From an uncultured delta proteobacterium (GTDB lineage Bacteria; Desulfobacterota; Binatia; UBA9968), in contig CAWFJP010000017.1 in assembly GCA_963816145.1 (NCBI GenBank), positions 32,001 to 96,000 on the forward strand: a stretch of 64,000 nt of DNA, given 5' to 3'. The position numbers and the translations under genes were made by a program. This document shows positions 1 through 64,000 of this stretch, in pieces. Below the pieces are notes generated by a model that did not search any database, had not been told where the DNA came from, and saw nothing but the letters and a program-made list of their open reading frames with translations. How positions within the stretch are numbered: the first letter of the stretch is position 1; the number at the start of each line of letters is the position of its first letter.

Positions 1-1
1 C

Positions 2-133
2 ACGACCATTCCCGGTTCGCCGGCGTACGTGGCCAAGGCGACGAAATACAAGATGAATAACCCTGCGCTCGGGCAAAACATCGACCTCAAGGATCATAAC
101 GCGATTCAGGGAAAATTCATTTTCCAGAGCTAG
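2..133 (+). CDS. C-terminal end of probable DUF1326 family protein (truncated by window edge)
   Basis: Frame 2 reads TTIPGSPAYVAKATKY...HNAIQGKFIFQS* with TAG at 131-133. It lies directly upstream of a DUF2182 gene, the usual partner. Confidence 0.65.
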   Translation, partial: TTIPGSPAYVAKATKYKMNNPALGQNIDLKDHNAIQGKFIFQS

Positions 134-171
134 GTTCCCGCGCCAGGAGTAAGACAAACGCATTCGGCGGA

Positions 172-936
172 TTGATGGCCGACCGTAGAGCTTTTTTAGG
201 GTTGATGGCTTCGCTGGTTGGCCTAGCGTGGTGCGCTCTGTGGATCTGGGATCGGTCGCCGTACGGCCGCTACCTCGGGCACCAAGAAATCGGCAAGATC
301 GATGCCGGCTATCTCCTGCTCCCGATAACGCTCTACCTGATCGGTTGGACACTGATGACAGTGGCCATGATGTTGCCGACGGCGCTGCCGCTGCTCGAAA
401 TCTTCCGTCGCTTGACTGCGCAGCGCCAAAATCAGTTTCAGCTATTGGCCCTGGTGATCACGGGGTATCTGGGGGTCTGGCTGAGCTTCGGTATTTTTGC
501 CCACGGCGCCGATTGGTTGCTGCACGAAATCGTCGAGCGCAGTTCCTGGCTCGAAGCGAACGCCTGGCTTATCGGCGCGGGCACGCTGATCCTCGCCGGC
601 GGTTTTCAGTTTAGCCGCTTGAAATACCGCTGTCTGGACAAGTGCCGCGCGCCCTTGAGTTTCGTCACCGAGTACTGGCGCGGCCGCCATGAGCGGCGCA
701 ACGCATTTTTGCTGGGCATCCATCACGGCCTATTTTGCGTCGGCTGCTGCTGGGCGTTGATGCTTTTGATGTTCGCCGTAGGGGTCGGCAATGTCGCCTG
801 GATGTTGGTACTCGGGGCATTGATGGCCGCGGAAAAGAACCTGCCGTGGGGCCGCAAACTCAGCGCGCCGATGGGCGTCGCTCTGCTCGGGTGGGGCGGG
901 ATTATTTTGCTCAACCGTTTGGTTCTTCCGGGTTGA
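172..936 (+). CDS. DUF2182 predicted metal-binding integral membrane protein
   Basis: Motifs W.LM..AMMLP, Q.S.LK..CL..CR.P and G.FCVGCCWALMLLMF; multiple TM segments. Confidence 0.88.
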   Translation: MMADRRAFLGLMASLVGLAWCALWIWDRSPYGRYLGHQEIGKIDAGYLLLPITLYLIGWTLMTVAMMLPTALPLLEIFRRLTAQRQNQFQLLALVITGYLGVWLSFGIFAHGADWLLHEIVERSSWLEANAWLIGAGTLILAGGFQFSRLKYRCLDKCRAPLSFVTEYWRGRHERRNAFLLGIHHGLFCVGCCWALMLLMFAVGVGNVAWMLVLGALMAAEKNLPWGRKLSAPMGVALLGWGGIILLNRLVLPG

Positions 937-1187
937 CTGTGACGAAGTTTTCACCCCGCGAGAACTACGGTTGCAAGGCCGCAGCAAACTAAGAAAGTAC
1001 CCATTCACCAGGAAGGACACGAAGAGCACGAAGTTCGAAGTTTGTAATCATCCGAAACCTAGGTGTCCTTAGCGCGTTTCGTGGTGAATCAAGCAAACTG
1101 AAGTGGGCGTATTACCTGCACAAGAGCCTAGATAAACCATCATTGTTGACTGCGCCACAAGCAAAATCCAGTGCGACGTTGGCCGAC

Positions 1188-2295
1188 ATGGAACAAAAAA
1201 GCGCGAACAAATACTTTTCAACCGTTGGTGACGGTAGCGGGCTCGCTCAAACCGATGGGCTTTATAAAGAAGAGCTGCAGCTCGCGCTGCGCATCGCGCA
1301 GCCTCGGAGGCCTGCGCGATCCGATCACGCCGACGGGTCTGCACTACCTGCTGATCCATTACGACATACCTGAGGTGAACGCCGGCGAATGGCGCTTGCA
1401 AATCGCCGGCCGAGTCGCGACGCCGCTTGATCTGACTCTGGAGGAAATCAAAAAGCGGCCGCGCCGAACCATTCCGGTCACCATGGAATGCGCCGGCAAC
1501 GGCCGGGCGTTGTTCGCGCCGCGGCGCATTAGCCAACCCTGGCTGCTCGAAGCCATCGGCAATGCCGAGTGGACGGGCACACCCCTTCGAGGCATCCTGC
1601 AAGAAGCCGGCGTCAGCAGCGATGCCGTTGAGATTGTTTTCACCGGTTTGGATCAGGGTGTCGAAGGCGATCAAGTTCAACACTACCAGCGCAGTCTGAC
1701 TGTCGACGAAGCGACCAGGGACGAGGTCCTGCTGGTCTATGAAATGAACGGCGAGCCGCTGCCGCCGCAACATGGCTATCCGCTGCGCTTGTTGAAGCCG
1801 GGCTGGTACGGCATGGCGAGCGTGAAATGGCTGGATCGAATCGAGGCCGTTGCAGAGCCGTTTCAAGGCTATCAAATGGTGCGCGCCTACCGTTACGCGC
1901 AGTCGGCGGAGGAGCCGGGAGTTGCGGTCGATGTAATCAGAGCGCGCGCCCTGATGATTCCTCCCGGCATTCCGGACTTCATGACTCGCGACCGGCTGGT
2001 CGGTGCCGGCTCAGTGACTCTCGCTGGCAAAGCTTGGGCCGGGCACGGCGTCGTCGCGCGTGTCGAAGTTAGCGTCGACGGCGGCGCGACATGGTCCGAA
2101 GCCCAACTCGGCGAATCGGGATCATCCTATGCCTGGAGTTCATGGACGTTCGCATGGGATGCCACACCGGGCGCGTACATCCTTCAGGTCCGCGCGAGCG
2201 ATGCCGATGGCAATGTGCAGCCAGCCGTCCAGCAGTGGAATTTCGGCGGCTACGGCAACAATGGCGTGCAGCGCGTGAATGTCGTCGTACGGTGA
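1188..2295 (+). pseudogene. Sulfite oxidase-family molybdopterin oxidoreductase, frameshifted near 1290-1310 (pseudogene or sequence error)
   Basis: The N-terminus MEQKS...KEELQLALR is in one frame. PITPTGLHYLLIHYDIP, ECAGNGR, MNGEPLPPQHGYPLRL..PGWYG..SVKWL and the Moco-dimerisation domain are in another. Confidence 0.85.
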
Positions 2296-2380
2296 AATCT
2301 TTTCACCGGCGTCCGAAAGCGATGTCGGACTTGGCCAACTCTACGTAGATCTAACCGCGGGGTCGCTCATCGGGCCTCAT

Positions 2381-2428
2381 GGTGTCGCGTCTTGCAGTGC
2401 GACAAATTTGTGATGACACGACCTAGCG
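2381..2428. repeat. REP-like imperfect palindrome (GGGTC[AG]CGTCTTGCA...GACCTG[AG]CCC family)
   Basis: ggtgtcgcgtcttgcagtgcgacaaat...acgacctagc. Related copies at ~2681, 14138, 25575, 26201, 30666, 61597 and 63052. Confidence 0.65.
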
Positions 2429-2620
2429 GTGAAATTCCGACGAAGTTTCACGCCACAACGCATGGCGGGCGAGCTCGTGCGAATGCATCCCTTAAAGACA
2501 CTCACACCGCCGGTGAAAATACCTGATTTTACGATGTGCCAAGCCTGGCACGAGATCCATCGCAACGACCCCGGCCACCGCTGGTTGCGTGAAGAGTTGA
2601 TTCGAGCAGCCAAAGAATAG
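2429..2620 (+). pseudogene. C-terminal fragment of a LysR-family regulator (substrate-binding domain end)
   Basis: PPVKIPDFTMCQAWHEIHRNDPGHRWLRE matches the NahR/NodD-type LysR tail (WH...DP.H.WLR); no HTH upstream. Confidence 0.7.
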
Positions 2621-2680
2621 ATTTACATTGGCGAGATTCGCGGGGGGTTACGGGACCGCTAATTTACCTGTGAGGTGCAA

Positions 2681-2720
2681 GATCGCGTCTTGCAAAAGTG
2701 CGATTGCAAGACTTGGCCCA
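2681..2720. repeat. REP-like imperfect palindrome
   Basis: gatcgcgtcttgcaaaagtgcgattgcaagacttggccc, with a GTCTTGCA/TGCAAGAC stem. Confidence 0.7.
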
Positions 2721-2735
2721 TGTTCTTCTTTGTCT

Positions 2736-3746
2736 CTATAACGCGGGCTTCCAGCCTCGTGTCTGCAGTGTCGCCTGTGCCTTTCGTAGGATCGAGAAAT
2801 CAAATACCTTATCCGCACTGGAAACGTCCTTTGCCCCCGCCATTTTGCTGAAAAAGGCGATCATTTTTTTCTTTGTCTCCTGCGAGAGCGCCCCGTCGCT
2901 CGTCATGATCGGCCGGGAGGAATCGTAGATATTCGTCGCCATCGGCTCGTCTATTTTTAGATAACGCACCAGAACTTTGACCGCTTCGGAGCGATTGTCG
3001 CGCGCGAACAAAAACCCCATGAGCGAGGCGCGAACGAATTTTTCGACCATCACAGGCTCGCTGCGTAAAAACTCGTCGCGCGCGACGATACCACCGCTGG
3101 GCAAAACGAAGTTGTGATCTTTGAAGACCACCATGGCTCGGAACCCAGCATCCTTGGCGTTCAATGTGTATGGTGCGATAAGCATTGCGCCGTCGAAGGT
3201 GCCGCTCAATAAACTCGCCAACCGGGTCTCCGGTGCGCCGATCCCCAGCAGCGTGACATCATGGCCGGCATCGAGCCCGTTAGCAGTGAGGTACTCGCGT
3301 AAAATGACTTCGCCGATGGTGCCGATGCCAGCGACGGCGATTTTCTTACCTCGCAACGCCTTGATCCCTTGGATCTCGGGTTTAACGAAGAGTTCATGTT
3401 GCGGCTTGTCGAAGGGCACGAAGAGCAGTTTCAACGGCGCGCCGCGCAGCGCCGTGGTCAGGCCCGCAAGCGGCACCGCTGAGAACTCCACGCTTCCACT
3501 CAGCACGGCTAGATTCGCCGTCGGCGCCCGCGTCGCGAGCAAGTCGACATCCAAACCCTCAGCTGCGTAGTAACCGTTTAACTTCGCGGCAAAAAAAGGC
3601 AGCATCGATACGGTGTAGCCGGGAGTCGCTACACGGATCTTTTTCACTTGCGCTTGTGCGCCGCTGATGAAAAGCGTCGCGACAAAGAAGAGGCAAGCGG
3701 CGGAGGTAACTTGTTTATTCACGATGTGGTTGCGCCGAACAAACAT
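2736..3746 (-). CDS. ABC transporter substrate-binding protein, NMT1/THI5/SsuA-like
   Basis: Signal peptide, GYYAAEGLDV, LRGKKIAV, RLASLLSG. Start placed at ATG 3746 although the ORF is longer. Confidence 0.85.
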   Translation of the reverse strand: MFVRRNHIVNKQVTSAACLFFVATLFISGAQAQVKKIRVATPGYTVSMLPFFAAKLNGYYAAEGLDVDLLATRAPTANLAVLSGSVEFSAVPLAGLTTALRGAPLKLLFVPFDKPQHELFVKPEIQGIKALRGKKIAVAGIGTIGEVILREYLTANGLDAGHDVTLLGIGAPETRLASLLSGTFDGAMLIAPYTLNAKDAGFRAMVVFKDHNFVLPSGGIVARDEFLRSEPVMVEKFVRASLMGFLFARDNRSEAVKVLVRYLKIDEPMATNIYDSSRPIMTSDGALSQETKKKMIAFFSKMAGAKDVSSADKVFDFSILRKAQATLQTRGWKPAL

Positions 3747-3963
3747 TTGCCACCAACCCATGATCCCATTGTTTATCATATGTAAGAGACAGTGTTTTCG
3801 CAGCATCATATTGACAACTTGATGCGGCCATCCTTGAACAAGAACAAAATGCAACGACCGCTACGAAATTTGTCGGCGCCACAATAGTTGCTGATGTCCT
3901 GGAAAAACTGAGGATTTGTCCATTTAGACAACAGTGACCTTTAGATCGCTCAGACTTATCCTT

Positions 3964-4980
3964 TTATTTTTCGTAAAGCCGCTTGACGAACCCGCTCGCT
4001 TCGATCTCCCTGGCGATCTTGAACGAAACGAATTGTTCGGGATCGGCGTTCTTTGCCGCCGGCACCGTGCTTGAAAGTTCCGTCAGGATCTCGCGAATCC
4101 CCTCGATTGTCGGAATCGGTAAGGCCAGATACTTGCTCGCGATATTGCTGTAGCTGTCTTCCAGCACCTCGCGGTCGTCGTTGCGGGTATATTTTTTCAG
4201 CACCGCCAGCGCCGCTTCTTTGTTGCGTTTGAAATCATGGATCGCTTCGATGTAGGCAACCATGAAGCCTTTCACCACCCCTTCGTTTTTTTGCAGATAA
4301 GATTTGGTCGTGCCGATGGCCGACGTCGGATAGTGCAGCCCCAGGTCGGCGAGATCCCCCAGCTCGCGAAAGCCCGCTTTGCGGGCGATCAGCGACGAGA
4401 TGCCGCTCATCACCCCGGCGTCGAGCATTCTAGTCTGCATGGCGCGGACCGTGTCCTGCGACGTACCGAATTGCAAAATATTGACGTCGCGCTCGGGATT
4501 CAGGCCCCATTTTTTTAGCGCCAGCCGCACGGCGAAATCTGACGTGGCGCCGTAGCGGCTGACGCCCAATTTTTTGCCTTTGAGTTGCAGTGGGCTGGAG
4601 ATTTCCGGCGCGCTGAAGATTTTGAAAACAAATCCGTTGATGAGAGCGGCAATTAGAATCGTGTCGGCGCCCTGCAACGCGGCTTGCACCAAGCCGGAAC
4701 CGGAGAGCGAGGCAATTTCCAGATCCCTGGCGATCAGTGCCCGCAATGACACCGATCCGGTGCCCATGCCGACCAGCACCACATCGAGTCCGTGCTTTTC
4801 GAATAGTTTGGTTTCTTTGGCAAACCCCAATACCGCGACGCCACCGTCGGTAGAACCATAGCCGGCCATGACTTTGATGAGCGGTTTGGCCTGCCCCGCC
4901 AACGCGTTTGGAGCATGAAGATCAAGAAAAACAGCTACCATCCCCGCAATCAACAGCTGGACGCTACCGTGATTTTTCAT
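3964..4980 (-). CDS. ABC transporter substrate-binding protein, NMT1/THI5/SsuA-like
   Basis: LFEKHGLDV, LKGKKLGVSRYGATSD, KNADPEQFV; GGAGG RBS before ATG 4980. Confidence 0.88.
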   Translation of the reverse strand: MKNHGSVQLLIAGMVAVFLDLHAPNALAGQAKPLIKVMAGYGSTDGGVAVLGFAKETKLFEKHGLDVVLVGMGTGSVSLRALIARDLEIASLSGSGLVQAALQGADTILIAALINGFVFKIFSAPEISSPLQLKGKKLGVSRYGATSDFAVRLALKKWGLNPERDVNILQFGTSQDTVRAMQTRMLDAGVMSGISSLIARKAGFRELGDLADLGLHYPTSAIGTTKSYLQKNEGVVKGFMVAYIEAIHDFKRNKEAALAVLKKYTRNDDREVLEDSYSNIASKYLALPIPTIEGIREILTELSSTVPAAKNADPEQFVSFKIAREIEASGFVKRLYEK

Positions 4981-5104
4981 GACACGACCTCCATCAGGAC
5001 AGCGTCCCAAGAAGTTTGCCGTAACCCTTGATAGCCGCCTTTATCCTAGAGACCGTTAGCGGCCACCAGATTTGGGTTACCGATGTTTTCAAGTCCAGCG
5101 AAAA

Positions 5105-6157
5105 TCATCTGCGGGCAAACTCTGAGACAAGCTTCTTCCATTTATCCATCATCTGATCGTATTGAGCAGTTGTTACACCTTCCTCTGGATACCAGCGTTT
5201 GAACCCATAGTCCTTCAAAGGACTGCCATGTTTGAAAGTCTCTATGAGCATTTTCTGCCCATCCGGACTGAGGAAAAAATCAACCAGCAATAACGCGCCG
5301 TGCGGATGCTGGGCATGAGCAAAGACAGCGACTCCGCCCGCGATGGCGGCGACCAGATCCATGGGGACCCATGCGACGGGCGCGCCTTTATCCACCGCGT
5401 GACCAATGTTGCTGTGTATAGCCGTGAACGATATTGGCACCTCTCCCGAAACGATCAATTCATTGAAGCCAGGACCATTGACGCCATGGACTGTGACCTC
5501 CTGTTCTTTTAGCCTTTTTATATAACTCTCACCCTTGGATTTGATCATGGCACCGATGAACCGAGCCGCAACGTCGTCATTACTGATCGACATTTTTCCT
5601 TTCAGCGCGGGCTTCAGCAGGTCATCGAGGTTTTTAGGCACCTCGGCCGCGGGCAGAACATTCTTGTTGTAGCCAACCCCGATATAAGATTCCCTGTCGG
5701 TGGTCCAAAAAACCAAACCGCGGGGCGCCTTTTGCTTAGCGGCGTCGGGATAGGCCGAGAGATACGGCGACGTGTACGGTAGCAGCAGGTCGTCGTCACG
5801 CAGCACCATCAACCCTGGCGGCGAAGTTTCGATCACATCGCCAAGATAACGCTTCGCCCGCGCCTCGGCCAAAACTCGGGGCGCCAATTGCGTGCCGCTC
5901 GCTCTGTATGTCTCCACGGTTACGCCCGGATATTTTGCCTCAAAAATCTTGACGATCTCCTTGTTCGCAATCAACGACGTGTACCATAAAAATTTGCCCT
6001 CCTTTTTCGCTCCCTCGTAAAGCAAACGCTCCCGGTCCGAGCCGGTGTATTTAGCCAAATCTCCTGGAAGCGTCGGCTTAGCGCCTTGACTCCAGGCGCT
6101 TCCTAGAAGACTCAGAAGAAAAACAGTTGCGGCGAAACAGGTTTTTCGCGTGGACAT
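5105..6157 (-). CDS. ABC extracellular solute-binding protein (Fe3+/AfuA-like family)
   Basis: GAKKEGK..WYTS, FEAKYPG, GAPVAWVP, A.HPHGALL.VDFFLSPDGQ. Confidence 0.85.
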   Translation of the reverse strand: MSTRKTCFAATVFLLSLLGSAWSQGAKPTLPGDLAKYTGSDRERLLYEGAKKEGKFLWYTSLIANKEIVKIFEAKYPGVTVETYRASGTQLAPRVLAEARAKRYLGDVIETSPPGLMVLRDDDLLLPYTSPYLSAYPDAAKQKAPRGLVFWTTDRESYIGVGYNKNVLPAAEVPKNLDDLLKPALKGKMSISNDDVAARFIGAMIKSKGESYIKRLKEQEVTVHGVNGPGFNELIVSGEVPISFTAIHSNIGHAVDKGAPVAWVPMDLVAAIAGGVAVFAHAQHPHGALLLVDFFLSPDGQKMLIETFKHGSPLKDYGFKRWYPEEGVTTAQYDQMMDKWKKLVSEFARR

Positions 6158-6318
6158 CTAGAGACCTCCTCGGCGAGCGTTTGTTTTGTACGTTCTTAGC
6201 TGCAACAAACGAGGAAAGTCAATGCGAGATAACCACGAATACCTATCGATCCATTCGCCAGTGACTTCTGACTTGACGTAAGTTCGGGCGATCGGATATC
6301 GTCGCCCTCGACATTCCT

Positions 6319-7326
6319 ATGAAGACGATAGCTTTTTTTCTACTGATCGCCGCCTTCATTGCTGTGGGTTTTCTTCGCGCCTCCAGCGCAGCAATTCGGG
6401 AAGATTTCATCGAAGCGGCCAGAAACGAGCGCGAGGTGGTCCTTTCCACGACTATTAATTTGGCAGAGGCCGGCTCGATGGCCCGTCAGTTCAAAGCAAA
6501 GTATCCGTTCCTCGAAGTAAACATAATCCGCGCGGAAGGCGAAAGGATCGTTACCCGAATCCTGCAAGAAGCGCGCGCGAAGAAAACCATTGTGGATGTG
6601 ATTCAAACGCCGGCGTTTTACCTCCACGCGCTGAGAAAGAGGGGAATCATCGGCGAGTACACCCCGGTAGACGACCGCTTTTATCCGCGCAATTTCAAAG
6701 AAGAGAAGGTTTGGACGACGACTTATTACAATCCATATGTCGTTCTTTACAACACGAAGCTGATCGCGGCTCAAAATCTGCCTAAGCGCTACGATGACCT
6801 GCTGGGTCCGTTCTGGAAAAACAAAATGATTTTGGAAAAAGACAAAATCGATTGGTTTACGGCGATGCTGCAAATTATGGGAAGGGAAAAAGGTGTCCGC
6901 TATATGCGCGAGCTGTCCAAGCAAACTCCTATGCTGCGGATCGGACAGGAGCTGATAACCCAATTGGTCGCCGCCGGCGAGGCTTCACTGCAGGTCAACA
7001 GTAACGCCGTGACGGTCAACCGGCTAAAACAGAAAGGCGCGCCGATCGATTGGGTTGCCCCTGGGCCGTTACCTGGCCTGATGGTCGGAGTCGGGCTTAC
7101 GGCTCAAGCACCGCACCCTAGCGCGGCCAGGCTGTTTGTCGATTTCCTGCTCTCGAAAGAAGGGCAGCAACTGTATCAAAGCGCCGGACGATTGGTCGCG
7201 AGATCCGACCTGCCACAAGATGAAAACATGAAAGTCAGGGGCGCGCAGATTGTGCCGGTCGATCCCGCTTGGGCGGAAAACTTCGACGAAGACTCCAAGC
7301 TGATGAAAGAAATTTTTGCTAACTAG
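6319..7326 (+). CDS. ABC extracellular solute-binding protein (Fe3+/AfuA-like family)
   Basis: FKAKYPF, YNTKL..PKRYDDLL, KGAPIDW, APHPSAARLFVDFLLSKEGQ. Confidence 0.87.
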   Translation: MKTIAFFLLIAAFIAVGFLRASSAAIREDFIEAARNEREVVLSTTINLAEAGSMARQFKAKYPFLEVNIIRAEGERIVTRILQEARAKKTIVDVIQTPAFYLHALRKRGIIGEYTPVDDRFYPRNFKEEKVWTTTYYNPYVVLYNTKLIAAQNLPKRYDDLLGPFWKNKMILEKDKIDWFTAMLQIMGREKGVRYMRELSKQTPMLRIGQELITQLVAAGEASLQVNSNAVTVNRLKQKGAPIDWVAPGPLPGLMVGVGLTAQAPHPSAARLFVDFLLSKEGQQLYQSAGRLVARSDLPQDENMKVRGAQIVPVDPAWAENFDEDSKLMKEIFAN

Positions 7327-7386
7327 CATCGAAACGAACGCCAGTCCTACGCTTAAAGAAAGTGCAAACAGCGAAAGAGGTTAAAC

Positions 7387-8568
7387 ATGCCGGAGCAAGC
7401 GATCAAAGATAAGACCGCGATCGTCGGACTTGGATGGACCGCCTTCTCGCGCAAATCCGGAGTGACGACCCTGACCCTCGCCGCTGAGGCGAGCCTCAAG
7501 GCGATCGCGGACGCAGGGCTGCAAGTCCAGGATATCGATGGGGTGGTTTCATTTTACCACCGGCAGCCGGAAGGCCAGATAGTGCGGGAGCTAGTCCGCG
7601 CGCTCGGTCTGAAGAAATGCAACTTCGAATTCTACAGCGATGGCGGCGGCGGTTGGAACTGCGGCGCGGTGCTTTCCGGCGCCATGCTCGTGCACTCGGG
7701 GATCTGCAAGAATGTCTTGGTTTTCAAGGCGCGCAACCGTTACAGCCAGGGACGCGCCGCGCGCGCCGAGCGGGCCAACGACGTCAAAAGCGATGCGCAG
7801 TGGACCACGCCTTTCGGCATTCACCACGCGGCTGCTTCCTTCGGGCCCATCGCTACGGCCCACATGGCGCGCTACGGCACGACAACGCTCGACTTCGCCC
7901 ATCTCGCCGTTACCGAGCGCAGCCATGCCGTCCTGAATCAGAAGGCGATGATGCGCAAACCGATCACCATCGAAGATCACCAGAACTCACGCTGGATCAT
8001 TTACCCTTTCCGCTTGCTCGATTGCTGCCAGGAGAGCGATGGCGGCGTGGCGCTGGTTATCACATCCGCTGAACGGGCGCGTGATTTGCAACACGCGCCG
8101 GTCTACATCATGTCGGGCATGGGCGGTCAGGGTCAGACTTCAGGTTTGTGGGAGACCAATGGGGCCAACTCCGCTCCGCTGCTGTATGAAGGCGCCGGCA
8201 TCACAGCCAAAGATGTCAGCATCGCGGAAATCTACGATCCGTTTACGGCCATGTGCATGGTGCACATCGAAGACTTCGGCCTAGTTAAAAAAGGCGAGAT
8301 CGGTAGTTGGGTGAGAGAGGGTCACAACCGCCTCGACGGCGATCTGCCGGTGAACACCCACGGCGGTTTAATGTCCGAGGCGCACATTCACGGGCTCAAT
8401 CACGTGATCGAAGCGGTGCAGCAACTGCGTCCCGAAGGCGTCGTCGACGACCTGTGCAACGGCGCGCATACTTTTGACCGCTCGACTTGCCGCCAGGTGC
8501 GCAACCCCGAGACTGCGCTCGTCTGCGGCGAATGCGGCGAGAGCGCCATGCTCCTGAGGAGGGCGTGA
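7387..8568 (+). CDS. Thiolase-like protein (SCP-x / lipid-transfer-protein subfamily)
   Basis: AIVGLG.T.FSR, PFRLLDCCQESDGG, IYDPFT, LPVNTHGGLMSEAH..G. Confidence 0.88.
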   Translation: MPEQAIKDKTAIVGLGWTAFSRKSGVTTLTLAAEASLKAIADAGLQVQDIDGVVSFYHRQPEGQIVRELVRALGLKKCNFEFYSDGGGGWNCGAVLSGAMLVHSGICKNVLVFKARNRYSQGRAARAERANDVKSDAQWTTPFGIHHAAASFGPIATAHMARYGTTTLDFAHLAVTERSHAVLNQKAMMRKPITIEDHQNSRWIIYPFRLLDCCQESDGGVALVITSAERARDLQHAPVYIMSGMGGQGQTSGLWETNGANSAPLLYEGAGITAKDVSIAEIYDPFTAMCMVHIEDFGLVKKGEIGSWVREGHNRLDGDLPVNTHGGLMSEAHIHGLNHVIEAVQQLRPEGVVDDLCNGAHTFDRSTCRQVRNPETALVCGECGESAMLLRRA

Positions 8569-8570
8569 TC

Positions 8571-8987
8571 ATGGCGGAATATGCCAAGCCGTTACCGGTA
8601 GCGGATATCGACTCCCAGCAGTTCTGGGACAGCTGCAAAGCGCACGAGCTTTCAGCGCAGCGCTGCCAAGATTGCAAAAAGTTTCGTTGGCCGCCCCAAG
8701 CCTTTTGCCCGCACTGCTATTCGTGGAAATTCGCCTGGACCAAGCTCAGCGAAACCGGCATCGTCGATTCATTCGTGGTCGTGCACTACGTGTCGATTCC
8801 CGCTTTTCAGGATGACGTGCCCTACGTCGTCGCTCATATCACGATCGACGGCACCGATGGGCAAGTAACGATGATTAGCAACGTGGTCGAATGCCCCTGG
8901 GAGGATGTGCGGGTCGGCATGCCGGTGCGACTGGTCTTCGACGATGTCACGCCGGAGGTGACGCTGCCGAAGTTTCGCCCCGTGTAG
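8571..8987 (+). CDS. DUF35 Zn-ribbon/OB-fold protein (thiolase partner)
   Basis: FW..C..H.L..QRCQDC...WPPQ..CPHC and VRVGMPV..VF; 2 bp after the thiolase stop. Confidence 0.9.
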   Translation: MAEYAKPLPVADIDSQQFWDSCKAHELSAQRCQDCKKFRWPPQAFCPHCYSWKFAWTKLSETGIVDSFVVVHYVSIPAFQDDVPYVVAHITIDGTDGQVTMISNVVECPWEDVRVGMPVRLVFDDVTPEVTLPKFRPV

Positions 8988-9122
8988 AAAAATGGAATGG
9001 TGCGCCGGATGCAGCAACACGCCGGCACTCATGAATACCAAAATCGCCGTGTTCCAACATTCCACTCTCCCATTATTCCAGCATTCCAATCATCTATCAC
9101 TCCCGTCCCAACGGAGGTGCCA

Positions 9123-10283
9123 ATGCCGGGTGCTCTTCAGGACATACGCGTAATCGACTTCACTCACGCGCTCGCCGGACCGTTCTGCGTGATGTTGCTT
9201 GGACATCTGGGGGCTGACGTTATCAAGGTCGAGCCGCCCAACGGCGATGAGTTTCGCCGCTTATGGATGCAACCGGGCGCGACCACGGACGCGTACGAAT
9301 CTCTATGGATAAACGTCAACAAAAAAAGCATCGTGCTTAATCTGAAGGCGCAAAAGGGTGTGGAGCTGGCGCGCCGGCTGATTGCCCAGGCCGATGTGCT
9401 GGTCGAGAATTACCAAAAAGGCGTGATGGAGCGATTCGGTTTGGACTATGACTCGGTAAAGGCTATCAACCCGCGGCTGATCTACGCCTGTTCGCGCGGT
9501 TACGGCGAGTGGGGGCCTTACGCGAGCTATGGCAACACTGCGGCGAGCAACAACAGCATCGCCGGATGGCTTCACAGCGCGTGGAAGAACAATGGCGCCG
9601 TAGGGACCAAGACCTTGGGAATCGGCGACGAAGCCGCCGGCGTCAGCATCGCGCTCGGCATTCTCGCCGCGCTGCACGCGCGCGAGCGCACCGGCAAGGG
9701 CCAGAAGGTTGCGGTCTCGATGCAAGAAGCCGTGCTCGGGTTTATGACCAGCTCGCTGCACGAGCACTTTACCGGCAACCAAGTCGGCAATCGTCCGATG
9801 AAAGTGGCCGACGGCTATTTCACCTTGCGCGTGCCGGACATGAGCGATGCCGTTTGGGCCCAGGTAGCGCAACTGATCGGCCGCAACGATCTTCTGCAAG
9901 ATGCCCGTTTTTCGACCGCTGCCGCGCGCCGCCCGCATCGCGCTGAGCTCGAGGAGATAGTGAGAACCTGGGCAAGCGGAAAATCTCGCCAGGAAATTTG
10001 GGACGGGCTGCGCGAGCTCGATTACTTCGGTGCGCCGGTTCTATCGATCGGTGAAATAATCGAGGATCGGCATATCAAAGAGCGGAAAGCCTTTATCGAA
10101 CGCGAGCACCCCACCGCCGGCCCGACCACCTTGCTCGCTCCCTGGATCCACCTCTCAGAAACCCCCACCAGCATCCGCGATGACGCCCCCGCCATCGGCC
10201 AGCACACTGATGAAGTGCTTAGCGGACTTGGGGTGAGCAAAGCGGAGCTAAGCGATCTCCGTGCCGAAGGCGTGATCAAATAA
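9123..10283 (+). CDS. CaiB/BaiF family III CoA-transferase
   Basis: L.DIRVIDFTHALAGP, LGADVIKVEPP.GD, ADVLVENY, INPRLIY, APAIGQHTDEVL; GGAGG RBS. Confidence 0.92.
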   Translation: MPGALQDIRVIDFTHALAGPFCVMLLGHLGADVIKVEPPNGDEFRRLWMQPGATTDAYESLWINVNKKSIVLNLKAQKGVELARRLIAQADVLVENYQKGVMERFGLDYDSVKAINPRLIYACSRGYGEWGPYASYGNTAASNNSIAGWLHSAWKNNGAVGTKTLGIGDEAAGVSIALGILAALHARERTGKGQKVAVSMQEAVLGFMTSSLHEHFTGNQVGNRPMKVADGYFTLRVPDMSDAVWAQVAQLIGRNDLLQDARFSTAAARRPHRAELEEIVRTWASGKSRQEIWDGLRELDYFGAPVLSIGEIIEDRHIKERKAFIEREHPTAGPTTLLAPWIHLSETPTSIRDDAPAIGQHTDEVLSGLGVSKAELSDLRAEGVIK

Positions 10284-10299
10284 TCCTACTGAACTTTCG

Positions 10300-10644
10300 C
10301 TATTTGCCGTCGTCGAGGCTGACGATCAAAATGGCGCTGGCAATCAGCGGGCCATCGGTGCCCTGCGCATTGAGCACCTGCAAACCGCCTTGGACCACGT
10401 TGATGTGGCCGCCGCCATGCGGCAGCGTTTCTAACACGGCCTGCTTATCTACCGCCTCGGGCTTGGGCACGCCGATGGTCACTTCCACCTGCATATCGTC
10501 GGCGGTCTTGCCCACCAGCCGTGGGAATCCCAAACTGCTGTGATGAATAGCGTCGAACACCGCCCGCTTGGCGGCGTTGGTGTAATCCAATCCGTGCACA
10601 TCCACTCCCATGCCAAATTCCGTAACACACCGTACCAAGGCCAT
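10300..10644 (-). CDS. Lin0512 family protein
   Basis: EFGMGVDVHG.DYT.AA.RAV.DAI.HSSL...LPHG...VV.GGL. Confidence 0.85.
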   Translation of the reverse strand: MALVRCVTEFGMGVDVHGLDYTNAAKRAVFDAIHHSSLGFPRLVGKTADDMQVEVTIGVPKPEAVDKQAVLETLPHGGGHINVVQGGLQVLNAQGTDGPLIASAILIVSLDDGK

Positions 10645-10801
10645 GGCTGATCACCTCCACCTGTGAGTTATAGTCGAACCGATTGTTTGCCGGCACTTAT
10701 TGAGCAACTGGACAACCCCCCCGTCAAGCTTGCCGTTGCAGTTTCAGCAATCACTTCTAACCCCACGCGCTTATCAGCCGTTAAGGGTTCCGCGCTCGTT
10801 C

Positions 10802-10852
10802 TTGAACGATTTGAACGGAGCGAAGCGGTTGAACGGCTGGAACGACTTGAAC
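10802..10852 (+). repeat. TTGAACG-rich intergenic repeat
   Basis: ttgaacgatttgaacggagcgaagcggttgaacggctggaacgacttgaac. Related copies at ~11945-11987 and ~63936-63987, and a reverse partial at ~52840-52860. Confidence 0.75.
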
Positions 10853-10884
10853 CCAGCCCTAGGCTCCCGCTCATCGCCGCGCTG

Positions 10885-11791
10885 CTACACGTTCATGTTG
10901 ACGAGATCCGTCGCGCAGGGGGCGGTCTCGAGGAAATCCCAGCTCTTCATCCATTCATAGGTGCGTTGCAGCTCATCGGCCGGGATCGGCGCCGGCTCGA
11001 CCAGATAGAGGCGGCTCTCGCGTAGATCGTCGATGGTAAGCTGACTGATCTGCGGATCGCGATCGCGATAGTAGTCGATGAAGTAGTGCATATACGCGCG
11101 CTTGTTCGCCATGATGCGCCGGACGGCCTCGCGTATGGCGCGGTTGAAGGCGGCGTAGGTTTCGCCATCGACGCGATCGGACGCGACGTCGGTGCCGTGG
11201 TGGAATGCCGAGATGACCACCCGACAGCCCATTTTCTCGGCTAACGAAATATACGGTTCGGTCAGGGTCGTTGCTTCGATGGTCTTGTCCATGAGCATCT
11301 TGAAGCGGTAATTGGAGCCGTTCGGCACGCGGCCGAGCTTGATCAGCTCGCGCGGCACGAAGCCTTCGAGCATCTGCAGGCAGAGATAGTGCGTGCCGCT
11401 ATAAAAGGGGATGCCGATCTGCACGTTGGCGAATTGCTGCGGCACCTGCACCGGCGAATCTGCGCGGACGACGAGCCCGGCAAAATTCACCATGGAACGA
11501 CGGCCAAGCTGCCGGCATGCCGACCTTGGAGGTTTCAACGCGCGAGTAATTGCCCCATTCGCAAGCGTTGTAGAGGTCAGCCTGGCCTGATTCCATCATG
11601 CGGCCGTGGCTCGTGTAGCGCGAGGCGTCCTTATGATCCGTGATGTGCAGCTGCGGGCTTTTGTCGAGGCCCTTCTCACGGTCCAGCCACTCGATCTGGA
11701 TGCCTTCCTTCTCGAACAGACCCTCGTCATAGGCCACCAGCTCGGCCAAGCCTTGGAACGGCGCAGTGGTTTCCAATCGCAGTGTCGTCAT
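10885..11791 (-). pseudogene. NMT1/THI5-like substrate-binding protein with +1 frameshift at ~11517
   Basis: The 5' ORF (LVAYDEGLFEKEGI...NACEWGNYSRVETSKVG) joins the 3' ORF (RQLGRRSMVNFAG...) if one base in ggcATGCcgg is removed. Confidence 0.8.
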
Positions 11792-11944
11792 AAATTCCTC
11801 CCCAATCGGGAATTAGATAAGTTACCTTATAGTTTCATTCTGACCTCTGTCAAACACGCTTGCGATTGGAAAATCCTTGTAATGAGAATAACTCCGCCAG
11901 CAGCGAAGGCGGACTTGAAGACGGCTTGATTTCCTGTAAACGAA

Positions 11945-11987
11945 TTGAACTGAGCGTAGCGCTTGAACGGCTGGAACGGTTTGAACA
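11945..11987 (+). repeat. TTGAACG-rich intergenic repeat
   Basis: ttgaactgagcgtagcgcttgaacggctggaacggtttgaac. Confidence 0.7.
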
Positions 11988-12014
11988 AATTAGTGTGAAA
12001 TTCAGAGGTGCTCC

Positions 12015-12770
12015 ATGGAAAAAGCTCGGCAAATCAGTCGCCGAACCTGGTTGGCCCGGGTCGCATTGGGCAGTTTCGCGATATGGAACGAGGTAAATTT
12101 CGGCCTCGGTCGGCGCGGATGGAGTATCGCCATAGGTGGCAGCGATCTCGCGACCGGCGTCGCCCACGCTCAGAACCTGGGAGCCGTCGAAGCCCTTCGG
12201 GTCAACTTGGGCATCGTCAATGCGTACGTCCTCATCCGGGGCAAGGAAGCGGCGGTCGTTGATACCGGCACGCCCGGCAATGCAACCAAGATTGCGGTCA
12301 TCGTTCGCAACGCCGGCCTGGGTTGGGATGCGGTTCACCACGTCATCCTGACTCACTATCACTCCGATCACATTGGCAGCGTTGGCGACGTACTGGCGGC
12401 GGCGACCAAGGCGACAGCATACGCCGGGGCCGCCGACATTCCGCAGATCAAGTCGCCGCGCCCGCTCAAGGCGGTCGGTGACAACGACGAAGTGTTCGGC
12501 CTGCGCGTGATTTCCACGCCCGGTCACACACCGGGTCACGTCTGCGTTTTCGATCCGGCCGGATCACTGCTTATTCTGGGCGACGCCATGAACAACACCG
12601 GCAACAAGCTCGCCGGTCCGAGTCCCCAGTACAGCTCCGACATCGCACTGGCGAATCAGAGCGTGAAGAAACTGGCGCAACTGACGTTCCAACGCGCCCT
12701 CTTCGGCCACGGGGAACCGATCGACAAGAGCGCCTCGCAGGCGATCGCCAAGCTGGCCGGCACGCTGTAA
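12015..12770 (+). CDS. MBL-fold metallo-hydrolase with Tat-like signal
   Basis: SRRTWL, VDTG, THYHSDHIG, TPGHTPGH, GD, FGHG. Confidence 0.9.
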   Translation: MEKARQISRRTWLARVALGSFAIWNEVNFGLGRRGWSIAIGGSDLATGVAHAQNLGAVEALRVNLGIVNAYVLIRGKEAAVVDTGTPGNATKIAVIVRNAGLGWDAVHHVILTHYHSDHIGSVGDVLAAATKATAYAGAADIPQIKSPRPLKAVGDNDEVFGLRVISTPGHTPGHVCVFDPAGSLLILGDAMNNTGNKLAGPSPQYSSDIALANQSVKKLAQLTFQRALFGHGEPIDKSASQAIAKLAGTL

Positions 12771-12813
12771 CGGTTCGCCAAGGTCGAAATTAGATCTACT
12801 ATTCAATTACCGA

Positions 12814-12975
12814 ATGCCGGGCGTGATCAGCCACACCACCAACCTGGCCGAACACCCGGAATTGGTCGCTGAACGGATCGTGCGCTTCGCAAAACTGGTC
12901 GGGCGCGAAAACGTTATCGCCGGCGCCGACTGCGGCTTTGCCGCCTTCGCACTGCGTAAGCAAGTCAGGAAATAA
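12814..12975 (+). pseudogene. C-terminal fragment of cobalamin-independent methionine synthase II-like protein
   Basis: Hand translation MPGVISHTTNLAEHPELVAERIVRFAKLVGRENVIAGADCGFA carries the MetE-like DCGF motif; the rest of the gene is absent. Confidence 0.8.
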
Positions 12976-13045
12976 AAGCCTGAACCCGTAGCCTATGTGA
13001 CGTTCTCGAGCGCGGCGAAATCTTTTTGGGTCAATGGCCGAGGCG

Positions 13046-14008
13046 CTATTTGCGCACGCGCATGCCACGCTGCGCGTCCCACTGGAGAATCCTGTCGCTC
13101 TTGGGCAGGGGCGCTTCGGGGACCTCGCCGATGGAAAAGCCGTATTTCCAATTTGCCGGGCAGATCCCGACGAAACGAGCATAGCCGCCCAAACCGCCGG
13201 CAAATTTCGGGAAACCGATCGTGATCAGACAACCTTTTTCCGGCACTTGATCGAGGTTGGCCACGCCTTCCGCTTGGGTGTAGCCGTGGTGCAATAACCA
13301 ATGTTCGCCTTCGAGATTTGGCGTGGCGTCGGTGTCGAGCGGCTCGTGACCGTGAAACAGGATGCGGCGTTCCTCATGGAGAAACTTGAGCGCATCCAAT
13401 GACACGCCAGGAAAGGTTTTCGCTTCCGCCAGCGCCGGATCGGGCCATTTCTTCGACCAATCCGACCGCACCATCACCACCGAGCCAGGCGGAACCTTGC
13501 CATTGCGGCTCTCCCAACTCTGAATGTCGGCGCGCTGCAGATGGTAGCCTGCGTCTTTGGCCAGCTGATCGACAATCGAAATCACCACCAGTGGACGCAC
13601 TGCATAGGTCGCCGGCAACTCGTCGATCGCCGGATATTCCGGCGCCCAATGCGCCGGCGGATCGAGCTGCGTGCCGTACTGATCGGTAGGTAATTCATAG
13701 CGCGTCGCTTCGAAACCATCCTTCTTGTAAGTGTAAGGTTGCTTAGTTTGCGGATGGACCGCCGCAGCGAATTTCGCCGCGGAGAAGCCTTTCCATACCG
13801 GGATCGAAGGGGTAATCGTGTGCGTCAAGTCAATGTATTTGGCGCCTTTGAGAGAGTTGTCATAGAGCTGCCAGAGATCAAACTGCGTCGATGACGCGGG
13901 TTCCGAAGCAGTTTTTGATTCCGGTGACGATGAAACTTTCGCCTCACAACCTGCAAGAAAAAACATCAATCCAAGTAAAATACTGCAATTGACTGATGCG
14001 CTGGTCAT
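13046..14008 (-). CDS. Cyclase/kynurenine formamidase-family lipoprotein
   Basis: Lipobox FLAGC, IDLTH, GTQLDPPAHW, VMVRSDWS, HEPLDTD, EGVANLD, GG.GGYAR. Confidence 0.85.
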   Translation of the reverse strand: MTSASVNCSILLGLMFFLAGCEAKVSSSPESKTASEPASSTQFDLWQLYDNSLKGAKYIDLTHTITPSIPVWKGFSAAKFAAAVHPQTKQPYTYKKDGFEATRYELPTDQYGTQLDPPAHWAPEYPAIDELPATYAVRPLVVISIVDQLAKDAGYHLQRADIQSWESRNGKVPPGSVVMVRSDWSKKWPDPALAEAKTFPGVSLDALKFLHEERRILFHGHEPLDTDATPNLEGEHWLLHHGYTQAEGVANLDQVPEKGCLITIGFPKFAGGLGGYARFVGICPANWKYGFSIGEVPEAPLPKSDRILQWDAQRGMRVRK

Positions 14009-14137
14009 AAGAGCCTCCCTGAGAATTTATCCCATAATCACATCTACAAAGTGGGACTGACTAAACCAGACTATGTTGTCGCTAATAGATTGGCGACCGC
14101 GCGTTAATGGGGTCGGCGTCAAGGGTCAAAGACTCGC

Positions 14138-14188
14138 GGTCACGTCTTGCATTGCGACAAATGCAGTATTGCAGGCAAGACCTGGCCA
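14138..14188. repeat. REP-like imperfect palindrome
   Basis: ggtcacgtcttgcattgcgacaaat...gcaagacctggcc. Confidence 0.72.
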
Positions 14189-14310
14189 CGCGCTTGCGTG
14201 CAATTCATCGAAACAAAACGGCTGGCTTGATGGTGACAATCAATCGTTGTACACCAACCCTGCCCTACCATCTCGGGCTCTCGGCTCGGAGACCACAAAA
14301 GCGCGCGTAC

Positions 14311-15384
14311 TCAACGCTCCCACCGTTTCCGGGATACCACTTCGGCGATGGCGGTTGAGGTCTTTGCGGCGCCTTTGGCGACTAGCTGGACAAGAAACTC
14401 GGTTGCGGCGCGTGCGCCGGTTGTGCTGGTAACTCGCTGCGCGGCGGCTGAGACCTGCTCGACTGTCGCGATCGCTGCGCCGGTCAGTGCCGACGTGGCG
14501 CTCCCCGTGGTGCTCTTCGCGGCGTCCCAGATCACCACTCCGACGCGCTCCGCACCTCGCTTAGCCACCGAGCCGAGCATACCGGCTGCTTCTACCGTTG
14601 CTGTATGCCGCAGCGATTTGGGAGTGGGCTTGATCACGCTGCCGCAATACCCGCTGGCGAGACAGCCGATTCTCAGCGTGAGAAACGCATTGACCGTTCC
14701 ATCGACACAGGACGTGGTGACCAAACCGGCGACCTGTGCGAATCCGGGAATTGCGGCGACGACTGAGTTCGCTAACACCGGCGCGAGCAATGGCTCGATC
14801 AGTTCGCTGAGATCCAGGTCCTCGACATTTTGTGCCACGAATGCCGCCGCAGCAACGTTGCCGTAGAGCGCAATAAGGTCTCCTAAGGCGGGCCGCTGCC
14901 AATAGAGGTGGGCGATCTGCCAAACCAAGCGACACTGCGTTACCAAGACCATGAGGCCATCTAGCCTGCCCGACTGCGAGACTGCCGTGCTCAAAAAGAC
15001 TGCCATGGCGGCATCCGCGGTTTTTTGGCGGGAGAGTTGAGCCAGTTCCGCAAGGGCGGGTTCGACCGTCGCCGCCGTAAGGTCCTGGTTACTAAGATTT
15101 CTGTTCCGTCGAAGGCGCTTTGCAAGCTCTTCCAAGTACGCGGCTTGCACGGAAGCATTTTCTTCGGAAGGCGGAACAAGGCTCTTTGGAAGCCGAACGA
15201 AAGTAACTATCGGAATGAGGATGCACGCGGCGTAGAGAGCCAGCAGAAACCAAAGCAAACCCTGCCCCATTAGCGGATGTATGGCGCTCACAAAGGCGAC
15301 GGTTTCCCTCGTCTCGCGGGCAATGATAAATGCAACGGCTATCAGCAGAAGGATGGCGACCGGTATCAGGATGCGTTTCAGCAC
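14311..15384 (-). CDS. DUF697/YcjF-family membrane protein
   Basis: Two N-terminal TMs; TAVSQSGRLDGL.VL..Q..LV.QIA..Y.QRP; DG..NAFLTLRIG. Confidence 0.8.
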   Translation of the reverse strand: MLKRILIPVAILLLIAVAFIIARETRETVAFVSAIHPLMGQGLLWFLLALYAACILIPIVTFVRLPKSLVPPSEENASVQAAYLEELAKRLRRNRNLSNQDLTAATVEPALAELAQLSRQKTADAAMAVFLSTAVSQSGRLDGLMVLVTQCRLVWQIAHLYWQRPALGDLIALYGNVAAAAFVAQNVEDLDLSELIEPLLAPVLANSVVAAIPGFAQVAGLVTTSCVDGTVNAFLTLRIGCLASGYCGSVIKPTPKSLRHTATVEAAGMLGSVAKRGAERVGVVIWDAAKSTTGSATSALTGAAIATVEQVSAAAQRVTSTTGARAATEFLVQLVAKGAAKTSTAIAEVVSRKRWER

Positions 15385-15734
15385 GACGTCTGCAAAGATA
15401 CTTTAGTTAGGCGATACCGACAAGGTTCCGTTGGCGGACTCGGGTCGGAGTCGCAGGAGTCGGTCGCCGAGTTGAGAGTCAGGGTGATTTTGAGTCGGGG
15501 TCTGCATTTGTGATCCATATCGGATCGGTCACGCGGTACAGATGATTTACACGGAAAGCAGTTTGAGTGATTGCAGCCCCGACGCTAAAGACTAAACGAG
15601 CTGTGGAATTGAGTTGCACGAGAGCCCCGCGCTCAAGCGCTATGGTGTCTGGTCAATTACCGAAGCGGTATCCGCACGGAGCGTAATAGTCGTGAAGTAA
15701 ATGTCTGACCCCGCGATCATTTCACTTTTGTTCA

Positions 15735-16934
15735 TTAAACGAGAAAGGATAATTTTTTAACCAATTTACATTGGCCGTTTTCAATCTCGTATACGAAAGT
15801 ATCTATCTTGAAGAGGGAATTCTTCACGAAAATAAAATCGAACACATGGAAACCGTTGCGCTTGGCTTCGGCTTGGCAAGCACTTGGAGCCATCGATACT
15901 AACATCTTGCGAACCTTAAGTTTATTGATTTCCGCGTTTAGATTATTGCGCGCTGAGAACGTTTCCAGATGCGCATAGAACCCAGCGGCATTTCTGAATT
16001 CAGCCGGCGAACTTACATCAAGCCCGAGCACGTCTCGAATATAAAAATAGGTGAAATATGACTCCACGCTCGGATATTTGCCGTCCTGAGTCGGCTCGCG
16101 CGAGTATCCGAGGGTCGTGTTAACGGAAAACCAATCGATAATCTTTTTGGGGATGAAGGATTTCCAAAATGCCGCTTCTTGGCCTTTCGATGGAAACATC
16201 CTTGTGATGAGAGCCGTAGGAAGACAGTCGACGAAACTCTTATGCGTATGACCGAAAAAAACCCCGTGGAATCCAGTAGAGAGCATGTAATTCGCGACGT
16301 CTTGTGAATTGGTCAGCTCGGTGGATCGCTCGCGCTTTTGTTCCGGAGGTTGGATGAAGTGATGATGTAGGACGGCGATGTCGAGGGTGTTCTTGGCGAT
16401 GGTTCTTGGAGTCAGCTCGTAGGAATCGATTTTGCCTTTGGCAAAAGTCCGATTCGAGTCGCTGCTATCAAAAACGTGGAAATTTGTAGTGATTGCACCG
16501 AAGTTAAACGTAACCTTTTTCCCGCTTCTTATTACAGGGAAGATATTGTTGTAGTCGTCCAACGAGGTTTGTTGAAGGTTACCGTTGAATCGATCATGAT
16601 TCCCAGGAACAATGACGTAGTGACGATTGGTATTCTTCGCCAAATCGAGCCCTAAGCTGGTTGCGCCAACGTTTACCGTTTGTTGAATCCACGTATGCAC
16701 CCAGACGAAACTATCGATGCTTCCGACGCGGCTCACATCGCCGGAAATGACCAGTACGTCCCATGGGTTGTGGTTGAGAAAAGCGTCGAGCGCAATGAAA
16801 GCCTTAAAATTATGACCGTACCGGTGCGGAGCTTTAATTTGATTTGCTGTGCTGCTGATGAGTTGCTCAGAGATATGCAGGTCTGAAATGTGAACGACCC
16901 GTATGGTGACATCGGGCGGCGCTTCTTGGTTCAT
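15735..16934 (-). CDS. Calcineurin-like metallophosphoesterase, low GC
   Basis: HISDLH, SGDVS, VPGNHD, LHHH and GHTH in the canonical order; visibly more AT-rich than neighbours. Confidence 0.88.
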   Translation of the reverse strand: MNQEAPPDVTIRVVHISDLHISEQLISSTANQIKAPHRYGHNFKAFIALDAFLNHNPWDVLVISGDVSRVGSIDSFVWVHTWIQQTVNVGATSLGLDLAKNTNRHYVIVPGNHDRFNGNLQQTSLDDYNNIFPVIRSGKKVTFNFGAITTNFHVFDSSDSNRTFAKGKIDSYELTPRTIAKNTLDIAVLHHHFIQPPEQKRERSTELTNSQDVANYMLSTGFHGVFFGHTHKSFVDCLPTALITRMFPSKGQEAAFWKSFIPKKIIDWFSVNTTLGYSREPTQDGKYPSVESYFTYFYIRDVLGLDVSSPAEFRNAAGFYAHLETFSARNNLNAEINKLKVRKMLVSMAPSACQAEAKRNGFHVFDFIFVKNSLFKIDTFVYEIENGQCKLVKKLSFLV

Positions 16935-17282
16935 AGGTTTGGCAAGTGATATGTCCCCGACGCTAAACCAACGGCACGCATCAGGATCTATTAACCGAAC
17001 TTGCTTGCTGTGCGGTTGCGTTTATCATACACCACATCTTAACAAAGTGCTCAGCGGTTTGGACCGGAAACGATTGGAATCGCCCTTACTTAATAAACCG
17101 TCCCAGTTCCAGCTGAATGCCGGGGATTGATCGGGTTACATCTGGTATCGCAACAAATGTGTGATCCCAAAACCTACCGTCATCACCGCTCACCGCATGC
17201 ATGACGCCGATTGGCCGCATCGACGATGCGGGTCGGTTCGGTTTCATGACGTGTATCTCTGAGAGCTTGCGACCCGTGGCTT

Positions 17283-18275
17283 TTAAAAACCTTGCAGCGT
17301 CCCATCTGGGGTTCTGACGACATGCTTGAGGGGCGCGCCTGAAAGATAGCGGCGCGTGTTGTCACGGACAAGCTCGCTCATCCGCCGCCACAGTTGCCGT
17401 CCGCCCTGACCGCCGACATGGGGCGTCATCAGCACGTTGGGCAGATCCCACAGCGGGCTCGATGCCGGCAACGGTTCTTCGGCGAAGGCGTCTAGTCCGG
17501 CCCCCTTGATGCGACCCTCGGCGAGGGCGCGGGCCAGCGCCGCCTCGTCCACGACCTTGCCGCGGGAGATGTTCACCAGGATCGCCGTCTCTTGCATGAG
17601 GGCGATTCTTTCGGCGCTGAGAAATCCCCTTGTGCCGCTGTCCAGCGGCAGCGCCACCATGACCACGTCGGCGCTGGGCAGAACCTCATCTACTTTTTCT
17701 CGGGGCACCACGCGATCGATCTCCGGCACGGCGGCGGAAGGCGCGCGGGTGACGCAGATCACCTCCATATCGAACGCCTTGGCCTTGCGCGCGATCTCCT
17801 GACCGATGTGGCCCATACCGAGGATCACCAGGCGCGCGCCATCGGGGTCGAGTATATGGGAAGACATGGAGTTCCGCGCCCACTCTCGCCGTGGGCGCAA
17901 TTGCTCGAACCGGCGAAAGCCGCGCATGACGCCCAGCATCAGGGCGATAGCGTGGCTGGCCAGCACGCGCTGGCTGACGTCGCCGCTATTGGTGACCCAG
18001 ACGCCGTCAGGCAGTCCCGCTCTCAGCCCGATTTCGACACCGACGGTGGTGAACTGGATCCACTTGAGGGCCCGCCCTTTGTCGCGCACCAGGCGCGCGA
18101 ACTCCGCGGTGAAGGCGGAGTTGTAAGCATGGAGGATTTCCGCGCCGTCGAGTGCCTTGGCCAGGGATTCGAGGTCGTCGGCCTTGGCCGCCTCGACCTC
18201 GGGGAAGTCGCGCAGAAAGGCTTCGTCCACCACGTCATTGGCGGCCTGCACGAACTGGGCAATGCGAACTGTCAT
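17283..18275 (-). CDS. D-isomer-specific 2-hydroxyacid dehydrogenase
   Basis: GMGHIG, VNISRG.VVDE.AL, GAGLDAF..EPL, TPHVGG. Confidence 0.92.
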   Translation of the reverse strand: MTVRIAQFVQAANDVVDEAFLRDFPEVEAAKADDLESLAKALDGAEILHAYNSAFTAEFARLVRDKGRALKWIQFTTVGVEIGLRAGLPDGVWVTNSGDVSQRVLASHAIALMLGVMRGFRRFEQLRPRREWARNSMSSHILDPDGARLVILGMGHIGQEIARKAKAFDMEVICVTRAPSAAVPEIDRVVPREKVDEVLPSADVVMVALPLDSGTRGFLSAERIALMQETAILVNISRGKVVDEAALARALAEGRIKGAGLDAFAEEPLPASSPLWDLPNVLMTPHVGGQGGRQLWRRMSELVRDNTRRYLSGAPLKHVVRTPDGTLQGF

Positions 18276-18573
18276 GATGCTCCTGCGTGGCCGCGGCACG
18301 CCGTCGTGGCCGGTCACGAATCGAAAATTAATGATCTCCGGAGGTATACCGACGAACCGGCGAAGGGTCAAACACACGAGTGTTTGGTAGAAACCGCGCT
18401 GTTACGGTGCGGATTCGAACATCGAGCGCACGCGTATTTAGTGGAGTTCGGCCTTGCACTTTGCTAGAGCTGACTCGGAGTTTTCCGTCGCGTGCGTGTA
18501 TGTGCCGGACGATGGATCCATGTGTACTCCATGGTCTCAATGGCCCGCTTAGTCTGACGCCTCAGCTCAAGGA

Positions 18574-19236
18574 ATGACAGTCCGAATGTTCAAGAGACCT
18601 TATGTTCTCGCGATCGTGTCCTTCCTTATGATCCCCGCGGTCACTGTTTTGGCCGGGAGGTTGATTAATTCCATCAATCCCGAAATCGCCGCGGGTGATT
18701 CGAATTACGAGCGCAACTATTGGCTGTTGAGCCTGGCGAAGCATCTTTCCATTTTGGCAGTCTTGCTGGTGATTATCGGCTTGTGGTTTCTGACCTGTTT
18801 ATTTCTCGTCAAGTCCAAGAAAAGATCGTACGGCTGGTTGCCCTTGGCCATGCTTGGCCCCTTTGGATTGATTATCCTGACCATGCTTAGCGACAACGCT
18901 CCAGCGCCTGGGGATTTGTACCAGCAATTTGTTGGCAAACTAAAAACTTATCTGCGTATTGCGTACGAACTAGGTTTTTTCGCGGTCGTGTGGGTTGGTG
19001 CATATCAAACCATGGTTTTGACGCGCGACCTGATGATCATGTACGAAGCCGCCGCCACCGGAACTTCCACGGCGCAAATCATCAATCAACAAAACGCCTC
19101 CAGCGGTATGTGGGCTTTCAGCGAGAGTTTGGAAGTCTTGGTTCTGGTGGTTCTCTTCTATTTGCTGTGGCCGATTTGTTTTAACGCAGTGGGACGCCTG
19201 CCCAGACTATGGGCCTCCTCTTCCGACCTTTTTTGA
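18574..19236 (+). CDS. Hypothetical integral membrane protein
   Basis: About 5 hydrophobic segments; no family recognised. Confidence 0.65.
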   Translation: MTVRMFKRPYVLAIVSFLMIPAVTVLAGRLINSINPEIAAGDSNYERNYWLLSLAKHLSILAVLLVIIGLWFLTCLFLVKSKKRSYGWLPLAMLGPFGLIILTMLSDNAPAPGDLYQQFVGKLKTYLRIAYELGFFAVVWVGAYQTMVLTRDLMIMYEAAATGTSTAQIINQQNASSGMWAFSESLEVLVLVVLFYLLWPICFNAVGRLPRLWASSSDLF

Positions 19237-19330
19237 CCACTCAGGTACCAATCACGAAAGCCATTCGCTAGATTGATACGGTTGTTATCTCAGATCCCGA
19301 CGCCTACTCTACACTCGCTTACACACTCTG

Positions 19331-20908
19331 CTATATCGGCTTGATTAGACCAGCGCGAAGAATTTTCCCGACTGCGCTTTTCGGCAGGCTTTCGGCGAAC
19401 TCGATGTTGTGAGGGATCTTGTAGGGGGCGATTTGTCCGCGCAGGCTTTCGCGGATGGATTGGGCGAAATCAGCCGATGGCTCGTAGCCGTCGGCCAAAA
19501 CTATGACGGCGTGAATCTTATTGCCGATATCGCTATCGGGTAGCGGAACGACCGCGGCTTCGATGATCGCGGGGTGCTTCTGCAGAGCGTTTTCGATTTC
19601 GCTCGGGGATATGAAAATGCCGCGGCTCTTGAAGCAGTCGTCGCGCCGGCCGGCGATGTAGAAATAGCCTTCGCTGTCCTGATAGGCGAGATCACCGGTA
19701 AGATACCAGCCGTTGCGAATCACCGCCGCGGTTCGCTCCGGGTCTTTGTAATAACCGAGAAACAGTCCCGGATCCGCGGTCGAAATCGCAAACTGACCAA
19801 GCTCGCCGCCGGCCACCGGTTTTAAATCGTCATCGAGAATCGCCGCGCCGACTCCGGGAAGGCATTTGCCGACCGATCCCGCTTTGACCGGGTCTCTGAC
19901 GCCGTTGCCGATCACCAGTTGGTACTCGGATACCCCGTAGTGCTCGTACAATTCGGAACCGACCCGCCGCTTCCATTCCGCATAGGTCGCCTCGCGCAGC
20001 GCCTCGCCCGTCGAGTGCGAACAGCGCAGGCTTTTTAGATCGTGATGCTTCTCGAACTCGGGCATCGCGAGCAGGCGGCGGTAAACCGTCGCGACGCAGT
20101 GGAGCACGGTCACTTTGAACTTCTCGACCGCAGTCAAAACGTTTTCCGGCGTGGCGCGGCCGGGGAGAATCGCGCCGGCGACCCCATTGCGCAACGGGAA
20201 CAGCAAATTGTGGCCGAGGGCGCTGATAAAGCTCCATTCGCCGGTGGCCATGACCACGTCGTTGTCTTGCGGCGGTAAACGGTAGCGGTTCAAATCACCG
20301 AGCGCGACAATCCAGCGATGGGCATGAACAATACCTTTGGGTTTGCCGGTGGTTCCGGAGGTGTAAACGATGAAAGCGGGCTCGTCGCTTCGGGTATCGG
20401 CTGAAACAACGGCCGGGGAGGACTTCGCCTCCAACGCTGCGAATGGAATTTCACTCCCTTCGGATTCACCGGCGCAAACGATATGCTTGAACAAAGCGCT
20501 GCCGCGCAGTTCACGCACGGCCTCGCGTCGCGATACTTCAGTGAAGATCAATAGCGGTCTGGTTTGCTCGAGCACGGCGGTCAGCTCGACGGCGGTGAGC
20601 AGAGAATTGACTAAAACCGGAATCACGCCGAGCCTGACCGCGGCGAGAAACGCGACGGCAAACTCCGGCGAGTTGCTCATCTTGATGAGAACCAGATCGC
20701 CGCGCTGCAACCCCAGCTCGAGCAAGCCCGCGGCCACTGATTGGACCCGCTGCTGCAACGAGTCATAGGTGACCACTCCGAACTCGCCCACCAGCGCGCA
20801 CCGAGCGCCGCAACCGCGGGCGATCGGAGCGTCGAGCACATTGTGCGCCAGATTCAATTTTTCCGGCGCTATGCGATAGTCGTGACCGCTGATTGCAGAA
20901 AAAGTCAT
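19331..20908 (-). CDS. Acyl-CoA synthetase (benzoate-CoA ligase-like)
   Basis: YTSGTTGKPKG, YGVSE, TGD, GR.DD, LPKS.VGKILR. Confidence 0.93.
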   Translation of the reverse strand: MTFSAISGHDYRIAPEKLNLAHNVLDAPIARGCGARCALVGEFGVVTYDSLQQRVQSVAAGLLELGLQRGDLVLIKMSNSPEFAVAFLAAVRLGVIPVLVNSLLTAVELTAVLEQTRPLLIFTEVSRREAVRELRGSALFKHIVCAGESEGSEIPFAALEAKSSPAVVSADTRSDEPAFIVYTSGTTGKPKGIVHAHRWIVALGDLNRYRLPPQDNDVVMATGEWSFISALGHNLLFPLRNGVAGAILPGRATPENVLTAVEKFKVTVLHCVATVYRRLLAMPEFEKHHDLKSLRCSHSTGEALREATYAEWKRRVGSELYEHYGVSEYQLVIGNGVRDPVKAGSVGKCLPGVGAAILDDDLKPVAGGELGQFAISTADPGLFLGYYKDPERTAAVIRNGWYLTGDLAYQDSEGYFYIAGRRDDCFKSRGIFISPSEIENALQKHPAIIEAAVVPLPDSDIGNKIHAVIVLADGYEPSADFAQSIRESLRGQIAPYKIPHNIEFAESLPKSAVGKILRAGLIKPI

Positions 20909-20914
20909 CGCCGG

Positions 20915-21829
20915 CTATTTCTTGGGTTTTTTCGCCGGGCTTTTTTTCTGAAACGGCCAGTCAGCATCGTATGGGTAGGTGTAGCGCGGCGGGCGCTTTT
21001 CGACGAAGGCGCGCATGCCCTCTTGGCAGTCTTTGGTTCGGGTGATCTCGAGCACGGCGTCGAGCTCCTGCTGATAACCCTCGTCGGTTCGATTCCAGTT
21101 CCAGTACAGTTTCACCAGTCGTTTGGCTTGGCGCACGGATAAATAAGGATTCGCCGCGATGCGCCCGGCAAGAGCGAACGCGGTGTCGAGAAGCTTGGCG
21201 GCCGGCACGACTTCCTCGACCAGACCGATGCGCAATGCTTCTTTGGCGTCGATGATCTCGCCGGTAAGAATCAGACGCATCGCTCGACCGATGCCGATCA
21301 ACTTGGGCAAATTGCGCGCGCCGCCGCTTTCGGGCACGAAGCCGGCCGGCACCGCCACTTCGCCGAAGCGCGCGCGCTCCGAGGCGATGCGCATATCGCA
21401 CAGCGTCGCCATCTCGAGACCGACGCCGACCGCCGGACCGTTGATCGCGGCGATCGTCACTTGCGGCAGATCTTCGAGCTTGCGCATGGCGCTTTGCAGC
21501 ACGCGGTGGCGCAAATCGTTGAAAAAGTATTCGGCCATCTCCTTGTATGGGCCCGTGATACCGATGGAGCCTTCGAAGGCGCCGAGCACTTCGCCTTCCG
21601 ACTTGAGATCGCCGCCGGCGCAAAAGCCCCGCCCTTCGCCGGTCAGAATCACCACCTTGACGACGGAGTTGCGCGCGATCTCGTTGCACAGGGCATCGAG
21701 CTCCAGGCGCATCAGCGGGTCGACGGCGTTAAGCCTCTCCGGGCGATTCAAGGTGATGACGCCGATGCACGGTTCGCCGGGGTTATTGGGGTTGTCGTGC
21801 ACCGACCATTTGAGTGCTTTGTAATCCAT
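20915..21829 (-). CDS. Enoyl-CoA hydratase/isomerase family protein
   Basis: ITLNRPERLNA, FCAGGDL, IAAINGPAVGVGLE, EGMRAFVEKR.P. Confidence 0.93.
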   Translation of the reverse strand: MDYKALKWSVHDNPNNPGEPCIGVITLNRPERLNAVDPLMRLELDALCNEIARNSVVKVVILTGEGRGFCAGGDLKSEGEVLGAFEGSIGITGPYKEMAEYFFNDLRHRVLQSAMRKLEDLPQVTIAAINGPAVGVGLEMATLCDMRIASERARFGEVAVPAGFVPESGGARNLPKLIGIGRAMRLILTGEIIDAKEALRIGLVEEVVPAAKLLDTAFALAGRIAANPYLSVRQAKRLVKLYWNWNRTDEGYQQELDAVLEITRTKDCQEGMRAFVEKRPPRYTYPYDADWPFQKKSPAKKPKK

Positions 21830-21884
21830 CAAATCTCCTGCTGACGCATAAAGTTTTCAATGCTTCGGGTGTACGATGTCTTAT

Positions 21885-21985
21885 ACCCCTCTTTTGCAAA
21901 GAGGGGCCAGGGGAGATTTCCTGTCGCTTACCGCTCTTTGGCAATTTCAACAAATCCGCCTCGATCCGCCTTTTTCAAAGGGGGA
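21885..21985. repeat. Intergenic hairpin/REP-like element
   Basis: cccctcttttgcaaagagggg...ggggagattt...aaatcc...ccgcctttttcaaaggggg. Confidence 0.5.
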
Positions 21986-22055
21986 AGCGAAGCAGGAGCC
22001 GCCATCGCTTTTTTCGCAGGGATGGATATCGAAGCGCAGCCCACGATCCAAAACT

Positions 22056-23735
22056 TTATTTCTTTTTCTGCTGGCCGTAATAAGAAGTGTTGACCGCAAC
22101 TTCGTCGGTCCGTTTGCGTTCGCGGGCGATCTTTTCGCCGGTCTGCCAGAACTCGCCGGCGACGGCGAGCTTCGCCTCCTCGTCAAGCTCGGGATTCCAA
22201 TCGCCGAGCGAGTAGCCGTACCAGGGCGATTCGGGCTCCAATTTCGGCAACTCAAGCCTCTCCCAGAGTTTGCGCGCGCGCTCCATGTACTCCTTCTTCG
22301 GCAAAGAAATCGGCGGAAAGGTTTCTTTCAACGTCGCATCCCAGAGCAAACAGGAATCGTCGGCGCCGCCGCGCGCGTCGTGGCGCGGCGCATGACCGAC
22401 GTCGGTGCCGCGGATAATTTGCACGTCGCGGTGCGGCTGCGAGCGGTAGCCGAGCGCCCAGAACACCGCATCGAGATTCTCGGGATCGATATCCTCGTCG
22501 ACGGCAATGACGATCTTCGACATCGACGGGCGAAAAGTGACCGCGGCCATCAAGGCGCGCCAGACCTCGGCCTGGCTCGGCTGGCGCATTTGAATCACGG
22601 TCAGCTTCTGCGTCGCCGTCAGCGGTTCGTGCAGCATCACCCGGGTCACGCAGTTAATGCCGAGAACGTTTTTCAGATGATCGAGATAGAGCGGCTCGTA
22701 GGCCATCTTCTTGATCACGCTCGACTCCGACGGCGTCACCTGGCTGATGATCGAGCAGAGAATGGCTTTTTTGCGCCGCGTGATCGCAGTGACTTCCATG
22801 TACGGATTGTATTCCTTTGGGTTGACGTGGCCATGGGATTCGCCGAACGGCGCTTCCGGCTCGAGATATTCCGTCGAAACAAAACCTTCGATGATAATCT
22901 CGGCGTCGGCCGGAACCATTAGCGGCACGGTCTTCGCCTGGACGATACGGATCGGCGCGTTGACAAGGCCGCCGGCAACCGCGAACTCATCGACGTCGTA
23001 GGCGAGCTTTTGCGCGGCAACATACGAGATCGCCGGCACACCGCCGATGCACAGCGCAGCCGGCATCTTTTCCTTGCGCGCGCGATACTTTTCCCAATGC
23101 ACATAGATACCTTGGCCCAATTCCAGCGACGGATTACAGCCGACCCGGTCGCGCGCCTTGATCATCGCCCGGTAGGTGCCGATGTTGTGAATGCCGCTTT
23201 CGGGATCTTTGGTAATGTAGTGCGCTGCGCTGATGTAGGGCGCGTTGTCCCAACCCGGCGTCGAGATCGGCACCGGAATACCATCGAGTCCGCGGCCCGG
23301 TTCTTTCAGCTCGTCGCCCGTAGTGACGATCTCGTGCACCGGCGCCGCCGCGGAAGGAATCTCGACCGGCGGGACCGGATTCGCCTTCGCTTGCGCCCAG
23401 AGCTGGTTGACTTTTGTCGGATCGGTGCCGAGACCGATGCCGTAGATACGCCGGTTCGCCGCCAGAATCCCGATGGCGACCGGGATATCGTAGCGCTTGC
23501 CGCTAGCGTCCACCGGCTGTTCGAACAAGAACGCCTTGCGGTCTTTCTCTTTGATGCCGCCGCGAAATTGCCAGCGCACCAACGGATGCATCTCCTGGTC
23601 TTTGTCCACCGGCTCTTTGATCCGTATCAGCAAGCCCTCTCTTTCGAGTTGCTCCAAGTGATCGTGCAGATCGGGATACCCGCGCGCCGGAATGCTTGAT
23701 GCCTTTTCCGCCACTGCTAATTTCTTTTTCGCCAT
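22056..23735 (-). CDS. UbiD-family (prFMN) decarboxylase
   Basis: N.GTYR, VPADAEIIIEG, EPEAPFGESHG, VDEDIDP, WAL.YRSQP; start set at MAKKK. Confidence 0.92.
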   Translation of the reverse strand: MAKKKLAVAEKASSIPARGYPDLHDHLEQLEREGLLIRIKEPVDKDQEMHPLVRWQFRGGIKEKDRKAFLFEQPVDASGKRYDIPVAIGILAANRRIYGIGLGTDPTKVNQLWAQAKANPVPPVEIPSAAAPVHEIVTTGDELKEPGRGLDGIPVPISTPGWDNAPYISAAHYITKDPESGIHNIGTYRAMIKARDRVGCNPSLELGQGIYVHWEKYRARKEKMPAALCIGGVPAISYVAAQKLAYDVDEFAVAGGLVNAPIRIVQAKTVPLMVPADAEIIIEGFVSTEYLEPEAPFGESHGHVNPKEYNPYMEVTAITRRKKAILCSIISQVTPSESSVIKKMAYEPLYLDHLKNVLGINCVTRVMLHEPLTATQKLTVIQMRQPSQAEVWRALMAAVTFRPSMSKIVIAVDEDIDPENLDAVFWALGYRSQPHRDVQIIRGTDVGHAPRHDARGGADDSCLLWDATLKETFPPISLPKKEYMERARKLWERLELPKLEPESPWYGYSLGDWNPELDEEAKLAVAGEFWQTGEKIARERKRTDEVAVNTSYYGQQKKK

Positions 23736-24232
23736 GTCGCCTTGCTCTAAGGAATTTTCAATCGTTCGCAGCCTATAACAATTAGTTTTTTCGGTAAAGG
23801 CGAGGGCCATGAGTTTAGCCACACCTGTGCGGTAACAGTAAAACGTTCGCGGCAGCAACTTCATCTCAGCGGCGAAATTCGATTTGCCTTTTGCGGCACA
23901 AAATTCTTTGCCGAGCCGGCTCGCGAGTAGGGAATTTTCACTGCAGGAATTTTCCGTACAAGATTTTCTCGCTTCGGCCATTTGCATTGAAAAACCTAGG
24001 TTTTTTTAGTGGAACAGATCTTGCGGTTAAACTGAAATAGAATTTGCGCTTGATTTGAATTGTTTAGTTTTGCGCGGAGGTGTTTGACCACCAGGGTTAA
24101 ACAGATTTCAGCAAACATCAGGCTACGGTCGTAGTCGTCGCCGATCACGAGAGCGCGACAATACACCGTTGTAAAGAGTAACGTATCATGACGCGCGCCT
24201 TACAGGCGAAACAGTCAAAAGGAGTTTTTCCC

Positions 24233-25498
24233 ATGCGCTATTATTTGGCTTTGGCGGCCCTGATCGGGGTGAGTTTTTTGACTCCTTCGATCGCCGCTGC
24301 AGATTATAAATATCCCTATCACGATCCCTACTTAGCGACGGCGACAAGCGCTATTTTGAGCGACGATGGCGCCACGCCGCGCCTTGATTCGACGATCATC
24401 CGCGTGCCCGGGCTTCCCGGCAGAAATCATTTGCCGACGCTCGAAGGACGCGGTGACGTAAGTCTTGCCCTGTATCGCCAAACCCGTCCGGCCCCGCTGC
24501 TTTTTATTCTTGCTGGTCTGGGATCCAACCCCTATTTCGGGGTCGCGCCGTATCTCGCGAGTCTGTTCTATCGAGAAGGTTTCAATGTGGTGATCTTACC
24601 GTCGCCGATGAACTGGAATTTTGCCTTGTCGGCCAGCCGTAGCGGTGCGCCGGGTTACGCGCCGGAAGACGCTCGGGATTTATATGAAGTCATGCAAAAA
24701 ACTCTGACGGCTTTGAGATCGCGCTATGCTGTCAAGGCCACGTCGATCAACTTCATAGGGGTCAGCTTGGGCGCGCTTGAAGGCGCGTATCTCAGCGTGA
24801 TCGATGCCGACGAGGGAAAGCTTGGCATCGATAAGTATCTGCTCGTCAACCCGCCCGTCGACCTCGCTTACGCGGTCAAGAAAATCGATCAATGGAGCGC
24901 GTTGAAAGGAAAATTCGGCCGGCAGAAATCTCAGGATATCGTCTCGAAAGCGCTGGCTATTGTCGGTTCTTTTTCCGAGCAAAGGCGCGATGATCCTGTC
25001 GTTTTCGACAGATTGGCAAAGAAGTTCGCCGGCTTCCCGACGGAGCATCTCCAATTCCTGATCGCCGAGAATTTGCAAAGCCAACTTCCCGAGCTCATCT
25101 ACGTGACCCAAATCATTCACGATCAGAAGTTTCGCGCGGTTTCGAAAGACGAGATGAGAAAAAGGCTGGAGGAAGCTAAGGATATCACACTTACGAAATA
25201 CAACCGGTTGATCGGCGTGCCCTTGTGGCGAAAACAAATCGGCGACCCGCAGGCCGATTCGGATACCTTTATCCAGCGCGGTTCCTTGGCAGCCATCGTT
25301 AATCGGCTGCGCGATAACCCCAGAGTGCATATCGTCCACAATGCCGATGATTTATTGGTCGAGAGGAAATCCCTCGAAGGGCTCAAAGAAGCCTTGGGCG
25401 ACCAAGTGGTGCTCTATCCCTACGGCGGACATCTCGGCAACCTCTGGTACGCGGAAAATAAGGAATACGCTGTCAAATTATTCCGGCCGCATGCTTGA
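24233..25498 (+). CDS. Secreted alpha/beta-hydrolase-fold protein
   Basis: Signal peptide, AGLGS, nucleophile elbow GVSLG, NADD, GGHLGN. Confidence 0.75.
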   Translation: MRYYLALAALIGVSFLTPSIAAADYKYPYHDPYLATATSAILSDDGATPRLDSTIIRVPGLPGRNHLPTLEGRGDVSLALYRQTRPAPLLFILAGLGSNPYFGVAPYLASLFYREGFNVVILPSPMNWNFALSASRSGAPGYAPEDARDLYEVMQKTLTALRSRYAVKATSINFIGVSLGALEGAYLSVIDADEGKLGIDKYLLVNPPVDLAYAVKKIDQWSALKGKFGRQKSQDIVSKALAIVGSFSEQRRDDPVVFDRLAKKFAGFPTEHLQFLIAENLQSQLPELIYVTQIIHDQKFRAVSKDEMRKRLEEAKDITLTKYNRLIGVPLWRKQIGDPQADSDTFIQRGSLAAIVNRLRDNPRVHIVHNADDLLVERKSLEGLKEALGDQVVLYPYGGHLGNLWYAENKEYAVKLFRPHA

Positions 25499-25574
25499 TT
25501 GGCCGGTTTTATCAACAGCCTTGGGAAAAGGTGCAGATGAAATTGCTACGCCCGCGGGTCATGAGCGATAAGGA

Positions 25575-25620
25575 GGTCACGTCTTGCATTGCGACAGATG
25601 TCTGAGCGAACGACTTGACC
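25575..25620. repeat. REP-like imperfect palindrome
   Basis: ggtcacgtcttgcattgcgacagatgtctgagcgaacgacttgacc. Confidence 0.68.
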
Positions 25621-25661
25621 GCCAAAATTCAGTTTGTTCGCGGCACTCCTTGCGGCTCGGA

Positions 25662-25919
25662 TCACGTCCGAGGCTTTAGTATATCCGTGAGGCGATCGGC
25701 CGTGCCGTCGATGCGTTCGAGATGGGGATAGCGCAAACCTTCGAAGTAAGGCAGGCGAACCGTGCGATAGTGATCGAAGGTCTTGACCAAGAGCTCGATC
25801 AGCTGCCAGCCGCTGCGTTTGAGACCGTCGAGCGGCGCGGCGATTTCTGCCGCATCGATGGCTCTAGCGCAGCACATCCCCAGCAGCGCGGTCGCGATCA
25901 AACTCTTTGACTGAAACAT
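25662..25919 (-). CDS. Small hypothetical exported protein or fragment
   Basis: Signal-peptide-like N-terminus, GGAG upstream; 85 aa. Confidence 0.35.
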   Translation of the reverse strand: MFQSKSLIATALLGMCCARAIDAAEIAAPLDGLKRSGWQLIELLVKTFDHYRTVRLPYFEGLRYPHLERIDGTADRLTDILKPRT

Positions 25920-26200
25920 CTTGAATCGACTCCCTGAAGAGTGAACTCGGGCATTACGATCGTTCTTCGCTCAGTGCCAAACAACGCAGCCAGTGAAACT
26001 AACCACGGGCAAACCCGCCCATGGCCATTGTCGGCGGAGCCTATCTAAAAAGTTGCTTTTGCGTCAACGGATACCGACGAAGAGCAGTCTAAAGGCTGGG
26101 TTGCCCGCTGCCATGAAGTGGAAATATCACCACCATTAGAATGGCCGTCGGTAAACAGGCTGTTGTCATTCAGCAAAGGAAGAAGGGTATGTGCATGGCA

Positions 26201-26245
26201 GTCACGTCTTAAAGTGTGATAAACATGTTATCGCAAGATCTGATC
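26201..26245. repeat. REP-like imperfect palindrome
   Basis: gtcacgtcttaaagtgtgataaacatgttatcgcaagatctgatc. Confidence 0.55.
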
Positions 26246-26259
26246 ACGAGTCGAGTCGA

Positions 26260-26570
26260 GGCTTGCTGAATGACGCCGATCGGGCCGTGGCCGTCGCCCG
26301 CGCTTACAACGATTGGTTGCATCATTATTTTCTCCGTGTAAGCACGCCCTTCCAGGGAGAGTCGCTTTGTTGCCGGTGCAAGATCCGTCCGAAGCCGCCA
26401 AAGAACTGGAGCATTGCGTGCGGGACATGTTGGGTATGGCCGGCGGCAGGCTTGTGGGGGTCATGAATCCCATGCGCGGTTACCGCTTGGCGCAGTTTGA
26501 TCCGATCATGGCGACGGCTGAAAAACTGGCCATGCCTCGTCCAAGCACAAACAGTCGGCAGCGTAGTTAG
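26260..26570 (+). pseudogene. Internal fragment of amidohydrolase_2 family gene (frameshifted)
   Basis: AVAVARAYNDWL in one frame and VALLPVQDPSEAAKELE.CV...FDPI...AEKL.MP in another. Confidence 0.75.
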
Positions 26571-26699
26571 CCGCTGGCGAAATCGGCCAGGAAAGGCTAA
26601 TTTCGGGATCAGGCTCTTTTCTGACTAACTTGACCTAAGACTGACTCGGGTCTTTCACGGTGGCCAGCCTTTCAGGTATCAACGGGTTTGCAATGCGGC

Positions 26700-28481
26700 A
26701 TGTCGGATAACTGGATTTTTCGTCTTTCTGCTCTGACGGCCGTCCTGTTGCCTGCGGGCTTCTTGGCGGGGACGATCCTGATGTATGGCGTCAACGTTCC
26801 CTATTGGGATCAATGGGAAGTTGCCGACGTTGTAGTGAAGGCGTTCGATGGTACGCTCTCTCTTAGGGACCTCACTTTCCAACACAATGAAAGTCGGCTC
26901 GTTTTTCCCCGTCTTCTGTTTATCGGTTTAGCCTATCTCACCGGATACGATGTGAGATATGAAATGTGGGGGTCTTTCGCCCTCGCCTGTCTCATTGCGT
27001 ACAACGTCTATCGCTTGGGAAGATTGACCCTTGGCGGTAATCGCAGACAGGAAGTCTTTCTCCTCTTCCTGGCAAGTTTAGTGATATTCAGCCTGGTGCA
27101 GTGGGAGAACTGGTTCTGGGGCATTCAACTCAGTGTTTTTGTCCCGATTGCGTGTGTGACCTCGATACTCTCTCTCTCGTATTCCTCACTTTCTGTCGGA
27201 ACAAAGTTTGCGGCGAGCGCCATGCTCGCGACTCTCAGTACATTCTCCTTCGCTCATGGGATGATGTGTTGGGTCATTGTTCTTCCTGTGCTCATGCTGC
27301 AGACGTGGGAAGAACTCAAAACTCGGCCATGGTTGATGGGCTGCTGGTTGCTTGGCTTTGCGGTGAATGTCGGGCTGTATTTTTTTAATTACGTTAAACC
27401 ACCCTCTCATCCGAACTTTACCGAGGCGTGGACCAAACTATTTGCTGCTTTGGGTTATTTCCTTGCTTTGCTAGGTGCTCCGCTGGGATGGGGGATAAAG
27501 CTGAACAGCCTGTACCAGGCCATAGCAGTAGGCTTCGGTATGGCAGCGCTGTTTGTATTACTGTGCACCTATGTGTGGCGCCATCGCAACGAGTCCCTCG
27601 TGCTGTACCGTACGTCGGGATGGCTCACGCTAGGGAGCTACACCTTGGTCATTGCTGGAGTGACGACGTTGGGAAGGCTCGGGCTCGGCATGGACACGGC
27701 CGTTTCCTCTCGATATGGAGCATTCACGTTTCCTCTGATTGTGGCTTTGGTCTATCTTATTCCCATTGTGCTCGACGTCTCTGGCAAGAAAAGGTCGCCG
27801 CAGGTAGAGCCGTGGCTGTTTCGTTGCGCTATCCTTTTGAGTATAGTGCTCATCTTTTTGCATGTTGCAACGTCAAGAAGTGCTCTCGCCCGAGTCAAGT
27901 CCATCCGGGAGCAACGTCTCCAAGCGAAGGCTGTGTTGCTGTTCATCAGTGCTTTGCCGAACGAGTCGCTTACCCGTACTATGTATCCTGGCTTAGAAGC
28001 GCTGAGGCGCTATGCCGAAGGCCTCGATCGACACGGGTTGTTGTCGCCAGGATTGCGCAAAAACTTAATCATTGAGAAAGGTGAGCGGCGTAAAACTGCA
28101 GAAGTAGACCAGTGTGGATGGTTTGATCTGCTCCAGCACAAGGGAGGAACGACTTATTTCGCCAAGGGATGGGCGATTCTACCTCATCGGCGAGAGCCGG
28201 CAGATGGGATTGTTCTGGCCTATGAGGAACCTGATGGATCGTTTGCAATCTTTGACCTGGTGGTAGTAAGGACACGAAGACCAGATGTCACCCAAGCGTT
28301 TCGGCGACAGAGGAACCTACGTGCGGGGTGGGAGCACTCCTTTACACTTGCGCAGGCTAATGGGAAACCGATAAAGATTGCAGCATGGGCTCTTGATGCC
28401 AACACGGGGCAATTATGCAGGCTGAACAAAGCCTACGTGGTCGATGCACAGCGGGCAGAGATTAGTGAGGTCAAGCGATGA
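26700..28481 (+). CDS. Polytopic membrane protein, probable GT-C glycosyltransferase
   Basis: NVPYWDQW, QHNESR..FPR, QWENWFWG, SSRY; ~12 TMs plus a C-terminal periplasmic domain. Confidence 0.7.
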   Translation: MSDNWIFRLSALTAVLLPAGFLAGTILMYGVNVPYWDQWEVADVVVKAFDGTLSLRDLTFQHNESRLVFPRLLFIGLAYLTGYDVRYEMWGSFALACLIAYNVYRLGRLTLGGNRRQEVFLLFLASLVIFSLVQWENWFWGIQLSVFVPIACVTSILSLSYSSLSVGTKFAASAMLATLSTFSFAHGMMCWVIVLPVLMLQTWEELKTRPWLMGCWLLGFAVNVGLYFFNYVKPPSHPNFTEAWTKLFAALGYFLALLGAPLGWGIKLNSLYQAIAVGFGMAALFVLLCTYVWRHRNESLVLYRTSGWLTLGSYTLVIAGVTTLGRLGLGMDTAVSSRYGAFTFPLIVALVYLIPIVLDVSGKKRSPQVEPWLFRCAILLSIVLIFLHVATSRSALARVKSIREQRLQAKAVLLFISALPNESLTRTMYPGLEALRRYAEGLDRHGLLSPGLRKNLIIEKGERRKTAEVDQCGWFDLLQHKGGTTYFAKGWAILPHRREPADGIVLAYEEPDGSFAIFDLVVVRTRRPDVTQAFRRQRNLRAGWEHSFTLAQANGKPIKIAAWALDANTGQLCRLNKAYVVDAQRAEISEVKR

Positions 28482-28599
28482 TGGTGCAGAGACAGCGACC
28501 GCGCGCAGTGAGAAATAATGCGGAGGATCTGGGTAGTCAGTCGGATGTTGTCGATGCTCGTCATTGCCGTAACATAACCACGCGCTTTCGGTTGACATC

Positions 28600-29661
28600 A
28601 TGATTTCTATAGTTATTCCTGCCTATAACGAAGAAGAGAATATTCCAAAACTCTACAGCCGGATCACGGATGCAGCAACAAAGTGGGGCGATGAGTACGA
28701 GGTCGTGATCGTCGACGATGGTTCGTCCGACGCGAGTCTGCGGCACTTGGAAACAATCCACCGGCGCGATCCGCGCTGGAAGGTGTTGTCGTTCTCGCGA
28801 AATTTCGGGCATCAGGTGGCGATTTCGGCCGGCATCTTTTACTGCCATGGCGACGTCGTCGCCATTATGGATGCCGATCTGCAGGACCCCCCCGAGGAAC
28901 TGCAACGGTTTTTGCAAAAGTGGCGAGAGGGCTTCCACGTCGTCTATGCCATCCGCACGAAGCGCAAGGAGGGCTTACTCAAACGCGCGTCCTACAAGCT
29001 CTTCTACCGCATGTTGCACTGGCTGGGTTCGATTGAAATTCCCGTGGATGCCGGTGACTTCTGCGTGATGGACCGTTCAGTGGTCGAGGTGCTCAAGGCG
29101 ATGCCCGAACGTACCCGGTTCGTGCGGGGGCTTCGTAGCTGGTCGGGCTTTCGCCAGGTGGGCGTGGCTTCCGAGCGTTCTTTACGGCATGCAGGCGCAC
29201 CGAAATACACCTTCTCAAAACTGCTTCGATTAGCTGTCACCGGTATGCTCCTATTTAGCAGTGTCCCACTGAAACTTTCCGCCTGGAGTGGTTTTTTTCT
29301 ATGCGCGGTCGCAATGCTGTCAATCCCGATAATGGTCGGTTGGGCTCTGCTCGATATTCGGCTTTTCGGTATGCGCCCTTACGACGTGGCTGGGTGGACA
29401 AGTCTAGTGTCGCTCATCCTGCTGACCTCGGGTATGCAACTGTTGGCGCTGGGCGTGATTGGGCAGTACCTGGCCAGGATCTTTGACGAGGTCCAAGGGC
29501 GTCCGCCGTGGATCATTGCCTACGCGCTGGGATTTGCCGAGTGCGGCTCATCCCATGATCTCGGATGGTTTGCCGGTAATAGAACCGTGCAGCAAGGCGG
29601 CAGCGGAAAACGATCCGCCGGTCTCGCGCCAGGGACGGAATACGATGCAGGAGTCGTATAG
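28600..29661 (+). CDS. GT2 polyprenyl-phosphate glycosyltransferase (GtrB-like)
   Basis: SIVIPAYNEE, VDDGSSD, SRNFGHQ, DADLQDPPE, GDF, C-terminal TMs. Confidence 0.92.
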   Translation: MISIVIPAYNEEENIPKLYSRITDAATKWGDEYEVVIVDDGSSDASLRHLETIHRRDPRWKVLSFSRNFGHQVAISAGIFYCHGDVVAIMDADLQDPPEELQRFLQKWREGFHVVYAIRTKRKEGLLKRASYKLFYRMLHWLGSIEIPVDAGDFCVMDRSVVEVLKAMPERTRFVRGLRSWSGFRQVGVASERSLRHAGAPKYTFSKLLRLAVTGMLLFSSVPLKLSAWSGFFLCAVAMLSIPIMVGWALLDIRLFGMRPYDVAGWTSLVSLILLTSGMQLLALGVIGQYLARIFDEVQGRPPWIIAYALGFAECGSSHDLGWFAGNRTVQQGGSGKRSAGLAPGTEYDAGVV

Positions 29662-30418
29662 CACAATCTATGTAGACCTTTGGCGACGCCATTGGTGGTG
29701 GCGCGTACGGCACGAACTGGTAATCCGCACCGTCGAACAGCTCTTTCACGGCGACGATACACCACCGTCACAAAGAACCATCTTCGACATCGGCTGTGCG
29801 GGCGGCGTGAGCTTTGACGACCTGAGCCGCTACGGCGAGGTGTATGGTTCGGAGCCTGACCCGACTCTAGTGGATTCTTGTCCGCAGTGGCGCCACTGCG
29901 TTGAACTGACTGGATTTGGGCCGGATTATTCAGCGCCGCGGCAGTATGACCTAGTGCTGATGCTCGATGTCCTTGAACACATCGAGGACGAACGCCTAGC
30001 TCTGGGAAACCTCCGGCGACTACTCAAGCCCGGAGGACATGCCATCCTCACTGTTCCTGCGCTCCAGTCGCTGTGGAGCGTGCACGATGTGATCAATAAG
30101 CATTACCGCCGCTACGACAAAATGGGTTTGCATCGTCTGATCGAGGACAGCGGTTTTGCAGTCCGTGAGCTGCGGTATTTCTACATCTGGCCGTTGGGGT
30201 TGATGTATCTGCGTAAGCTGTTTTTCGGAACCAAGCAGCGTGCCCGGAAGTCGTACACTGTCACCGTGCCTCCCGCCCCAGTGAACCGACTGTTCGCTGG
30301 AATTTCGCGCACCGAGCAGCGGCTCATGCGGCTCGGCGTTCACTGGCCGCTCGGCAGTTCACTACTCGCTGTGGCCGAAAGGACTCAGGGGCTGCCATCG
30401 GATGCTGTCACCCATTAG
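29645..30418 (+). CDS. Class I SAM-dependent methyltransferase
   Basis: HWWW..R, DIGCAGG, LDVLEHIEDE, LKPGG..ILTVPA, H.RRY; start MQESY overlaps the GT2 stop. Confidence 0.88.
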   Translation: MQESYSTIYVDLWRRHWWWRVRHELVIRTVEQLFHGDDTPPSQRTIFDIGCAGGVSFDDLSRYGEVYGSEPDPTLVDSCPQWRHCVELTGFGPDYSAPRQYDLVLMLDVLEHIEDERLALGNLRRLLKPGGHAILTVPALQSLWSVHDVINKHYRRYDKMGLHRLIEDSGFAVRELRYFYIWPLGLMYLRKLFFGTKQRARKSYTVTVPPAPVNRLFAGISRTEQRLMRLGVHWPLGSSLLAVAERTQGLPSDAVTH

Positions 30419-30650
30419 TGTCCCTAACGCTTTTTTACATTTGGCGATTTTGAACATGATGTTATCGGGAGAGGCTTTCCAAACGAAAACGTACGGGTTT
30501 TGGTTGTGAGATTTCAGGTAGTCTTCGATGGCAGCAAGCAATTCCGCAACACTGCGAAAACTGCCGCGGCGAACCCGCTTGTCGGTAATCTCTCGAAACC
30601 AACGCTCGATCAGTTTCAACCAAGAACTCGATGTCGGGTTGAAGTGAATG
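30415..30650 (-). mobile_element. IS630-family transposase 3' remnant
   Basis: SSWLKLIERWFREITDKRVRRGSFRSVAELLAAIEDYL..HNQNP..FVW; ends ...GGGACACTA at the methyltransferase stop. Confidence 0.85.
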
Positions 30651-30665
30651 TGGAATCTGAATTAT

Positions 30666-30715
30666 GGGGTCGCGTCTTACAGTGCGAAAAAATGTCTGAT
30701 TGCAAAACCTGACTC
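30666..30715. repeat. REP-like imperfect palindrome
   Basis: ggggtcgcgtcttacagtgcgaaaaaatgtctgattgcaaaacctgactc. Confidence 0.7.
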
Positions 30716-30731
30716 TTAATCGCAGCGTTGG

Positions 30732-31721
30732 CTATTTTTTCAAAACCGACGCGATAAAACCTTCTTTGTCGAGCTTTTCGACAAATTGCGGCGCTATGAA
30801 TTGGGCGGGATCGGCGGTCTTTGCTTTGGGGTGCTTCGACCAATCCAAGATGGTCTTGACGCTCTGAAGCGTCGGATAGGGCTTATCGATAAATCGCGCG
30901 GATAATACGGTGTAGGCTTCTTCCAACTCGTCTTGGTTTTGCACTCGCATATATTTTTGCAGGATCCGTTTAGACTCGGTTTTACGTGTTTTAAAAAAAT
31001 GAACCGCTTCTATGAGCGAGCGCGTAACTCTGTCCAAAAGTATCGGATCTTTGCGCACCGATTCTTGCCGGGCGATCAGCGAGGCCGAAGGATATTCCAG
31101 GCTGTCGAGAGCTGGAATGCTGTCGAATATATTAAACCCCGCGCGCTTGGCGGTCAGGGTGAAGGGTGGTGACAATCCGGTGGCATCGACAAGGCCCGAC
31201 TGGAGCGCTGCAAGCCGGGTCGCCGCATCGCCGGAGGTCACATAAATAACCTCTTTCTCCGGGTTGATCCCCAGAGCATGCAGCATAATCTTGATCGCCA
31301 GAATCGCGCTGCCGACCAGGCTATTGACCGCAATCTTTTTCCCTTTTAGTTGCGTGGGGTGGCTAATCTCCTTCCTGGCGACGAACACTTGATCCATGCG
31401 ATTGGCAGGCACGGCGACGATGACGAGTTCGGCGCCGGCAAGCGCCGCTTCGATGGCCGCGACGCCGCCGGCGATGATGATATCGAAGCTGCGGCTCACC
31501 AGCGCTTGAGTTCCCATGGCGCCGCCGCGAATGAAGATGATATCCGCATTGACGTTATACTTGTCAAAAAAGCCGATCTCCTTGGCGACCCAAACGGGCG
31601 CATAGGTGGGCGAAAAATTAGCGTAGCCGATGATTACCTTGTTGCTCTGCGCCCTCGCCGGGTGGGCGCATAAGACGCTTGCGAAATACCCAGCAGCGAG
31701 AAAAAATATTTTGACCTTCAT
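30732..31721 (-). CDS. ABC substrate-binding protein, NMT1/THI5/SsuA-like
   Basis: WVAKEIGFFDKY, LKGKKIAV, RLAALQSG.VDA, ADPAQFI. Confidence 0.88.
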   Translation of the reverse strand: MKVKIFFLAAGYFASVLCAHPARAQSNKVIIGYANFSPTYAPVWVAKEIGFFDKYNVNADIIFIRGGAMGTQALVSRSFDIIIAGGVAAIEAALAGAELVIVAVPANRMDQVFVARKEISHPTQLKGKKIAVNSLVGSAILAIKIMLHALGINPEKEVIYVTSGDAATRLAALQSGLVDATGLSPPFTLTAKRAGFNIFDSIPALDSLEYPSASLIARQESVRKDPILLDRVTRSLIEAVHFFKTRKTESKRILQKYMRVQNQDELEEAYTVLSARFIDKPYPTLQSVKTILDWSKHPKAKTADPAQFIAPQFVEKLDKEGFIASVLKK

Positions 31722-31882
31722 AGCATCTGTAGATCTGCTTATGTAACTGCCGTTGAATTGTCAACGAAAACTCCGGATGTTGCGGCGACGCGCCTAAAGG
31801 TAGTAGGCATGAAGCAGCGGCGACTTTTACATACTTAACTTCAAGAAACCGAACAACAAGGCTTTAGAGAAAGGATCATGGC

Positions 31883-32605
31883 ATGAAAACTAGCATAGAC
31901 TCAGCGCGGATTGGTGAACTGAAAAACCGGCTGGCCGAGAGCGTGCGGATTTGCGTCCGCGAGGAGCTGTTGGAAAACTTCGGCCATGTCAGCGCCCGGG
32001 ATCCCCAATCGAAACGGATTTTTGTCCTTAGGCATTTGCATGAACGGCTCGACAAAGTGACCGCCAAGGATATTATCGAGGTGGACGAATCGGGGCGCGC
32101 GGTGAGCGGAAAACTTGAGCCGCCCAAAGAGGTGTTTCTGCACGCGGCCATCTACCGCAAACGGCAAGATGTCCATGCCGTCGTCTACTCGCATCCCCTC
32201 TATTCGACGATTCTCGGCGTGCTCGGCAAACCGATCCTGCCGCTGCTTGCCAATTGCACGTTTATCAAGTCGGGCATTCGGCTCTTCGACGTGCCGCGAT
32301 ACATCGGCTCCGCCGAGGTGGCCGAGCTCATGATCAAGGCACTCGACTCTTCGGTGGCCTTGTTGCTGCGCGGCAGCGGACTCGTGACCGTGGCGGAAAA
32401 TATTCAGGAAGCGACGCTGTTATCCATCCTCATCGAAAAGTCGGCGAAGATCCAGTATATGGCTTCGGCGATCGGTGAGCCCAGGGCGATTGTTGCCGAC
32501 GAAATGCCCGGCAAGTTCGGCAGTATGCCGACGCATTTTTTTGAATCCACCTGGGGCCATTATGTCTCGAAATCAAAACCGCCGGCACAGCGCGCTTCTG
32601 CTTAG
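31883..32605 (+). CDS. Class II aldolase/adducin family protein
   Basis: FGHVSAR, E.FLHAAIYRKR.DV.AVVYSH, LLRGSG; some His metal ligands appear substituted. Confidence 0.85.
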   Translation: MKTSIDSARIGELKNRLAESVRICVREELLENFGHVSARDPQSKRIFVLRHLHERLDKVTAKDIIEVDESGRAVSGKLEPPKEVFLHAAIYRKRQDVHAVVYSHPLYSTILGVLGKPILPLLANCTFIKSGIRLFDVPRYIGSAEVAELMIKALDSSVALLLRGSGLVTVAENIQEATLLSILIEKSAKIQYMASAIGEPRAIVADEMPGKFGSMPTHFFESTWGHYVSKSKPPAQRASA

Positions 32606-33091
32606 TTTGCGCGTCGACGCCGGGTGATTGCGAACTCAGGTTCGGGGCGAGTTATACGGTTTGAACTGACCCCGGACTCGATTCGGGGGGTTGAATGGCT
32701 TGAACGTATTGAACCAGCCCCAGGGAGAGCAATGGTCCACAAGTTCGACACGATCGTAGCGAAGGCGAGCAAAGTGCATCACTGCAAGACCTGACCGCGG
32801 CTTCCGGCCGTTTCGGGTTGCAGGGCCATGTTGAATCCGAATATAAATTTATCATTAACCCCGCCTCTTGAGGCGGACACAACTAAATGGGGGGTTCCAA
32901 AAGGGGACGAGCATCCCCTTTGCAATATTGAAATTGGCGGCGGGGTTAAATCCCCGGCCGCGAAGTGGTTTCGTTGAATGATCGATTCGCTCGAAGCGCC
33001 TTCGGATTTGAGGCACTCTTAATCGTGGACCGCTTTCGTCCCGGAAGATCCGGTCCTGAAGGGCTAGGCATGATGACGCGAGGAGGATCTC

Positions 33092-34630
33092 ATGAACCGG
33101 AAAAAATCGGCAGTGACCCGGAGAGATTTTCTCAAGCAGAGCGCAGCCGTCGGTTTAGGGATGCTGGCCGGACGGCATCTTGTTGGATCGGCTTGGGCCG
33201 CCTCCAAAGAGCGTGTCACCATTCTCAGCTCCAGCGTCACCGATACGCTCAATCCCTACAATCATAGCGGCAGCCTCATCTATGGAATGTGGCAGCACAT
33301 CTTCGAGCCCTTGGTTGAGGTCACCTATAACCCGGTGCGCTACACCGGAGTCTTGGCCGAGTCATGGGAATTCCAGGGGAAGAACTGGGTCTTTCGCCTG
33401 CGCAAAGCCATTCGCTTTCACGACGGCGCTCCGTTTACCGCCAAGGACGTTATTTTTTCCGTCAACCGTATGAGGACGGACAAGAACAGCCTGCAAGGAA
33501 CCAACTTCAACGATGTTGTCGAGATGCAGGCTCCGGATGACTATACCGTGGTTTTTGTCTTGAAGCGGCCCAATGCGGTTTTTCTCGACCGAGTGGAAAA
33601 CCGCTTCATCGTCAGCAAAGCGGCCAACGATAAGTACGGCGACGAGATGGACCAACATGAGATCGGCACCGGCGCGTATAAGTTCGTGAGCTTTCAGCGC
33701 GGCGGCAATTTTGTCATGACGCGCAACGATGACTACTGGGGCGCGAAACCGGAGATCAAGGAAGTGATCTTCAAGAAGGTGACCGAGGACGCCGCGCGAG
33801 TCGCCGCGCTGGAATCGGGTCAGGCCGACGTTATCAACAATGTGCCGGTGCACGAAGTGGCGCGCTTGGAACGCAGTCCAAGGGCGAGAATAGAGAAGGT
33901 GGAAGGGCTCAGAATGTTCTTTCTCGTCTTGAACCCCGCGTTTAAGCCCTTCGACAACAAGCTCGTCCGTCAGGCGGTCAACTATTCGGTGGACGCGCCG
34001 GCGATCGTCAAGAATATCTTTGACGGCGGCGGCTATGTGCTCAACGGTCCAGTGGGCTCCAACGTCATCGGCTACGATCCGACTCACAAACGCTATCCCT
34101 ATGATCCGAAAAAATCGCGCGAACTTCTGGCCAAGGCAGGTTATCCCGGAGGTGTTGCCGTCAAGCTTTATTTATCCTCCGGCCGTTTCGCCCAGGATCG
34201 GGAAGCCTGCCAGGTGGTCGCCGCCCAGATGGAAAAGGGTGGATTCAAGGTCGAGGTAGTCTCACAGGAGTGGGCGATTTTCTGGGGCACCACCGGCGTC
34301 AACGGCGGCAAGCTGCCTTTTTACTACATCGGCAGAGGCAGCCTGGTCGACGCCGATACTCTTTACGACCAATATTTTCGCACCGGGACTTCCAAGCGAG
34401 TAGCCTACAGCAATCCCGAGTTCGATAAGCTGGTCGAAGAGGAACAGGCTACCGCGGATAACAAAAAACGTATTGCCGTCCTGCAGCAAGCCGGAAAAAT
34501 TCTCATGGAGGACGTGCCGTTCGTACCGCTCTACAATCTGGCGGATTTCTACGGCGCCGCGCGCAACATCCTCTGGAGCGCCCGGCCCGACGAAAAGATT
34601 TGCAGCTGGGACATGAAAATCAAATCGTGA
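33092..34630 (+). CDS. ABC peptide/nickel substrate-binding protein (family 5), Tat-exported
   Basis: TRRDFLK, LAESWE, FHDG.PFTA.DV.FS, GTGAYKF, VRQAVNY. Confidence 0.93.
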   Translation: MNRKKSAVTRRDFLKQSAAVGLGMLAGRHLVGSAWAASKERVTILSSSVTDTLNPYNHSGSLIYGMWQHIFEPLVEVTYNPVRYTGVLAESWEFQGKNWVFRLRKAIRFHDGAPFTAKDVIFSVNRMRTDKNSLQGTNFNDVVEMQAPDDYTVVFVLKRPNAVFLDRVENRFIVSKAANDKYGDEMDQHEIGTGAYKFVSFQRGGNFVMTRNDDYWGAKPEIKEVIFKKVTEDAARVAALESGQADVINNVPVHEVARLERSPRARIEKVEGLRMFFLVLNPAFKPFDNKLVRQAVNYSVDAPAIVKNIFDGGGYVLNGPVGSNVIGYDPTHKRYPYDPKKSRELLAKAGYPGGVAVKLYLSSGRFAQDREACQVVAAQMEKGGFKVEVVSQEWAIFWGTTGVNGGKLPFYYIGRGSLVDADTLYDQYFRTGTSKRVAYSNPEFDKLVEEEQATADNKKRIAVLQQAGKILMEDVPFVPLYNLADFYGAARNILWSARPDEKICSWDMKIKS

Positions 34631-34904
34631 AACCTATTACGTTTCGTGCCGGCTGTGAAAGCGTCGGAAAATGTCTGACGGCTGTAGCGAGATGCCCGAT
34701 AGTCTGCTGATCCGGGGTAGCAGAGAGACTGTTGACTAACAGCGTAGCTCCGCAAAATACAGATTCGATCACGAATGGAAAGCACCGGCTTAATTTATCG
34801 GATGTGCCAAGGAAGCTGGCTCCTAGCCAATCTCAAATGGCTCGTGACGTCACCTGCCAGAGTGCCTCCATTGTGGTTTCATTTATCTACAAGGTAACCA
34901 CAAT

Positions 34905-35231
34905 ATGAAAAAATCCATTGCATCACGAAGCCAGCAGCCGCGGCGCCCCAAGGCGGACGTTGGTAGACCGACCATTGGGATTCGTGAGCTGAAGGCCAAA
35001 GCGTCAGCGATTATCGACGACGTGAAGAGCCGCCGGGTTTGCTATGCGGTGACCAAACGTGGAACCGTCGAAGCGCTGATTGTTCCGGTGGATGCCGGCG
35101 AACGGCTGCTTGGACAGGCCGATGTCGATAGCGGCTGGGATGCTTGGCAGACGTTGGTCGAGCAGCTCACCAAAGAGTCAGGCAAGAGAACCCGCTCCGC
35201 CGCTGTTGAGCTTGACCAGATGAGACGCTAG
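34905..35231 (+). CDS. Phd/YefM-family antitoxin
   Basis: IGIRELKAKASAII..V......VTKRG...A.IVP. Confidence 0.85.
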   Translation: MKKSIASRSQQPRRPKADVGRPTIGIRELKAKASAIIDDVKSRRVCYAVTKRGTVEALIVPVDAGERLLGQADVDSGWDAWQTLVEQLTKESGKRTRSAAVELDQMRR

Positions 35232-35232
35232 C

Positions 35233-35670
35233 GTGCGCTTGATCACAATCGATTCGAGCGTTTTTGTCAGCGCAGCGCGGCAAGGCGAGGTCGGCAACGC
35301 CGAGAGCGTTCGTTTCTTGAGTTGGGTACGAAGGTTTCGCCCGCGTTTATTCTTGCCGACGCTGGTGATTGCAGAAGTCGCCGCCGCGCTTAGCCGAACG
35401 GGCAGTGCCGCCGGGCCGGCCCAGCAATATGCGCTGGCAATCGGGCAGCTGCCCCATACGGTTATGGTGGCCTTAGATGAAGGTTTGGCCCGTCAAGCGG
35501 CTGAGCTCGCCGCACGGCACAAGCTGCGCGGAGTGGATTCGGTGTTTCTGGCTTCGGCTGCTTTGTTTGCTGCTGAGTTGGTAACTTTGGATCGCCTGCA
35601 ACTGGAGCGCGGCTCAGCCATAGTGCCAACCCTTTCTCCGGCCGACTTCCTCATGTCCGACAAGTCGTGA
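35233..35670 (+). CDS. vapC: PIN-domain VapC-family toxin
   Basis: IDSSVF, AEV, LRGVDS..LA.A, LVTLD; coupled to the antitoxin. Confidence 0.88.
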   Translation: MRLITIDSSVFVSAARQGEVGNAESVRFLSWVRRFRPRLFLPTLVIAEVAAALSRTGSAAGPAQQYALAIGQLPHTVMVALDEGLARQAAELAARHKLRGVDSVFLASAALFAAELVTLDRLQLERGSAIVPTLSPADFLMSDKS

Positions 35671-35750
35671 TTGTAGTGTCAGTGAGTTTGTCCAGGTGCG
35701 AAACATAGTCCACGAATTACCCCGGGGGCCCACTACCAGCGGAGAAACCC

Positions 35751-36077
35751 ATGAATCGTAAACGTAAACCAGCGCCATCCCGTAGCCACGAAGAGGCGAC
35801 GGTGGAGAGTTTTCGCGGCGACCCGGCATTTGCGGCGGAGTATTTGAACGCCATCCTTGAAGACGGCGATCAAGACGAATTTATGCTCGCGTTACGCCGA
35901 AAGTCCGAAGCTTTTGGCGGCGTGCAGCAGCTCGCCCGGAACGCGAGATTGAAGGCGAATACGCTTTACCGCACGCTTTCGTCCAAAGGCGATCCGGAAT
36001 TGAAGAGCTTGCGGGTGGTTCTACGGGCCATGGGAATGCAGCGCACATTCCGTCCACTGCGGAAAAAGGTCGCCTGA
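35751..36077 (+). CDS. Addiction-module antidote HTH protein (HI1420-like), orphan
   Basis: DPAFAAEYLNAILEDGD...GG...LA....L....LYRTLS.KG.PEL.SL..VL.AMG. Confidence 0.85.
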   Translation: MNRKRKPAPSRSHEEATVESFRGDPAFAAEYLNAILEDGDQDEFMLALRRKSEAFGGVQQLARNARLKANTLYRTLSSKGDPELKSLRVVLRAMGMQRTFRPLRKKVA

Positions 36078-36178
36078 GTTAAGATTCCGAAGTCAAATTC
36101 TCACCGGATGTGTCCATGGGTCTGATCGTGATAAGGTGACGCTCATGCTTGCCAAGAGAAGATCCAGGGAGGGAGCCG

Positions 36179-37246
36179 ATGAAGTCTCGTTCCACGTTCG
36201 TGATCGTTGCCGCAATCGCCGCCATGATCGCCGCTAGTCCGGCGCAGGCCGCAGGCCTGAAACAGGTCGCCGAAATATCGATTCCCGGTGATCCGATCAC
36301 CGACATCGGCATTATGGACATCGACCAAACGACCGGTCTCGGCTATCTCGCCGACAAGACCAACAAATCGGTTGTCGTCTTCGATACCAAGACCGACAAA
36401 TTCGTCGCGCGCATAGCGGGCTTCGTCGGGCAGTTGAAGGATGGCAACGCCTCGGGACCGAATGGTGTTGCCGCCGTCGGCGCCGAAGTGTGGGTGAGCG
36501 ACGGCGACAGCACGATCAAGATGATCGATACCAAGACCGGCAAGATCACGGCGACGTTCGCCACCGGCGGAACCAAGCGCGCCAACGGCATGGCCTTGGG
36601 CGAAAACATCGGCGTCGTCATCGTCGCCAATTCGAACGACGATCCGCCGTTCTTGAGCTTGATCTCGACTGCGCCCGATCACAAAATCCTGGCGAAGATC
36701 CCGATTCCGCAGTCCGGCGAGAACCTGGAGCGCTCCGCGTATCACGCGCCCAGCGGCATGTTCTACACAGCCATCCCGGTCTCACGCGCCGACGCCACCA
36801 AGGGTTTGTTGGCGCAGACCGACGGCAAAAACGGCAAGCTCGTGAAGCTGCACGAACTCGCAGGGTGTCATCCGCATAGTCTCTCCATGGTCTCGGACGC
36901 GACCATTTTCCTCGGTTGCAGCAGCGCCCACGGCCAGTCGCCCAAGCCCGGCGGTGACATGGCGATTTTCGATATCGCGGCCGGCAAGGTGGAAACAATT
37001 CTCACGGGATACGGCGGCAACGGCGGCTCGACGGTGAATCGCAAACTCGGCCAGTACTACCATTCCACCTCGGCTGGAACCTTGATGGTGGTCGACATCA
37101 AGACGAAAAACGGCCTGCAACAAATTCCGACGTCCAATGGCGCGCGCTCGCTCGGCGTGAGTCTCGCCAACAATCGCGTCTATGTGGCCACGACAGCGAA
37201 GGAGTTGGCCTGCCGTGGATGCATCGTGGTGTATGCGCCGGAGTAA
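36179..37246 (+). CDS. Secreted YncE/YVTN-like beta-propeller protein
   Basis: Signal peptide, repeated VFDTKT/MIDTKTGK blades, SGPNGV. Confidence 0.75.
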   Translation: MKSRSTFVIVAAIAAMIAASPAQAAGLKQVAEISIPGDPITDIGIMDIDQTTGLGYLADKTNKSVVVFDTKTDKFVARIAGFVGQLKDGNASGPNGVAAVGAEVWVSDGDSTIKMIDTKTGKITATFATGGTKRANGMALGENIGVVIVANSNDDPPFLSLISTAPDHKILAKIPIPQSGENLERSAYHAPSGMFYTAIPVSRADATKGLLAQTDGKNGKLVKLHELAGCHPHSLSMVSDATIFLGCSSAHGQSPKPGGDMAIFDIAAGKVETILTGYGGNGGSTVNRKLGQYYHSTSAGTLMVVDIKTKNGLQQIPTSNGARSLGVSLANNRVYVATTAKELACRGCIVVYAPE

Positions 37247-37821
37247 GGAAGACTACGAGCAGTGATTGCGGATTGTGTCTCTCAGAAATCAGACAGCAGA
37301 AAGGCGAAAAATCGAATTATGGAAACAAGTGTGAACGAGTCGAACAAAATAACTCAATACTCAGGCACGACCCCAATGCCCCGCCCTAAATTGACGGCTA
37401 AATGAGATTGACAGATCCCGGGACGTGTCGGTCAAAGGTTTGACCGCAAAACTGGGTTCCTGACAATGACTCTGAGGGATGAATCGCTTCGACGAGGAAC
37501 CGCGACAAGGCACAGGGGTAAAGGGAGAACGGGTAGCGCTGCTTGCCTCCAAGGCCTTGACAAACAACCCTCCGTACTTAAATTTTCGCGGAGTTCGGGG
37601 GCGCGAATGCGACCCCGCTTAGTAACAGGCATGGTTATGGAGGTACTGTTTGCCCCTTCTTATCGAATAGCCGGCGGTGTTGAAAGCTTTGCTGCGTATC
37701 GTCCGGGCGACGCTGGCGCCCCCAACGAGCCACAGCAACGGGTCGGCTTAATTCTGGTTCATATAGGCTAACTTCACTCCACGGCGCGTCCGACACAGCG
37801 CGCGCCTTTTCAGAATATTTT

Positions 37822-39729
37822 ATGACGACTGATACAACCCAAGAAACCCACGGCTTCCAGGCCGAAGTCAAACAACTCCTCAACCTGATGATTCACTCCT
37901 TGTATTCCAACAAGGAGATTTTTTTGCGCGAGCTGATTTCCAATGCCTCGGACGCGGCGGACAAGCTGCGTTTCGAAGCGCTTACCGACAACGCGCTGAT
38001 GGAAAACGATCCGGAGTTGAAAATCCGCGTCTCCTACGACCCGAAAGCGCGCACGGTGACCGTGACCGACAACGGCATCGGCATGTCGCGAGATGAAGTC
38101 ATCGCCAACATCGGCACCATCGCCAAATCCGGCACGCGCGAGTTTTTGACGAGTCTGACCGGCGACCAGCAAAAGGACGCCAACTTGATCGGCCAGTTCG
38201 GCGTGGGTTTTTATTCGTCCTTTGTGGTGGCCGACAAAGTGACCGTGGTGACGCGCCGCGCCGGGTTGACCAAAGAGCATGGCGTGCGCTGGGAATCCGA
38301 CGGCGGCGGCGAATACACGCTGGAAGTCGTCGAAAAAGAATCACGCGGCACCGAGGTCACGCTGCATTTGCGCGACGGCGAAGACGAGCTCGCCAACGGT
38401 AACCGGCTGCGCGGCATCATTCGCAAGTTCTCCGACCACATCACGCTGCCGATCGTGATGAAGGAAGAGGAATGGGACAAAGACAATTCGCGCTACCGCA
38501 CCACGGGAAAGGATCAAACCGTCAACCAGGCGAGCGCGTTGTGGGCGCGCTCGAAAAACGACATCACCGAAGAACAGTACCATGAGTTTTACAAGCATGT
38601 GGCGCACGACTTCGAAGCGCCCCTGGTTTACACTCACAACAAGGTCGAAGGCCGCAAGGAATACACGCAGCTCTTATATATCCCGGCGCGCGCGCCGTTC
38701 GATCTGTGGGACCGCGATCACCGGCGCGGCATCAAGCTCTACGTGCGGCGCGTGTTCATCATGGACGACGCCGAGCAATTGCTGCCAACCTATTTGCGCT
38801 TCGTGCGCGGCGTGATCGACTCGGCCGACCTGCCGCTCAATGTGTCGCGCGAAATCCTGCAGGAATCGAAAGACATCCAGGATATCCGCTCCGCCAACGT
38901 CAAGCGCGTGCTGTCGATGATCGAAGACCTCGCCGAGAAGGACAAGGAAAAATTTGCGACCTTCTGGAAGGAGTTCGGCAAAGTCATCAAAGAAGGCGTG
39001 GTGGAGGACTACGGCAACAGCGAGCGCATTGCCAAAGTGCTGCGCTTCGCGTCCACGCATACGGATACCGAGGCGCAGGAAGTCTCGCTCGCGGATTACG
39101 TTTCGCGCATGAAGCCCGAGCAGGAAAAAATCTATTACGTCACCGCGGAAACCTTTGCCGCCGCCAAGAACAGCCCGCACCTCGAAGTGTTTCGCAAAAA
39201 GGGCGTTGAAGTGCTGCTGATGTACGACCGTGTCGACGAATGGGTGACGCAGCATTTGATGGAGTTCGAAGGCAAAAAACTTCAGTCGGTGGCGAAAGGC
39301 CGTCTGGAATTGGGCAAGCTCGAAGACGAAGCCGAAAAAAAAGCCCAGGAAAAAGAAGAAAGCGAGTCCAAGCCCTTGCTCGAACGCATCAAAACATCCC
39401 TCGGCGAATCGGTCAAGGATGTGCGCGTGACGTTGCGGCTCACCGATTCACCGGCGTGTCTGGTGGCGGACGAGCATGACATGGGCGCGCACTACGAGCG
39501 GCTGCTCAAAGCCTCCGGCCAAAACCTGCCGGCGTCCAAGCCCATCCTTGAAATCAATCCGCAGCATCCCTTGGTGCTGCGTTTGAAGTATGAGCCCGAC
39601 GAGGCACGCTTTACCGATCTTGCCAAAGTGCTTTTCGATCAGTCGCTGCTCGCCGAAGGCGGCCAACTGGAAGACCCGGCCGGGTTTGTCAAGCGATTGA
39701 ATCAGTTGATGCTGGCTTTAGGTAACTGA
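37822..39729 (+). CDS. htpG: Chaperone HtpG (Hsp90)
   Basis: [56 protein letters not shown]. Confidence 0.99.
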
Positions 39730-39868
39730 CTGGTGGTCGACACCAAACGATAAAGGGGTTGCAATAAATTCCGACGTCTAACGGCGCGCGCTCGCTTCAT
39801 CAAAATAGTTAAGTTGTAAAAGCCCGCGTCCGCTCGTTGGACCGATCGTCGGACCGAGACCGGGAGCA

Positions 39869-41392
39869 TCAGACCTTGTTCTTGGCGGGGGTCTCGGATC
39901 CGGCCGGCTTCCGCGACCGCGTCGACGCGCGCGCTGGGGGCTTCTTCGGGATCGCCTTTCGCGGCACACGCGCTGCCACAGGCGCGGCGGCCGCGACGCG
40001 GGCGCGCGGACGTCTTGGCTTGGTACGACCGGGGGGCTCGGCGGTCGTGTCGGTCGGCATCGGCTCGTCATTGAACCGATCCTCCTCGGCCCGCTCTTCC
40101 AGCTCGAATCGGTCGACAGCGTCGACGGGTTGCGTATCCAGCATGCCTAGGCGCCCGGCTTCCATCACTTCTTGGGATGGGGCGATTGCGGGCGACGGGC
40201 CGGTCTGCTGCAACGCCGGCCCCTTAAGCACGCGCAGGCCGCCTCGACGATCCCGCTCGAGTCGCACGAGGCCCTCGCGCTGACACGCGCGCAACAGATC
40301 GATCAGCCCCATGAAACCGTATCGGCGCTCGTCGAAGCCGCCCCGGGTGGCTCGTAAGAGCTGCTTGACGTTGCGCAAGTACATCGGCCACCGTGCCGCT
40401 GTAGCAGCGGTCAGGATCTGGCCCACCAGACGGACCCCGTCAGCCTGATCGCCCTTCGGGACGACGGGTGCCTCGATCGGGGCGAGCTGAGACACCTCCT
40501 CCACGGCCTCGGCCAACACCGCCCGCGGCTCGGTCTCTGCCTCGGGCGCAGCCGCGCGACCCTCGTCGCGCGTCTCTGCGACGGCGACGGGCCGGCTCGC
40601 CACGACCGCGGTCGAAGACTCGCTCTCGTCGAACTTCTCGTTGAGCTCGACCATGACGCTTCGACCGGTGTGCTTGAGCTGGGCGAGACCCGATTGCGCG
40701 AGCTTCTCGACGAAATCGAGGAATGACGACGCACCATAAGTCCGCTCGGAGAAAGTCGAGTCGAGCTGGAGCAGCGTGCTCTTGAGCAGGCCGATCTGCG
40801 GCGAGACTTCCCGCTCGGACAGAATTTTCAGCGCGCGTCGCACGATGGGGAAGGCCTGCGCGATGGGCGCGGTGGCGGCGGACGTCACCGGGCGGTCGCC
40901 CTTGGCGACCGAGCGGCGGCCGCGCGTCAGGTTCTCATAGGCGATGAACTCGTGGCAGTTGCGCTGGAGGATGGTGCTGGTGAACGCCCTGCCACCGACG
41001 ACGAAAACTTTCTTGTCGTATTGCTTGAGCTTCTCGACCAGCGAGAGGAAGTCGCTGTCGCCGCCAACGATCACGTACGCGTTGATATGCGGGTGCGTGA
41101 AGGCCATTTCGAGGGCATCGAGCGCCAGATTGATGTCGGCGCCGTTCTTGTCGCCGCCGGGCGTCAAGTTGCGCTGCACCAGGCGGATGGCGTGTTGGGT
41201 GAGGTGGCGACTGTACTCGCCCGCGCGCGTCCAGTCGGCGTAAGCGATCTTGGTGACCACCTCGCCGCGCTCCTTCAAGGCGTCGAGGATGGCGCCGACG
41301 TCGAAATTCTCACCAAGCGTCGATTTGACGCCAATCTCGATGTTGTCGAAGTCGATGAACACAGCGATGTTAAGACGGTCCTGATGGGGCAA
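39869..41392 (-). CDS. NYN (LabA/DUF88) domain protein with two LOTUS/OST-HTH domains
   Basis: VFIDFDN, KNGADINLALDA, GGDSDF; DSTFSERTYG.SSF and GFDERRYGF; basic low-complexity tail; TTG start. Confidence 0.88.
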   Translation of the reverse strand: MPHQDRLNIAVFIDFDNIEIGVKSTLGENFDVGAILDALKERGEVVTKIAYADWTRAGEYSRHLTQHAIRLVQRNLTPGGDKNGADINLALDALEMAFTHPHINAYVIVGGDSDFLSLVEKLKQYDKKVFVVGGRAFTSTILQRNCHEFIAYENLTRGRRSVAKGDRPVTSAATAPIAQAFPIVRRALKILSEREVSPQIGLLKSTLLQLDSTFSERTYGASSFLDFVEKLAQSGLAQLKHTGRSVMVELNEKFDESESSTAVVASRPVAVAETRDEGRAAAPEAETEPRAVLAEAVEEVSQLAPIEAPVVPKGDQADGVRLVGQILTAATAARWPMYLRNVKQLLRATRGGFDERRYGFMGLIDLLRACQREGLVRLERDRRGGLRVLKGPALQQTGPSPAIAPSQEVMEAGRLGMLDTQPVDAVDRFELEERAEEDRFNDEPMPTDTTAEPPGRTKPRRPRARVAAAAPVAARVPRKAIPKKPPARASTRSRKPAGSETPAKNKV

Positions 41393-41772
41393 TGGAATTT
41401 CCTTTCGAGCTTCTACTCTATGCCGAGAGCGGCGCGGGCGCTTCGGTAGGGGGCAGAATCACACGCGTGAACCGGCCCCGCTGCATGATCTCTCCGCCCT
41501 TTCCGCCGCTCCCGGTCGGTCACCCGGTGCCATCTATCGGAACTTTGAGCCACTTGGCTTATGACTGGAGATTTATCGCTCGACAAGAGAGAATTCAATC
41601 ATCAAAGAATTGACTGGAATTCGCGGAAAAAGTCACGCGGTCCGGCCGCGACTTCGAAGTGCAGGACGCTGCCGAGTTCGAGTTTACAACGCTCCAATCT
41701 TGAAAGTGGTTAGTGCTCATCTCGTTTGAAGATGAAGCGTCCTTGGCGATGACAGTGGGCGAAGAATCAAAT

Positions 41773-41851
41773 ATCAAACGACCAAAGCCTGACACCATGC
41801 CCGTGCGCTGACAGAGTGTTCCAGATTTGCTGCGATACTAGACCTGACCCT
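41773..41851 (-). repeat. Left inverted copy of the composite REP-like element bounding the defence island
   Basis: Reverse complement agggtcaggtctagtatcgcagca...tctggaacac...gtgtcaggctttggtcgtttg matches 48815-48907. Confidence 0.75.
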
Positions 41852-42198
41852 AGGCGCTTTCCGGGCGGCGCTGCGGTCGGAGGGGGCGCGAAGTGTTCCA
41901 GATCGCATCGCTCGCTCTGGCAAACGGTTGTCGCCCGTCCCCAAAAGGGCGCCGAACTTTATTTTGGCACCTGAAAAATTCCGAATCCGCGAAGTCGGGC
42001 TAGTAGAGCATAAATAGCGAGCGCGCCTGCAGAGGTTGGGTTTCGTGCTCGACTTTATCTAGGTTTGTCCGAGGCCAGTCTCGTTGGTTCCCGTCAAGAA
42101 AAGACCCCTTATTCTGCTTCGACCATCTTGACGCAACGCATCACAGCTACATATATCTAGCATTGGCAATAAACCTTTATATATTAATATCTTATAAA

Positions 42199-42257
42199 AT
42201 GTTCCCTAAATACATCGATATATTTGACTTAGAATAGGGAACATATTATATTAGGCA
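42199..42257 (+). promoter_or_regulatory. Sigma70-type promoter of higBA with inverted-repeat operator; probably leaderless
   Basis: TTGACT (42224-29), 17 bp, TATATT (42247-52), then ATG 5 nt later. Perfect IR ATGTTCCCTA (42199-208) / TAGGGAACAT (42235-44). Confidence 0.75.
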
Positions 42258-42548
42258 ATGCGGATCGTCGCAAAGAAGACTCTGCGCGAATTTTGGGAGC
42301 GCTGTCCGGACGCTGAAGATCCCCTCTTGGCGTGGTTTCGCGAAGTTGAAAAGGAAGATTGGAGCAAGCCGTCGCAGGTAAAAGATAAATATAGAAGTGC
42401 AAGTTTTGTCGGGGATCGCATTGTGTTCAATATCAAAGGAAATGATTACAGGCTCGTTGTGAAAATAAATTATCCGTACCGGGTTGTTTATGTGCGTTTC
42501 ATCGGCACGCATAAAGAATACGATGAGATCGACGTTGAGGAGGTGTGA
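42258..42548 (+). CDS. higB: HigB mRNA interferase toxin
   Basis: MRIVAKKTLREFW...W..P...VFNIKGNDYRLVV.I.Y...YVRFIGTHKEYD.ID. Confidence 0.93.
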   Translation: MRIVAKKTLREFWERCPDAEDPLLAWFREVEKEDWSKPSQVKDKYRSASFVGDRIVFNIKGNDYRLVVKINYPYRVVYVRFIGTHKEYDEIDVEEV

Positions 42549-42549
42549 G

Positions 42550-43776
42550 ATGAACAATATTCGAGCAATTCGAAGCGAAGCAGATTACGACGCCGCGCTC
42601 GCGCGTATCGATGCCCTTATGGACGCCGAGAGTGGTACCCCCGAGGGCGAAGAACTCGACGTGCTTACTGACCTTGTTGAACTTTATGAGGCGAAGCATG
42701 TTCCCATGGGTTTTCCGAGGCCGCTTGAAGCAATCCGCTTTCGCATGGAGCAGGCAGACCTTTCACCACGTGATCTTGTTCCGTTCATGGGCAGCCGTGC
42801 AAAAGTCTCCGAGGTGTTGTCCGGCAAGCGCCCACTCACCATGCAGATGGCTCGCGCCCTGCACGCCAATCTCGGCATTCCCGCTGATGTGCTGTTACAG
42901 CAACCGGGTGGTGAGTTGCATTCGGCGCTTGAAGGTACCGAGTGGCACCGCTTTCCATTGGCGGAAATGGCAAAACGTGGATGGATCGAAAAGCGTCGCA
43001 ATCTTGACACTCTTGCCGAAGAAATCATGCGGGATCTGATTGGTCGGGCGGGAGGCGAATATGTTTTGCCTGCAGCGTTCTTTCGGAAGAATGATCACGC
43101 CCGCATCAACGCGAAAACGGACCCATACTCTCTCAAAGTTTGGTGCTGGGAAGTGCTAGCGCGAGCGAATGCCCATAAGCTGCCTGTCAGCTTTAAACCC
43201 GGCACGGTCGATCTCACTTTTCTGCGGAAAGTGGCCACATTGAGCTGGTCGCAAGACGGTCCCCGACTCGCCCAAGAGTTCCTCGCTAACCACGGTATTC
43301 ATCTCGTGTATCTTGAGCATTTACCGCGTACGCACCTCGACGGCGCGGCTCTTCAACTCGCCGACGGCACACCCGTTATTGGACTGACCTTGCGCTACGA
43401 TCGGCTCGACAACTTCTGGTTCTGCTTGCTGCACGAACTTTCTCATATCGGCCGCCATATGAACGAGACGAAGAATGAAGCGTTCGTCGATGATCTGAGT
43501 CTTCGTGACGTGCAAGGCGCGCGACGTGATCCACGAGAAACCGAAGCGGATGAGTGGGCCGAGAATGGTCTCATTCCAGAAGACATATGGAATACGAGCA
43601 AGGTAAAGGACAAGCCAACGCCGCTGGCCGTTATGGAACTAGCCCAGCGGCTCGGCATTCACCCCGCCATCATTGCCGGTCGCATCCGCCACGAGACACG
43701 GAACTTTCGCCTGCTGTCCCATTTTGTGGGGACAGGCACGCTACGAAAACAGTTTCTTAAAGGCGGAGAGCAATGA
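42550..43776 (+). CDS. HigA antitoxin fused to ImmA/IrrE-type Zn metallopeptidase
   Basis: N-terminal HigA (DYDAAL..., EAIRFRMEQ, VSEVLSGKRPLT); C-terminal LDGAA, LRYDRLDNFWF.LLHELSH (HExxH), E.EAD.WA. Confidence 0.88.
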   Translation: MNNIRAIRSEADYDAALARIDALMDAESGTPEGEELDVLTDLVELYEAKHVPMGFPRPLEAIRFRMEQADLSPRDLVPFMGSRAKVSEVLSGKRPLTMQMARALHANLGIPADVLLQQPGGELHSALEGTEWHRFPLAEMAKRGWIEKRRNLDTLAEEIMRDLIGRAGGEYVLPAAFFRKNDHARINAKTDPYSLKVWCWEVLARANAHKLPVSFKPGTVDLTFLRKVATLSWSQDGPRLAQEFLANHGIHLVYLEHLPRTHLDGAALQLADGTPVIGLTLRYDRLDNFWFCLLHELSHIGRHMNETKNEAFVDDLSLRDVQGARRDPRETEADEWAENGLIPEDIWNTSKVKDKPTPLAVMELAQRLGIHPAIIAGRIRHETRNFRLLSHFVGTGTLRKQFLKGGEQ

Positions 43777-43952
43777 TTTTTTAGCTCCAACATCACAATG
43801 TACGATGTTAAAACATGGCTAATCTTGAGGGGCGTGAGAGACGCAAGTATCGAACGAAGGACTCGACGTGCGCAGAGTTATCTAGAGTTGTAGGATCGAC
43901 TTGAAAGCTAAAGGCGGACCTGAACTCATTTTTGACTGTGGAGGAAGAAGAC

Positions 43953-45509
43953 ATGGCTACACGCACATGGGACAAAGACCGAGCCTCGAAGCGCATCGAT
44001 GCACGCATCGCGGAGCTTCCGATCGGCGACATTGAAATCAAGAAGTTCGTACGCGAGACGGACTTGACCAGTCTCCCGCGGAACGTGGCGTACCGCCTTC
44101 ACGGCGTCCACCTCTATGCCGACATTCTCAATCTGGCGGACATGCTTCACGTAACCGAGGTGGAAGGCGAGACTTGCCACCGGCGGACGCTCCGATTTCT
44201 GAACCTGCATTACCGAGCCGTCCATCGGACGCTTCAGCGGGTGGACGCCATCTTTGTTGACTTTCACAACCAGCGCCTGCACTCCGTGATCGCGAAGCCG
44301 TACGACTCGGAGGTCGATCGCATTCACAAGGCCGTCGCCGTGGCGCAGTTGATCATCGACGTGCTCGCGCAGACCGGCGAGGACGCGGACCATCCTGCCG
44401 CGAAGGTCAGAGTTGGGATCGACACCGGTGAAGCCCTCGCTGTGAACAATGGACGCCGAGGCCATCGGGAACCCCTGTTTCTGGGGGAGCCAGCGAATCA
44501 CGCTGCCAAGCGCGCGTCAGGCGGGAAAGGGACGGGGATCTATCTGACGAGCAAAGCCCGGGAGACGCTCGGTCTGAAGCGCGTTGATAACGAAGATGCA
44601 ACGGCGCTCACAACCGAAGAAATCGCGGCGTCGCAAGACGAGGCTGCTCTGGATGTCACGGCCGACGATATCGTGAAGGAATGGCGCGAGGATCTCAAGA
44701 ATAGCCCAATCGGCGCATTCGGCTTCAGCGGCCATACGCCGCCCTTCAGGACGCTCGACATCGAAGAACTGTCAGTAAAGAACTCGCGGCGTCAGGATGC
44801 GGCTACGGTCTATTCCGATATCGACGGCTTCACCGCCTACGTCACCAAGAACATCACCACTGACACCGCTTCGAAGCATGTCGTGCGCGCGCTCCACGTT
44901 CTGCGCAGTGAACTGGACGCTGTGCTTCACACCGACTTCGCCGGCCGCAAGGTGCGGTTTATCGGGGACTGTGTTCATGGGCTGCTGGTGGAAGGTACGG
45001 CGCAGACGTCGGATGCGATCGAAACAATCAGCAACATGACTCTGTGCGCCGGAGGCATGCGCAGCAGCTTCGAGCTCGCGCTGTCAAAGCTGAAAGCCAA
45101 TGGCACCGACGCGTCAGAGCTCGGGTTGGCAATCGGGTTCGAGTACGGGCCAATGAACGTGACCCGGCTTGGCATCAAGAGCGAGCTCGTGCGCTGCTCG
45201 GCGAGCCGAGGTGTTGTTGCCGCCGAACGAGAACAATCCCGCTGCTCGGGGACGGAGACGGCGATCGGGCCCATTGCGTACGATAGTAGCAATGATGCGG
45301 CGCGCACCGCGTTTGGGAAATCGCGGAAGCGATCCGGGCTGACCTACGACGTCGCTGTCAACGAGCTGGCCGACAAGGGCGATGCGGTCGCGAAGGCTGC
45401 CCGTGCCATGGGGACGGCCGGGTCGCTGAAACCCGCGACTTCGGCACCTTCCGCTTTCAGCTTCCCGAATCGACCGACGGGTCCCGCGAAGCCGGACGGT
45501 TTCGCATGA
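43953..45509 (+). CDS. Tandem class III nucleotide cyclase, Pycsar PycC-like
   Basis: Domain 1 YADILN...RVGIDTG...LGEPANHAAK; domain 2 YSDIDGFT...RFIGDC...IGFEYG; GGAGGA RBS; operon context. Confidence 0.85.
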   Translation: MATRTWDKDRASKRIDARIAELPIGDIEIKKFVRETDLTSLPRNVAYRLHGVHLYADILNLADMLHVTEVEGETCHRRTLRFLNLHYRAVHRTLQRVDAIFVDFHNQRLHSVIAKPYDSEVDRIHKAVAVAQLIIDVLAQTGEDADHPAAKVRVGIDTGEALAVNNGRRGHREPLFLGEPANHAAKRASGGKGTGIYLTSKARETLGLKRVDNEDATALTTEEIAASQDEAALDVTADDIVKEWREDLKNSPIGAFGFSGHTPPFRTLDIEELSVKNSRRQDAATVYSDIDGFTAYVTKNITTDTASKHVVRALHVLRSELDAVLHTDFAGRKVRFIGDCVHGLLVEGTAQTSDAIETISNMTLCAGGMRSSFELALSKLKANGTDASELGLAIGFEYGPMNVTRLGIKSELVRCSASRGVVAAEREQSRCSGTETAIGPIAYDSSNDAARTAFGKSRKRSGLTYDVAVNELADKGDAVAKAARAMGTAGSLKPATSAPSAFSFPNRPTGPAKPDGFA

Positions 45510-47293
45510 TCTGGTACTTCCAAGACAGCGCGCGCAGCAAACGGGAGCGGGAGGCGATCGAACGGCTCGCATCGCAGGTTCCCTGGATGACACCGCGTGG
45601 GCTCAGGATCGACGGCTCGTTGCGTCTGATCTGGGACATTGATATCTCGACTGGCGAGCGTACATACCCGGTGTCCTTGCGGTACCCGAACCACTTTCCG
45701 TACTCCCCGCCCGTGGTGCTGCCGCGCGGGGACTCGGACCGATGGTCGTCACATCAGTATGGGCCAGGCGGTGAATTGTGCCTCGAGTACGGTCCGGACA
45801 ACTGGCATCCGGAGATCACCGGCGCCGACATGGTCGTGAGTGCCTTTCGACTCTTGCAAGGCGAAAGCCCGACCAGCGAGGAGACCGCTGTCGCCTCTCG
45901 TCACAAGATCACGCTCGGGCAGTACGTCCGAAACAGGTTTTCGAGATTCGTGATCACGCGGGCTGCGGTCGAACTCTTCGCGACTCTCGACGAGGGTGTA
46001 GCAGTCTTGGGCAAGGCGGTAGGCGCCTTGCGCGAAGAGTCGTGGGTCACCGCTATCAGTTCTGTCTCACTGCCTAGCGGTGAGACTTGGATCGAGCCGG
46101 AGATGCCAGAGCCATTTCGCACTGAAGGATGGGAACGGGATATCGCCGGCTTCAAGTGGCCGGAGGACGTTCGGCTACCGTCAGCGAAGACCCCGGCCGA
46201 CTTGCGCGCAGTGACCGCCGAGCGCGGCTTGGCGATTCCAAAGGTGTCACACGTCCTGCTCTTTCAGGGATCGAGCGTACACGTTTATGGCCTCGGCGAT
46301 GAGGACGGCCAGGTTTGGCGCCCAGTTGTAATTATGCCTCCCCCTCCATCGACACGGCTCGACACCGATCATGCGGTTCTAGCGGAGCGAAAAATCGGCG
46401 TTGTCGGATGCGGGTCCATGGGCAGCAAGATTGCCGTGATATTGGCCCGTTCTGGAGCGAAGAGATTTTTCCTGGTCGACGATGACATCATGCTGCCTGA
46501 CAATCTCGTGCGCCACGACTTGGATTGGCGGGAGATCGGAACTCATAAAGCCGACGGCGTTGCCCGCCGAATTCAGCTCGTCAATCCTGGAGCGATTTGC
46601 GAAAAGCGCCGGCATCGTCTGGGCGGACAGGAATCCAGCGGAAGCGTCGAGACCCTAATTGAGAGTCTCGCCGAGTGCGACATGCTAATCGATGCAACCG
46701 CAAATCCGATCGCTTTCAATTATTTGTGCGCGGCTGTCGCGGTCGCCAAGACGACCCTCGTCTGGGCCGAGGTGTTCGGCGGGGGCTTTGGTGGACTCAT
46801 AGCTCGCCACCGTCCTGGCCATGAACCTGATCCGGCCTCGATGCGCCGGACCATCGAGGCCTGGTGCGCTGATCAAGGCAAGCCGATCCCTCGATCGACG
46901 ACCGATTATGGCGGCGCAGAAGAAGCGGCTCTGATCGCCGACGACGCAGACGTGACTACAATTGCGGCACATGCCGCGCGGCTTGCGATCGACACACTCA
47001 TCTCACGGACGCCCTCAACTTTTCCGCACTCGGTTTACCTTGTCGGCCTCGCAAAGCAGTGGATATTCGACGCACCATTTGACACATATCCCATAGACGT
47101 TGGGCAACCGATGACCTCCGAGGCATCGACACCAGCGAATTCTGAAGAAAGGGCCGCTGAAGTTGCGAGGATCGTCCAGTTGCTAGCGGATCACCAGGAT
47201 GCAGGTACTTTTGCCGGCTCAGATAACCAAACGGATACGGGAGGAACTCCGACGAGCCAAGACTCAGGAGATCGGGGGGCTGCTGATGGGTGA
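45506..47293 (+). CDS. E2-E1(ThiF) fusion, Cap2-like ubiquitin-like conjugation enzyme
   Basis: E2: YP..FPYSPP.V, HQY...ELCL (C92). ThiF: GVVGCGSMGS, DDD, NLVRH, K. ATGA overlap with the cyclase. Confidence 0.88.
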   Translation: MIWYFQDSARSKREREAIERLASQVPWMTPRGLRIDGSLRLIWDIDISTGERTYPVSLRYPNHFPYSPPVVLPRGDSDRWSSHQYGPGGELCLEYGPDNWHPEITGADMVVSAFRLLQGESPTSEETAVASRHKITLGQYVRNRFSRFVITRAAVELFATLDEGVAVLGKAVGALREESWVTAISSVSLPSGETWIEPEMPEPFRTEGWERDIAGFKWPEDVRLPSAKTPADLRAVTAERGLAIPKVSHVLLFQGSSVHVYGLGDEDGQVWRPVVIMPPPPSTRLDTDHAVLAERKIGVVGCGSMGSKIAVILARSGAKRFFLVDDDIMLPDNLVRHDLDWREIGTHKADGVARRIQLVNPGAICEKRRHRLGGQESSGSVETLIESLAECDMLIDATANPIAFNYLCAAVAVAKTTLVWAEVFGGGFGGLIARHRPGHEPDPASMRRTIEAWCADQGKPIPRSTTDYGGAEEAALIADDADVTTIAAHAARLAIDTLISRTPSTFPHSVYLVGLAKQWIFDAPFDTYPIDVGQPMTSEASTPANSEERAAEVARIVQLLADHQDAGTFAGSDNQTDTGGTPTSQDSGDRGAADG

Positions 47294-47714
47294 GCACGTC
47301 TGTGACGAGCTGTTCCGAGTCGTCGATATTTCGGTTCAGCGGTCGGGAGGATCGCAGGTCCATTTCGTACGCGACGCGTCCAGCCATGCCACTCAGCTGC
47401 AGGCGTTCTTTGCGCGTACGGGCAATGATTTCACGCGCTTCAATTACCTCGGCGAGTGGCATTCGCATCCGACGTTTGCGCCGGCTCCCAGTTCGACCGA
47501 CTTCGATTCCATGCAATCGATCGTCGACAATCCGGACGTTGGTGTGAATTTTTTGATACTCCTAGTGTTCAAGCTGGCTAGCCGAAAGAGACTGGCAGGA
47601 ACCGCAACAGTGTTCAGGCCGCATCAGCCATGGACGAGTGTGGTTGTTATGACCGAAGAGAACGGAACGGGCTCGCGTCTTGAGCGCGCGCTGCCTTCGT
47701 GGCTGCGAGGATAG
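47199..47714 (+). CDS. JAB/MPN metalloprotease, Cap3-like
   Basis: E24(IGG)...YLGEWHSHP...PSSTD, the JAMM motif. Confidence 0.92.
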   Translation: MQVLLPAQITKRIREELRRAKTQEIGGLLMGEHVCDELFRVVDISVQRSGGSQVHFVRDASSHATQLQAFFARTGNDFTRFNYLGEWHSHPTFAPAPSSTDFDSMQSIVDNPDVGVNFLILLVFKLASRKRLAGTATVFRPHQPWTSVVVMTEENGTGSRLERALPSWLRG

Positions 47715-47846
47715 TTCACGCGTTGAGCATTCACCCACTCGGTGTTGGCAATCGCCGCGCGAGCACTGTCCTGGGGATTACGGTCTCTGTAAACCGAAGA
47801 CATGGCAGTACGATGATTTTCGCGTTCGTAGCAGAAGAGGATTTCC

Positions 47847-48755
47847 ATGAAAGAGCGTTTTGAGGGTGGCACCGGCCGCGGGTTGCTTCTCGATGTACTT
47901 CAGAAGCAGGACATCGTCCGAAACGACAAGTCGCTCGCCGAAGCGCTTGCCGAGGGAGGAGAGATCGTTCAATTCGACGGCGGCGCGGACATCGTTCGAC
48001 AGGACGGCGCTGACAACGATGTCTTCTTCTTGCTCGCCGGCGATGCGAACGTGCTGGTTAACGATCGCTTTGTCGGGACGCGGACGGAAGGGACGTGTAT
48101 CGGCGAGATGGCCGCTCTCGATGCCGCCGCGCGGCGTTCCTCGACCGTTCGCGCAAATTCGGTTGTCGTGGCGTTGAAGGTTCCGGAACCGGCTTTTCGG
48201 GCAGCGTGTGAGGCGCATCCCCTTGTGTTCAAGGCTCTCTCCCAGCTCGTCTCTCATCGTCTGAGACAACGTTCAGCGTTCGTTCAGCCGCCGAATCCAC
48301 AGCCAGTGCTCTTCATCGGCAGTTCCACTGAGGCACTTTCAATCGCGAACGAATTGCAGGCTGGTTTCAAGTACGACAAGTTCAACGCGATTATCTGGAA
48401 GGACGGAGTGTTCGGGCCCGGCGGCGTCGCCTTTGATTCCCTCGCGCAGATTGCCGGCGGCTCAGATTTTGCCGCCTTCATCATTTCGCCAGACGACACA
48501 GTCATCAGCCGCGAGGCAGAGAAACTGGCCCCTCGTGACAATGTGATCTTCGAGCTTGGCCTCTTCATGGGCGTGCTCGACCGACAGCGCGTCTTCTTGA
48601 TTCGCGAGCACGATGCCGATGTGAAGATTCCTTCGGACCTGCTCGGCATTACACAGGTGACCTACGTCCTGAAGAAGGGCGGCGACCTCACGACGGCGCT
48701 CGGTCCCGTATGCACTGAGCTGCGCAAAGCAATCGCCACGCACGGCGTTCGCTGA
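47847..48755 (+). CDS. cNMP-binding domain + TIR-like effector (PycTIR-like)
   Basis: CNB: RQDG, GEMAAL...RSSTVRA. TIR: LFIGSSTE, DFA.F...PDD, PRDNVIFELGLFMG, PSDL.G. Confidence 0.92.
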   Translation: MKERFEGGTGRGLLLDVLQKQDIVRNDKSLAEALAEGGEIVQFDGGADIVRQDGADNDVFFLLAGDANVLVNDRFVGTRTEGTCIGEMAALDAAARRSSTVRANSVVVALKVPEPAFRAACEAHPLVFKALSQLVSHRLRQRSAFVQPPNPQPVLFIGSSTEALSIANELQAGFKYDKFNAIIWKDGVFGPGGVAFDSLAQIAGGSDFAAFIISPDDTVISREAEKLAPRDNVIFELGLFMGVLDRQRVFLIREHDADVKIPSDLLGITQVTYVLKKGGDLTTALGPVCTELRKAIATHGVR

Positions 48756-48806
48756 GCGAGAAACGGCGACCCAAAGGGATCGTGTCGGCTTTTTGAAATT
48801 TCAGTG

Positions 48807-49518
48807 AAATTTCAGGGGTCGGGTCTAGCATCGTAGCATTCAGGCTACTACGCGTTGAGTCTGGGAACACAGAAATGGAACACAGTGTCAGGCTTTGGTT
48901 ATTTGTTTATGAGTCCCCCGCCGAACAGATGAGTTAAAATTATCTAAGAACCCAAAGCCCGAAACTATTGTCTATTCCACTATCGTCTATTGCACGAACC
49001 GCAGACATTTCGCGCACCCCTTTGGGAGGACGAAGGTCTAGCGCTAGCTCACCGGCTCCGCCACGAAGATCGGAATCACCCGGGTCGTTCGAGTCTGATA
49101 CTCCGAATACGGCGGATAGGCCGCCACGGCGGCTTTCCACAGGCGTTCTCGCTCCGCCGTGTCGGTGACCTCGCGCACCCGCATCTTCCGCACCACTGCC
49201 AGATCGCGAAGCTCCACTAGCGGATTGGCACGCAGGTTGTAGACCCAAACCGGATTCTTGGGCGCTCCGCCCGTCGACCCGACCAGCACATAGTTGGTGC
49301 CGTCCTTGACACGCATCAGCGGCGTCTTGCGAATGGCTCCGGTCTTGTTGCCTGTGTGAGTGACGATGATGACCGGCAATCCGGTATCGCGCAGCGTGTT
49401 GCCTTCGGCGCCGCCCGTACGCTCGTAGAGTTCGACCTGCTCGCGCACCCAATCTCTCGGGCTCGGGATGTATTCAGCCATGGGCTAATCTCCTCGACAT
49501 GGTTACTCGGCTCCGGGG
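48807..49518 (+). repeat. Direct repeat copy 1 (~710 bp) containing the REP-like element and a DDN gene
   Basis: Near-identical to 50605-51316 (offset 1798) with scattered substitutions. Confidence 0.95.
49044..49481 (-). CDS. Deazaflavin (F420)-dependent nitroreductase family protein, copy 1
   Basis: G.KTG..RKTPLM, S.GGAPKNP.W.YNL.ANP, Y..YQ..T.R.IP.F. Confidence 0.92.
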   Translation of the reverse strand: MAEYIPSPRDWVREQVELYERTGGAEGNTLRDTGLPVIIVTHTGNKTGAIRKTPLMRVKDGTNYVLVGSTGGAPKNPVWVYNLRANPLVELRDLAVVRKMRVREVTDTAERERLWKAAVAAYPPYSEYQTRTTRVIPIFVAEPVS

Positions 49519-49560
49519 ATACTTGGGCACAGTCGCGGGTGTCAGGCTTTGATTCTTTGC

Positions 49561-49962
49561 TCAAGTATTGGCTAAAACCGTCAGTAAGTCGGTTTTTGAA
49601 AAATCTTCCCCCTTGAAGAGCAACGGCAGACCGGTGGCCTTGGCTAGCGCGTAAGAAAAACAATCTCCGTAGTTGAGCCCCGCGCTGTTTCTGCCTTTGC
49701 CATAGCGGGAATAGGCTGCTCGCGCGAGCTCGAGATGCTGCGCGGTGAAGTTTTCGATTTGTATACCGGCGTCTTGGATCATCCGGTCGACGATCTGCGC
49801 GGCCCTGGCGCCGTGCCGATTGAGCATCACGATGTGCAATTCGAGCAGACTCGCCGCGGAAATGAGCGGGGCATCCGCCTCAGCGATCGCTTCTGCGTAT
49901 ACCGCCGCATCGGGCTCCCGGTCGAGGATCGCGATGAGCGCAGAAGTATCGACGACGATCAT
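49561..49962 (-). CDS. vapC: VapC PIN toxin
   Basis: MIVVDTSALIAIL..E, YGKG...AGLNYGDCFSYALAK, LLFKGEDFSKTD. Confidence 0.95.
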   Translation of the reverse strand: MIVVDTSALIAILDREPDAAVYAEAIAEADAPLISAASLLELHIVMLNRHGARAAQIVDRMIQDAGIQIENFTAQHLELARAAYSRYGKGRNSAGLNYGDCFSYALAKATGLPLLFKGEDFSKTDLLTVLANT

Positions 49963-50210
49963 CGCGGCAAACCGCTGTCGTCGTAAAGCATCTCTTCGGC
50001 CGATCGTTCATCGATCACAGGCAACCGGCTGCATTGGTCACCCAACTTCAGGAGTTTCGCTGCGAGCGCTTTCCGATTCCGTTGACGCCGCAAGCGTTCC
50101 AGGCGCTCGGTGACCGCGTTGTCCACAGCCTCGGCGATTGTCTCGCCCGTGATGCGCGCCAATTGCTTGGCTCGACGGTGCGTATCGTCGCTCTTTATGT
50201 TCATGCCCAT
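49959..50210 (-). CDS. vapB: VapB (Rv0623-like) antitoxin
   Basis: MNIKS...A.QLA..TGET...AV..A..ERL; LYDD.GLP; ATGA overlap with vapC. Confidence 0.92.
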   Translation of the reverse strand: MGMNIKSDDTHRRAKQLARITGETIAEAVDNAVTERLERLRRQRNRKALAAKLLKLGDQCSRLPVIDERSAEEMLYDDSGLPR

Positions 50211-50604
50211 GCTGAAGATCCCCTAAAGGTATACTTTTGTCGATCTTATACCCCGGCCCGGTTTTGCACAACAGAGCGGCCGAGGTGCTGGGAGCCAGAT
50301 ATGGGTCACAGATCGGGATCAGGGCTATACTTTTGCTATTGATTGCGTGTTCTCTCGTTCCCTTCCCATGACTCGGCTAGCATACTCATCTATGCGGTCG
50401 CAGCGGGCTATGCGCTTTCCAAGGCCAACTCATCGGGCAACCGCTTGCTCGACGGCGGTATCCTTAAAGAAGCCCGGGTTGTTGCCTACCGATCTCTGCG
50501 CGACACACGGCGCGCTATACGGTTCCGGTGTCCCCGCTGTTCGGTGGCGACTTTAGAGATGATTTTGCCGTCGAGGGTCGGAAAGCCATAGAAAACTAAT
50601 TGGT

Positions 50605-51316
50605 AAATTTCAGGGGTCGGGTCTAGCATCGTAGCATTCAGGCTACTACGCGTTGAGTGTGGGAACACAGAAATGGAACACAGTGTCAGGCTTTGGTTAT
50701 TTGTTTATGAGTCCCCCGCCGAACAGGTGAGGTAAAATTATCTAAGAACCCAAAGCCCGAAACTATTGTCTATTCCACTATCGTCTATTGCACGAACCGC
50801 AGACATTTCGCGCACCCCTTTGGGAGGACGAAGGTCTAGCGCTAGCTCACCGGCTCCGCCACGAAGATCGGAATCACCCGGGTCGTTCGAGTCTGATACT
50901 CCGAATACGGCGGATAGGCCGCCACGGCAGCTTTCCACAGGCGTTCTCGCTCCGCCGTGTCGCTGACCTCGCGCACCCGCATCTTCCGCACCACTGCCAG
51001 ATCGCGAAGCTCCACTAGCGGATTGGCACGCAGGTTGTAGACCCAAACCGGATTCTTGGGCGCTCCGCCCGTCGACCCGACCAGCACATAGTTGGTGCCG
51101 TCCTTGACACGCATCAGCGGCGTCTTGCGAATGGCTCCGGTCTTGTTGCCTGTGTGAGTAACGATGATGACCGGCAATCCGGTATCGCGCAGCGTGTTGC
51201 CTTCGGCGCCGCCCGTACGCTCGTAGAGTTCGACCTGCTCGCGCACCCAATCTCTCGGGCTCGGAATGTATTCAGCCATTGGCTTGTCTCCTCGACATCG
51301 TTATTCGGCTCCGGGG
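50605..51316 (+). repeat. Direct repeat copy 2 (~710 bp)
   Basis: Matches 48807-49518. Confidence 0.95.
50842..51279 (-). CDS. Deazaflavin-dependent nitroreductase family protein, copy 2
   Basis: Identical to copy 1 except EVTD to EVSD. Confidence 0.92.
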   Translation of the reverse strand: MAEYIPSPRDWVREQVELYERTGGAEGNTLRDTGLPVIIVTHTGNKTGAIRKTPLMRVKDGTNYVLVGSTGGAPKNPVWVYNLRANPLVELRDLAVVRKMRVREVSDTAERERLWKAAVAAYPPYSEYQTRTTRVIPIFVAEPVS

Positions 51317-51706
51317 TTAATTGCGGGGTCAACCAGCACAACTGCTCGGTTTCACCACAGAAGATAGCATAAAAAGCGTCGGTTCAGGGCTTAGACGGGC
51401 TTTTTCGACCCGGAAATCGGCTTGTTAAGATAAAAAACCAATGCCCCGGAAGGAAATCGAGGTCCATACTTTTAATCCTAGACTGTCTTGCTTCTCCTTC
51501 GGATACGGTCTCGATGGGGATATAGCTGACGAACTTGACAGACTCGGTCTCACCGTTATCAGCGGAACCGTCCCGTTAACCGGGTGTGGTGCTCGTGTCC
51601 GGTGTTAGGGTAAGGCATGAGTTATCGACTAATTGTCGAAGCATCATAGTCAGCGTGAGAGCAATGAACTCAAGAACAAATCTTGCTAGTCCGTGCTTTT
51701 GCAATT

Positions 51707-52768
51707 TCAACGAAGCTGGAAAATCTCGTTCCACAGCTTCTCGTACTTGGGATAATTCTTGGTATCGTCCGCCGAAAGCATATAAGTTTTCGCCGGAAGA
51801 ATTTTCTCCACCGGCTCCACCTTCGGGTGGGCGGGTGTCTCGCCTGCCTGAGCGAATACCTTCTGCCCCTCTTCACTGATAAGCCAGCGGGCCCAAAGTA
51901 AACCCGCGTTGGGATTGGGAGCGCCTTTAAGCAAGGTCACGCTGCCGCCGATACGGCCGACGCCTTCAGTCATCATGATCTGTAGCGGCGCGCCTTTTTT
52001 CTGTAGCGGTGGAATATGATGGGCGTAGCAGGTCACACAAACATCCGCCTGTCCGGCTGTCAGCAGTTCGGCAAGTTGCGAGTGGCCCTTGAAAAATTCA
52101 GGTTTGTTGGACGCGATCTTCTTGAATATCTCGATAGCTTTGTCGTCGCTCTGGTACTTGTACTTCGCGAGACCCAACAAAACCGGAAAATCCCTCGGTT
52201 CAGCGCTCAGCCGGTTGGCCCATTTCGCGTCACCGAAGTCTTCAAATGTTCTCGGCTCGTCGCCTTTTTTGACCCGACTCGTATTCCACGCGGCAATGAA
52301 ATATTCGGTGTCGGTGCCCACCCAGTCGGGGCCTTTCAAGGCCGCAGGATAGGCGCCAGCCTCCGGCAAGTTGAGATCGAGCAACAGCCCTTGTTCGCGC
52401 GCCTGAGCCACATAGTTCAGTGTACCGCTCATAACATCGCCGAGGGTTTTACCGCCGCGCGCTTCGGCGATGGCGCGCGCCACGAGCTTGTCGGCCGTGG
52501 CGTTTACATGATTCACCTTGATTCCCGGGAAGCGCTTTTCGAAGGCAGGAAAGACAATTTGTTCGGTATTGGTCGACGCGGCGGCATAGACCACCACGCG
52601 ACCTTCCGCTTTTGCTCTTTGATATAAGGAGTCAAGGGACTCGCCTTTGCCCCCAACCGGCGCACCGGCAGCAGCCGCCAAGCTCATGGGAGCGTGCAGC
52701 GCAGCCCAAAAGATGCTGAGAGCCACAGCGACACAAACTCGCGCGCAGACGCCTATTGGTAATCCCAT
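51707..52768 (-). CDS. ABC extracellular solute-binding protein (Fe3+/AfuA-like)
   Basis: AKAEGRVVVY, FEKRFPGI, KGAPL, APNPNAG.LW..WLISEEGQ. Confidence 0.85.
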   Translation of the reverse strand: MGLPIGVCARVCVAVALSIFWAALHAPMSLAAAAGAPVGGKGESLDSLYQRAKAEGRVVVYAAASTNTEQIVFPAFEKRFPGIKVNHVNATADKLVARAIAEARGGKTLGDVMSGTLNYVAQAREQGLLLDLNLPEAGAYPAALKGPDWVGTDTEYFIAAWNTSRVKKGDEPRTFEDFGDAKWANRLSAEPRDFPVLLGLAKYKYQSDDKAIEIFKKIASNKPEFFKGHSQLAELLTAGQADVCVTCYAHHIPPLQKKGAPLQIMMTEGVGRIGGSVTLLKGAPNPNAGLLWARWLISEEGQKVFAQAGETPAHPKVEPVEKILPAKTYMLSADDTKNYPKYEKLWNEIFQLR

Positions 52769-53048
52769 CGCTTTCCCCTTTCGCCGAGACCCGGTAAACA
52801 TTCGAACACGTCCCACACAAATAAGCCAACGTTAGAAATGTTCAAGCCGTTCAATCGCTTCTATACCCGCCAGGGTCATACTTTTATAACTTGACTATCT
52901 TATCTCTCGGCGATGGTAGACTTGGCACGGGAAATAGGGTCACCTCAGCCTGACCCTAAGACGTGCTAAGACGCCTTGCTCTCAACCATAAGTGGTCGGC
53001 GAGCGGCAAGCGCGAATATTGAGATCGGCGGGAATTTATCTGATGTTC

Positions 53049-54059
53049 TCACATCCTGATTTTTGTTTGCCGATATTTTAACGGCGTTGCGCCGGTCCAG
53101 CGTTTAAACGCGCGGTTGAAGGCGCTGACTTCTGAATAACCCAATAGAAAGGCGATTTGTGTGAGCGTGTGGTCTCGGTCTTTTAGATAGTTTATGGCAA
53201 ACCGGCGACGGGTATCTCCCATCAGCTTTTTGAAACCCGGTCCGCGTTCCTTCAAGCGTCGCTCTAATGTGCGCTGGCTCAACGCCAATTTCTTGGCAAC
53301 CCGTTTTAGCGTCGGCTCCCCCTCGCGCATCGCTTCGGCAATGGTTTTTCGCACCGCGGCGAGCAGCTTGTCTTCTCTCGGGACATCAGCGAGTACGTGT
53401 TCCAAATATCGCTGCAGAATTCGATAAAGTCGTTTGTCCGCCGCCGGTACGTGCCGATCAAGGAACTCGCGCTCGACAACCAGCGCGTTGGTCGGACAGC
53501 CGAAAAGTACCGGCGCGCGAAATATCCTACTATGTTCCTGAACCTGAGTTGGCGAATGATGCGCGAAATGGACTTCCCGTGGAGTCCAATCGCTTCCGGC
53601 CACCAAGCGAGCCGTATTTAGCATCACCGCCATACTGTATTCGTTATGTTGGCGCGGCGAATCCAATCCCAGGTCGGTGAAGCGATAACGAATATAGACC
53701 CGCTCTCCCGCCACCTCCAATGATGTGGTCACGTCCTGGTTGTGCACTTTGAAATAGCGCGACCCATTTTCGATGCCGGCTAAGATCGTCGGCGAGTTGA
53801 TCACGACGTAGGCCAAAGGACCTATATTCTTAGGATCGAAGCGCTCACCGAAGTGAAGTCCGAAGTCATCATCACCCGTTTGCCGCGCTGTCTCTTCCAG
53901 CAGCCGAGCGAAAGTGGCGCTGGGGACGAATGCCTCCGGATTGTCAAGCACAACGCGATCCAGGCCGACGGCGGCGAGGATCGGATCGGGACTCTTTCCT
54001 GCCGCGGTGACGGTTTCAAGCCAACCGCTCATCGCAGCTACGGAGATCATCGATTCCAT
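53049..54059 (-). CDS. AraC-family regulator (OruR-like ligand domain)
   Basis: FGLHFG, P.EVHFAH, F.APV.FG, S.RTL.RRL, IAFLLGYSEVSAF.RAFKRWTG.TP. Confidence 0.93.
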   Translation of the reverse strand: MESMISVAAMSGWLETVTAAGKSPDPILAAVGLDRVVLDNPEAFVPSATFARLLEETARQTGDDDFGLHFGERFDPKNIGPLAYVVINSPTILAGIENGSRYFKVHNQDVTTSLEVAGERVYIRYRFTDLGLDSPRQHNEYSMAVMLNTARLVAGSDWTPREVHFAHHSPTQVQEHSRIFRAPVLFGCPTNALVVEREFLDRHVPAADKRLYRILQRYLEHVLADVPREDKLLAAVRKTIAEAMREGEPTLKRVAKKLALSQRTLERRLKERGPGFKKLMGDTRRRFAINYLKDRDHTLTQIAFLLGYSEVSAFNRAFKRWTGATPLKYRQTKIRM

Positions 54060-54519
54060 ACTTAACCCGAAGTTGTCTCTGTTTAACGCCGTCGCACAGC
54101 GATTGTCAATTCTTCGGCGCCGATTGCCGAGACCGCGATGGAAGAGACGAATAAACTACCTACAGATTCATCCAATTCGGCAGGCGGTTGGTCGTTGCCG
54201 CGCGCCGAGCTGAACCATATTGCTTGCGCCAAGAAGCGCGCCCCGGTTAAGTCAATGCGGCTTTTTCGCTCACCGCTGCGAGCGACCGCTGCTGTCAATT
54301 TCTTGTCGTCTACTATCAAGACAATTGGTGCGCTCGGACTTATCTTTGATCGAGCACAAGATGGCCCTCTTCGAACCCATGTAAAGTGAAATATCCGGGC
54401 CCAAAACCGATCCAATACGGGCCCGTTTCAGGGCCAATACGGGTCAAATCGAAAGAAGGTGAAAACCTGGCGTAAACTGCCAAAGCTGCACGTTGCCAAA
54501 TAACTTATGACGAGGATTG

Positions 54520-54906
54520 ATGGATTACCAGATTAAAATTCTTAGAGGACTTGATCGGGATAATTATGTGATCATGTTCATACGCGGCTCGATGGATATT
54601 GCCGCATTTCGGCACGTCCTCGACAAACTCGCCGAGGCCACGCAGACTTTTCTCGATTGCAAAATTCTTGTCGATTTTCAGGATTCCAAATGCCAGTTTT
54701 TGCCGTCTGACGTTAGGGAAATCGCGCTTACGTTTGATATTGCCGCGTGGCCGCACAGTAACAAAATTGCCTTGATCTCGTCGCCGGATATGGAACAGTA
54801 TCACCACCTGGGGATTTTAGGCGATTGTCTTTTAGATATGAAAATTGATGTCAGCGTGTTTTACGAAATGCGCGATGCCATTAGCTGGTTGGCCCGAGGC
54901 GGCTGA
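54520..54906 (+). CDS. Hypothetical SpoIIAA/STAS-like protein
   Basis: KILVDF, KIALI, VF.....AISWL pattern; GAGG RBS. Confidence 0.6.
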   Translation: MDYQIKILRGLDRDNYVIMFIRGSMDIAAFRHVLDKLAEATQTFLDCKILVDFQDSKCQFLPSDVREIALTFDIAAWPHSNKIALISSPDMEQYHHLGILGDCLLDMKIDVSVFYEMRDAISWLARGG

Positions 54907-55277
54907 AATTCTAGCAACAAAACGAGCGTCAAATTTTGGAATTGGGGTCGGGGTTGGGGTAATCCTCAGGTCTCAGACCCTCACCCTTCGTATCGGTCTA
55001 ACCATCCCGTGCGGGTCGCCTTTGGGGTCGAGCCTTAGTGTTGACTTATTTTCCGTTGCCTTGGCTACGGCTTTCAGTCGCAAGACGCGCTTGTGGCATA
55101 ATTCAAACTAACTTAACCGTGAGCGGGTTGTATGAGTCGATCTACATGTTTCGGTCCACTGCCTCTTCGCGCCTCATAAACATCGCGTGAATTTCATCGC
55201 CGGTGCGCGGGCTACTAAGCGTAGGTTGGCGGTCGATTGATTGACGATTCTCACCGTCCGGTCACTCAGCAAAAATA

Positions 55278-55409
55278 CCTAGCCGGCTTGATTCCCGGCC
55301 ACTTGGTCAGTTGCGAACGCGAACGCCGTGACGGGCTCGCTAAGACCCCTCGACGGATAGACTCCAACAACTTTCAACTTGCTCTCGCAGCCCGCCCTTT
55401 CGACGAAGG
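55278..55409 (-). pseudogene. Duplicated 3' end (132 bp) of the adenylate cyclase gene at 57923-59173
   Basis: The first ~60 bp are identical to 57922-57982, then diverge out to cgacgaagg (58053). Confidence 0.9.
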
Positions 55410-55868
55410 TTTTTAAAAAGAGCCTTGATCGATCGACCTCCTTAGTCAAGAAAGTGAACAGGTTCAGTGATCAGGGTCATACTTTTATGACTTAATTATC
55501 TTCACGACTGCGGTGGCAGATTTGCCGCAATTGCCGATCGTCCCACTTTGACTCCCATATTTGTTTCATTCTCTCACCACGACGGGCTTAGCGTCATACA
55601 ATCCGTTCACCCTCTTTTCTATGCCGGGTCCATCGATCAATCGGCTCCACCAATCGCTACTAACATGCGACGCGTCGGCCTTTCAATCATAACGTAGTCC
55701 GCTTTTCTCCTTCCACGGAACACGATCGAGAACGACTCCTGTCCATGTTTTCTCTGTCGAATTTGTTTTATAGATGTCTTGCGAGCAAAACTGAGACCTT
55801 CACCCATTGGGATTTCCCGCGGCGCAGTTCCGTCACTGCGGGCCGGTCGGGATGAAATAAAAAATCGA

Positions 55869-56828
55869 GTGGAACCAGGAACGATTTACAATCGCAGCGG
55901 CATTACGTTAATCGTCGCCGGATTTTTAATTGCCACTATTTTAGGTTACTTGGACTCCCGCGAAATCGACTTTCCATTTGCGGCGCGCTTCATCTCGATG
56001 GCCATGATCCTCGGCGGGGCATTTCTCTGTTGGCGCGGCCGCCAGTATCGGGCGCAGGCGAGTGCCGGCAATATTTTCGGCGATGCGAAACCGGACGTCC
56101 TTTATCTAAGAGCGTTCGAAGCCGATAGGTCGGTTTTGAGGTATGTCGCTTGGTCTTTTTTATTGCCGCGTTTAGTTTCCGGGCTCATTACCGAGGAGGA
56201 ACAGCTGCGCGACGTTTTGCGGCCGTTTGGCGATCTGGTCGCCATCGGCAGACCGGGCGAGAAGCTGCCCACACCTGGCGCAGCTCGATTGTATGCGTCG
56301 GACGCCGAGTGGCAGTCAGTCGTCAGCGATCAGATGCGCTCTGCTGCGCTGGTTGTGATTCGCGCCGGCCGAGGCCGGGGTCTGCTGTGGGAGCTCAAGC
56401 AGGCGTTTGCAAACCTCGATCCGACCAAGCTGTTGATCCTGGTTCTGAAAATGAAGCGCAAGGATTACGCCGCGTTTAGAGAAGAGATGAGTAAAATGCT
56501 CGGCGTTAGCTTTCCCGAGTTTCATGGCTTCTCAGGGTTCGGTCGAGTATCCGGCTTCGTCCGCTTCGCCGCCGACTGGACGCCCGAGATGCTGCGCTTA
56601 TACGCGCCCCACTTGAGGCGGACGATTTACAAGCCGTACCAGCCGCTTTTTCACTTCACCTTGAAACCGGTCTTCAAAGACTTCGGCTTGGAGTGGCAGA
56701 CGCCTCCCGTATCGATTTTAAGCGTCATCGTGAAGTTGGTCTATGCGGGATTTGCGCTGCTGCTCTTCCTTGCCGGGCTTATGGTTATGGATAATCTATT
56801 CTCGCTTCATTGGTTTGATGATGTTTAA
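55869..56828 (+). CDS. Hypothetical membrane protein with central alpha/beta domain
   Basis: 2 N-terminal TMs; VLYLRAF..D, AIGRPGE.LP..GAAR.Y...W, GLLWE; C-terminal TM; start uncertain (GTG 55869). Confidence 0.75.
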   Translation: MEPGTIYNRSGITLIVAGFLIATILGYLDSREIDFPFAARFISMAMILGGAFLCWRGRQYRAQASAGNIFGDAKPDVLYLRAFEADRSVLRYVAWSFLLPRLVSGLITEEEQLRDVLRPFGDLVAIGRPGEKLPTPGAARLYASDAEWQSVVSDQMRSAALVVIRAGRGRGLLWELKQAFANLDPTKLLILVLKMKRKDYAAFREEMSKMLGVSFPEFHGFSGFGRVSGFVRFAADWTPEMLRLYAPHLRRTIYKPYQPLFHFTLKPVFKDFGLEWQTPPVSILSVIVKLVYAGFALLLFLAGLMVMDNLFSLHWFDDV

Positions 56829-57099
56829 CCATTTGCCGATGCGAAACGAACACTGAGCCCTAGGCGGGTCCCACATTGCGACATTCGTCCGTGATCGGAT
56901 CGCCACGAACGTAACGAAGCAATTCCACAAGTCCGCCATCCCGATCGCATAGGATCCCCTTGTAGCGTCCGCGGTTAAATGGTCCCGTCACGGCGGATCT
57001 TGTTGCCGCGACGCACGCAAAAAATAACGTTGTAATTCCTGAAAACTTCGGTTACCACGAGTCACCAACAAAAAAAACCCAATCGTAAGGAGAATCGTC

Positions 57100-57852
57100 A
57101 TGCAATCAAGAACCATCGGGGCTGCCGGCGGGGAATCTCAGGATTTAAGTCGGCGCACTTTTCTCAGGCTGACCAGCGGCGCGGCGCTGACCGGAGTTTT
57201 TGGCGTGAACTTGTCCGCAAGCTTGGTCTACGCCGACGCGTTGGGCAAAGAAAAACGCGACAAGATGACGCCGGATGAGATCCTGGCGGCGTTCAAGCGC
57301 GGCAACAAGAATTTCAGCAAAGGCCTCAAGACCTCGCGCAACTATCTCAGCGAACAGAAAGCCACCGCCAAAGGACAGTATCCGTTGGCGGTCGTCCTGA
57401 GCTGCATCGACTCGCGCGCGCCTGCCGAAACGATCATGGATCTCGGCATCGGCGATATCTTCAACGCCCGCGTCGCCGGCAACATCGCCAACGACGACAT
57501 CCTGGGCAGCATGGAATTTTCCTGCAAGCTGGCGGGGGCGAAAGTCGTCCTGGTGATGGGGCACAGCGCTTGCGGTGCGATCAAGGGTGCCATCGATAAC
57601 GCCGAGCTGGGCAACCTGACCGGTCTGCTCGCGAAGATCAAACCGGCGGTGAAAGCGACCCAATTCAAAGGCGAATTATCTGCGAAGAACGCCGCCTACG
57701 TCGACGCCGTGGCGCAAAAAAACGTCGAGTTGACGATCGCCGACATTCGCAAGAGGAGTCCGGTACTGGCAGAGCTTGAGTCCAAAGGCACGATCAAGAT
57801 CGCCGGGGCGATGTACAACCTCGAAACCGCGATGTTGAACTTTCTCGCCTGA
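57100..57852 (+). CDS. Beta-class carbonic anhydrase, Tat-exported
   Basis: SRRTFL, SCIDSR, RVAGN, GHSACGA. Confidence 0.95.
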   Translation: MQSRTIGAAGGESQDLSRRTFLRLTSGAALTGVFGVNLSASLVYADALGKEKRDKMTPDEILAAFKRGNKNFSKGLKTSRNYLSEQKATAKGQYPLAVVLSCIDSRAPAETIMDLGIGDIFNARVAGNIANDDILGSMEFSCKLAGAKVVLVMGHSACGAIKGAIDNAELGNLTGLLAKIKPAVKATQFKGELSAKNAAYVDAVAQKNVELTIADIRKRSPVLAELESKGTIKIAGAMYNLETAMLNFLA

Positions 57853-57922
57853 TGCGAGGCGATCGAGCGCAAACAAGCAGGTGGGCCTTTTTTAACAGCC
57901 TGAAAACATTTGACCGTTCTTC

Positions 57923-59173
57923 CTAGCCGGCTTGATTCCCGGCCACTTGGTCAGTTGCGAACGCGAACGCCGTGACGGGCTCGTTAAGGCCTTTCAACGG
58001 ATAGGATCCGACATCTTCCAGCTTGCTTTCGCAGCCCGCCCTTTCGACGAAGGCCTTGGAAAATAGCACCGATCGTTTGAGCGCCTTGGTCAAGGCTTCG
58101 AGCCGCGACGCGATATTGACCGCCGGCCCGATCACCGTAAAGTCGAGGCGATTGCGCGATCCGATATTGCCATACATGACCTCGCCGACATGCACGCCGA
58201 TGCCGTAGCCCAATGCATCGCGCCCCGCCAAAAGGTTTTGCTCGTTTAACCTTGCTAGTGCCGTTTGCGCTTCGCCGATCGCTCGCAATAGATCGCCGCA
58301 GGCAGTCGGATTGCTCAGAGGAAATATCGCCAGAAGGCCGTCGCCCATGAACTTCAGGATCTCGCCGCCGTTGCGCACAATCGGCTCCGTCATCGCGTCG
58401 AAGTAGCCGTTTAGAATATCGATGACTTCATCCCGCGGCCGAAGGTTTGACAAGGCGGTGAAGTTGCGCAGATCGCAGATAATAATCGCGGCATCGACCG
58501 TCGCGCCGCTGCCGCGGGTGGTGGCGCCGTCAAGGATTTTTTCGCTGGCATGGGGGCCGACATAGGTTTCCAAGAGAGTCCGGGCAAGCTGGTTTTTCAA
58601 GCGAATTTCGCTGACCAGAGCAAGAACGGGGAGAATCTCGGCGAGGACCGCGACGTGATCGTCGTCGAATCCGCCCGCTGCCTCGGTTGCGAAAGTAACC
58701 AGATGGCGCTTGCCCAGTGTATGGTCGAGAGGCCAGGCGATGTAGTCGGTAAGCCCCTCGGCGCGCAGCTCCTCGCACAGCGGATGACTCAAGATTTCCA
58801 CTGCGCCGCTTTGCAGCCGCTGCCTGATCTCATTGGCGCCTTCGATGATCGTCCGCAGCGGGCTCTTCAAGAACTCCGCGGTCGCCTCGACGTGATAGCC
58901 GACGGTTTGTATTTCAGCGGCGTGCATGCCGCTGCGCCAAATGATCCGGGCGCCGAGCCATTGAGGATGATGGGTGCGAAAGTGCAGGCTCGCCCTGGCC
59001 ACCGGCACGCCGGCAACTCTCAGCCGGCGGCACAGTTCGACAAAGATCTTGTCGATAACCGGTTCATCGTGGGTTCCCGACATCAGCCAATCGAGAATCT
59101 GCCCGCCCCGAACCTGCGAAGCGCGAGATTTTTCATCAAGGGAAGCGCTGTGGTTATCCAACGAGAATTCCAT
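57923..59173 (-). CDS. Class III adenylate cyclase with N-terminal GAF-like domain
   Basis: CDLRNFT, LKFMGDG, GNIGS..RLDFTVIGPAVN.ASRLE (K/T adenine pair). Confidence 0.92.
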   Translation of the reverse strand: MEFSLDNHSASLDEKSRASQVRGGQILDWLMSGTHDEPVIDKIFVELCRRLRVAGVPVARASLHFRTHHPQWLGARIIWRSGMHAAEIQTVGYHVEATAEFLKSPLRTIIEGANEIRQRLQSGAVEILSHPLCEELRAEGLTDYIAWPLDHTLGKRHLVTFATEAAGGFDDDHVAVLAEILPVLALVSEIRLKNQLARTLLETYVGPHASEKILDGATTRGSGATVDAAIIICDLRNFTALSNLRPRDEVIDILNGYFDAMTEPIVRNGGEILKFMGDGLLAIFPLSNPTACGDLLRAIGEAQTALARLNEQNLLAGRDALGYGIGVHVGEVMYGNIGSRNRLDFTVIGPAVNIASRLEALTKALKRSVLFSKAFVERAGCESKLEDVGSYPLKGLNEPVTAFAFATDQVAGNQAG

Positions 59174-59316
59174 TTCACCACACTTTACCGTCGCAAATCG
59201 AAGACTGCCACACCCGGACGCGGCGAAGGATTTGACGCGCGGACGCCTGATTTCGAATCGCTAATCTTGCCTGATTCCAGGCAGGGGTGATCTGGGCCTC
59301 GACCCTGCCTGCTAGC

Positions 59317-60072
59317 TTACGCCTGAGGTCTGGAGCGGCCGAGCCAGTCCGCGAAACGCGTCGGACCGATGCGCGGGTTTTCGCCGGGGGGGAGCGATTG
59401 ATCGTTCAACTCTAGGCCGAAGTAGCGTGCGTGGACATCTGCGACCACCTGACGTGGATCCTGGGTTGCGATCAGGAATCTTCCGACGAGTTTGTCGAGC
59501 GGCACTGGTTCGGGACCGGCCAACTCGACCATGCCGTTCAACGGCGCACCGACGACGACGTCGACCAGAGCGGCAGCGACGTCATCCGACACGATGGGCT
59601 GGAAAAGCGCAGGTGGCAGCCGGACCGTTTGACCGTCGGTCGCCGATTGGGCGATGCCGCCGACGAACTCGAAAAACTGCGTTGCGCGGACGATCGTATA
59701 GGGAACCGGGGAGGCTTTGATCAGGTTTTCTTGGGCCATCTTGGCGCGAAAGTAACCACTCGCAAGCAGGCGCTCGGCGCCGACGACCGACAGCGCCACA
59801 TGATGTCCCACGCCGGCCGCCGATTCTGCGGCAAGGAGGTTATGAGTCGACGTCTCGAAGAACTCTAAAACTGCGTTGTCCTCCCACGAAGGCGAGTTGG
59901 CCACGTCGACGACCACCTGCGCGCCGGTCATCGCTTCCGCCAGTCCCTTGCCAGTGAGAGTATCGACACCCGAGGAGCGTGACGCCGCCACTACGTCATG
60001 GCCAAGCTGACGAAGGTTCTTCACCAGCTTTGTGCCGATGATCCCGTTGCCGCCGATAACCACAATCTTCAT
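59317..60072 (-). CDS. NmrA-like/SDR NAD(P)-dependent oxidoreductase
   Basis: VIGGNGIIG, Y.RAK, RATQFFEF. Confidence 0.9.
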   Translation of the reverse strand: MKIVVIGGNGIIGTKLVKNLRQLGHDVVAASRSSGVDTLTGKGLAEAMTGAQVVVDVANSPSWEDNAVLEFFETSTHNLLAAESAAGVGHHVALSVVGAERLLASGYFRAKMAQENLIKASPVPYTIVRATQFFEFVGGIAQSATDGQTVRLPPALFQPIVSDDVAAALVDVVVGAPLNGMVELAGPEPVPLDKLVGRFLIATQDPRQVVADVHARYFGLELNDQSLPPGENPRIGPTRFADWLGRSRPQA

Positions 60073-60194
60073 GTCGAACCTTCTAGCTCCGTTAAATTAT
60101 GGCGTCACATCGTGCATTGGGATAAAGCTGCGCTGACAAAATCTGCCCCGAGGATTTCTCGCTTACTATTGCCTATTGCCTGGTGCCGGTCTCC

Positions 60195-61226
60195 CTACTT
60201 CGACTCGAGTATCTGTTTCACTCGATTTACGACGGCGGGCTCGATTTCATACACTCCGTTCACCATCTTTTCTATTCCGGCTCCATCGATCGGGTCGATC
60301 TCGAGCTTGGCCTTTTCCGCCTCGGCGAGAAACTGCGGATCTTTGAGAGTGCTGATGAAAGCTCTTTGCAGTGTGCGCAAGCGCTGCTCGGGCACTTGCG
60401 GCGGCAGCGAATAAAGCCTCTGCTTGCCGTAAAGCTCGGCGGCGATGCGCAGGAGTTTTTTCCCTTCGTCGCTCTTGGCGAAATCGATGGCGAGCGGAAC
60501 ACCCTTCAACTCGGGATGCGGCTCGAGCGGCATCTGGAGAACCACATGAACCTGTTTGGCCTTCAGTGCGTTGGCCCAGGTCACTTTCGCCGATTGCCAG
60601 CTCAGTGTGCAGCTGCCGTCGAGTTCCCCTGTCTCTGCGGCGATTCTGATGTCTGCGGTACCCTTGTAGCCCTCGATGACCTGCACGGGAAATTCCGCGG
60701 CGGCGGCGAGCAGCTTGGTGTCGTCGGTGCCGCTGGTGCCGGGGCCATTGCCTCCCAGTTTGACTCGGGTTTTGGCCTTGCGCCAATCCTCTGCGCTCCT
60801 GATGCCACTACGTTCGGTCGTAATGCACACCATCGCATCCGCCGTCGGCATGCCGAGCCAGCCAAATTTGCGCCCCTCGAATTGCACCGCAGGGTTGCCC
60901 AGCATGTGCTGCATAATCAGCGGGCCGGACCAATTGCCGATCACCGTGCCGTCGCGGGGCGCGCTGTTGTAGATGTAGTTCGCCGCAATCAGCATGCCCG
61001 CACCCGGCATATTTTGCACGACAGCGGCCGGTTTGCCGGGGATGTATTGAGCGATATGGCGGCCGATCAGCCTGGTGTACGTGTCATAACCGCCGCCGGC
61101 GGAACCACCGACAATGAACTGGACGGTTTTGCCTTTGTAGAACTCTTCGACCGAAGCCGCCCGCGCCGAGACCGGCAATACCGAAAGAATGATCGTGAGC
61201 AACAGTACGTGGAAAGCTTGCGCCAT
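60195..61226 (-). CDS. TctC/Bug tripartite tricarboxylate transporter substrate-binding protein
   Basis: FYKGKT, SAGGGYD, NMPGAG, APRDG, GYKGT, DPQFLAEA. Confidence 0.92.
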   Translation of the reverse strand: MAQAFHVLLLTIILSVLPVSARAASVEEFYKGKTVQFIVGGSAGGGYDTYTRLIGRHIAQYIPGKPAAVVQNMPGAGMLIAANYIYNSAPRDGTVIGNWSGPLIMQHMLGNPAVQFEGRKFGWLGMPTADAMVCITTERSGIRSAEDWRKAKTRVKLGGNGPGTSGTDDTKLLAAAAEFPVQVIEGYKGTADIRIAAETGELDGSCTLSWQSAKVTWANALKAKQVHVVLQMPLEPHPELKGVPLAIDFAKSDEGKKLLRIAAELYGKQRLYSLPPQVPEQRLRTLQRAFISTLKDPQFLAEAEKAKLEIDPIDGAGIEKMVNGVYEIEPAVVNRVKQILESK

Positions 61227-61596
61227 TCGCCGCCTCCTGATGGTTGGGCTATCGTCGCGGAACGTAGTTTGTCCGCTAGGCGCATGTCAAGCGGTAAAAC
61301 GCTGCGCCAAGCGTCCATCATTCGATCGTTTCATGCCGCGAGAAATTTCCGCGGCGCGGAACTGCCCGGCACATCCGCATGGTCTTGAACGATCGGAATG
61401 TCGAGTCTAAGCAGCCAAAGGCGCCACCCTGGTCTTGCGATCACACTTCTCTCAATTCCAGATGCGATCCAATATCAGCCGGCAAACATAGCTATTCCGC
61501 TGCGAGTAGGGCTGACGCCGCGAATTTAGCAACGGCATAGTGTTCAATCATCGCAGCGGCAACGTGGTTAAATCTTTCTCATGGGTCGAATTGATT

Positions 61597-61644
61597 GGGT
61601 CGTGTCTTGGATTGCGACAATTGTGTGATTGCAGGACCTGGCAC
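61597..61644. repeat. REP-like imperfect palindrome
   Basis: gggtcgtgtcttggattgcgacaattgtgtgattgcaggacctggcac. Confidence 0.68.
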
Positions 61645-61673
61645 GTTAACCTGGCCCAGCGCACTTAAAGGCG

Positions 61674-62954
61674 TTACCGGCCGAACAGCCCTTTCAAGAC
61701 GTTGATGCCTTCCTTCAGCAGGTCACCCGCCGGGATTCCACGTTGGGCAGTATCGCCTTCTGGTTGTGCGCCCGCGCTGTCGCTGCCAAGCCCGCGTCCG
61801 CGCGGCGCGCCGGCCATACTCCCTTCGCCGAGGATCGCCGCTGCAGTGGACTTCAAACGTATCTTGGCGGTCCATTCCTGGTTCCACTCGACCTTGGGAT
61901 CCTGCGGCCGCGGCGGATGGACGAAATTGGCTTCTTCGCCATAGGCGATAAAACGCACGAATGCCGCAGGCGCAGCGGCAACGAACTGCGCCGGCACGAT
62001 GCATTCGGTGGTTGCGCTCGGCAATACCACCTTCTCTGTCACCAGGCGCGCTACCTCGCCCGGCGCCAGCCAGGTCATCAGTTGATCGCCGAACTCGCGG
62101 CTGTTGCTCGAACTCCAGAACACGATATCTTCAGTGCCCTCCTTGCTGCCCATCGCGGATGCATAGTAGCCATGCGCGTTGCCAACGCCGTTCCACGACA
62201 GCTTGATGCCGCTGCCGGACTTGACCATCGCCAGAATCACGGGTTCCATGAAATCGTATTTGTCGGCTAGCGCAAACCGGATGTCCGGCGAGTAGTTGCC
62301 CTTGACCATGTGCTCGCCGCGCAGGCTGGCATCACGGGGCACGCGCTGGCTGTCGCGCTGGTTTGGCCAGTCGCCGTAGGTGCGGCTTCGCGAAGGCGAC
62401 GGACCGCGCTGCACGTTGACGCGACGGCTGGTCAGACCCTGCGGCACTTCGCCCTGGGTCATGCGCGCAAAATCAACGACGTAAGGCTGTCCCGGCCCGG
62501 CCTGCTCGCCGCAACCCCAGTAGATCAGCATGCGTCCGCGCGGTTTCTCGAAGTTCTCGGGCATGCCGTCTTCGCGCGGCTCGGGGCGACGCGCCTGCTG
62601 CGGCGTTTCCAGCGGCAGGCTGGCGCCCATCTTGAGTCCCGTGGGAATCTCATGCGATGCCGCCGGCGCGCCGCTCGCGCTGCGCTGTGACCCCAGTTCC
62701 AGCAGCATCGAGCGGTTCGCGCCGCCCTCCATGCCGCCGCCGAGCATCATGCGGCCGATGTCCATCGCAGGCATGCCGCCGCCGCTGCCCATGCCGCCCA
62801 TCGGCAGGCCGCTCGTGGTATCGATGCTCATCCAGTACGTGGCGACCGGTGGTGTCACTTTCTGCTGCTGGGTCAGCGCGGTGGCCGGTAATGCAGCCAG
62901 CGCCAGAATGGCAAGACGAATCGGGGTTTTCACTTCATGCTCCTTCGGTTGCAA
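61674..62954 (-). CDS. Hypothetical secreted protein
   Basis: Signal peptide, Met/Gly-rich N-terminus, YWGCG motif, C-terminal KGLFGR; true start may be ~20 bp downstream. Confidence 0.75.
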   Translation of the reverse strand: MQPKEHEVKTPIRLAILALAALPATALTQQQKVTPPVATYWMSIDTTSGLPMGGMGSGGGMPAMDIGRMMLGGGMEGGANRSMLLELGSQRSASGAPAASHEIPTGLKMGASLPLETPQQARRPEPREDGMPENFEKPRGRMLIYWGCGEQAGPGQPYVVDFARMTQGEVPQGLTSRRVNVQRGPSPSRSRTYGDWPNQRDSQRVPRDASLRGEHMVKGNYSPDIRFALADKYDFMEPVILAMVKSGSGIKLSWNGVGNAHGYYASAMGSKEGTEDIVFWSSSNSREFGDQLMTWLAPGEVARLVTEKVVLPSATTECIVPAQFVAAAPAAFVRFIAYGEEANFVHPPRPQDPKVEWNQEWTAKIRLKSTAAAILGEGSMAGAPRGRGLGSDSAGAQPEGDTAQRGIPAGDLLKEGINVLKGLFGR

Positions 62955-63082
62955 GATTGCTTGGGGACGCGCTCAGGGATACGCATTCTCGGCGCGGCCG
63001 GTGATTAGAAAATGGAAGTAACCGCTGATGAACAGGTTATGGTCGATGATCGGGTCGCGTCTTGCATTGCATAAACCTGTAT

Positions 63083-63217
63083 TGACAAATCTTATCCCCA
63101 GGATTTCTCGCTCACTTTTGCCTGCTGCCTATCGTCCTACTTCGCCTCGAGTATCTGTATCACTCGACTCACGACGGCGGGCTCGATTTCATAAACGCCG
63201 TTCACCATCTTTTCTAT
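63083..63217 (-). pseudogene. Duplicated 3' end plus downstream flank of the TctC gene (60135-60275)
   Basis: IEKMVNGVYEIEPAVVSRVIQILEAK* versus IEKMVNGVYEIEPAVVNRVKQILESK*; flank aggatttctcgct also shared. Confidence 0.9.
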
Positions 63218-63446
63218 GAGACCTGTGGGGACGCTGTCAAGCCGGGAAAGCAGGACAAGCCTTCTAGCTCGCCGCGAATGTCGGCAGCCATCCGCCGAGA
63301 GGACTGAGACCAATGAGATCGCGCTGCGTCGATGCGCGGCCCGGCTCACAGCGAACCGGCTAATCGTCAGCCGAGGCATCGATTTCTCGAACTATTGGCG
63401 ATAATAGTGGCGTTAAGAATTGACGGACAAGCAAGGAGTGAAAACT

Positions 63447-63866
63447 ATGGCTACTCGATTTACCGGAGGCTGCCTTTGCGGTCGGGTGCGCTACGAATGT
63501 ACCGCCGAGCCGTTTTTTATGGGTAATTGCCACTGCCGCGATTGCCAAAAGGCCGGCGGCGGTGCGTACGAACCTGACATCGGACTGCCGGCCGCGGCGC
63601 TCAATATCACGGGGGCGGTTAAGTATTACGACACCAAAGCCGACAGTGGCAACACCTTGAGCCGCGGTTTTTGTCCCGAGTGCGGTGCGAGTTTGTTCGG
63701 CAAGACCAGCGCTATGCCGGATCTCGCGATGATCACGGCGGGGAGCCTCGACGACCCGAGCTTGTATAAGCCGACCTTGGACATTTTCACATCCAGCGCC
63801 CAGCCGTGGGATCACATGAATCCGGCGCTGGCCAAATTTCCCAAAATGCCGCCGATAGGAAGCTAG
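63447..63866 (+). CDS. GFA/CENP-V family protein
   Basis: GGCLCG.VRY, CHCRDCQK, R.FCPECG; GGAG RBS. Confidence 0.93.
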   Translation: MATRFTGGCLCGRVRYECTAEPFFMGNCHCRDCQKAGGGAYEPDIGLPAAALNITGAVKYYDTKADSGNTLSRGFCPECGASLFGKTSAMPDLAMITAGSLDDPSLYKPTLDIFTSSAQPWDHMNPALAKFPKMPPIGS

Positions 63867-63935
63867 GCCGGTGCCGTCGACGCTGCACTGTAATGCTTAA
63901 ATTCGCCGCGAATCGAAGTTCCGCGTTGTGTTTGA

Positions 63936-63987
63936 TTGAACGATTTAAACGGAGCAAAGCGGTTGAACGGTTTGAACGACTTAAACT
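63936..63987 (+). repeat. TTGAACG-rich intergenic repeat
   Basis: ttgaacgatttaaacggagcaaagcggttgaacggtttgaacgacttaaac. Confidence 0.75.
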
Positions 63988-64000
63988 GGCCGCCGCATTG

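Follow-up and report, generated by a model that had tools for sequence, protein, structure and literature searches.

A likely type II Pycsar cassette that joins a clade A cyclase and a TIR effector to Cap2-like and Cap3-like genes

Introduction

Clade A Pycsar cyclases (PycC) are described as carrying two cyclase domains, and PycC enzymes of clades A-D as converting UTP to cUMP; PDB entry 6YII is the clade A enzyme of P. aeruginosa, PaPycC (PMC11224242, 2024). The cUMP receptors PsPycTIR (8JSK) and NpPycTIR (8JSJ) combine a cNMP-binding (CNB) domain with a TIR domain. In type II CBASS, the signalling enzyme is a CD-NTase, which is accompanied by Cap2, an E2-linker-E1 fusion, and by Cap3, a JAMM peptidase (E. 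cloacae Cap2-CdnD, 7TO3; V. cholerae). The Cap2/Cap3 mechanism that serves below for analogy is that of 10.1101/2022.03.31.486616.

'Type II Pycsar', named in the discussion of 10.1101/2024.11.21.623953, and the 'Pycsar-like-4' subclade, in section 5 of the Pucsar preprint (10.64898/2026.08.12.744502), are Pycsar cyclases linked to E2, E2-E1 and JAB genes, and these sources propose conjugation as a regulatory step. The literature that we searched yielded no biochemical or phage data for any E2-E1-linked Pycsar.

Here, we analyzed a window of 64,000 nucleotides from an uncultured delta proteobacterium. We consider it about 85% probable that its positions 43939-48766 hold a 'type II Pycsar' cassette that is intact and was acquired horizontally, in which a conjugation-primed cyclase would supply a cyclic mononucleotide (cNMP) to a TIR NADase and infection would be aborted. 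The cassette type is already known, being named in print and modelled in PADLOC, and an earlier, sequence-only reading of this DNA was right that such loci had been noted. We infer membership of 'type II Pycsar' or 'Pycsar-like-4' from the gene content, which is shared with the loci given those names.

Results

Four genes between sharp borders

Only four ORFs lie between 43939 and 48766, all on the + strand, and the ORF map bore out the earlier description of four co-directional genes at 43953-48755, the first three of them overlapping.

43939..48766, + strand: whole cassette, from the cyclase ribosome-binding site to 11 nt beyond the TIR stop codon
43953..45509, + strand: PycC, clade A two-domain class III nucleotide cyclase, 518 aa (PADLOC PycC PDLC00762, 3e-215)
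45420..45506, + strand: coding sequence of the cyclase C-terminal tail (residues 490-518, G-F-A at the end); proposed adenylated/conjugated end
45506..47293, + strand: Cap2-like E2-linker-E1 fusion, 595 aa (PADLOC E1-E2 PDLC00855, 7e-197)
47199..47714, + strand: Cap3-like JAB/JAMM isopeptidase, 171 aa (PADLOC JAB PDLC00893, 2.8e-62)
47847..48755, + strand: PycTIR-type effector, 302 aa (PADLOC Effector/TIR PDLC00731, 2.4e-103; PycTIR PDLC02371, 4.4e-94)

A GGAGGA ribosome-binding site stands 7 nt 5' of the cyclase ATG. The cyclase and E2-E1 genes overlap by 4 nt (ATGA) and the E2-E1 and JAB genes by 95 nt, and 132 nt separate the JAB gene from the TIR gene. A promoter and terminator search gave nothing conspicuous, with three promoter-like sites against 2.9 expected. 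Pfam domains were Guanylate_cyc in two stretches of the cyclase, ThiF and a weak UQ_con in the E2-E1 fusion, Prok-JAB in the peptidase, and cNMP_binding and CAP12-PCTIR_TIR in the effector. PADLOC, which the sequence-only reading had proposed as a check, matched all four proteins full length to existing models. Judged by their sequence, all four frames and all catalytic motifs are intact. Every residue singled out earlier (cyclase D289/D339, E2 C92, JAB E24/H88/H90/D101 and TIR E236) is present and conserved in homologues.

By blastn, DNA homology to three related loci (L001, L002 and L095) starts exactly at 43939, and homology to four (L001, L093, L094 and L095) stops exactly at 48766; the flanks outside these positions are unrelated. 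The stretch 43939-48766 is a unit of inheritance and transfer. The cyclase did not turn up in 60 relatives searched but is present on 28 plasmid records, and together with the sharp homology borders these results speak for a horizontally acquired module.

The gene arrangement recurs in other genomes. Among 80 genome loci carrying this cyclase, 31 have an E2-E1 gene directly 3' of it; this shared gene order takes the arrangement far beyond chance. A JAB gene accompanies 29 of the 31, and in 26 the distance to a TIR gene is no more than 4 kb, this gene being co-directional in 12 and convergent in 14. Genes overlapped in all 25 loci measured, the E2-E1/JAB overlap ranging from 4 to 95 nt. The TIR gene is thus linked to the other three in other genomes, the point on which the sequence-only reading had offered to be refuted, whereas the last place of the TIR gene, presented there as special, turned out to be the norm. 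Plasmid pB2-1-1 of Mesorhizobium sp. B2-1-1 (NZ_CP083955.1, 41792-46460) has the same four genes. Its cyclase shares 71.6% identity, and the annotation goes no further than cyclase, ThiF family, Mov34/MPN/PAD-1 and TIR proteins. There, in contrast to the cassette, the TIR gene is convergent, and where the cassette has its HigB/HigA-peptidase pair, this plasmid-borne locus adjoins a RES-family gene and a restriction endonuclease.

A clade A cyclase with one complete catalytic site

The assignment of the four genes to a Pycsar-type cyclase and CNB-TIR effector with Cap2-like E2-E1 and Cap3-like JAB proteins was upheld by Pfam, PADLOC and matches to 6YII, 7TO3 and the PycTIR structures. The cyclase matched 6yii_A at 1.8e-175 over residues 3-492 and shares its two-domain organization and its catalytic and pocket motifs with PaPycC. 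Pseudomonas plasmid homologues (56.7% identity) carry the RefSeq label 'Pycsar ... uridylate cyclase PycC'. The 'tandem cyclase' earlier taken as a peculiarity consists of two cyclase-homology domains within a single chain, the trait that defines clade A PycC according to PMC11224242 and 6YII. Both metal-binding Asp residues, D289 and D339, are kept only in the C-terminal domain (in at least 97% of 74 aligned cyclases); the N-terminal domain has N182 and K186 without a conserved metal pair. By its sequence, the enzyme is a single-chain pseudo-heterodimer with one complete catalytic site.

Pseudomonas-type clade A loci resemble the cassette in that a CNB-TIR effector adjoins the cyclase (L038-L040). 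They differ in having a stand-alone E2 gene (PADLOC E2; Pfam E2-ntca and E2-Crich in locus L027) instead of E2-E1 and JAB genes, a cyclase tail without the G-F-A end, and a TIR gene that is upstream rather than last.

Cap2-like and Cap3-like proteins and the cyclase tail

An AlphaFold2 model of the E2-E1 fusion (pLDDT 77) had Cap2 as its best PDB match (7to3_A, E 6.5e-24, full length, 610 columns). The predicted E2-linker-E1 fusion fold is shared with type II CBASS, at a low identity of 15% in the fold alignment. Pfam gave ThiF at 2.7e-18 and UQ_con at 0.0027. The E2 part matched UBC9 chains as well as UQ_con by sequence, and it retains the motifs Y-P..F-P..P-P and H-Q as well as a Trp that follows the Cys; according to 10.1101/2022.03.31.486616, CBASS Cap2 lacks these features. 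The E2 Cys92 is invariant in alignments of 28 and of 26 homologues. The E1 adenylation domain has G301-C-G-S-x-G306, D325/D327, N333/R336, K348 and D396. Only 22 of 28 homologues have a Cys equivalent to crossover-loop Cys454, a further difference from CBASS Cap2, and its replacement in the other six means that a strict E1~thioester step is not universal in the family. The peptidase matched Prok-JAB (6e-12) and, below that model's cut-off, NCBIfam Cap3 (4e-11); its JAMM motif is complete (E24, H88-S-H90, S98, D101), each residue being shared by 95% or more of 30 homologues. Like type II CBASS, the cassette has a JAMM peptidase partner and overlapping genes, and in both the signalling enzyme has a conserved short C-terminal end, although here that enzyme is a class III cyclase and not a CD-NTase.

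Of the 31 cyclases encoded next to an E2-E1 gene, 29 end in GFA (the other two are one GFS and one broken frame), as against none of the 49 that lack such a neighbour; the L094 and L095 cyclases have the GFA end too. With the tail residues left out, a tree of the cyclases placed 29 of 30 E2-E1-linked rows on one branch (SH-aLRT 99), and linkage changes state three times, a value as low as that being reached in none of 500 shuffles. This tracking of E2-E1 linkage by the GFA end suggests that the conjugated end is the cyclase tail. On the model of type II CBASS, the E1 domain would adenylate the G-F-A end, which would pass, perhaps via Cys454, to E2 Cys92 and be ligated to a target, and the JAB peptidase would strip the conjugates and keep the system in check. 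The cyclase is probably switched on by this ubiquitin-like tagging and would thereby be primed.

It is improbable that the E2-E1 and JAB proteins instead modify a protein other than the cyclase, whether the TIR effector or a host or phage protein, as in Bil-type systems. In favour of this, 10.1101/2024.11.21.623953 treats the conjugation targets of type II CBASS as unknown and reports that Bil systems attach a ubiquitin-like protein to phage proteins. However, the four ORFs of the cassette include no ubiquitin-like gene, the cyclase stop overlaps the E2-E1 start, and the cyclase C-terminus is the sole one that tracks E2-E1 presence. The near-terminal Gly300 of the effector is shared by 95% or more of 64 effectors, those of loci lacking E2-E1 among them, and occurs also in a Burkholderia effector that adjoins a single-domain cyclase.

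The TIR effector and the identity of the messenger

The effector has the CNB-TIR architecture and length of PsPycTIR and NpPycTIR (8jsj_A, 1.3e-41, residues 3-301; 8jsk_A, 7.8e-22), the alignment being gap-free over residues 1-146. G86, E87, A89, R97, S98 and R138 of the N-terminal cNMP-binding domain are kept, as is the catalytic Glu of the C-terminal TIR NADase domain, E236, which is conserved in at least 95% of 64 effectors. The exception is the specificity residue Asn143, which is Ser here. PMC11224242 reports that PsPycTIR reads uracil via Asn143 and that its N143S mutant is unresponsive to 10 μM cUMP, and names S128 of E. coli CRP, with which Ser143 aligns, as an adenine reader. Ser143 is common to the closest relatives (L001, L093-L096 and L100-L102) and is a lineage trait rather than a lone mutation.

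The sequence-only reading had proposed a course from conjugation through cNMP synthesis to NAD+ depletion. This stands as the best homology-based reading, but the identity of the cNMP is less firm, since the effector lacks the uracil-reading Asn143. Upon infection, the cyclase would make a 3',5'-cyclic mononucleotide, by homology most likely cUMP; its binding to the CNB domain would cause the effector to oligomerize, and the TIR domain would then hydrolyze NAD+ and infection would be aborted.

In a less likely alternative, the architecture is unchanged but the messenger passed from cyclase to effector is a cAMP-like purine cNMP or some other nucleotide. The likeness of Ser143 to CRP S128 and its persistence in the lineage speak for it, and AlphaFold3 ligand scores in the Pucsar preprint favour ATP for the E2-linked 'Pycsar-like-4' cyclases, in contrast to the cUMP that PMC11224242 assigns to clade A. 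Against this, the reported activity of clade A PaPycC is that of a uridylate cyclase, in agreement with the RefSeq name. The probable base-pocket residues Y55, D103, H105, R108 and L175, placed from sequence on the pattern of other class III cyclases, are shared by 97% or more of 74 clade A enzymes, whether the adjoining effector has Asn or Ser at 143. Ser143 effectors also occur next to single-domain cyclases that share about 55% identity with BcPycC (7R65); in L100 these keep the residues at the positions of the pyrimidine-selecting Y50, D94 and R97 of BcPycC, as counted by hand on a printed alignment.

That the cassette is instead a decaying relic, silent because its Ser143 effector is blind to the cyclase product, seems most improbable. 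The insensitive N143S mutant would fit such decay, as would the related effectors L097-L099, in which position 143 is Leu and E236 has become Ala. In the cassette, however, frames and motifs are intact, and the effectors of 17 of 80 metagenome loci, at identities as low as 38%, have Ser143 together with E236, which indicates selection on a working variant.

The upstream HigB/HigA-peptidase pair

A HigB/HigA-peptidase pair in the same orientation ends 177 nt 5' of the cyclase gene. An imperfect inverted repeat flanks both modules, the pair and the cassette.

The pair might belong to the system as its sensor or regulator, in the manner of a fused CapH/CapP switch that responds to DNA damage, and the system would then have six genes. 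CapH plus CapP are reported to regulate Pycsar and CBASS operons (PMC13373217), and the peptidase part of the pair has a weak PADLOC capP match (4.5e-5). The position and orientation of the pair and the shared repeat would suit such a role, as would a single metagenome locus (L155) in which a TIR homologue and a similar pair stand about 2 kb apart. We nevertheless regard this as improbable. None of the 80 genome loci has such a pair within 8 kb of the cyclase, and the pair lies outside the DNA homology to relatives, which begins only at 43939; the earlier view of the upstream TA-peptidase as a feature of the variant does not survive these two results. The GC content of the pair is 0.49-0.55, as compared to 0.57-0.63 for the cassette. 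The pair also matches PD-Lambda-2 A and B full length (PADLOC, 1.2e-40 and 1.5e-143), and PMC9519451 describes PD-Lambda-2 as a separate toxin-antitoxin-like defence system. On these comparisons, the pair is a separate neighbouring module and not part of the cassette.

Identity and layout of the cassette

The four genes of the cassette lie on the plus strand at 43953-48755:

ORF from ATG at 43953, + strand, PycC cyclase, 518 aa; GGAGGA site 7 nt upstream
45506-47293, + strand, E2-E1 fusion, 595 aa; start codon sharing 4 nt (ATGA) with the end of the cyclase gene
171-aa ORF, + strand, JAB protein; 95-nt overlap with the E2-E1 ORF
302-aa ORF ending at 48755, + strand, CNB-TIR effector; 132-nt gap after the JAB ORF

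The sequence-only reading had proposed a Pycsar-type operon with ubiquitin-like conjugation and had named a PADLOC search as a check. In that search, all four products gave full-length matches (PycC PDLC00762, 3e-215; E1-E2, 7e-197; JAB, 2.8e-62; TIR effector, 2.4e-103), and its description of the genes was right in every detail that could be checked. Pfam returned Guanylate_cyc in two stretches for the cyclase, ThiF and a weak UQ_con for the E2-E1 fusion, Prok-JAB for the third protein, and cNMP_binding with CAP12-PCTIR_TIR for the effector. Subfamily-specific models for all four proteins were already present in PADLOC (2023).

PADLOC PycC, Pfam Guanylate_cyc and the PDB entry 6yii_A (E 1.8e-175) all place the cyclase in the PycC family of class III cyclases, and the adjacent effector joins a cNMP-binding domain to a TIR domain, as in Pycsar. 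A Pycsar cyclase makes cCMP or cUMP upon infection and its system protects against phage; homology to reported uridylate cyclases would suggest a similar role here. The effector also matched PADLOC PycTIR (4.4e-94) and the PycTIR structure 8jsj (1.3e-41). None of the four proteins had a CD-NTase family match in Pfam, PADLOC or NCBIfam. The signal synthase of CBASS is a CD-NTase (a cGAS/DncV-like nucleotidyltransferase), whereas that of the cassette is a class III cyclase.

Borders and distribution

DNA homology with the closest relatives begins at exactly 43939 (genome loci L001 and L002, metagenome relative L095) and stops at exactly 48766 (L001 and metagenome relatives L093, L094 and L095), and the flanks are unrelated. 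Between these borders identity is mosaic, at 90% for the cyclase and 43% for the effector against L002, and at 91% for the cyclase, 61% for E2-E1, 71% for JAB and 90% for the effector against L095. A search of 60 relatives, of which 30 share the genus, 6 the family and 24 the order, did not find the cyclase. Its homologues came from Acidobacteriota, Nitrospirota, and Alpha-, Beta- and Gammaproteobacteria. Among plasmid records, 28 carry the cyclase gene (12 of these being typed as conjugative); among phage records, none does. The cassette is real and intact, was acquired horizontally and belongs to an already catalogued type, with a predicted role in defence.

Recurrence of the architecture

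A scan of one genome per species yielded 87 cyclase relatives, from which 80 loci were kept. An E2-E1 gene lies directly 3' of the cyclase in 31 of the 80, and 29 of these also have JAB, the two exceptions being one disrupted locus and one contig end. A TIR gene follows within 4 kb in 26 of the 31 (12 co-directional, 14 convergent); among the other five, two loci are cut by contig ends, one has its TIR gene 5 kb off, one has a weak partial match and one has none within 8 kb. The same four genes, under generic annotation, are present on the Mesorhizobium plasmid pB2-1-1. Given this recurrence, the TIR gene is linked to the other three; the sequence-only reading had held that failure to find such linkage in other genomes would count against it.

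A stand-alone E2 gene, without JAB, takes the place of E2-E1 in 43 of the 80 loci (L019, L025-L066 and others). The example in L027 (L027:9536-10324) matched the PADLOC E2 model at 3e-94, with Pfam E2-ntca and E2-Crich. In clade A loci without E2-E1, this gene encodes about 260 aa and stands immediately after the cyclase. Four of the 80 loci had neither gene or were disrupted, and two were cut by contig ends.

A second ORF with motifs like those of a single-domain cyclase was noted at most 3.5 kb upstream in 13 of the 31 E2-E1 loci (L004-L007, L010, L013, L014, L016, L020-L022, L041 and L057), adjoined in seven of the 13 by a gene for a hydrophobic, possibly membrane, protein. No second cyclase was found near the cassette in the window. 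If these ORFs are the cyclases they resemble, two Pycsar-type systems often stand side by side.

The cyclase and its C-terminal tail

A pair of successive cyclase domains characterises clade A, and clades A-D are described as turning UTP into cUMP (PMC11224242). The cyclase of the cassette carries two successive cyclase domains in one chain, and its alignment with 6YII, a clade A PycC of P. aeruginosa (PMC11224242), runs over residues 3-492 and covers both halves; the single-domain PADLOC PycC models match residues 37-206. A tandem cyclase had been put forward as a special twist of this locus, but two domains are a hallmark of the known clade A.

Conservation was counted, and a tree built, on the window's cyclase and 73 of the 80 loci, leaving out the cut or broken L015, L055, L057, L058, L059, L060 and L068. 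Across the 73 aligned homologues, the C-terminal domain keeps both metal-binding aspartates (D289 in S-D-I-D-G-F-T and D339 in G-D-C). A conserved metal pair is lacking from the N-terminal domain, where N182 and K186 of P-A-N-H-A-A-K are kept. Because the pair is conserved in one domain only, the chain looks like a pseudo-heterodimer with a single complete active site, a reading that also draws on general knowledge of class III cyclases.

In type II systems, a conserved C-terminal end that serves in conjugation is a signature of the signalling enzyme, and it is present here at the sequence level. Of the 31 E2-E1 loci, 29 have a cyclase with a G-F-A end, the other two showing G-F-S and a broken frame, respectively. 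This end is found in none of the 49 other cyclase loci, and also in two metagenome cyclase relatives. The tree was built from the first 470 residues, which kept the tail out of it. It gathers 29 of 30 E2-E1-linked rows in one branch (SH-aLRT 99), with one apparent loss of E2-E1 within that branch and one E2-E1 row outside it. The linkage requires three state changes, as few as were reached in 0 of 500 label shuffles, related rows not being independent in this comparison.

In type II CBASS, the extreme C-terminus of the cyclase is the site at which Cap2 adenylates and exactly after which Cap3 cuts, according to the part of the preprint available (10.1101/2022.03.31.486616). By this precedent, the G-F-A rule is the best available evidence that the cyclase itself may be the conjugated substrate. 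Complex prediction with E2-E1 residues 1-545 and cyclase residues 270-518, both supplied as alignments, gave a score of 0.00 in two runs whose controls had not been folded, and speaks neither for nor against binding. By eye, many tails of E2-only clade A cyclases have a recurring R-P-Y or R-P-H near the end in place of G-F-A, which suggests that the E2-only form may follow a different rule of tail recognition.

The E2-E1 fusion and the JAB peptidase

By sequence, the E1 half of the fusion matches ThiF and Cap2 chains and the E2 half matches UBC9. An AlphaFold2 model built with 26 homologues (pLDDT 77) has E. cloacae Cap2 (7to3_A) as its closest PDB structure, with E 6.5e-24 and 15% identity over 610 aligned columns. 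As in type II systems, the E2 catalytic cysteine and the adenylation site are intact: C92, the G-C-G-S-x-G loop (G301-G306), D325/D327, N333/R336 and K348 are invariant among 26 homologues. The JAB gene adjoins the E2-E1 gene, also as in type II systems, and its product has the full JAMM motif of an isopeptidase (E24, H88, H90, S98 and D101).

The E2 half differs from that of CBASS Cap2 in keeping Y-P..F-P..P-P, H-Q and the Trp after the cysteine, features described in the accessible preprint text as missing from Cap2 (10.1101/2022.03.31.486616). The putative E1 crossover-loop cysteine, C454, placed by ThiF alignment, is Cys in 22 of 28 homologues and W, S or F in the other six. The E1 cysteine of Cap2 is reported there to be dispensable in vitro (10.1101/2022.03.31.486616). 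Some tails in the 28-row set were read through stop codons; the alignment A3, made of 26 rows from true ORFs, gave the same invariant residues. Both A3 and its companion A2 omit L021 and L022, which are identical to L020. The C-terminal tail of the fusion (from about residue 535) is variable and of low model confidence, and its overlap with the JAB start ranges from 4 to 95 nt among loci.

The effector and the signal nucleotide

Residues 1-146 of the effector align without gaps with the cUMP-bound CNB domain of PsPycTIR (8JSK), and the ribose, phosphate and stacking contacts named for that protein are all kept (G86, E87, A89, R97, S98 and R138; PMC11224242). In the accessible account, Asn143 of PsPycTIR reads N3 and O4 of uracil and aligns with the adenine reader S128 of CRP, and an N143S mutant gave no response to 10 uM cUMP (PMC11224242). 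Unlike PsPycTIR-type cUMP receptors, the effector in the window has Ser143.

Of 64 effectors that adjoin clade A cyclases, 62 have Asn143, and Ser143 occurs only in the window and in locus L080; the truncated effector of L001, outside the 64, also has Ser143. Among 80 effector relatives from a metagenome scan, position 143 was N in 42, S in 17, G in 10, T in 4, L in 3, A in 2, E in 1 and unreadable in 1. The ten closest of these comprise seven with Ser143 and three with Leu143 in which E236 is lost. Therefore, Ser143 is a lineage trait. The three Leu143 effectors, those of metagenome relatives L097, L098 and L099, are about 60% identical to that of the window, have Ala for the catalytic Glu236, and are probably inactivated or repurposed CNB-TIR proteins.

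The signal is probably cUMP, at odds of roughly two in three. That it is another cNMP is rather unlikely, at about one chance in five, although AlphaFold3 scores in the available part of the Pucsar preprint favour ATP for the E2-linked 'Pycsar-like-4' cyclases (10.64898/2026.08.12.744502). Against another cNMP, the cyclase positions inferred by analogy with other class III cyclases to form the base pocket are invariant whichever effector type adjoins. Moreover, Ser143 effectors also adjoin single-domain cyclases about 55% identical to BcPycC, and the cyclase of metagenome relative L100 keeps the residues at the pyrimidine-selecting Y50, D94 and R97 of BcPycC, on positions counted by hand on the alignment.

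Relation to known systems

Regulation of immune signalling by conjugation has been studied well in CBASS. In the literature searched, it was found for Pycsar only as a name or as an inference from gene neighbourhoods. The term 'type II Pycsar' appears next to type II CBASS in a discussion section (10.1101/2024.11.21.623953), and a 'Pycsar-like-4' subclade has been linked to E2, E2-E1 and JAB genes, with regulation by ligation proposed (10.64898/2026.08.12.744502, section 5). Pucsar, the cGMP branch, is marked by a cyclase of the PucC subclade that makes cGMP. The word Pycsar does not occur in the available text of the Cap2/Cap3 preprint (10.1101/2022.03.31.486616). Among the openly accessible papers searched, none was found in which the conjugation of a Pycsar cyclase, or protection from phage by a locus of this kind, had been tested. 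The published Nature version of the Cap2/Cap3 work and Tal 2021 may note E1/E2/JAB genes beside Pycsar.

To this our analysis makes modest additions: the sharp cassette borders, the G-F-A tail rule, the non-invariant E1 cysteine, the Ser143 effector lineage and, across clade A, the dichotomy between E2-only loci and those with E2-E1 and JAB. The question raised is whether the E2-E1/JAB logic also primes a class III cyclase, whose fold is unrelated to that of cGAS-like enzymes. Compact (4.8 kb) and complete, with sharp borders, the cassette would suit a first test well; the tail rule offers a direct mutational handle, and the Asn/Ser split at the base-reading position of the effector a simple test of signal specificity. 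Beyond these two features, this is an ordinary defence-island gene set. An unlikely composite reading is that the Ser143 lineage would use a changed cNMP (purine or other), or read uracil without Asn, together with a two-step Cap2-like ligase that hands the adenylated end straight to the E2 cysteine without an obligatory E1 thioester, and a G-F-A code distinct from that of CBASS. If this were true, the cNMP that an E2-E1-regulated Pycsar system reads, or its way of reading it, would genuinely have changed in the Ser143 lineage.

The upstream pair and the surrounding island

Two genes precede the cassette:

42258-42548, HigB-like gene; full-length match to PD-Lambda-2 A, 1.2e-40
42550-43776, HTH-M78 peptidase fusion; full-length match to PD-Lambda-2 B, 1.5e-143

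PD-Lambda-2 consists of A (HigB-like), B (HTH-peptidase) and C (P4 antitoxin-like), the last described in the text available as required for defence (PMC9519451). The pair differs from this three-component system in that A and B match while the 177 nt that separate B from the cyclase gene contain no ORF of at least 50 aa as a candidate C. An upstream TA-peptidase had been taken as a feature of this Pycsar variant. This is not supported: in none of the 80 genome loci does the pair accompany the cyclase, the DNA homology with relatives does not reach it, and GC is lower there. A weak PADLOC capP match of the peptidase leaves a CapH/CapP-like regulator of the cassette as a minor alternative; we treat the pair as a separate neighbour. 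A sigma-70-like promoter match was noted at 42224-42252.

At 41400-43000, GC falls to 0.49 from 0.64-0.68 in the neighbouring NYN gene, and homology with G004, a genome of the same genus (87% identity), stops at 41629; a variable island probably has its left edge here. As the right-hand genes lie on other contigs in G004, that genome yielded no empty site. Rfam had no match in 41000-51500, no tRNA was found in the window, and the promoter and terminator scan stayed at background level. Other features around the cassette are:

39869-41392, - strand, NYN ribonuclease and OST-HTH/LOTUS protein with a long Arg/Pro-rich tail, 507 aa; borders the island
48807-49525 and 50605-51323, direct repeat of 719 nt, 98% identical, copies 1798 nt apart
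49044-49481 and 50842-51279, - strand, F420H2-dependent quinone reductase genes, one per repeat copy
49561-50210, VapC(PIN)/VapB-like pair, flanked by the 719-nt repeat copies

A 21-nt motif occurs in four copies (41775-41795, inverted; 48885-48905; 49539-49559; 50683-50703), with 0 expected in 100 shuffles. Together with a block of about 23 nt (41828-41850 versus 48815-48838), it forms an imperfect inverted repeat, which brackets the HigB/HigA-peptidase pair and the Pycsar cassette. The inverted copies were considered as transposon ends, a reading rejected because there is no transposase gene and the copies resemble each other only weakly (E 0.002 and 0.008, comparing 1 kb with 2.8 kb). In the genome from which the window comes, the 101-nt stretch around the motif occurs nowhere but in its two near-identical copies, and is therefore no dispersed repeat. 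The NYN/OST-HTH protein at 39869-41392 is conserved in five of the 18 same-genus genomes searched.

What the first reader, a model, noticed from the sequence alone, without database searches (positions are those of the whole stretch)
45400..45509. Cyclase ends in a flexible CD-NTase-like tail (...FSFPNRPTGPAKPDGFA), the predicted conjugation handle
Seen: a Pro/Ala/Ser-rich linker ending in G-F-A, with the stop overlapping the E2-E1 start. Known (recalled): Cap2-associated CD-NTases end in similar disordered tails with terminal F-[AG], which the E1 adenylates and the JAB cleaves. No ubiquitin-like gene is in the operon. Inference: the same tail module has been grafted onto an unrelated cyclase fold, so the cyclase itself is the modifier and its conjugation target is unknown.
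Basis: partly seen in the sequence, partly recalled or inferred. Interest (0 to 1): 0.75.

Follow-up and report, generated by a model that had tools for sequence, protein, structure and literature searches.

The report
Pycsar cyclase carries a conjugation tail
An antiviral signalling enzyme in this bacterium ends in a floppy tail matching the tails of unrelated enzymes that a ubiquitin-like ligase attaches to other proteins, so it is very probably regulated in that same, already described, way.

Summary
The cyclase (43953..45509, 518 aa) ends in a Pro-rich tail, ...FSFPNRPTGPAKPDGFA. AlphaFold2 predicts the tail to be disordered. Its stop codon overlaps the start of an E2-E1 fusion gene (ATGA).

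The operon has four genes: a clade-A two-domain PycC cyclase, a Cap2-like E2-E1, a Cap3-like JAB and a cNMP-binding TIR effector.

In 80 related genomic loci, 30 of 30 cyclases followed by an E2-E1 end in GF[AS]. None of 43 cyclases followed by an E2-only gene does. Two partner swaps inside the family each carry the matching tail.

The same E2-E1 family (PADLOC PDLC00855) also sits next to true CD-NTases. Six of six of those CD-NTases end in nearly the same extended motif, for example ...LSFPAHPVTPNKSAGFA.

The idea is already in print: "Type II Pycsar" is said to conjugate its signalling enzyme (Ye et al. 2024 preprint). The scan has also noted E2-associated Pycsar on other DNA (e1-1178130). 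This locus is a new member of a known kind. Conjugation itself and its target remain untested here. Interest 0.4.

The parts
43953..45509 (+). Clade-A (two-domain) PycC cyclase, 518 aa. The longest ORF starts at TTG 43932.
   Evidence: PADLOC PycC PDLC00762 scores 714 bits. PDB 6yii_A scores 588 bits over residues 3-492. GGAGGA lies upstream of ATG 43953.
44781..45248 (+). C-terminal class III cyclase domain, with the YSDIDGFT and RFIGDC motifs.
   Evidence: Pfam PF00211 best stretch covers 284-439 of the 525-aa ORF. The motifs are printed and are invariant.
45420..45506 (+). Disordered Pro/Ala/Ser-rich tail, residues 490-518.
   Evidence: pLDDT is below 50 with no secondary structure. P505, P511, G516 and F517 are invariant.
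45498..45506 (+). Terminal Gly-Phe-Ala, the predicted site of adenylation and conjugation.
   Evidence: 29 GFA plus 1 GFS in 30 of 30 E2-E1-linked loci, 0 of 43 E2-only-linked. Codons vary synonymously.
45506..45509 (+). ATGA overlap of the cyclase stop and the E2-E1 start.
45506..47293 (+). Cap2-like E2-E1 fusion, 595 aa.
   Evidence: PADLOC E1-E2 PDLC00855 scores 654 bits over the full length. Pfam gives ThiF at 292-425 and a weak UQ_con at 52-129.
45779..45781 (+). E2 catalytic Cys92 (GELCLEY).
   Evidence: Invariant in 27 of 27 aligned E2-E1 proteins.
46379..46780 (+). E1 (ThiF-type) adenylation domain with GCGSMG and invariant R315, D325, N333, R336, K348 and D392.
   Evidence: Pfam PF00899. 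Alignment to ThiF 1zud.
46865..46867 (+). Candidate E1 thioester Cys454 (EAWCADQ).
   Evidence: Present in 21 of 27 aligned proteins, so it is not invariant.
47199..47714 (+). Cap3-like JAB/JAMM peptidase, 171 aa. It overlaps the E2-E1 3' end by 95 nt.
   Evidence: PADLOC JAB PDLC00893 scores 207 bits. Pfam Prok-JAB. HSHx7SxxD is present and invariant.
47847..48755 (+). PycTIR-type effector: cNMP-binding domain plus TIR NADase domain, 302 aa.
   Evidence: Pfam PF00027 plus PF10137. PADLOC PycTIR PDLC02371 scores 313 bits.

Best explanation
This is a four-gene 'type II Pycsar' anti-phage operon. The two-domain PycC cyclase makes a cyclic mononucleotide that switches on the cNMP-binding TIR effector.

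The cyclase ends in a disordered tail with a free Gly-Phe-Ala carboxy terminus, and this tail is the substrate handle of the neighbouring E2-E1 fusion. The inferred steps are:
1. The ThiF-type E1 domain adenylates the terminal Ala.
2. The cyclase passes as a thioester to the E2 Cys92, possibly via Cys454.
3. The cyclase is ligated to a target amine, which primes or boosts signal production.
4. The JAB peptidase removes the conjugate.

Shown here: the gene content, the intact catalytic motifs, the disorder of the tail, and the strict co-variation of tail type with partner type, both across homologues and across two unrelated enzyme folds. Inferred by analogy with type II CBASS: adenylation, thioester formation, conjugation, JAB cleavage and the effect on activity. 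The target is unknown.
For: The tail is disordered.

Tail and partner co-vary:
- 30 of 30 E2-E1-linked cyclases among 80 genomic loci end GF[AS]. None of 43 E2-only-linked cyclases does.
- 120 of 120 listed close homologues end G[FY]A.
- Partner and tail switch together at least twice. L056 has a core nearest to E2-only-linked cyclases (65% against 57%) but has an E2-E1 and a GFA tail. L019 is the reverse case (70% against 60%).
- Codons of G, F and A vary synonymously, and the junction type varies.

The same E2-E1 family, PDLC00855, flanks CD-NTases of three different PADLOC cyclase models. Six of six of these end in the same extended motif and GF[AG].

The enzymes look functional. E2 Cys92, the E1 adenylation motifs and the JAMM motif are invariant.

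The literature supports the mechanism in CBASS. Cap2 adenylates and conjugates the CD-NTase C-terminal Gly or Ala, and Cap3 reverses it (Ledvina preprint; Jenson et al. PMC10097602; passages read). 'Type II Pycsar' is stated to work likewise (Ye et al. preprint; passages read).
Against: No experiment or read data bears on conjugation here.

The window's E2-E1 is only distantly related to the one structurally studied Cap2: 27-29 bits, over the adenylation core only.

The candidate E1 thioester Cys454 is missing in 6 of 27 homologues. The relay may therefore differ from E. cloacae Cap2.

One linked cyclase ends in GFS rather than GFA (L016).

Most E2-E1-linked cyclases form one clade, so much of the 30 of 30 is shared ancestry. 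The independent support rests on two swaps and on the CD-NTase comparison. The tree is a quick search, and L056 is a long branch.
Confidence: 0.8

Rival explanations
1. The tail is only a non-covalent docking peptide. It recruits the E2-E1 to the cyclase, for example to hold it inactive, and the cyclase is never conjugated.
For: Co-variation of tail and partner would also arise from a pure binding interface. The E1 Cys is not invariant.
Against: The conserved element sits exactly at the free carboxy terminus and ends in Ala or Gly in 29 of 30 PycC and 6 of 6 CD-NTase partners. That is what adenylation needs. E2 Cys92, the adenylation residues and a JAMM peptidase are all conserved. Covalent conjugation has been shown for type II CBASS (passages).
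Confidence: 0.08
2. The E2-E1 acts on a separate ubiquitin-like protein encoded elsewhere. The cyclase tail is then a target or an adaptor, not the modifier.
For: I did not search the genome for Ubl genes. Bil and Bub systems use separate Ubls (passages).
Against: The operon leaves no room for a small gene. The genome holds a single copy of this E2-E1 and no second module. The tail motif tracks the E2-E1 family across folds. Published Cap2 structures have the CD-NTase C-terminus in the adenylation site (passages).
Confidence: 0.04
3. The terminal GFA is conserved because its codons carry the ribosome-binding or start signals of the overlapping E2-E1 gene. This would be a nucleotide-level constraint, not a protein-level one.
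For: The stop and start overlap as ATGA.
Against: All three codons vary synonymously. The junctions include ATGA, GTGA, TTGA, TGATG and TAATG forms, yet the peptide stays the same.
Confidence: 0.01
4. The ThiF-type domain activates the tail for thiocarboxylation or another non-conjugative chemistry, as with ThiS or MoaD.
For: The best PDB sequence match of the E1 core is ThiF.
Against: A fused E2 domain with an invariant Cys, together with a JAB peptidase, points to transfer and removal rather than sulfur chemistry. The context is a defence operon.
Confidence: 0.03

Closest known systems
Type II Pycsar, also described as the E2-associated 'Pycsar-like-4' subclade (Ye, Gong, Chambers and Corbett 2024 preprint 10.1101/2024.11.21.623953; Pucsar preprint 10.64898/2026.08.12.744502; passages read)
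   Same: A PycC-type cyclase, a fused E2-E1, a JAB and a cNMP-sensing effector. The papers state or suggest that the signalling enzyme is ligated to unknown targets.
   Different: The passages I could read give no tail motif, no linked-versus-unlinked comparison and no experiment on a Pycsar cyclase. Ye et al. cite van den Berg et al. 2024 (Cell Host Microbe) for these pathways; that paper is not held, and supplements are closed.
Type II CBASS (CD-NTase + Cap2 + Cap3), especially operons using E1-E2 family PDLC00855 such as Klebsiella plasmid pKPX-2 (L101), the Phaeobacter piscinae plasmid (L102) and the Acinetobacter pittii plasmid (L103)
   Same: The same E2-E1 family, with 37% identity over 94% of the length to the Klebsiella protein. 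The same JAB. The same gene order, with overlapping stop and start. The same extended substrate tail ending in GF[AG].
   Different: The signalling enzyme is a class III cyclase fold, not a CD-NTase: no oligonucleotide-cyclase model matched it. The signal is a cyclic mononucleotide. The effector is a CNBD-TIR rather than CapV, Cap4 or SAVED.
Canonical clade-A Pycsar, PaPycC (PDB 6YII) with PycTIR
   Same: The same two-domain cyclase fold (588 bits) and the same effector type.
   Different: Pseudomonas-type members (L038-L040) are followed by an E2-only gene (PF20298+PF20272). They lack an E1 and a JAB, and their tails carry a [PA]-[HY] motif followed by 2-11 more residues instead of a terminal GFA.
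Thoeris operons with Cap2/Cap3 (preprint 10.64898/2025.12.03.692087, passages read)
   Same: A signal-generating enzyme of yet another fold (TIR) is reported to carry the C-terminal tail needed for Cap2/3 conjugation.
   Different: The enzyme and the signal differ. I did not examine those sequences.

Membership tests
Pycsar | A PycC-family nucleotide cyclase. | tested here: met
   PADLOC PycC PDLC00762 scores 714 bits. It scores 588 bits to PaPycC 6yii_A. Clade A is defined as two consecutive cyclase domains (PMC11224242, passages).
Pycsar | An adjacent effector with a cyclic-nucleotide-binding domain fused to a TIR or TM killing domain. | tested here: met
   PF00027 plus PF10137, and PADLOC PycTIR at 313 bits.
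Pycsar | The cyclase makes cUMP or cCMP. | not testable with these tools
   Clades A-D are reported as cUMP makers (passages). The Pucsar preprint's AF3 modelling favours ATP for 'Pycsar-like-4' (passages). This is unresolved.
Type II (Cap2/Cap3-regulated) signalling system | A fused E2-E1 with an E2 catalytic Cys and an intact adenylation site. | tested here: met
   PDLC00855 at 654 bits. C92, GxGxxG, R336 and D392 are invariant.
Type II (Cap2/Cap3-regulated) signalling system | An E1 catalytic (thioester) cysteine. | tested here: inconclusive
   The only candidate is Cys454, present in 21 of 27 homologues. No alignment to Cap2 C548 was obtainable.
Type II (Cap2/Cap3-regulated) signalling system | A JAB/JAMM peptidase with the metal-binding motif. 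| tested here: met
   PDLC00893 at 207 bits. E, HxH, S and D are invariant.
Type II (Cap2/Cap3-regulated) signalling system | The signalling enzyme has a disordered C-terminal tail ending in conserved Gly or Ala, found only when Cap2/Cap3 are present. | tested here: met
   pLDDT is below 50 for residues 490-518. Counts are 30 of 30 against 0 of 43. The criterion is from Jenson et al. (passages).
Type II (Cap2/Cap3-regulated) signalling system | Covalent conjugation of the enzyme, reversed by the JAB. | not testable with these tools
CBASS | The signalling enzyme is a CD-NTase. | tested here: not met
   Only PycC models matched the cyclase. No PADLOC oligonucleotide-cyclase model matched at E<=0.01.

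The most novel reading that the evidence does not exclude
The tail, the E2-type partner and (where present) the JAB form a portable 'priming cassette' with family-specific address codes. One E2-E1 family (PDLC00855) reads an extended tail of about 17 residues, F-P...P-x-x-P-x-G-F-[AG], on at least two unrelated enzyme folds.

Within clade-A PycC every assessable locus (76 of 76) has some E2-type partner, and each partner type has its own tail code:
- GFA at the very end for the E2-E1 fusion.
- GGNR[HN]A for the Prok-E2_B+ThiF fusion.
- A [PA]-[HY] site with 2-11 trailing residues for the E2-only partner.

The E2-only form would make its thioester without ATP, by cutting the tail itself, as reported for the Serratia E2-CBASS. 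The reference PaPycC-type Pycsar would then also be conjugation-regulated.
Probability: 0.3. Interest if true: 0.6.

Novelty: new member of a known kind. Interest (0 to 1): 0.4.

Why it matters
This locus gives a clean natural test of what a Cap2-type ligase recognises. The same extended tail sits on two unrelated enzymes served by the same ligase family, and the tail is exchanged whenever the partner is exchanged. The substrate address of these bacterial ubiquitin-like systems can therefore be predicted from sequence, and tested by tail swaps. The result also suggests that the whole two-domain PycC clade, not just a few operons, is controlled through its C-terminus. What the enzyme is attached to, and why attachment primes signalling, is still open for CBASS and Pycsar alike.

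Tried and rejected
- Complex prediction of the full E2-E1 with the cyclase C-terminal half (residues 240-518), using alignments A2 and A1. The result was no verdict (score 0.00, controls not run). It counts neither for nor against binding.
- A test of whether the upstream HigB toxin and XRE-M78 genes belong to the system. A tblastn of both against the 80 loci found no hit at E<=1e-5; the script then stopped on the empty output. I treat them as a separate neighbouring module.
- A search of 400 other genomes sampled from the window's phylum with the E2-E1. Only partial (ThiF-region) matches appeared and no full-length relative. It gave no comparative material, only a sign of sporadic distribution.
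- The explanation by nucleotide-level constraint from the overlapping start. Rejected.
- A sequence match to structurally studied Cap2 (7to3, 7tsq). At 27-29 bits it was too weak to map the E1 Cys.
- Papers not obtainable: Ledvina 2023 by PMC id (the preprint was read instead), van den Berg 2024, the Hobbs and Kranzusch review, Burroughs 2015 and Tal 2021. Their content may bear on the novelty claim. Supplements are closed.
- Paper search was badly framed and mostly returned hepatitis C virus papers.
- Searches that bear on 'not in print':
  - Pycsar+Cap2+Cap3, 13 papers.
  - 'Type II Pycsar', one work in two copies.
  - Pycsar, ubiquitin-like, PycC, JAB.
  - PycC+Cap2, one unrelated yeast paper.
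- The look-up of earlier scan notes near this place returned nothing.

Full report
**What is there.** On the + strand the window holds four tightly packed genes.
- Gene 1 (43953..45509; the longest ORF starts at 43932) is a cyclase with two class III domains. PADLOC PycC PDLC00762 scores 714 bits. Pfam PF00211 matches. It scores 588 bits over residues 3-492 to PDB 6yii_A. A 2024 paper (PMC11224242, passages) calls that structure PaPycC, a clade-A PycC with two consecutive cyclase domains.
- Gene 2 (45506..47293) is an E2-E1 fusion. PADLOC E1-E2 PDLC00855 scores 654 bits over its full length. Pfam finds ThiF, plus a sub-threshold UQ_con match at residues 52-129.
- Gene 3 (47199..47714) is a JAB/JAMM peptidase.
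- Gene 4 (47847..48755) is a cNMP-binding plus TIR effector, matching PADLOC PycTIR.

The ATG at 43953 is preceded by GGAGGA and gives the 518-aa length of most homologues.

**The observation.** The cyclase ends ...GSLKPATSAPSAFSFPNRPTGPAKPDGFA. Its TGA stop overlaps the E2-E1 ATG as ATGA at 45506..45509. The last 29 residues are 21% Pro, against 2.2% in the rest of the protein. An AlphaFold2 model built on a 26-row alignment has mean pLDDT 86.6. In that model residues 490-518 are below 50 and have no secondary structure. The match to the crystal structure also stops at residue 492.

**Is the tail tied to the E1?** The best 120 of 1529 database homologues, all at least 74% identical, end in G[FY]A: 117 GFA and 3 GYA. 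Their genomic context is not known.

For context I fetched 80 genomic loci (87 relatives, best 80 kept) and classified the gene that follows the cyclase.

| Gene after the cyclase | Loci | Complete C-termini | Ending |
|---|---|---|---|
| Homologous E2-E1 | 30 | 30 | 29 GFA, 1 GFS (L016) |
| E2-only gene of about 250 aa (PF20298 E2-ntca + PF20272 E2-Crich) | 44 | 43 (L068 is truncated) | 0 GF[AS] |
| Prok-E2_B+ThiF fusion (L074, L080) | 2 | 2 | GGNR[HN]A |
| Not assessable | 4 | 0 | none |

- A JAB follows the E2-E1 in 28 of the 30 E2-E1-linked loci. The exceptions are L006, where the E2-E1 is truncated, and L008, where the contig ends.
- The four loci that could not be assessed are L015 (runs off the contig), L055 and L059 (truncated) and L057 (frameshifted).
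- Of the 43 E2-only-linked tails, 39 carry a [PA]-[HY] dipeptide in the last 12 residues, followed by 2-11 more residues. None of the 30 E2-E1-linked tails does.

In the alignment of 26 E2-E1-linked cyclases, P505, P511, G516 and F517 are invariant, and A518 is present in 25 of 26.

**Ancestry or function?** I built a quick maximum-likelihood tree of the cyclase cores with the last 45 residues removed. It had 70 rows. Six incomplete rows and five identical rows were dropped, as listed.
- Most E2-E1-linked cyclases fall in one clade, so much of the 30 of 30 is inherited.
- The partner label still needs 4 changes, and starred branches force at least 3.
- L056 has an E2-E1 and a GFA tail but sits among E2-only-linked cyclases.
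- L019 has an E2-only partner and an ...RPYCR tail but sits inside the E2-E1 clade.

Plain pairwise identity agrees. The L056 core is 65% identical to its best E2-only-linked relative and 57% to its best E2-E1-linked one. For L019 the figures are 60% and 70%.

Two cautions apply: the careful tree search did not finish, and L056 is a long branch.

The three terminal codons vary synonymously across 26 distinct junctions: four Gly, two Phe and four Ala codons. The junction itself varies between ATGA, GTGA, TTGA and TGATG forms. The constraint is therefore on the peptide, not on the overlapping start.

**The same tail on another fold.** A tblastn of the E2-E1 against plasmids found 249 records, 126 of them covering at least 80% of the query. 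Three diverse records were opened: Klebsiella pKPX-2, a Phaeobacter piscinae plasmid and an Acinetobacter pittii plasmid.
- All three are ordinary type II CBASS operons.
- In each, the gene before the E2-E1 matches a PADLOC oligonucleotide-cyclase model (PDLC00783, 00770 and 00773).
- Each E2-E1 belongs to the same family as the window's, PDLC00855, at 562-642 bits.
- Their CD-NTases end ...LSFPAHPVTPNKSAGFA...LVFGGEDRRPTEPKGFG and ...LTFPSTPVYPNKPGGFA. The window's cyclase ends ...FSFPNRPTGPAKPDGFA.

I then made a search seeded by the ligase rather than by the cyclase. PDLC00855 was searched in 401 genomes of the phylum of G401. It matched 4 genomes, 3 of them new. In all 3 the upstream gene is a CD-NTase that ends GFA or GFG after the same Pro-spaced stretch.

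So 6 of 6 CD-NTases served by this E2-E1 family share the extended motif with the PycC. The tail follows the ligase family, not the enzyme fold.

**Are the enzymes intact?** I aligned 27 E2-E1 proteins (the window plus 26).
- E2 Cys92 (GELCLEY) is invariant.
- So are the GxGxxG loop and the residues that align with the ThiF adenylation core: R315, D325, N333, R336, K348 and D392. Naming their roles rests on my knowledge of E1-like enzymes.
- The only candidate E1 thioester cysteine, Cys454, is present in 21 of 27.
- The JAB keeps Glu, HSH, Ser and Asp of the JAMM motif.
- The window's E2-E1 is only remotely similar to the structurally studied E. cloacae Cap2: 27-29 bits, in the adenylation core only.

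**Mechanism.** The best reading follows published type II CBASS. Cap2 adenylates and thioesters the CD-NTase C-terminal Gly or Ala and ligates it to targets. This raises signal output. Cap3 reverses the ligation (Ledvina preprint and Jenson et al., passages).

Here the cyclase already ends at the reactive Ala, so the JAB is more likely a deconjugase than a processing enzyme. All covalent steps are inferred, and the target is unknown.

**Novelty.**
- Ye et al. [quoted passage not shown] They cite Ledvina, Jenson and van den Berg 2024. The last paper is not held.
- A 2026 preprint describes a 'Pycsar-like-4' subclade linked to E2, E1 and JAB genes and suggests ligation to targets.
- A 2025 preprint reports Cap2/3-type tails on Thoeris TIR proteins.
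- In the passages I read, and in searches, I found no tail motif analysis or experiment for a Pycsar cyclase. Unseen papers and closed supplements may hold one.
- Earlier notes of this scan on other genomes name the same closest kind (e1-1178130) and similar tail-tagging modules.

**Verdict.** This is a new member of a known kind. The added value is the linked-versus-unlinked test and the cross-fold tail match.

**Distribution.** The genome has one copy of the E2-E1. None of 400 other sampled genomes of its phylum has a full-length relative. The closest loci are in Acidobacteriota MAGs, and relatives are scattered through Pseudomonadota. This is the sporadic pattern expected of a mobile defence operon.

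Noticed in passing
L019:7509-8282, L038:7539-8312, L042:7536-8300 and 41 further loci (not in the window): Clade-A PycC genes without an E1 are not free-standing. In 44 of 80 loci an E2-only gene (PF20298 E2-ntca + PF20272 E2-Crich, about 250 aa) follows directly, with no JAB. Their cyclase tails carry a [PA]-[HY] motif followed by 2-11 variable residues (39 of 43), for example ...VRPYAEGK or ...EPMRAHAKL. This recalls the Serratia E2-only CBASS, where the E2 itself trims the CD-NTase tail and forms the thioester (preprint 10.1101/2022.05.25.493364, passages). The Pseudomonas-type reference PaPycC (loci L038-L040) belongs to this group.
   Followed up: partly
L074:7280-9379 and L080:7472-9391: A third partner type occurs in two Rhizobiaceae loci: a Prok-E2_B + ThiF fusion of 699 and 639 aa after the cyclase. 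The cyclase tails end ...SSGGNRHA and ...NSGGNRNA. No JAB was detected with the window's JAB as query.
   Followed up: partly
window 46865-46867, and the alignment: The candidate E1 thioester Cys454 is replaced by Ser, Phe or Trp, or is shifted, in 6 of 27 E2-E1 homologues. E2 Cys92 is invariant. Some members may pass the substrate from the adenylate straight to the E2.
   Followed up: no
window 42258-43776: A HigB-type toxin gene (PF09907) overlaps a 408-430 aa protein with a C-terminal M78/IrrE peptidase domain, directly upstream of the cyclase. Neither is found beside the 80 homologous operons, so it is probably a separate toxin-antitoxin module. The local GC dips to 0.43 at 42000-42499.
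   Followed up: partly
window 48807-49500 and 50605-51300: A direct repeat, 99% identical, with 1798 nt spacing. It duplicates an F420H2-dependent quinone reductase gene (PF04075, two 145-aa copies). Between the copies lies a PIN (VapC-like) gene with an Rv0623-like antitoxin gene.
   Followed up: partly
L077:8207-9535: One E2-only locus carries, after the E2 gene, a PycTM-type effector and a second, single-domain cyclase (PF18967, PF00211) before a TIR effector fragment. These may be two Pycsar modules in a row.
   Followed up: no
L006, L057, L058: Three metagenome-assembled relatives have broken operons: an E2-E1 cut at 460 aa with no JAB, and frameshifted cyclase and/or E2-E1 genes. These could be real decay or long-read assembly errors.
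   Followed up: no
window 47199-47293: The JAB gene starts 95 nt before the E2-E1 stop. The E2-E1 C-terminal extension that causes this overlap varies in length among relatives, with overlaps from about 30 to 95 nt.
   Followed up: no
window 39869-41392 (- strand): A 507-aa protein with an N-terminal NYN nuclease domain and an OST-HTH/LOTUS domain lies just upstream of the island.
   Followed up: no

Follow-up and report, generated by a model that had tools for sequence, protein, structure and literature searches.

A two-domain (clade A) PycC cyclase encoded beside Cap2/Cap3-like genes and a CNBD-TIR effector in an uncultured delta proteobacterium, with cUMP as its most likely product

Clade A PycC enzymes of the Pycsar systems are defined by "two consecutive nucleotide cyclase domains" in one chain, and PycC of clades A to D are described as making cUMP (PMC11224242). 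For PaPycC of P. aeruginosa, whose structure (6YII) was deposited under the title "adenylyl cyclase-like ATP-binding protein" (PDB), the product is reported as cUMP in PMC11224242 and said to be "cUMP only" in PMC12489823, both of which cite Tal et al. 2021. The clade B cUMP synthase BcPycC (7R65) is a single-domain homodimer of about 230 aa with two symmetric sites and without Cap2/Cap3; its published UTP-recognition residues are Y50 and R97, with D94 as the third uracil residue. The name "Type II Pycsar" is used in 10.1101/2024.11.21.623953 for operons in which PycC is followed by a Cap2-like E2-E1 fusion, a Cap3 JAB peptidase, and a CNBD-TIR effector. These accessory genes recall type II CBASS (CD-NTase, Cap2, Cap3, and effector), where the C-terminal residue of the cyclase is reported to be Gly or Ala only in the company of Cap2 and Cap3 (PMC10097602) and the cyclase tail is described as disordered (10.1101/2022.03.31.486616). 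A cyclase is likewise paired with a CNBD-TIR effector in Pucsar (PucC/PucTIR), the cGMP branch described in 10.64898/2026.08.12.744502.

The window, i.e., the whole stretch of 64,000 nucleotides that was analysed, carries an operon with the published Type II Pycsar gene order. Its first gene, pycC (43953..45509, forward strand), encodes a 518-aa clade A (two-domain) cyclase and starts with the ATG at 43953, 7 nt downstream of a Shine-Dalgarno-like GGAGGA (43940..43945, forward strand); among the 120 PycC homologues listed, the length was mostly 516-520 aa. The PADLOC PycC model PDLC00762 matched residues 11-499 to profile positions 3-489 of 508 (E 3.1e-215), a second PycC profile, PDLC02366, gave E 5.4e-207, and the two profiles cover residues 11-499. 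Of PDB entries, 6yii_A matched with E 1.8e-175, and the AF2 model of the window protein (pLDDT 92.2), in which the order of strands and helices repeats twice, superposed on it in Foldseek with TMq 0.88, TMt 0.96, an rmsd of 1.4 Å, and 56% identity, followed by AC9 and soluble AC, both single-chain C1-C2 cyclases. PaPycC, to which the match is close enough for orthology, shares with the window protein the tandem class III domains in one chain, the PycTIR partner, and the motifs Y-A-D, V-D-F-H-x-Q-R, P-L-F-L-G-x-P-A-N-H-A-A-K, Y-A/S-D-I-D-G-F, and V-R-F-I-G-D-C, and the tblastn identity of the window PycC to matching Pseudomonas loci was 57%. The full-length profile match, the tandem cyclase domains, the split class III catalytic residues, and the adjacent CNBD effector, which in Pycsar is a PycTIR or a PycTM, all place the gene in clade A, and we consider it very probable that it is a clade A PycC working with Cap2/Cap3 and a CNBD-TIR effector, with cUMP as the most likely product. 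In architecture, structure (6YII), and type of operon there is nothing new, all three having been described before; since both the family and the operon layout are known, the earlier note was a correct sighting of an already described family.

Only profiles and fold reveal the internal duplication of PycC: in BLASTP, domains 1 and 2 showed no significant similarity to each other (E 0.69), while the isolated halves scored 23.6 and 28.8 bits, respectively, against PF00211 (cut-off 21.9). Domain 1 (about residues 40-215; 44070..44597, forward strand) is C2-like and domain 2 (about residues 276-445; 44778..45287, forward strand) is C1-like, as judged from PF00211, the model, conservation, and alignment. 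The halves were aligned with 48 single-domain PycC cyclases, and residue numbers were transferred to BcPycC 7r65 through the cyclase of a related locus, L081. In domain 1, which contributes Y55, D103, H105, R108, L175, N182, and K186, the segment Y55-A-D57 aligned to Y50-A-D52 of BcPycC and H105-N-Q107-R108 to D94-G-D96-R97, so that Gln replaces the second metal Asp and the domain's own metal site, with its variable D57, is degenerate. Its N182-x3-K186 aligned to the N-x3-K of the single-domain PycC. Domain 2 holds both metal Asps, D289 in Y287-S-D289 and D339 in I337-G-D339-C340, and lacks the Asn..Lys motif, with V421 and E425 at the expected Asn and Lys positions. Residue by residue, this bears out what the earlier note had read from the letters, namely, VDFHNQR at 102-108 without the second metal Asp but with N182-x3-K186 retained in domain 1, and D289 and D339 with SRGVVAAERE at 418-427 in place of the N..R motif in domain 2; each domain lacks part of the catalytic set, and the alignment of the halves does not show two complete sites.

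In a set of 130 distinct two-domain relatives (roughly 25-96% identity), D289, D339, G338, N182, and G178 were kept in every sequence, and Y55 in 129, R108 in 127, K186 in 125, L175 in 119, and D103 in 117. What remains of the metal site in domain 1 drifts (D57 in 82/130, Q107 in 68/130). Judged from these aligned sequences, the asymmetry of the domains is conserved far beyond chance. Invariant catalytic residues, drifting mirror positions, and the fold matches to AC9 and soluble AC support the proposal of one composite site in a single-chain pseudo-heterodimer: the two diverged class III domains would pack like a cyclase dimer to form a single catalytic site, for which domain 2 would supply the metal-binding D289 and D339 and domain 1 the ribose/transition-state pair N182/K186. 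The mammalian membrane C1-C2 adenylate cyclases and soluble AC are similarly single-chain pseudo-heterodimers in which one site is catalytic and the other degenerate, and outside the family no fold comes closer (TM about 0.5-0.55); they differ in identity (10-17%), in carrying Lys/Asp instead of Asp/Leu, and in domain order, which is reversed in the window protein, as had been noticed, with the Asn/Lys-bearing domain first.

In canonical class III cyclases, the base-selecting Lys lies four residues before metal Asp 2 and the Asp/Thr seven residues before the Asn; by this spacing, we take D103 and L175 to be the base positions of domain 1. The canonical pair, Lys/Asp(Thr) for ATP or Glu/Cys for GTP, is thus absent from the catalytic domain of the window PycC, and the Asp/Leu reading of the earlier note, conserved to the extent given above, was right. 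Its contrast with an ordinary adenylate cyclase also holds, since the other cyclase of the window (57926-59173, reverse strand) has the adenylate-type Lys..Thr together with N-x3-R. The base pocket would be built from domain 1 by D103, H105, R108, L175, and possibly Y55. Of the BcPycC residues, Y50 and R97 have their equivalents by alignment in Y55 and R108, and the two enzymes also share the catalytic chemistry with N-x3-K, whereas the third uracil residue, D94, is replaced by His105. The pocket residues are the same in the 6YII alignment, except for a Ser at the position of N106. PucC differs as a single-domain homodimer that is said in the preprint 10.64898/2026.08.12.744502 to lack the restrictive Tyr50/Asp94/Arg97 pocket, of which the two-domain window PycC keeps the Tyr and the Arg.

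Directly downstream, the cap2-like gene (45506..47293, forward strand) encodes a 595-aa E2-E1 fusion; its start codon and the stop codon of pycC overlap in the letters ATGA. It matched the PADLOC E1-E2 profile PDLC00855 (E 7.3e-197) and the Pfam families ThiF (2.7e-18) and UQ_con (0.0027). Across 30 sequences, C92 (L-C-L-E) as catalytic Cys of the E2 part and G301-x-G303-x-x-G306-x-K308, R336, and D392 for adenylation by the E1 part were invariant; C454, the sole candidate for the E1 catalytic Cys, was Cys in 22/30 and Ser, Phe, Trp, or Thr elsewhere. In E. cloacae Cap2, the E1 catalytic Cys is given as C548 (10.1101/2022.03.31.486616). The cap3-like gene (47199..47714, forward strand), whose 95-nt overlap with cap2 is also present in related loci, encodes a 171-aa JAB/JAMM peptidase (PADLOC JAB PDLC00893, E 2.8e-62; Pfam Prok-JAB, 6.2e-12). 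Its JAMM site is intact, E32, H88, H90, S98, and D101 being invariant in 29 sequences. The chief regulatory feature here, these two genes together with the conserved ...GFA tail of PycC, went unmentioned in the earlier note.

This tail (residues 490-518; 45420..45506, forward strand) is disordered, with a pLDDT of about 46-51, ends in ...PAKPDGFA, and is presumed to be the handle for Cap2. Among the 71 of 80 related loci with a full-length PycC, a GF[AS] end was found in 29/29 Cap2-linked and 0/42 Cap2-less proteins, although the 80 loci are mutually related and this split does not amount to 71 independent events; the 120 close homologues listed ended in GF[AS] in 117 cases and in GYA in three. 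The association of GF[A/S] with Cap2 recalls the rule of a C-terminal Gly or Ala in type II CBASS, which the locus also resembles in the E2-E1 fusion and JAB gene adjoining the signalling enzyme, in the disordered Gly/Ala-ending tail conserved only with Cap2 and Cap3, and in the CAP12-type TIR domain of the effector. The difference is that the window enzyme is a class III cyclase, a type that yields a cyclic mononucleotide, whereas CD-NTases have a Pol-beta fold and make cyclic oligonucleotides, and that the window Cap2 is remote from the solved Cap2 chains 7tsq and 7to3 (E 4.5e-6 to 2.2e-5, i.e., about 1e-5 to 1e-6, in the E1 region only). By analogy, the E2-E1 fusion would adenylate the PycC C-terminus (...GFA) and conjugate PycC to a target, thereby priming the cyclase, and the part of the JAB peptidase would be to undo or trim the conjugate. 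A complex prediction of Cap2 with PycC residues 262-518 scored 0.00 and 0.00, which counts neither way, and our literature search found no paper showing PycC conjugation and no experiment on ubiquitin-like priming of a class III cyclase.

A "type I" label was discarded for loci in which tblastn gave no match to the window Cap2, as 14/14 of the Cap2-less two-domain PycC loci tested (of 32 with a downstream ORF) encode an E2-family protein directly after PycC, which suggests, at the level of gene content, that the two-domain clade is generally linked with conjugation machinery. PaPycC itself seems to belong to the E2-only subtype, judging by the end of its alignment, which resembles that of the Pseudomonas loci L042-44, in which PycC ends in ...QVQPHSRQKVDGSR and an E2-only gene follows, in contrast to the ...GFA tail and the full E2-E1 plus JAB pair of the window.

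The last gene of the operon, pycTIR (47847..48755, forward strand), encodes an effector of 302 aa, in which an N-terminal cNMP-binding domain is followed by a CAP12/Pycsar TIR domain of the NADase type at the C-terminus. Matches were obtained with PF10137 (4.8e-29), PF00027 (1.2e-9), and the PADLOC PycTIR profile (4.4e-94), as well as with the PDB PycTIR entries 8jsj (1.3e-41) and 8jsk (7.8e-22), aligned without gaps. Compared with the Pucsar effector as described in 10.64898/2026.08.12.744502, R138 corresponds to the base-stacking R136 of PfPucTIR and R142 to its second Arg, R140. The window PycTIR had a tblastn match in 68/80 related loci; a few of these matches were incomplete or lay far from PycC.

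As for the surroundings, pycC was found in 0/30 relatives searched, and no flanking genes were common to the window and other PycC loci, so the gene seems accessory, island-like, and sporadic. An upstream HigB and HigA-M78 pair was considered as a CapH/CapP-like regulator of the operon; it is treated as a separate neighbour because it is absent from the 80 genome loci and present in 1/80 metagenome loci. The sporadic distribution and the PADLOC defence genes nearby suggest that the operon may protect against phages. A non-catalytic nucleotide-binding role, or a role in ordinary physiology as a cyclase without connection to phage defence, would fit the first description of 6YII as ATP-binding and as a "transcriptional regulator" in the PDB sequence file, but it is scarcely credible given catalytic residues invariant in 130 relatives, tight linkage to TIR effector and E2-family genes in related loci, defence-profile matches spanning the full length, and the absence from the 30 relatives.

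The nature of the signal deserves closer weighing. cUMP is the most likely product, as we infer from PaPycC and from the pocket and effector comparisons, and our literature search found no assay of the window PycC or of any Cap2-linked PycC. The same architecture and operon could instead signal through a purine cyclic nucleotide (cAMP), with E2-linked two-domain cyclases using ATP and a Ser143 effector reading adenine like CRP. Besides the ATP-binding title of 6YII, AlphaFold3 ligand scores in 10.64898/2026.08.12.744502 favour ATP for the E2-linked "Pycsar-like-4" subclade, a preference that may merely echo the ATP-bound 6YII entry. The window effector has Ser143 at the place of the uracil-reading Asn143 of cUMP-reading PycTIRs, and its subfamily of 116 sequences has mostly Ser at this position (73; Ala 16, Gly 7, Glu 7, and Asn 6); according to PMC11224242, the N143S exchange abolishes the cUMP response of PsPycTIR, Ser (S128) being the adenine-reading residue at this place in CRP. 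Against this stand the cUMP reported for PaPycC, the Asn143 carried by 66/68 effectors adjoining two-domain PycC, and the replacement of the adenine pair Lys/Asp(Thr) by Asp103/Leu175. Moreover, all 11 Ser-type loci with a single-domain cyclase keep the three UTP residues, among them L081, whose effector is 90% identical to the window PycTIR and whose BcPycC-like cyclase (7r65, E 3e-59) retains Y50, D94, and R97. PycC proteins at about 90% identity occur with either effector type, and a comparison of three Ser-linked with 28 Cap2-linked PycC, the effectors of the latter being Asn-type where read, revealed no PycC position co-varying with effector type. Because of this lack of co-variation and because Ser-type effectors adjoin BcPycC-like cyclases, Ser143 is unlikely to mark a nucleotide switch, and the purine reading as a whole strikes us as decidedly improbable. 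The earlier proposal of a pyrimidine or otherwise unusual cyclic mononucleotide agrees, as to the kind of product, with the cUMP reported for clade A and with the non-purine base residues.

Compatible with a cUMP-making clade A PycC is the further suggestion, also raised in the earlier note, that the degenerate pocket (D57/Q107 of domain 1 with R335, R414, V421, and E425 of domain 2) is an infection-sensing ligand site like the forskolin and bicarbonate sites. Mammalian pseudo-heterodimeric cyclases use their second site for such regulators, and AC9 and soluble AC, the nearest folds beyond the family, share the single-chain layout. Several residues of the second pocket are conserved though non-catalytic (R335 in 117/130, R414 in 114/130, E425 in 114/130, and Q428 in 124/130), and 6YII binds ATP according to its title. 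This conservation could, however, have structural reasons, the positions that once bound metal (D57 and Q107) drift, and Cap2/Cap3 already form a dedicated regulatory module of the locus, which leaves a sensor pocket possible but unlikely. It is quite unlikely, in our view, that Cap2/Cap3-linked two-domain cyclases are anything other than simple cUMP synthases, whether with a second pocket binding a nucleotide (e.g., ATP) as an allosteric or infection-sensing input or with a signal other than cUMP and a Ser-type effector; if true, the system would combine covalent Cap2 priming with small-molecule gating, or signal via another nucleotide.

Returning to the clade A, cUMP-producing reading, for the product, conjugation, trigger, and defence activity of the window operon the most likely course would be that phage infection leads PycC to convert UTP to 3',5'-cUMP, which would bind the cNMP-binding domain of the downstream PycTIR, whose TIR domain would then deplete NAD+ and abort the infection. 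For annotation, Type II (Cap2/Cap3-assisted) Pycsar with a clade A PycC is the appropriate label, in place of adenylate cyclase; the earlier structural reading, though right, re-derives the content of the 6YII structure and the Pycsar papers. The product of the subclade is in dispute between the PaPycC experiment (cUMP) and a structure-prediction claim (ATP), and the Asn/Ser variation that occurs naturally among effectors gives a means of settling how PycTIR receptors read the base. The GF[A/S] tail rule, in turn, provides a testable handle on ubiquitin-like priming of a class III cyclase, as with the CD-NTases.

The window encodes a clade A PycC within an operon of the Type II Pycsar kind, and so adds a new member to an already described family. 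The ORF list gave a 525-aa frame for pycC from a TTG at 43932; homologues are mostly 516–520 aa long (among the 120 matches listed) and an ATG at 43953 is preceded by GGAGGA at 43940–43945, and pycC was therefore assigned to 43953–45509 on the forward strand (518 aa). This is the frame used in the earlier note, whose residue positions for PycC were all correct. The PADLOC PycC model PDLC00762 covers the protein end to end (E 3.1e-215), and phmmer matched it to 6yii_A, the structure of PaPycC (P. aeruginosa, clade A), at E 1.8e-175. PMC11224242 describes clade A PycC as carrying two cyclase domains in tandem. The family is large: of 8000 scored candidates, 1529 reached E ≤ 1e-3, and at 50% clustering there were also 464 representatives, of which 165 had E ≤ 1e-30. 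The AlphaFold2 model, built from a 70-row alignment (mean pLDDT 92.2, pTM 0.89), predicts the same order of strands and helices repeated twice and a tail that is unstructured from about residue 490. Its best Foldseek match was 6YII (56% identity, rmsd 1.4 Å, TMq 0.88, TMt 0.96, E 2.1e-67), an entry titled as an adenylyl cyclase-like ATP-binding protein. The single-chain C1–C2 cyclases AC9 and soluble AC (TM ~0.5) ranked next, and single-domain cyclases came after them, among these 7R65, the cUMP synthase of B. cepacia (BcPycC). The earlier proposal of a pseudo-heterodimer resembling mammalian AC in reversed order is correct. A more distant two-domain PycC family, with PDLC00765 as its best PADLOC model, occurs in the metagenome loci L089 and L093, where it is 28–29% identical to the PycC of the window. 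Downstream of it in both loci lie an E2-only gene and then a CNBD-TIR effector whose residue 143 (PsPycTIR numbering) is Ser or Thr. A third metagenome locus, L090, has an E2-only gene and a Ser-type effector without a cyclase on the contig.

The class III cyclase domain PF00211 was detected in the whole protein and in each half separately (23.6 and 28.8 bits; cut-off 21.9), the two domains being too diverged for BLASTP to detect their similarity (E 0.69). Both halves were aligned with 48 single-domain PycC cyclases from the fetched loci, and the BcPycC (7r65) numbering was transferred via the cyclase of one of these, L081. In domain 1, Y55-A-D57 aligns to BcPycC Y50-A-D52, N182-x3-K186 to the N-x3-K of the family, and H105-N106-Q107-R108 to D94-G-D96-R97; Q107 lies opposite D96, so the second metal Asp of this domain is replaced by Gln. 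In domain 2, the alignment places the metal positions at D289 and D339, and V421 and E425 occupy the expected Asn and Lys positions. Conservation was assessed in 130 distinct two-domain relatives: the window protein, 64 representatives of 50% clusters, and proteins translated from loci, after removal of duplicates and of any row under 450 or over 560 aa. D289, D339, G338, N182, and G178 were invariant (130/130), and K186 (125), D103 (117), R108 (127), Y55 (129), L175 (119), and F176 (127) were kept in most, with the decayed positions D57 (82) and Q107 (68) being variable. The family as a whole thus conserves the domain asymmetry, which bears out the claim of two domains sharing a single active site with split catalytic residues. 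The window protein departs from the 80% family consensus only at S288 and S410. The former catalytic positions of the degenerate pocket drift, with R335 (117/130), R414 (114/130), E425 (114/130), and Q428 (124/130) conserved, a pattern compatible with the regulatory ligand site proposed in the earlier note or with a purely structural role.

The pycC stop is overlapped by the start of a cap2-like gene (45506–47293, forward strand) encoding a 595-aa E2-E1 fusion (PADLOC E1-E2 PDLC00855, E 7.3e-197; Pfam ThiF and UQ_con). It is followed on the same strand by a cap3-like JAB peptidase gene (47199–47714; PDLC00893, E 2.8e-62) and by a gene for an effector with a CNBD and a CAP12/Pycsar TIR domain (47847–48755; PF10137, 4.8e-29; PF00027, 1.2e-9; PADLOC PycTIR, 4.4e-94). 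The last 95 nt of cap2 (47199–47293) are shared with cap3, which is read in a different frame; overlaps of similar size occur in related loci, such as 9247 against 9338 in L001. In Cap2, C92 (L-C-L-E), the G-x-G-x-x-G-x-K loop, R336, and D392 were invariant in 30/30 sequences of related loci, and the candidate E1 cysteine C454 was present in only 22 of the 30; in Cap3, E32, H88, H90, S98, and D101 were invariant in 29/29. A Corbett-lab preprint (10.1101/2024.11.21.623953) names "Type II Pycsar" among pathways where the signalling enzyme is conjugated by an E2-E1 fusion, and the Patel and Aravind groups, in a preprint of 2026 (10.64898/2026.08.12.744502), define a "Pycsar-like-4" subclade by its E2, E1, and JAB neighbours.

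To place this arrangement, 80 genome loci with PycC relatives 35–96% identical were fetched from Acidobacteriota, Alpha-, Beta-, and Gammaproteobacteria, and Nitrospirota; 32 had a Cap2 match, 30 of these also Cap3. Tails were counted in the 71 loci with a full-length, uninterrupted PycC, leaving out nine that were truncated, cut by the contig end, or interrupted. A GF[AS] end was shared by all 29 Cap2-linked PycC (28 GFA, one GFS) and missing from all 42 that had no Cap2 match; because the loci are interrelated, this is a lineage pattern rather than 71 independent trials. Among the 120 closest database homologues, 117 ended in GFA and three in GYA. This association mirrors type II CBASS, in which the CD-NTase is reported to end in Gly or Ala only where the operon also encodes Cap2 and Cap3 (PMC10097602) and to have a disordered tail that enters the E1 site (10.1101/2022.03.31.486616). 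Conjugation genes are not absent from the loci without a Cap2 match: in 32 of the 42, an ORF of 120 aa or more begins at the PycC stop or close to it, and 14 of these ORFs, when scanned, comprised 13 E2-only genes (PDLC00868 or PDLC00875) and one different E1-E2 fusion. An E2-family gene abuts the PycC stop in 14/14 scanned loci without the window-type Cap2, for example L025:7524–8357 and L042:7539–8309. Instead of GFA, the PycC C-terminus carried a conserved ...VRPY or ...RPH motif in 28 of the 42. This set includes the Pseudomonas loci L042–44, whose PycC C-terminus continues the sequence where the 6YII alignment stops; PaPycC therefore probably belongs to the E2-only subtype.

The operon is set among metabolic genes, after htpG and a gene for a 507-aa protein with an NYN nuclease domain and OST-HTH/LOTUS (39869–41392, reverse strand), just upstream of the island. 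Immediately upstream of the operon lie a HigB-like toxin gene (42258–42548) and a HigA-HTH/M78 peptidase fusion gene (42484–43776), matching PD-Lambda-2 A (E 1.2e-40) and B (E 1.5e-143) in PADLOC, where GC content is lower (0.513). This pair was found near PycC in 0/80 genome loci and 1/80 metagenome loci. A few kb upstream, a VapC-like PIN-domain protein (35233–35667, forward strand) is possibly a toxin-antitoxin toxin. PycC is single-copy in the 7.8-Mb genome, and a search of 30 relatives, some of them incomplete (18 from its genus and 12 from its order), did not find it, consistent with a mobile defence gene. The ordinary class III cyclase at 57926–59173 (reverse strand) has the adenylate-type Lys..Thr and N-x3-R, upholding the contrast with PycC drawn in the earlier note; it adjoins a beta-carbonic anhydrase gene (57100–57849, forward strand), which might point to cAMP signalling linked to CO2/bicarbonate.

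The product of PycC is likely to be cUMP, in agreement with the pyrimidine inferred earlier: two papers (PMC11224242, PMC12489823) report PaPycC as a cUMP producer, both by citing Tal et al. 2021, and the 6YII alignment gives the same pocket residues for the window protein. Y55 and R108 correspond, moreover, to two of the three UTP-recognition residues published for BcPycC. The effectors also speak for cUMP: of 68 adjoining a two-domain PycC, 66 have Asn at the position of PsPycTIR N143, which hydrogen-bonds uracil N3 and O4 (PMC11224242). A purine product is considered improbable. Against cUMP, the window effector and that of its nearest relative, L001, the only two of the 68 to do so, carry Ser here; according to PMC11224242, the N143S variant of PsPycTIR is insensitive to cUMP, and Ser at this position in CRP reads adenine. 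AF3 ligand scores for the E2-linked subclade are also reported to favour ATP (10.64898/2026.08.12.744502).

The window effector belongs to a large subfamily in which Ser dominates at position 143: among 116 homologues this residue is Ser in 73, Ala in 16, Gly in seven, Glu in seven, Asn in six, Thr in three, Val in three, and Leu in one. In metagenome loci, effectors of all these types adjoin BcPycC-like single-domain cyclases. Tyr-[Ala/Ser]-Asp and Asp-Gly-Asp-Arg are kept in 48/48 such cyclases, beside which the effectors are Asn-type in 24, Ser-type in 11, Gly-type in seven, Thr in two, Glu in one, and unread in three. L081 encodes an effector 90% identical to that of the window (126–1034) and an adjoining BcPycC-like cyclase (1054–1758; E 3e-59 to 7r65) with Y50, D94, and R97 intact; the same effector type has therefore been shuffled between cyclase clades. 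PycC proteins ~90% identical are partnered by an Asn-type effector in L002 and a Ser-type effector in L083 and the window, and no PycC position separates the three Ser-linked proteins from the 28 other Cap2-linked ones compared. From these sequence comparisons, the Ser-variant effector would most likely still read the usual signal of its family.
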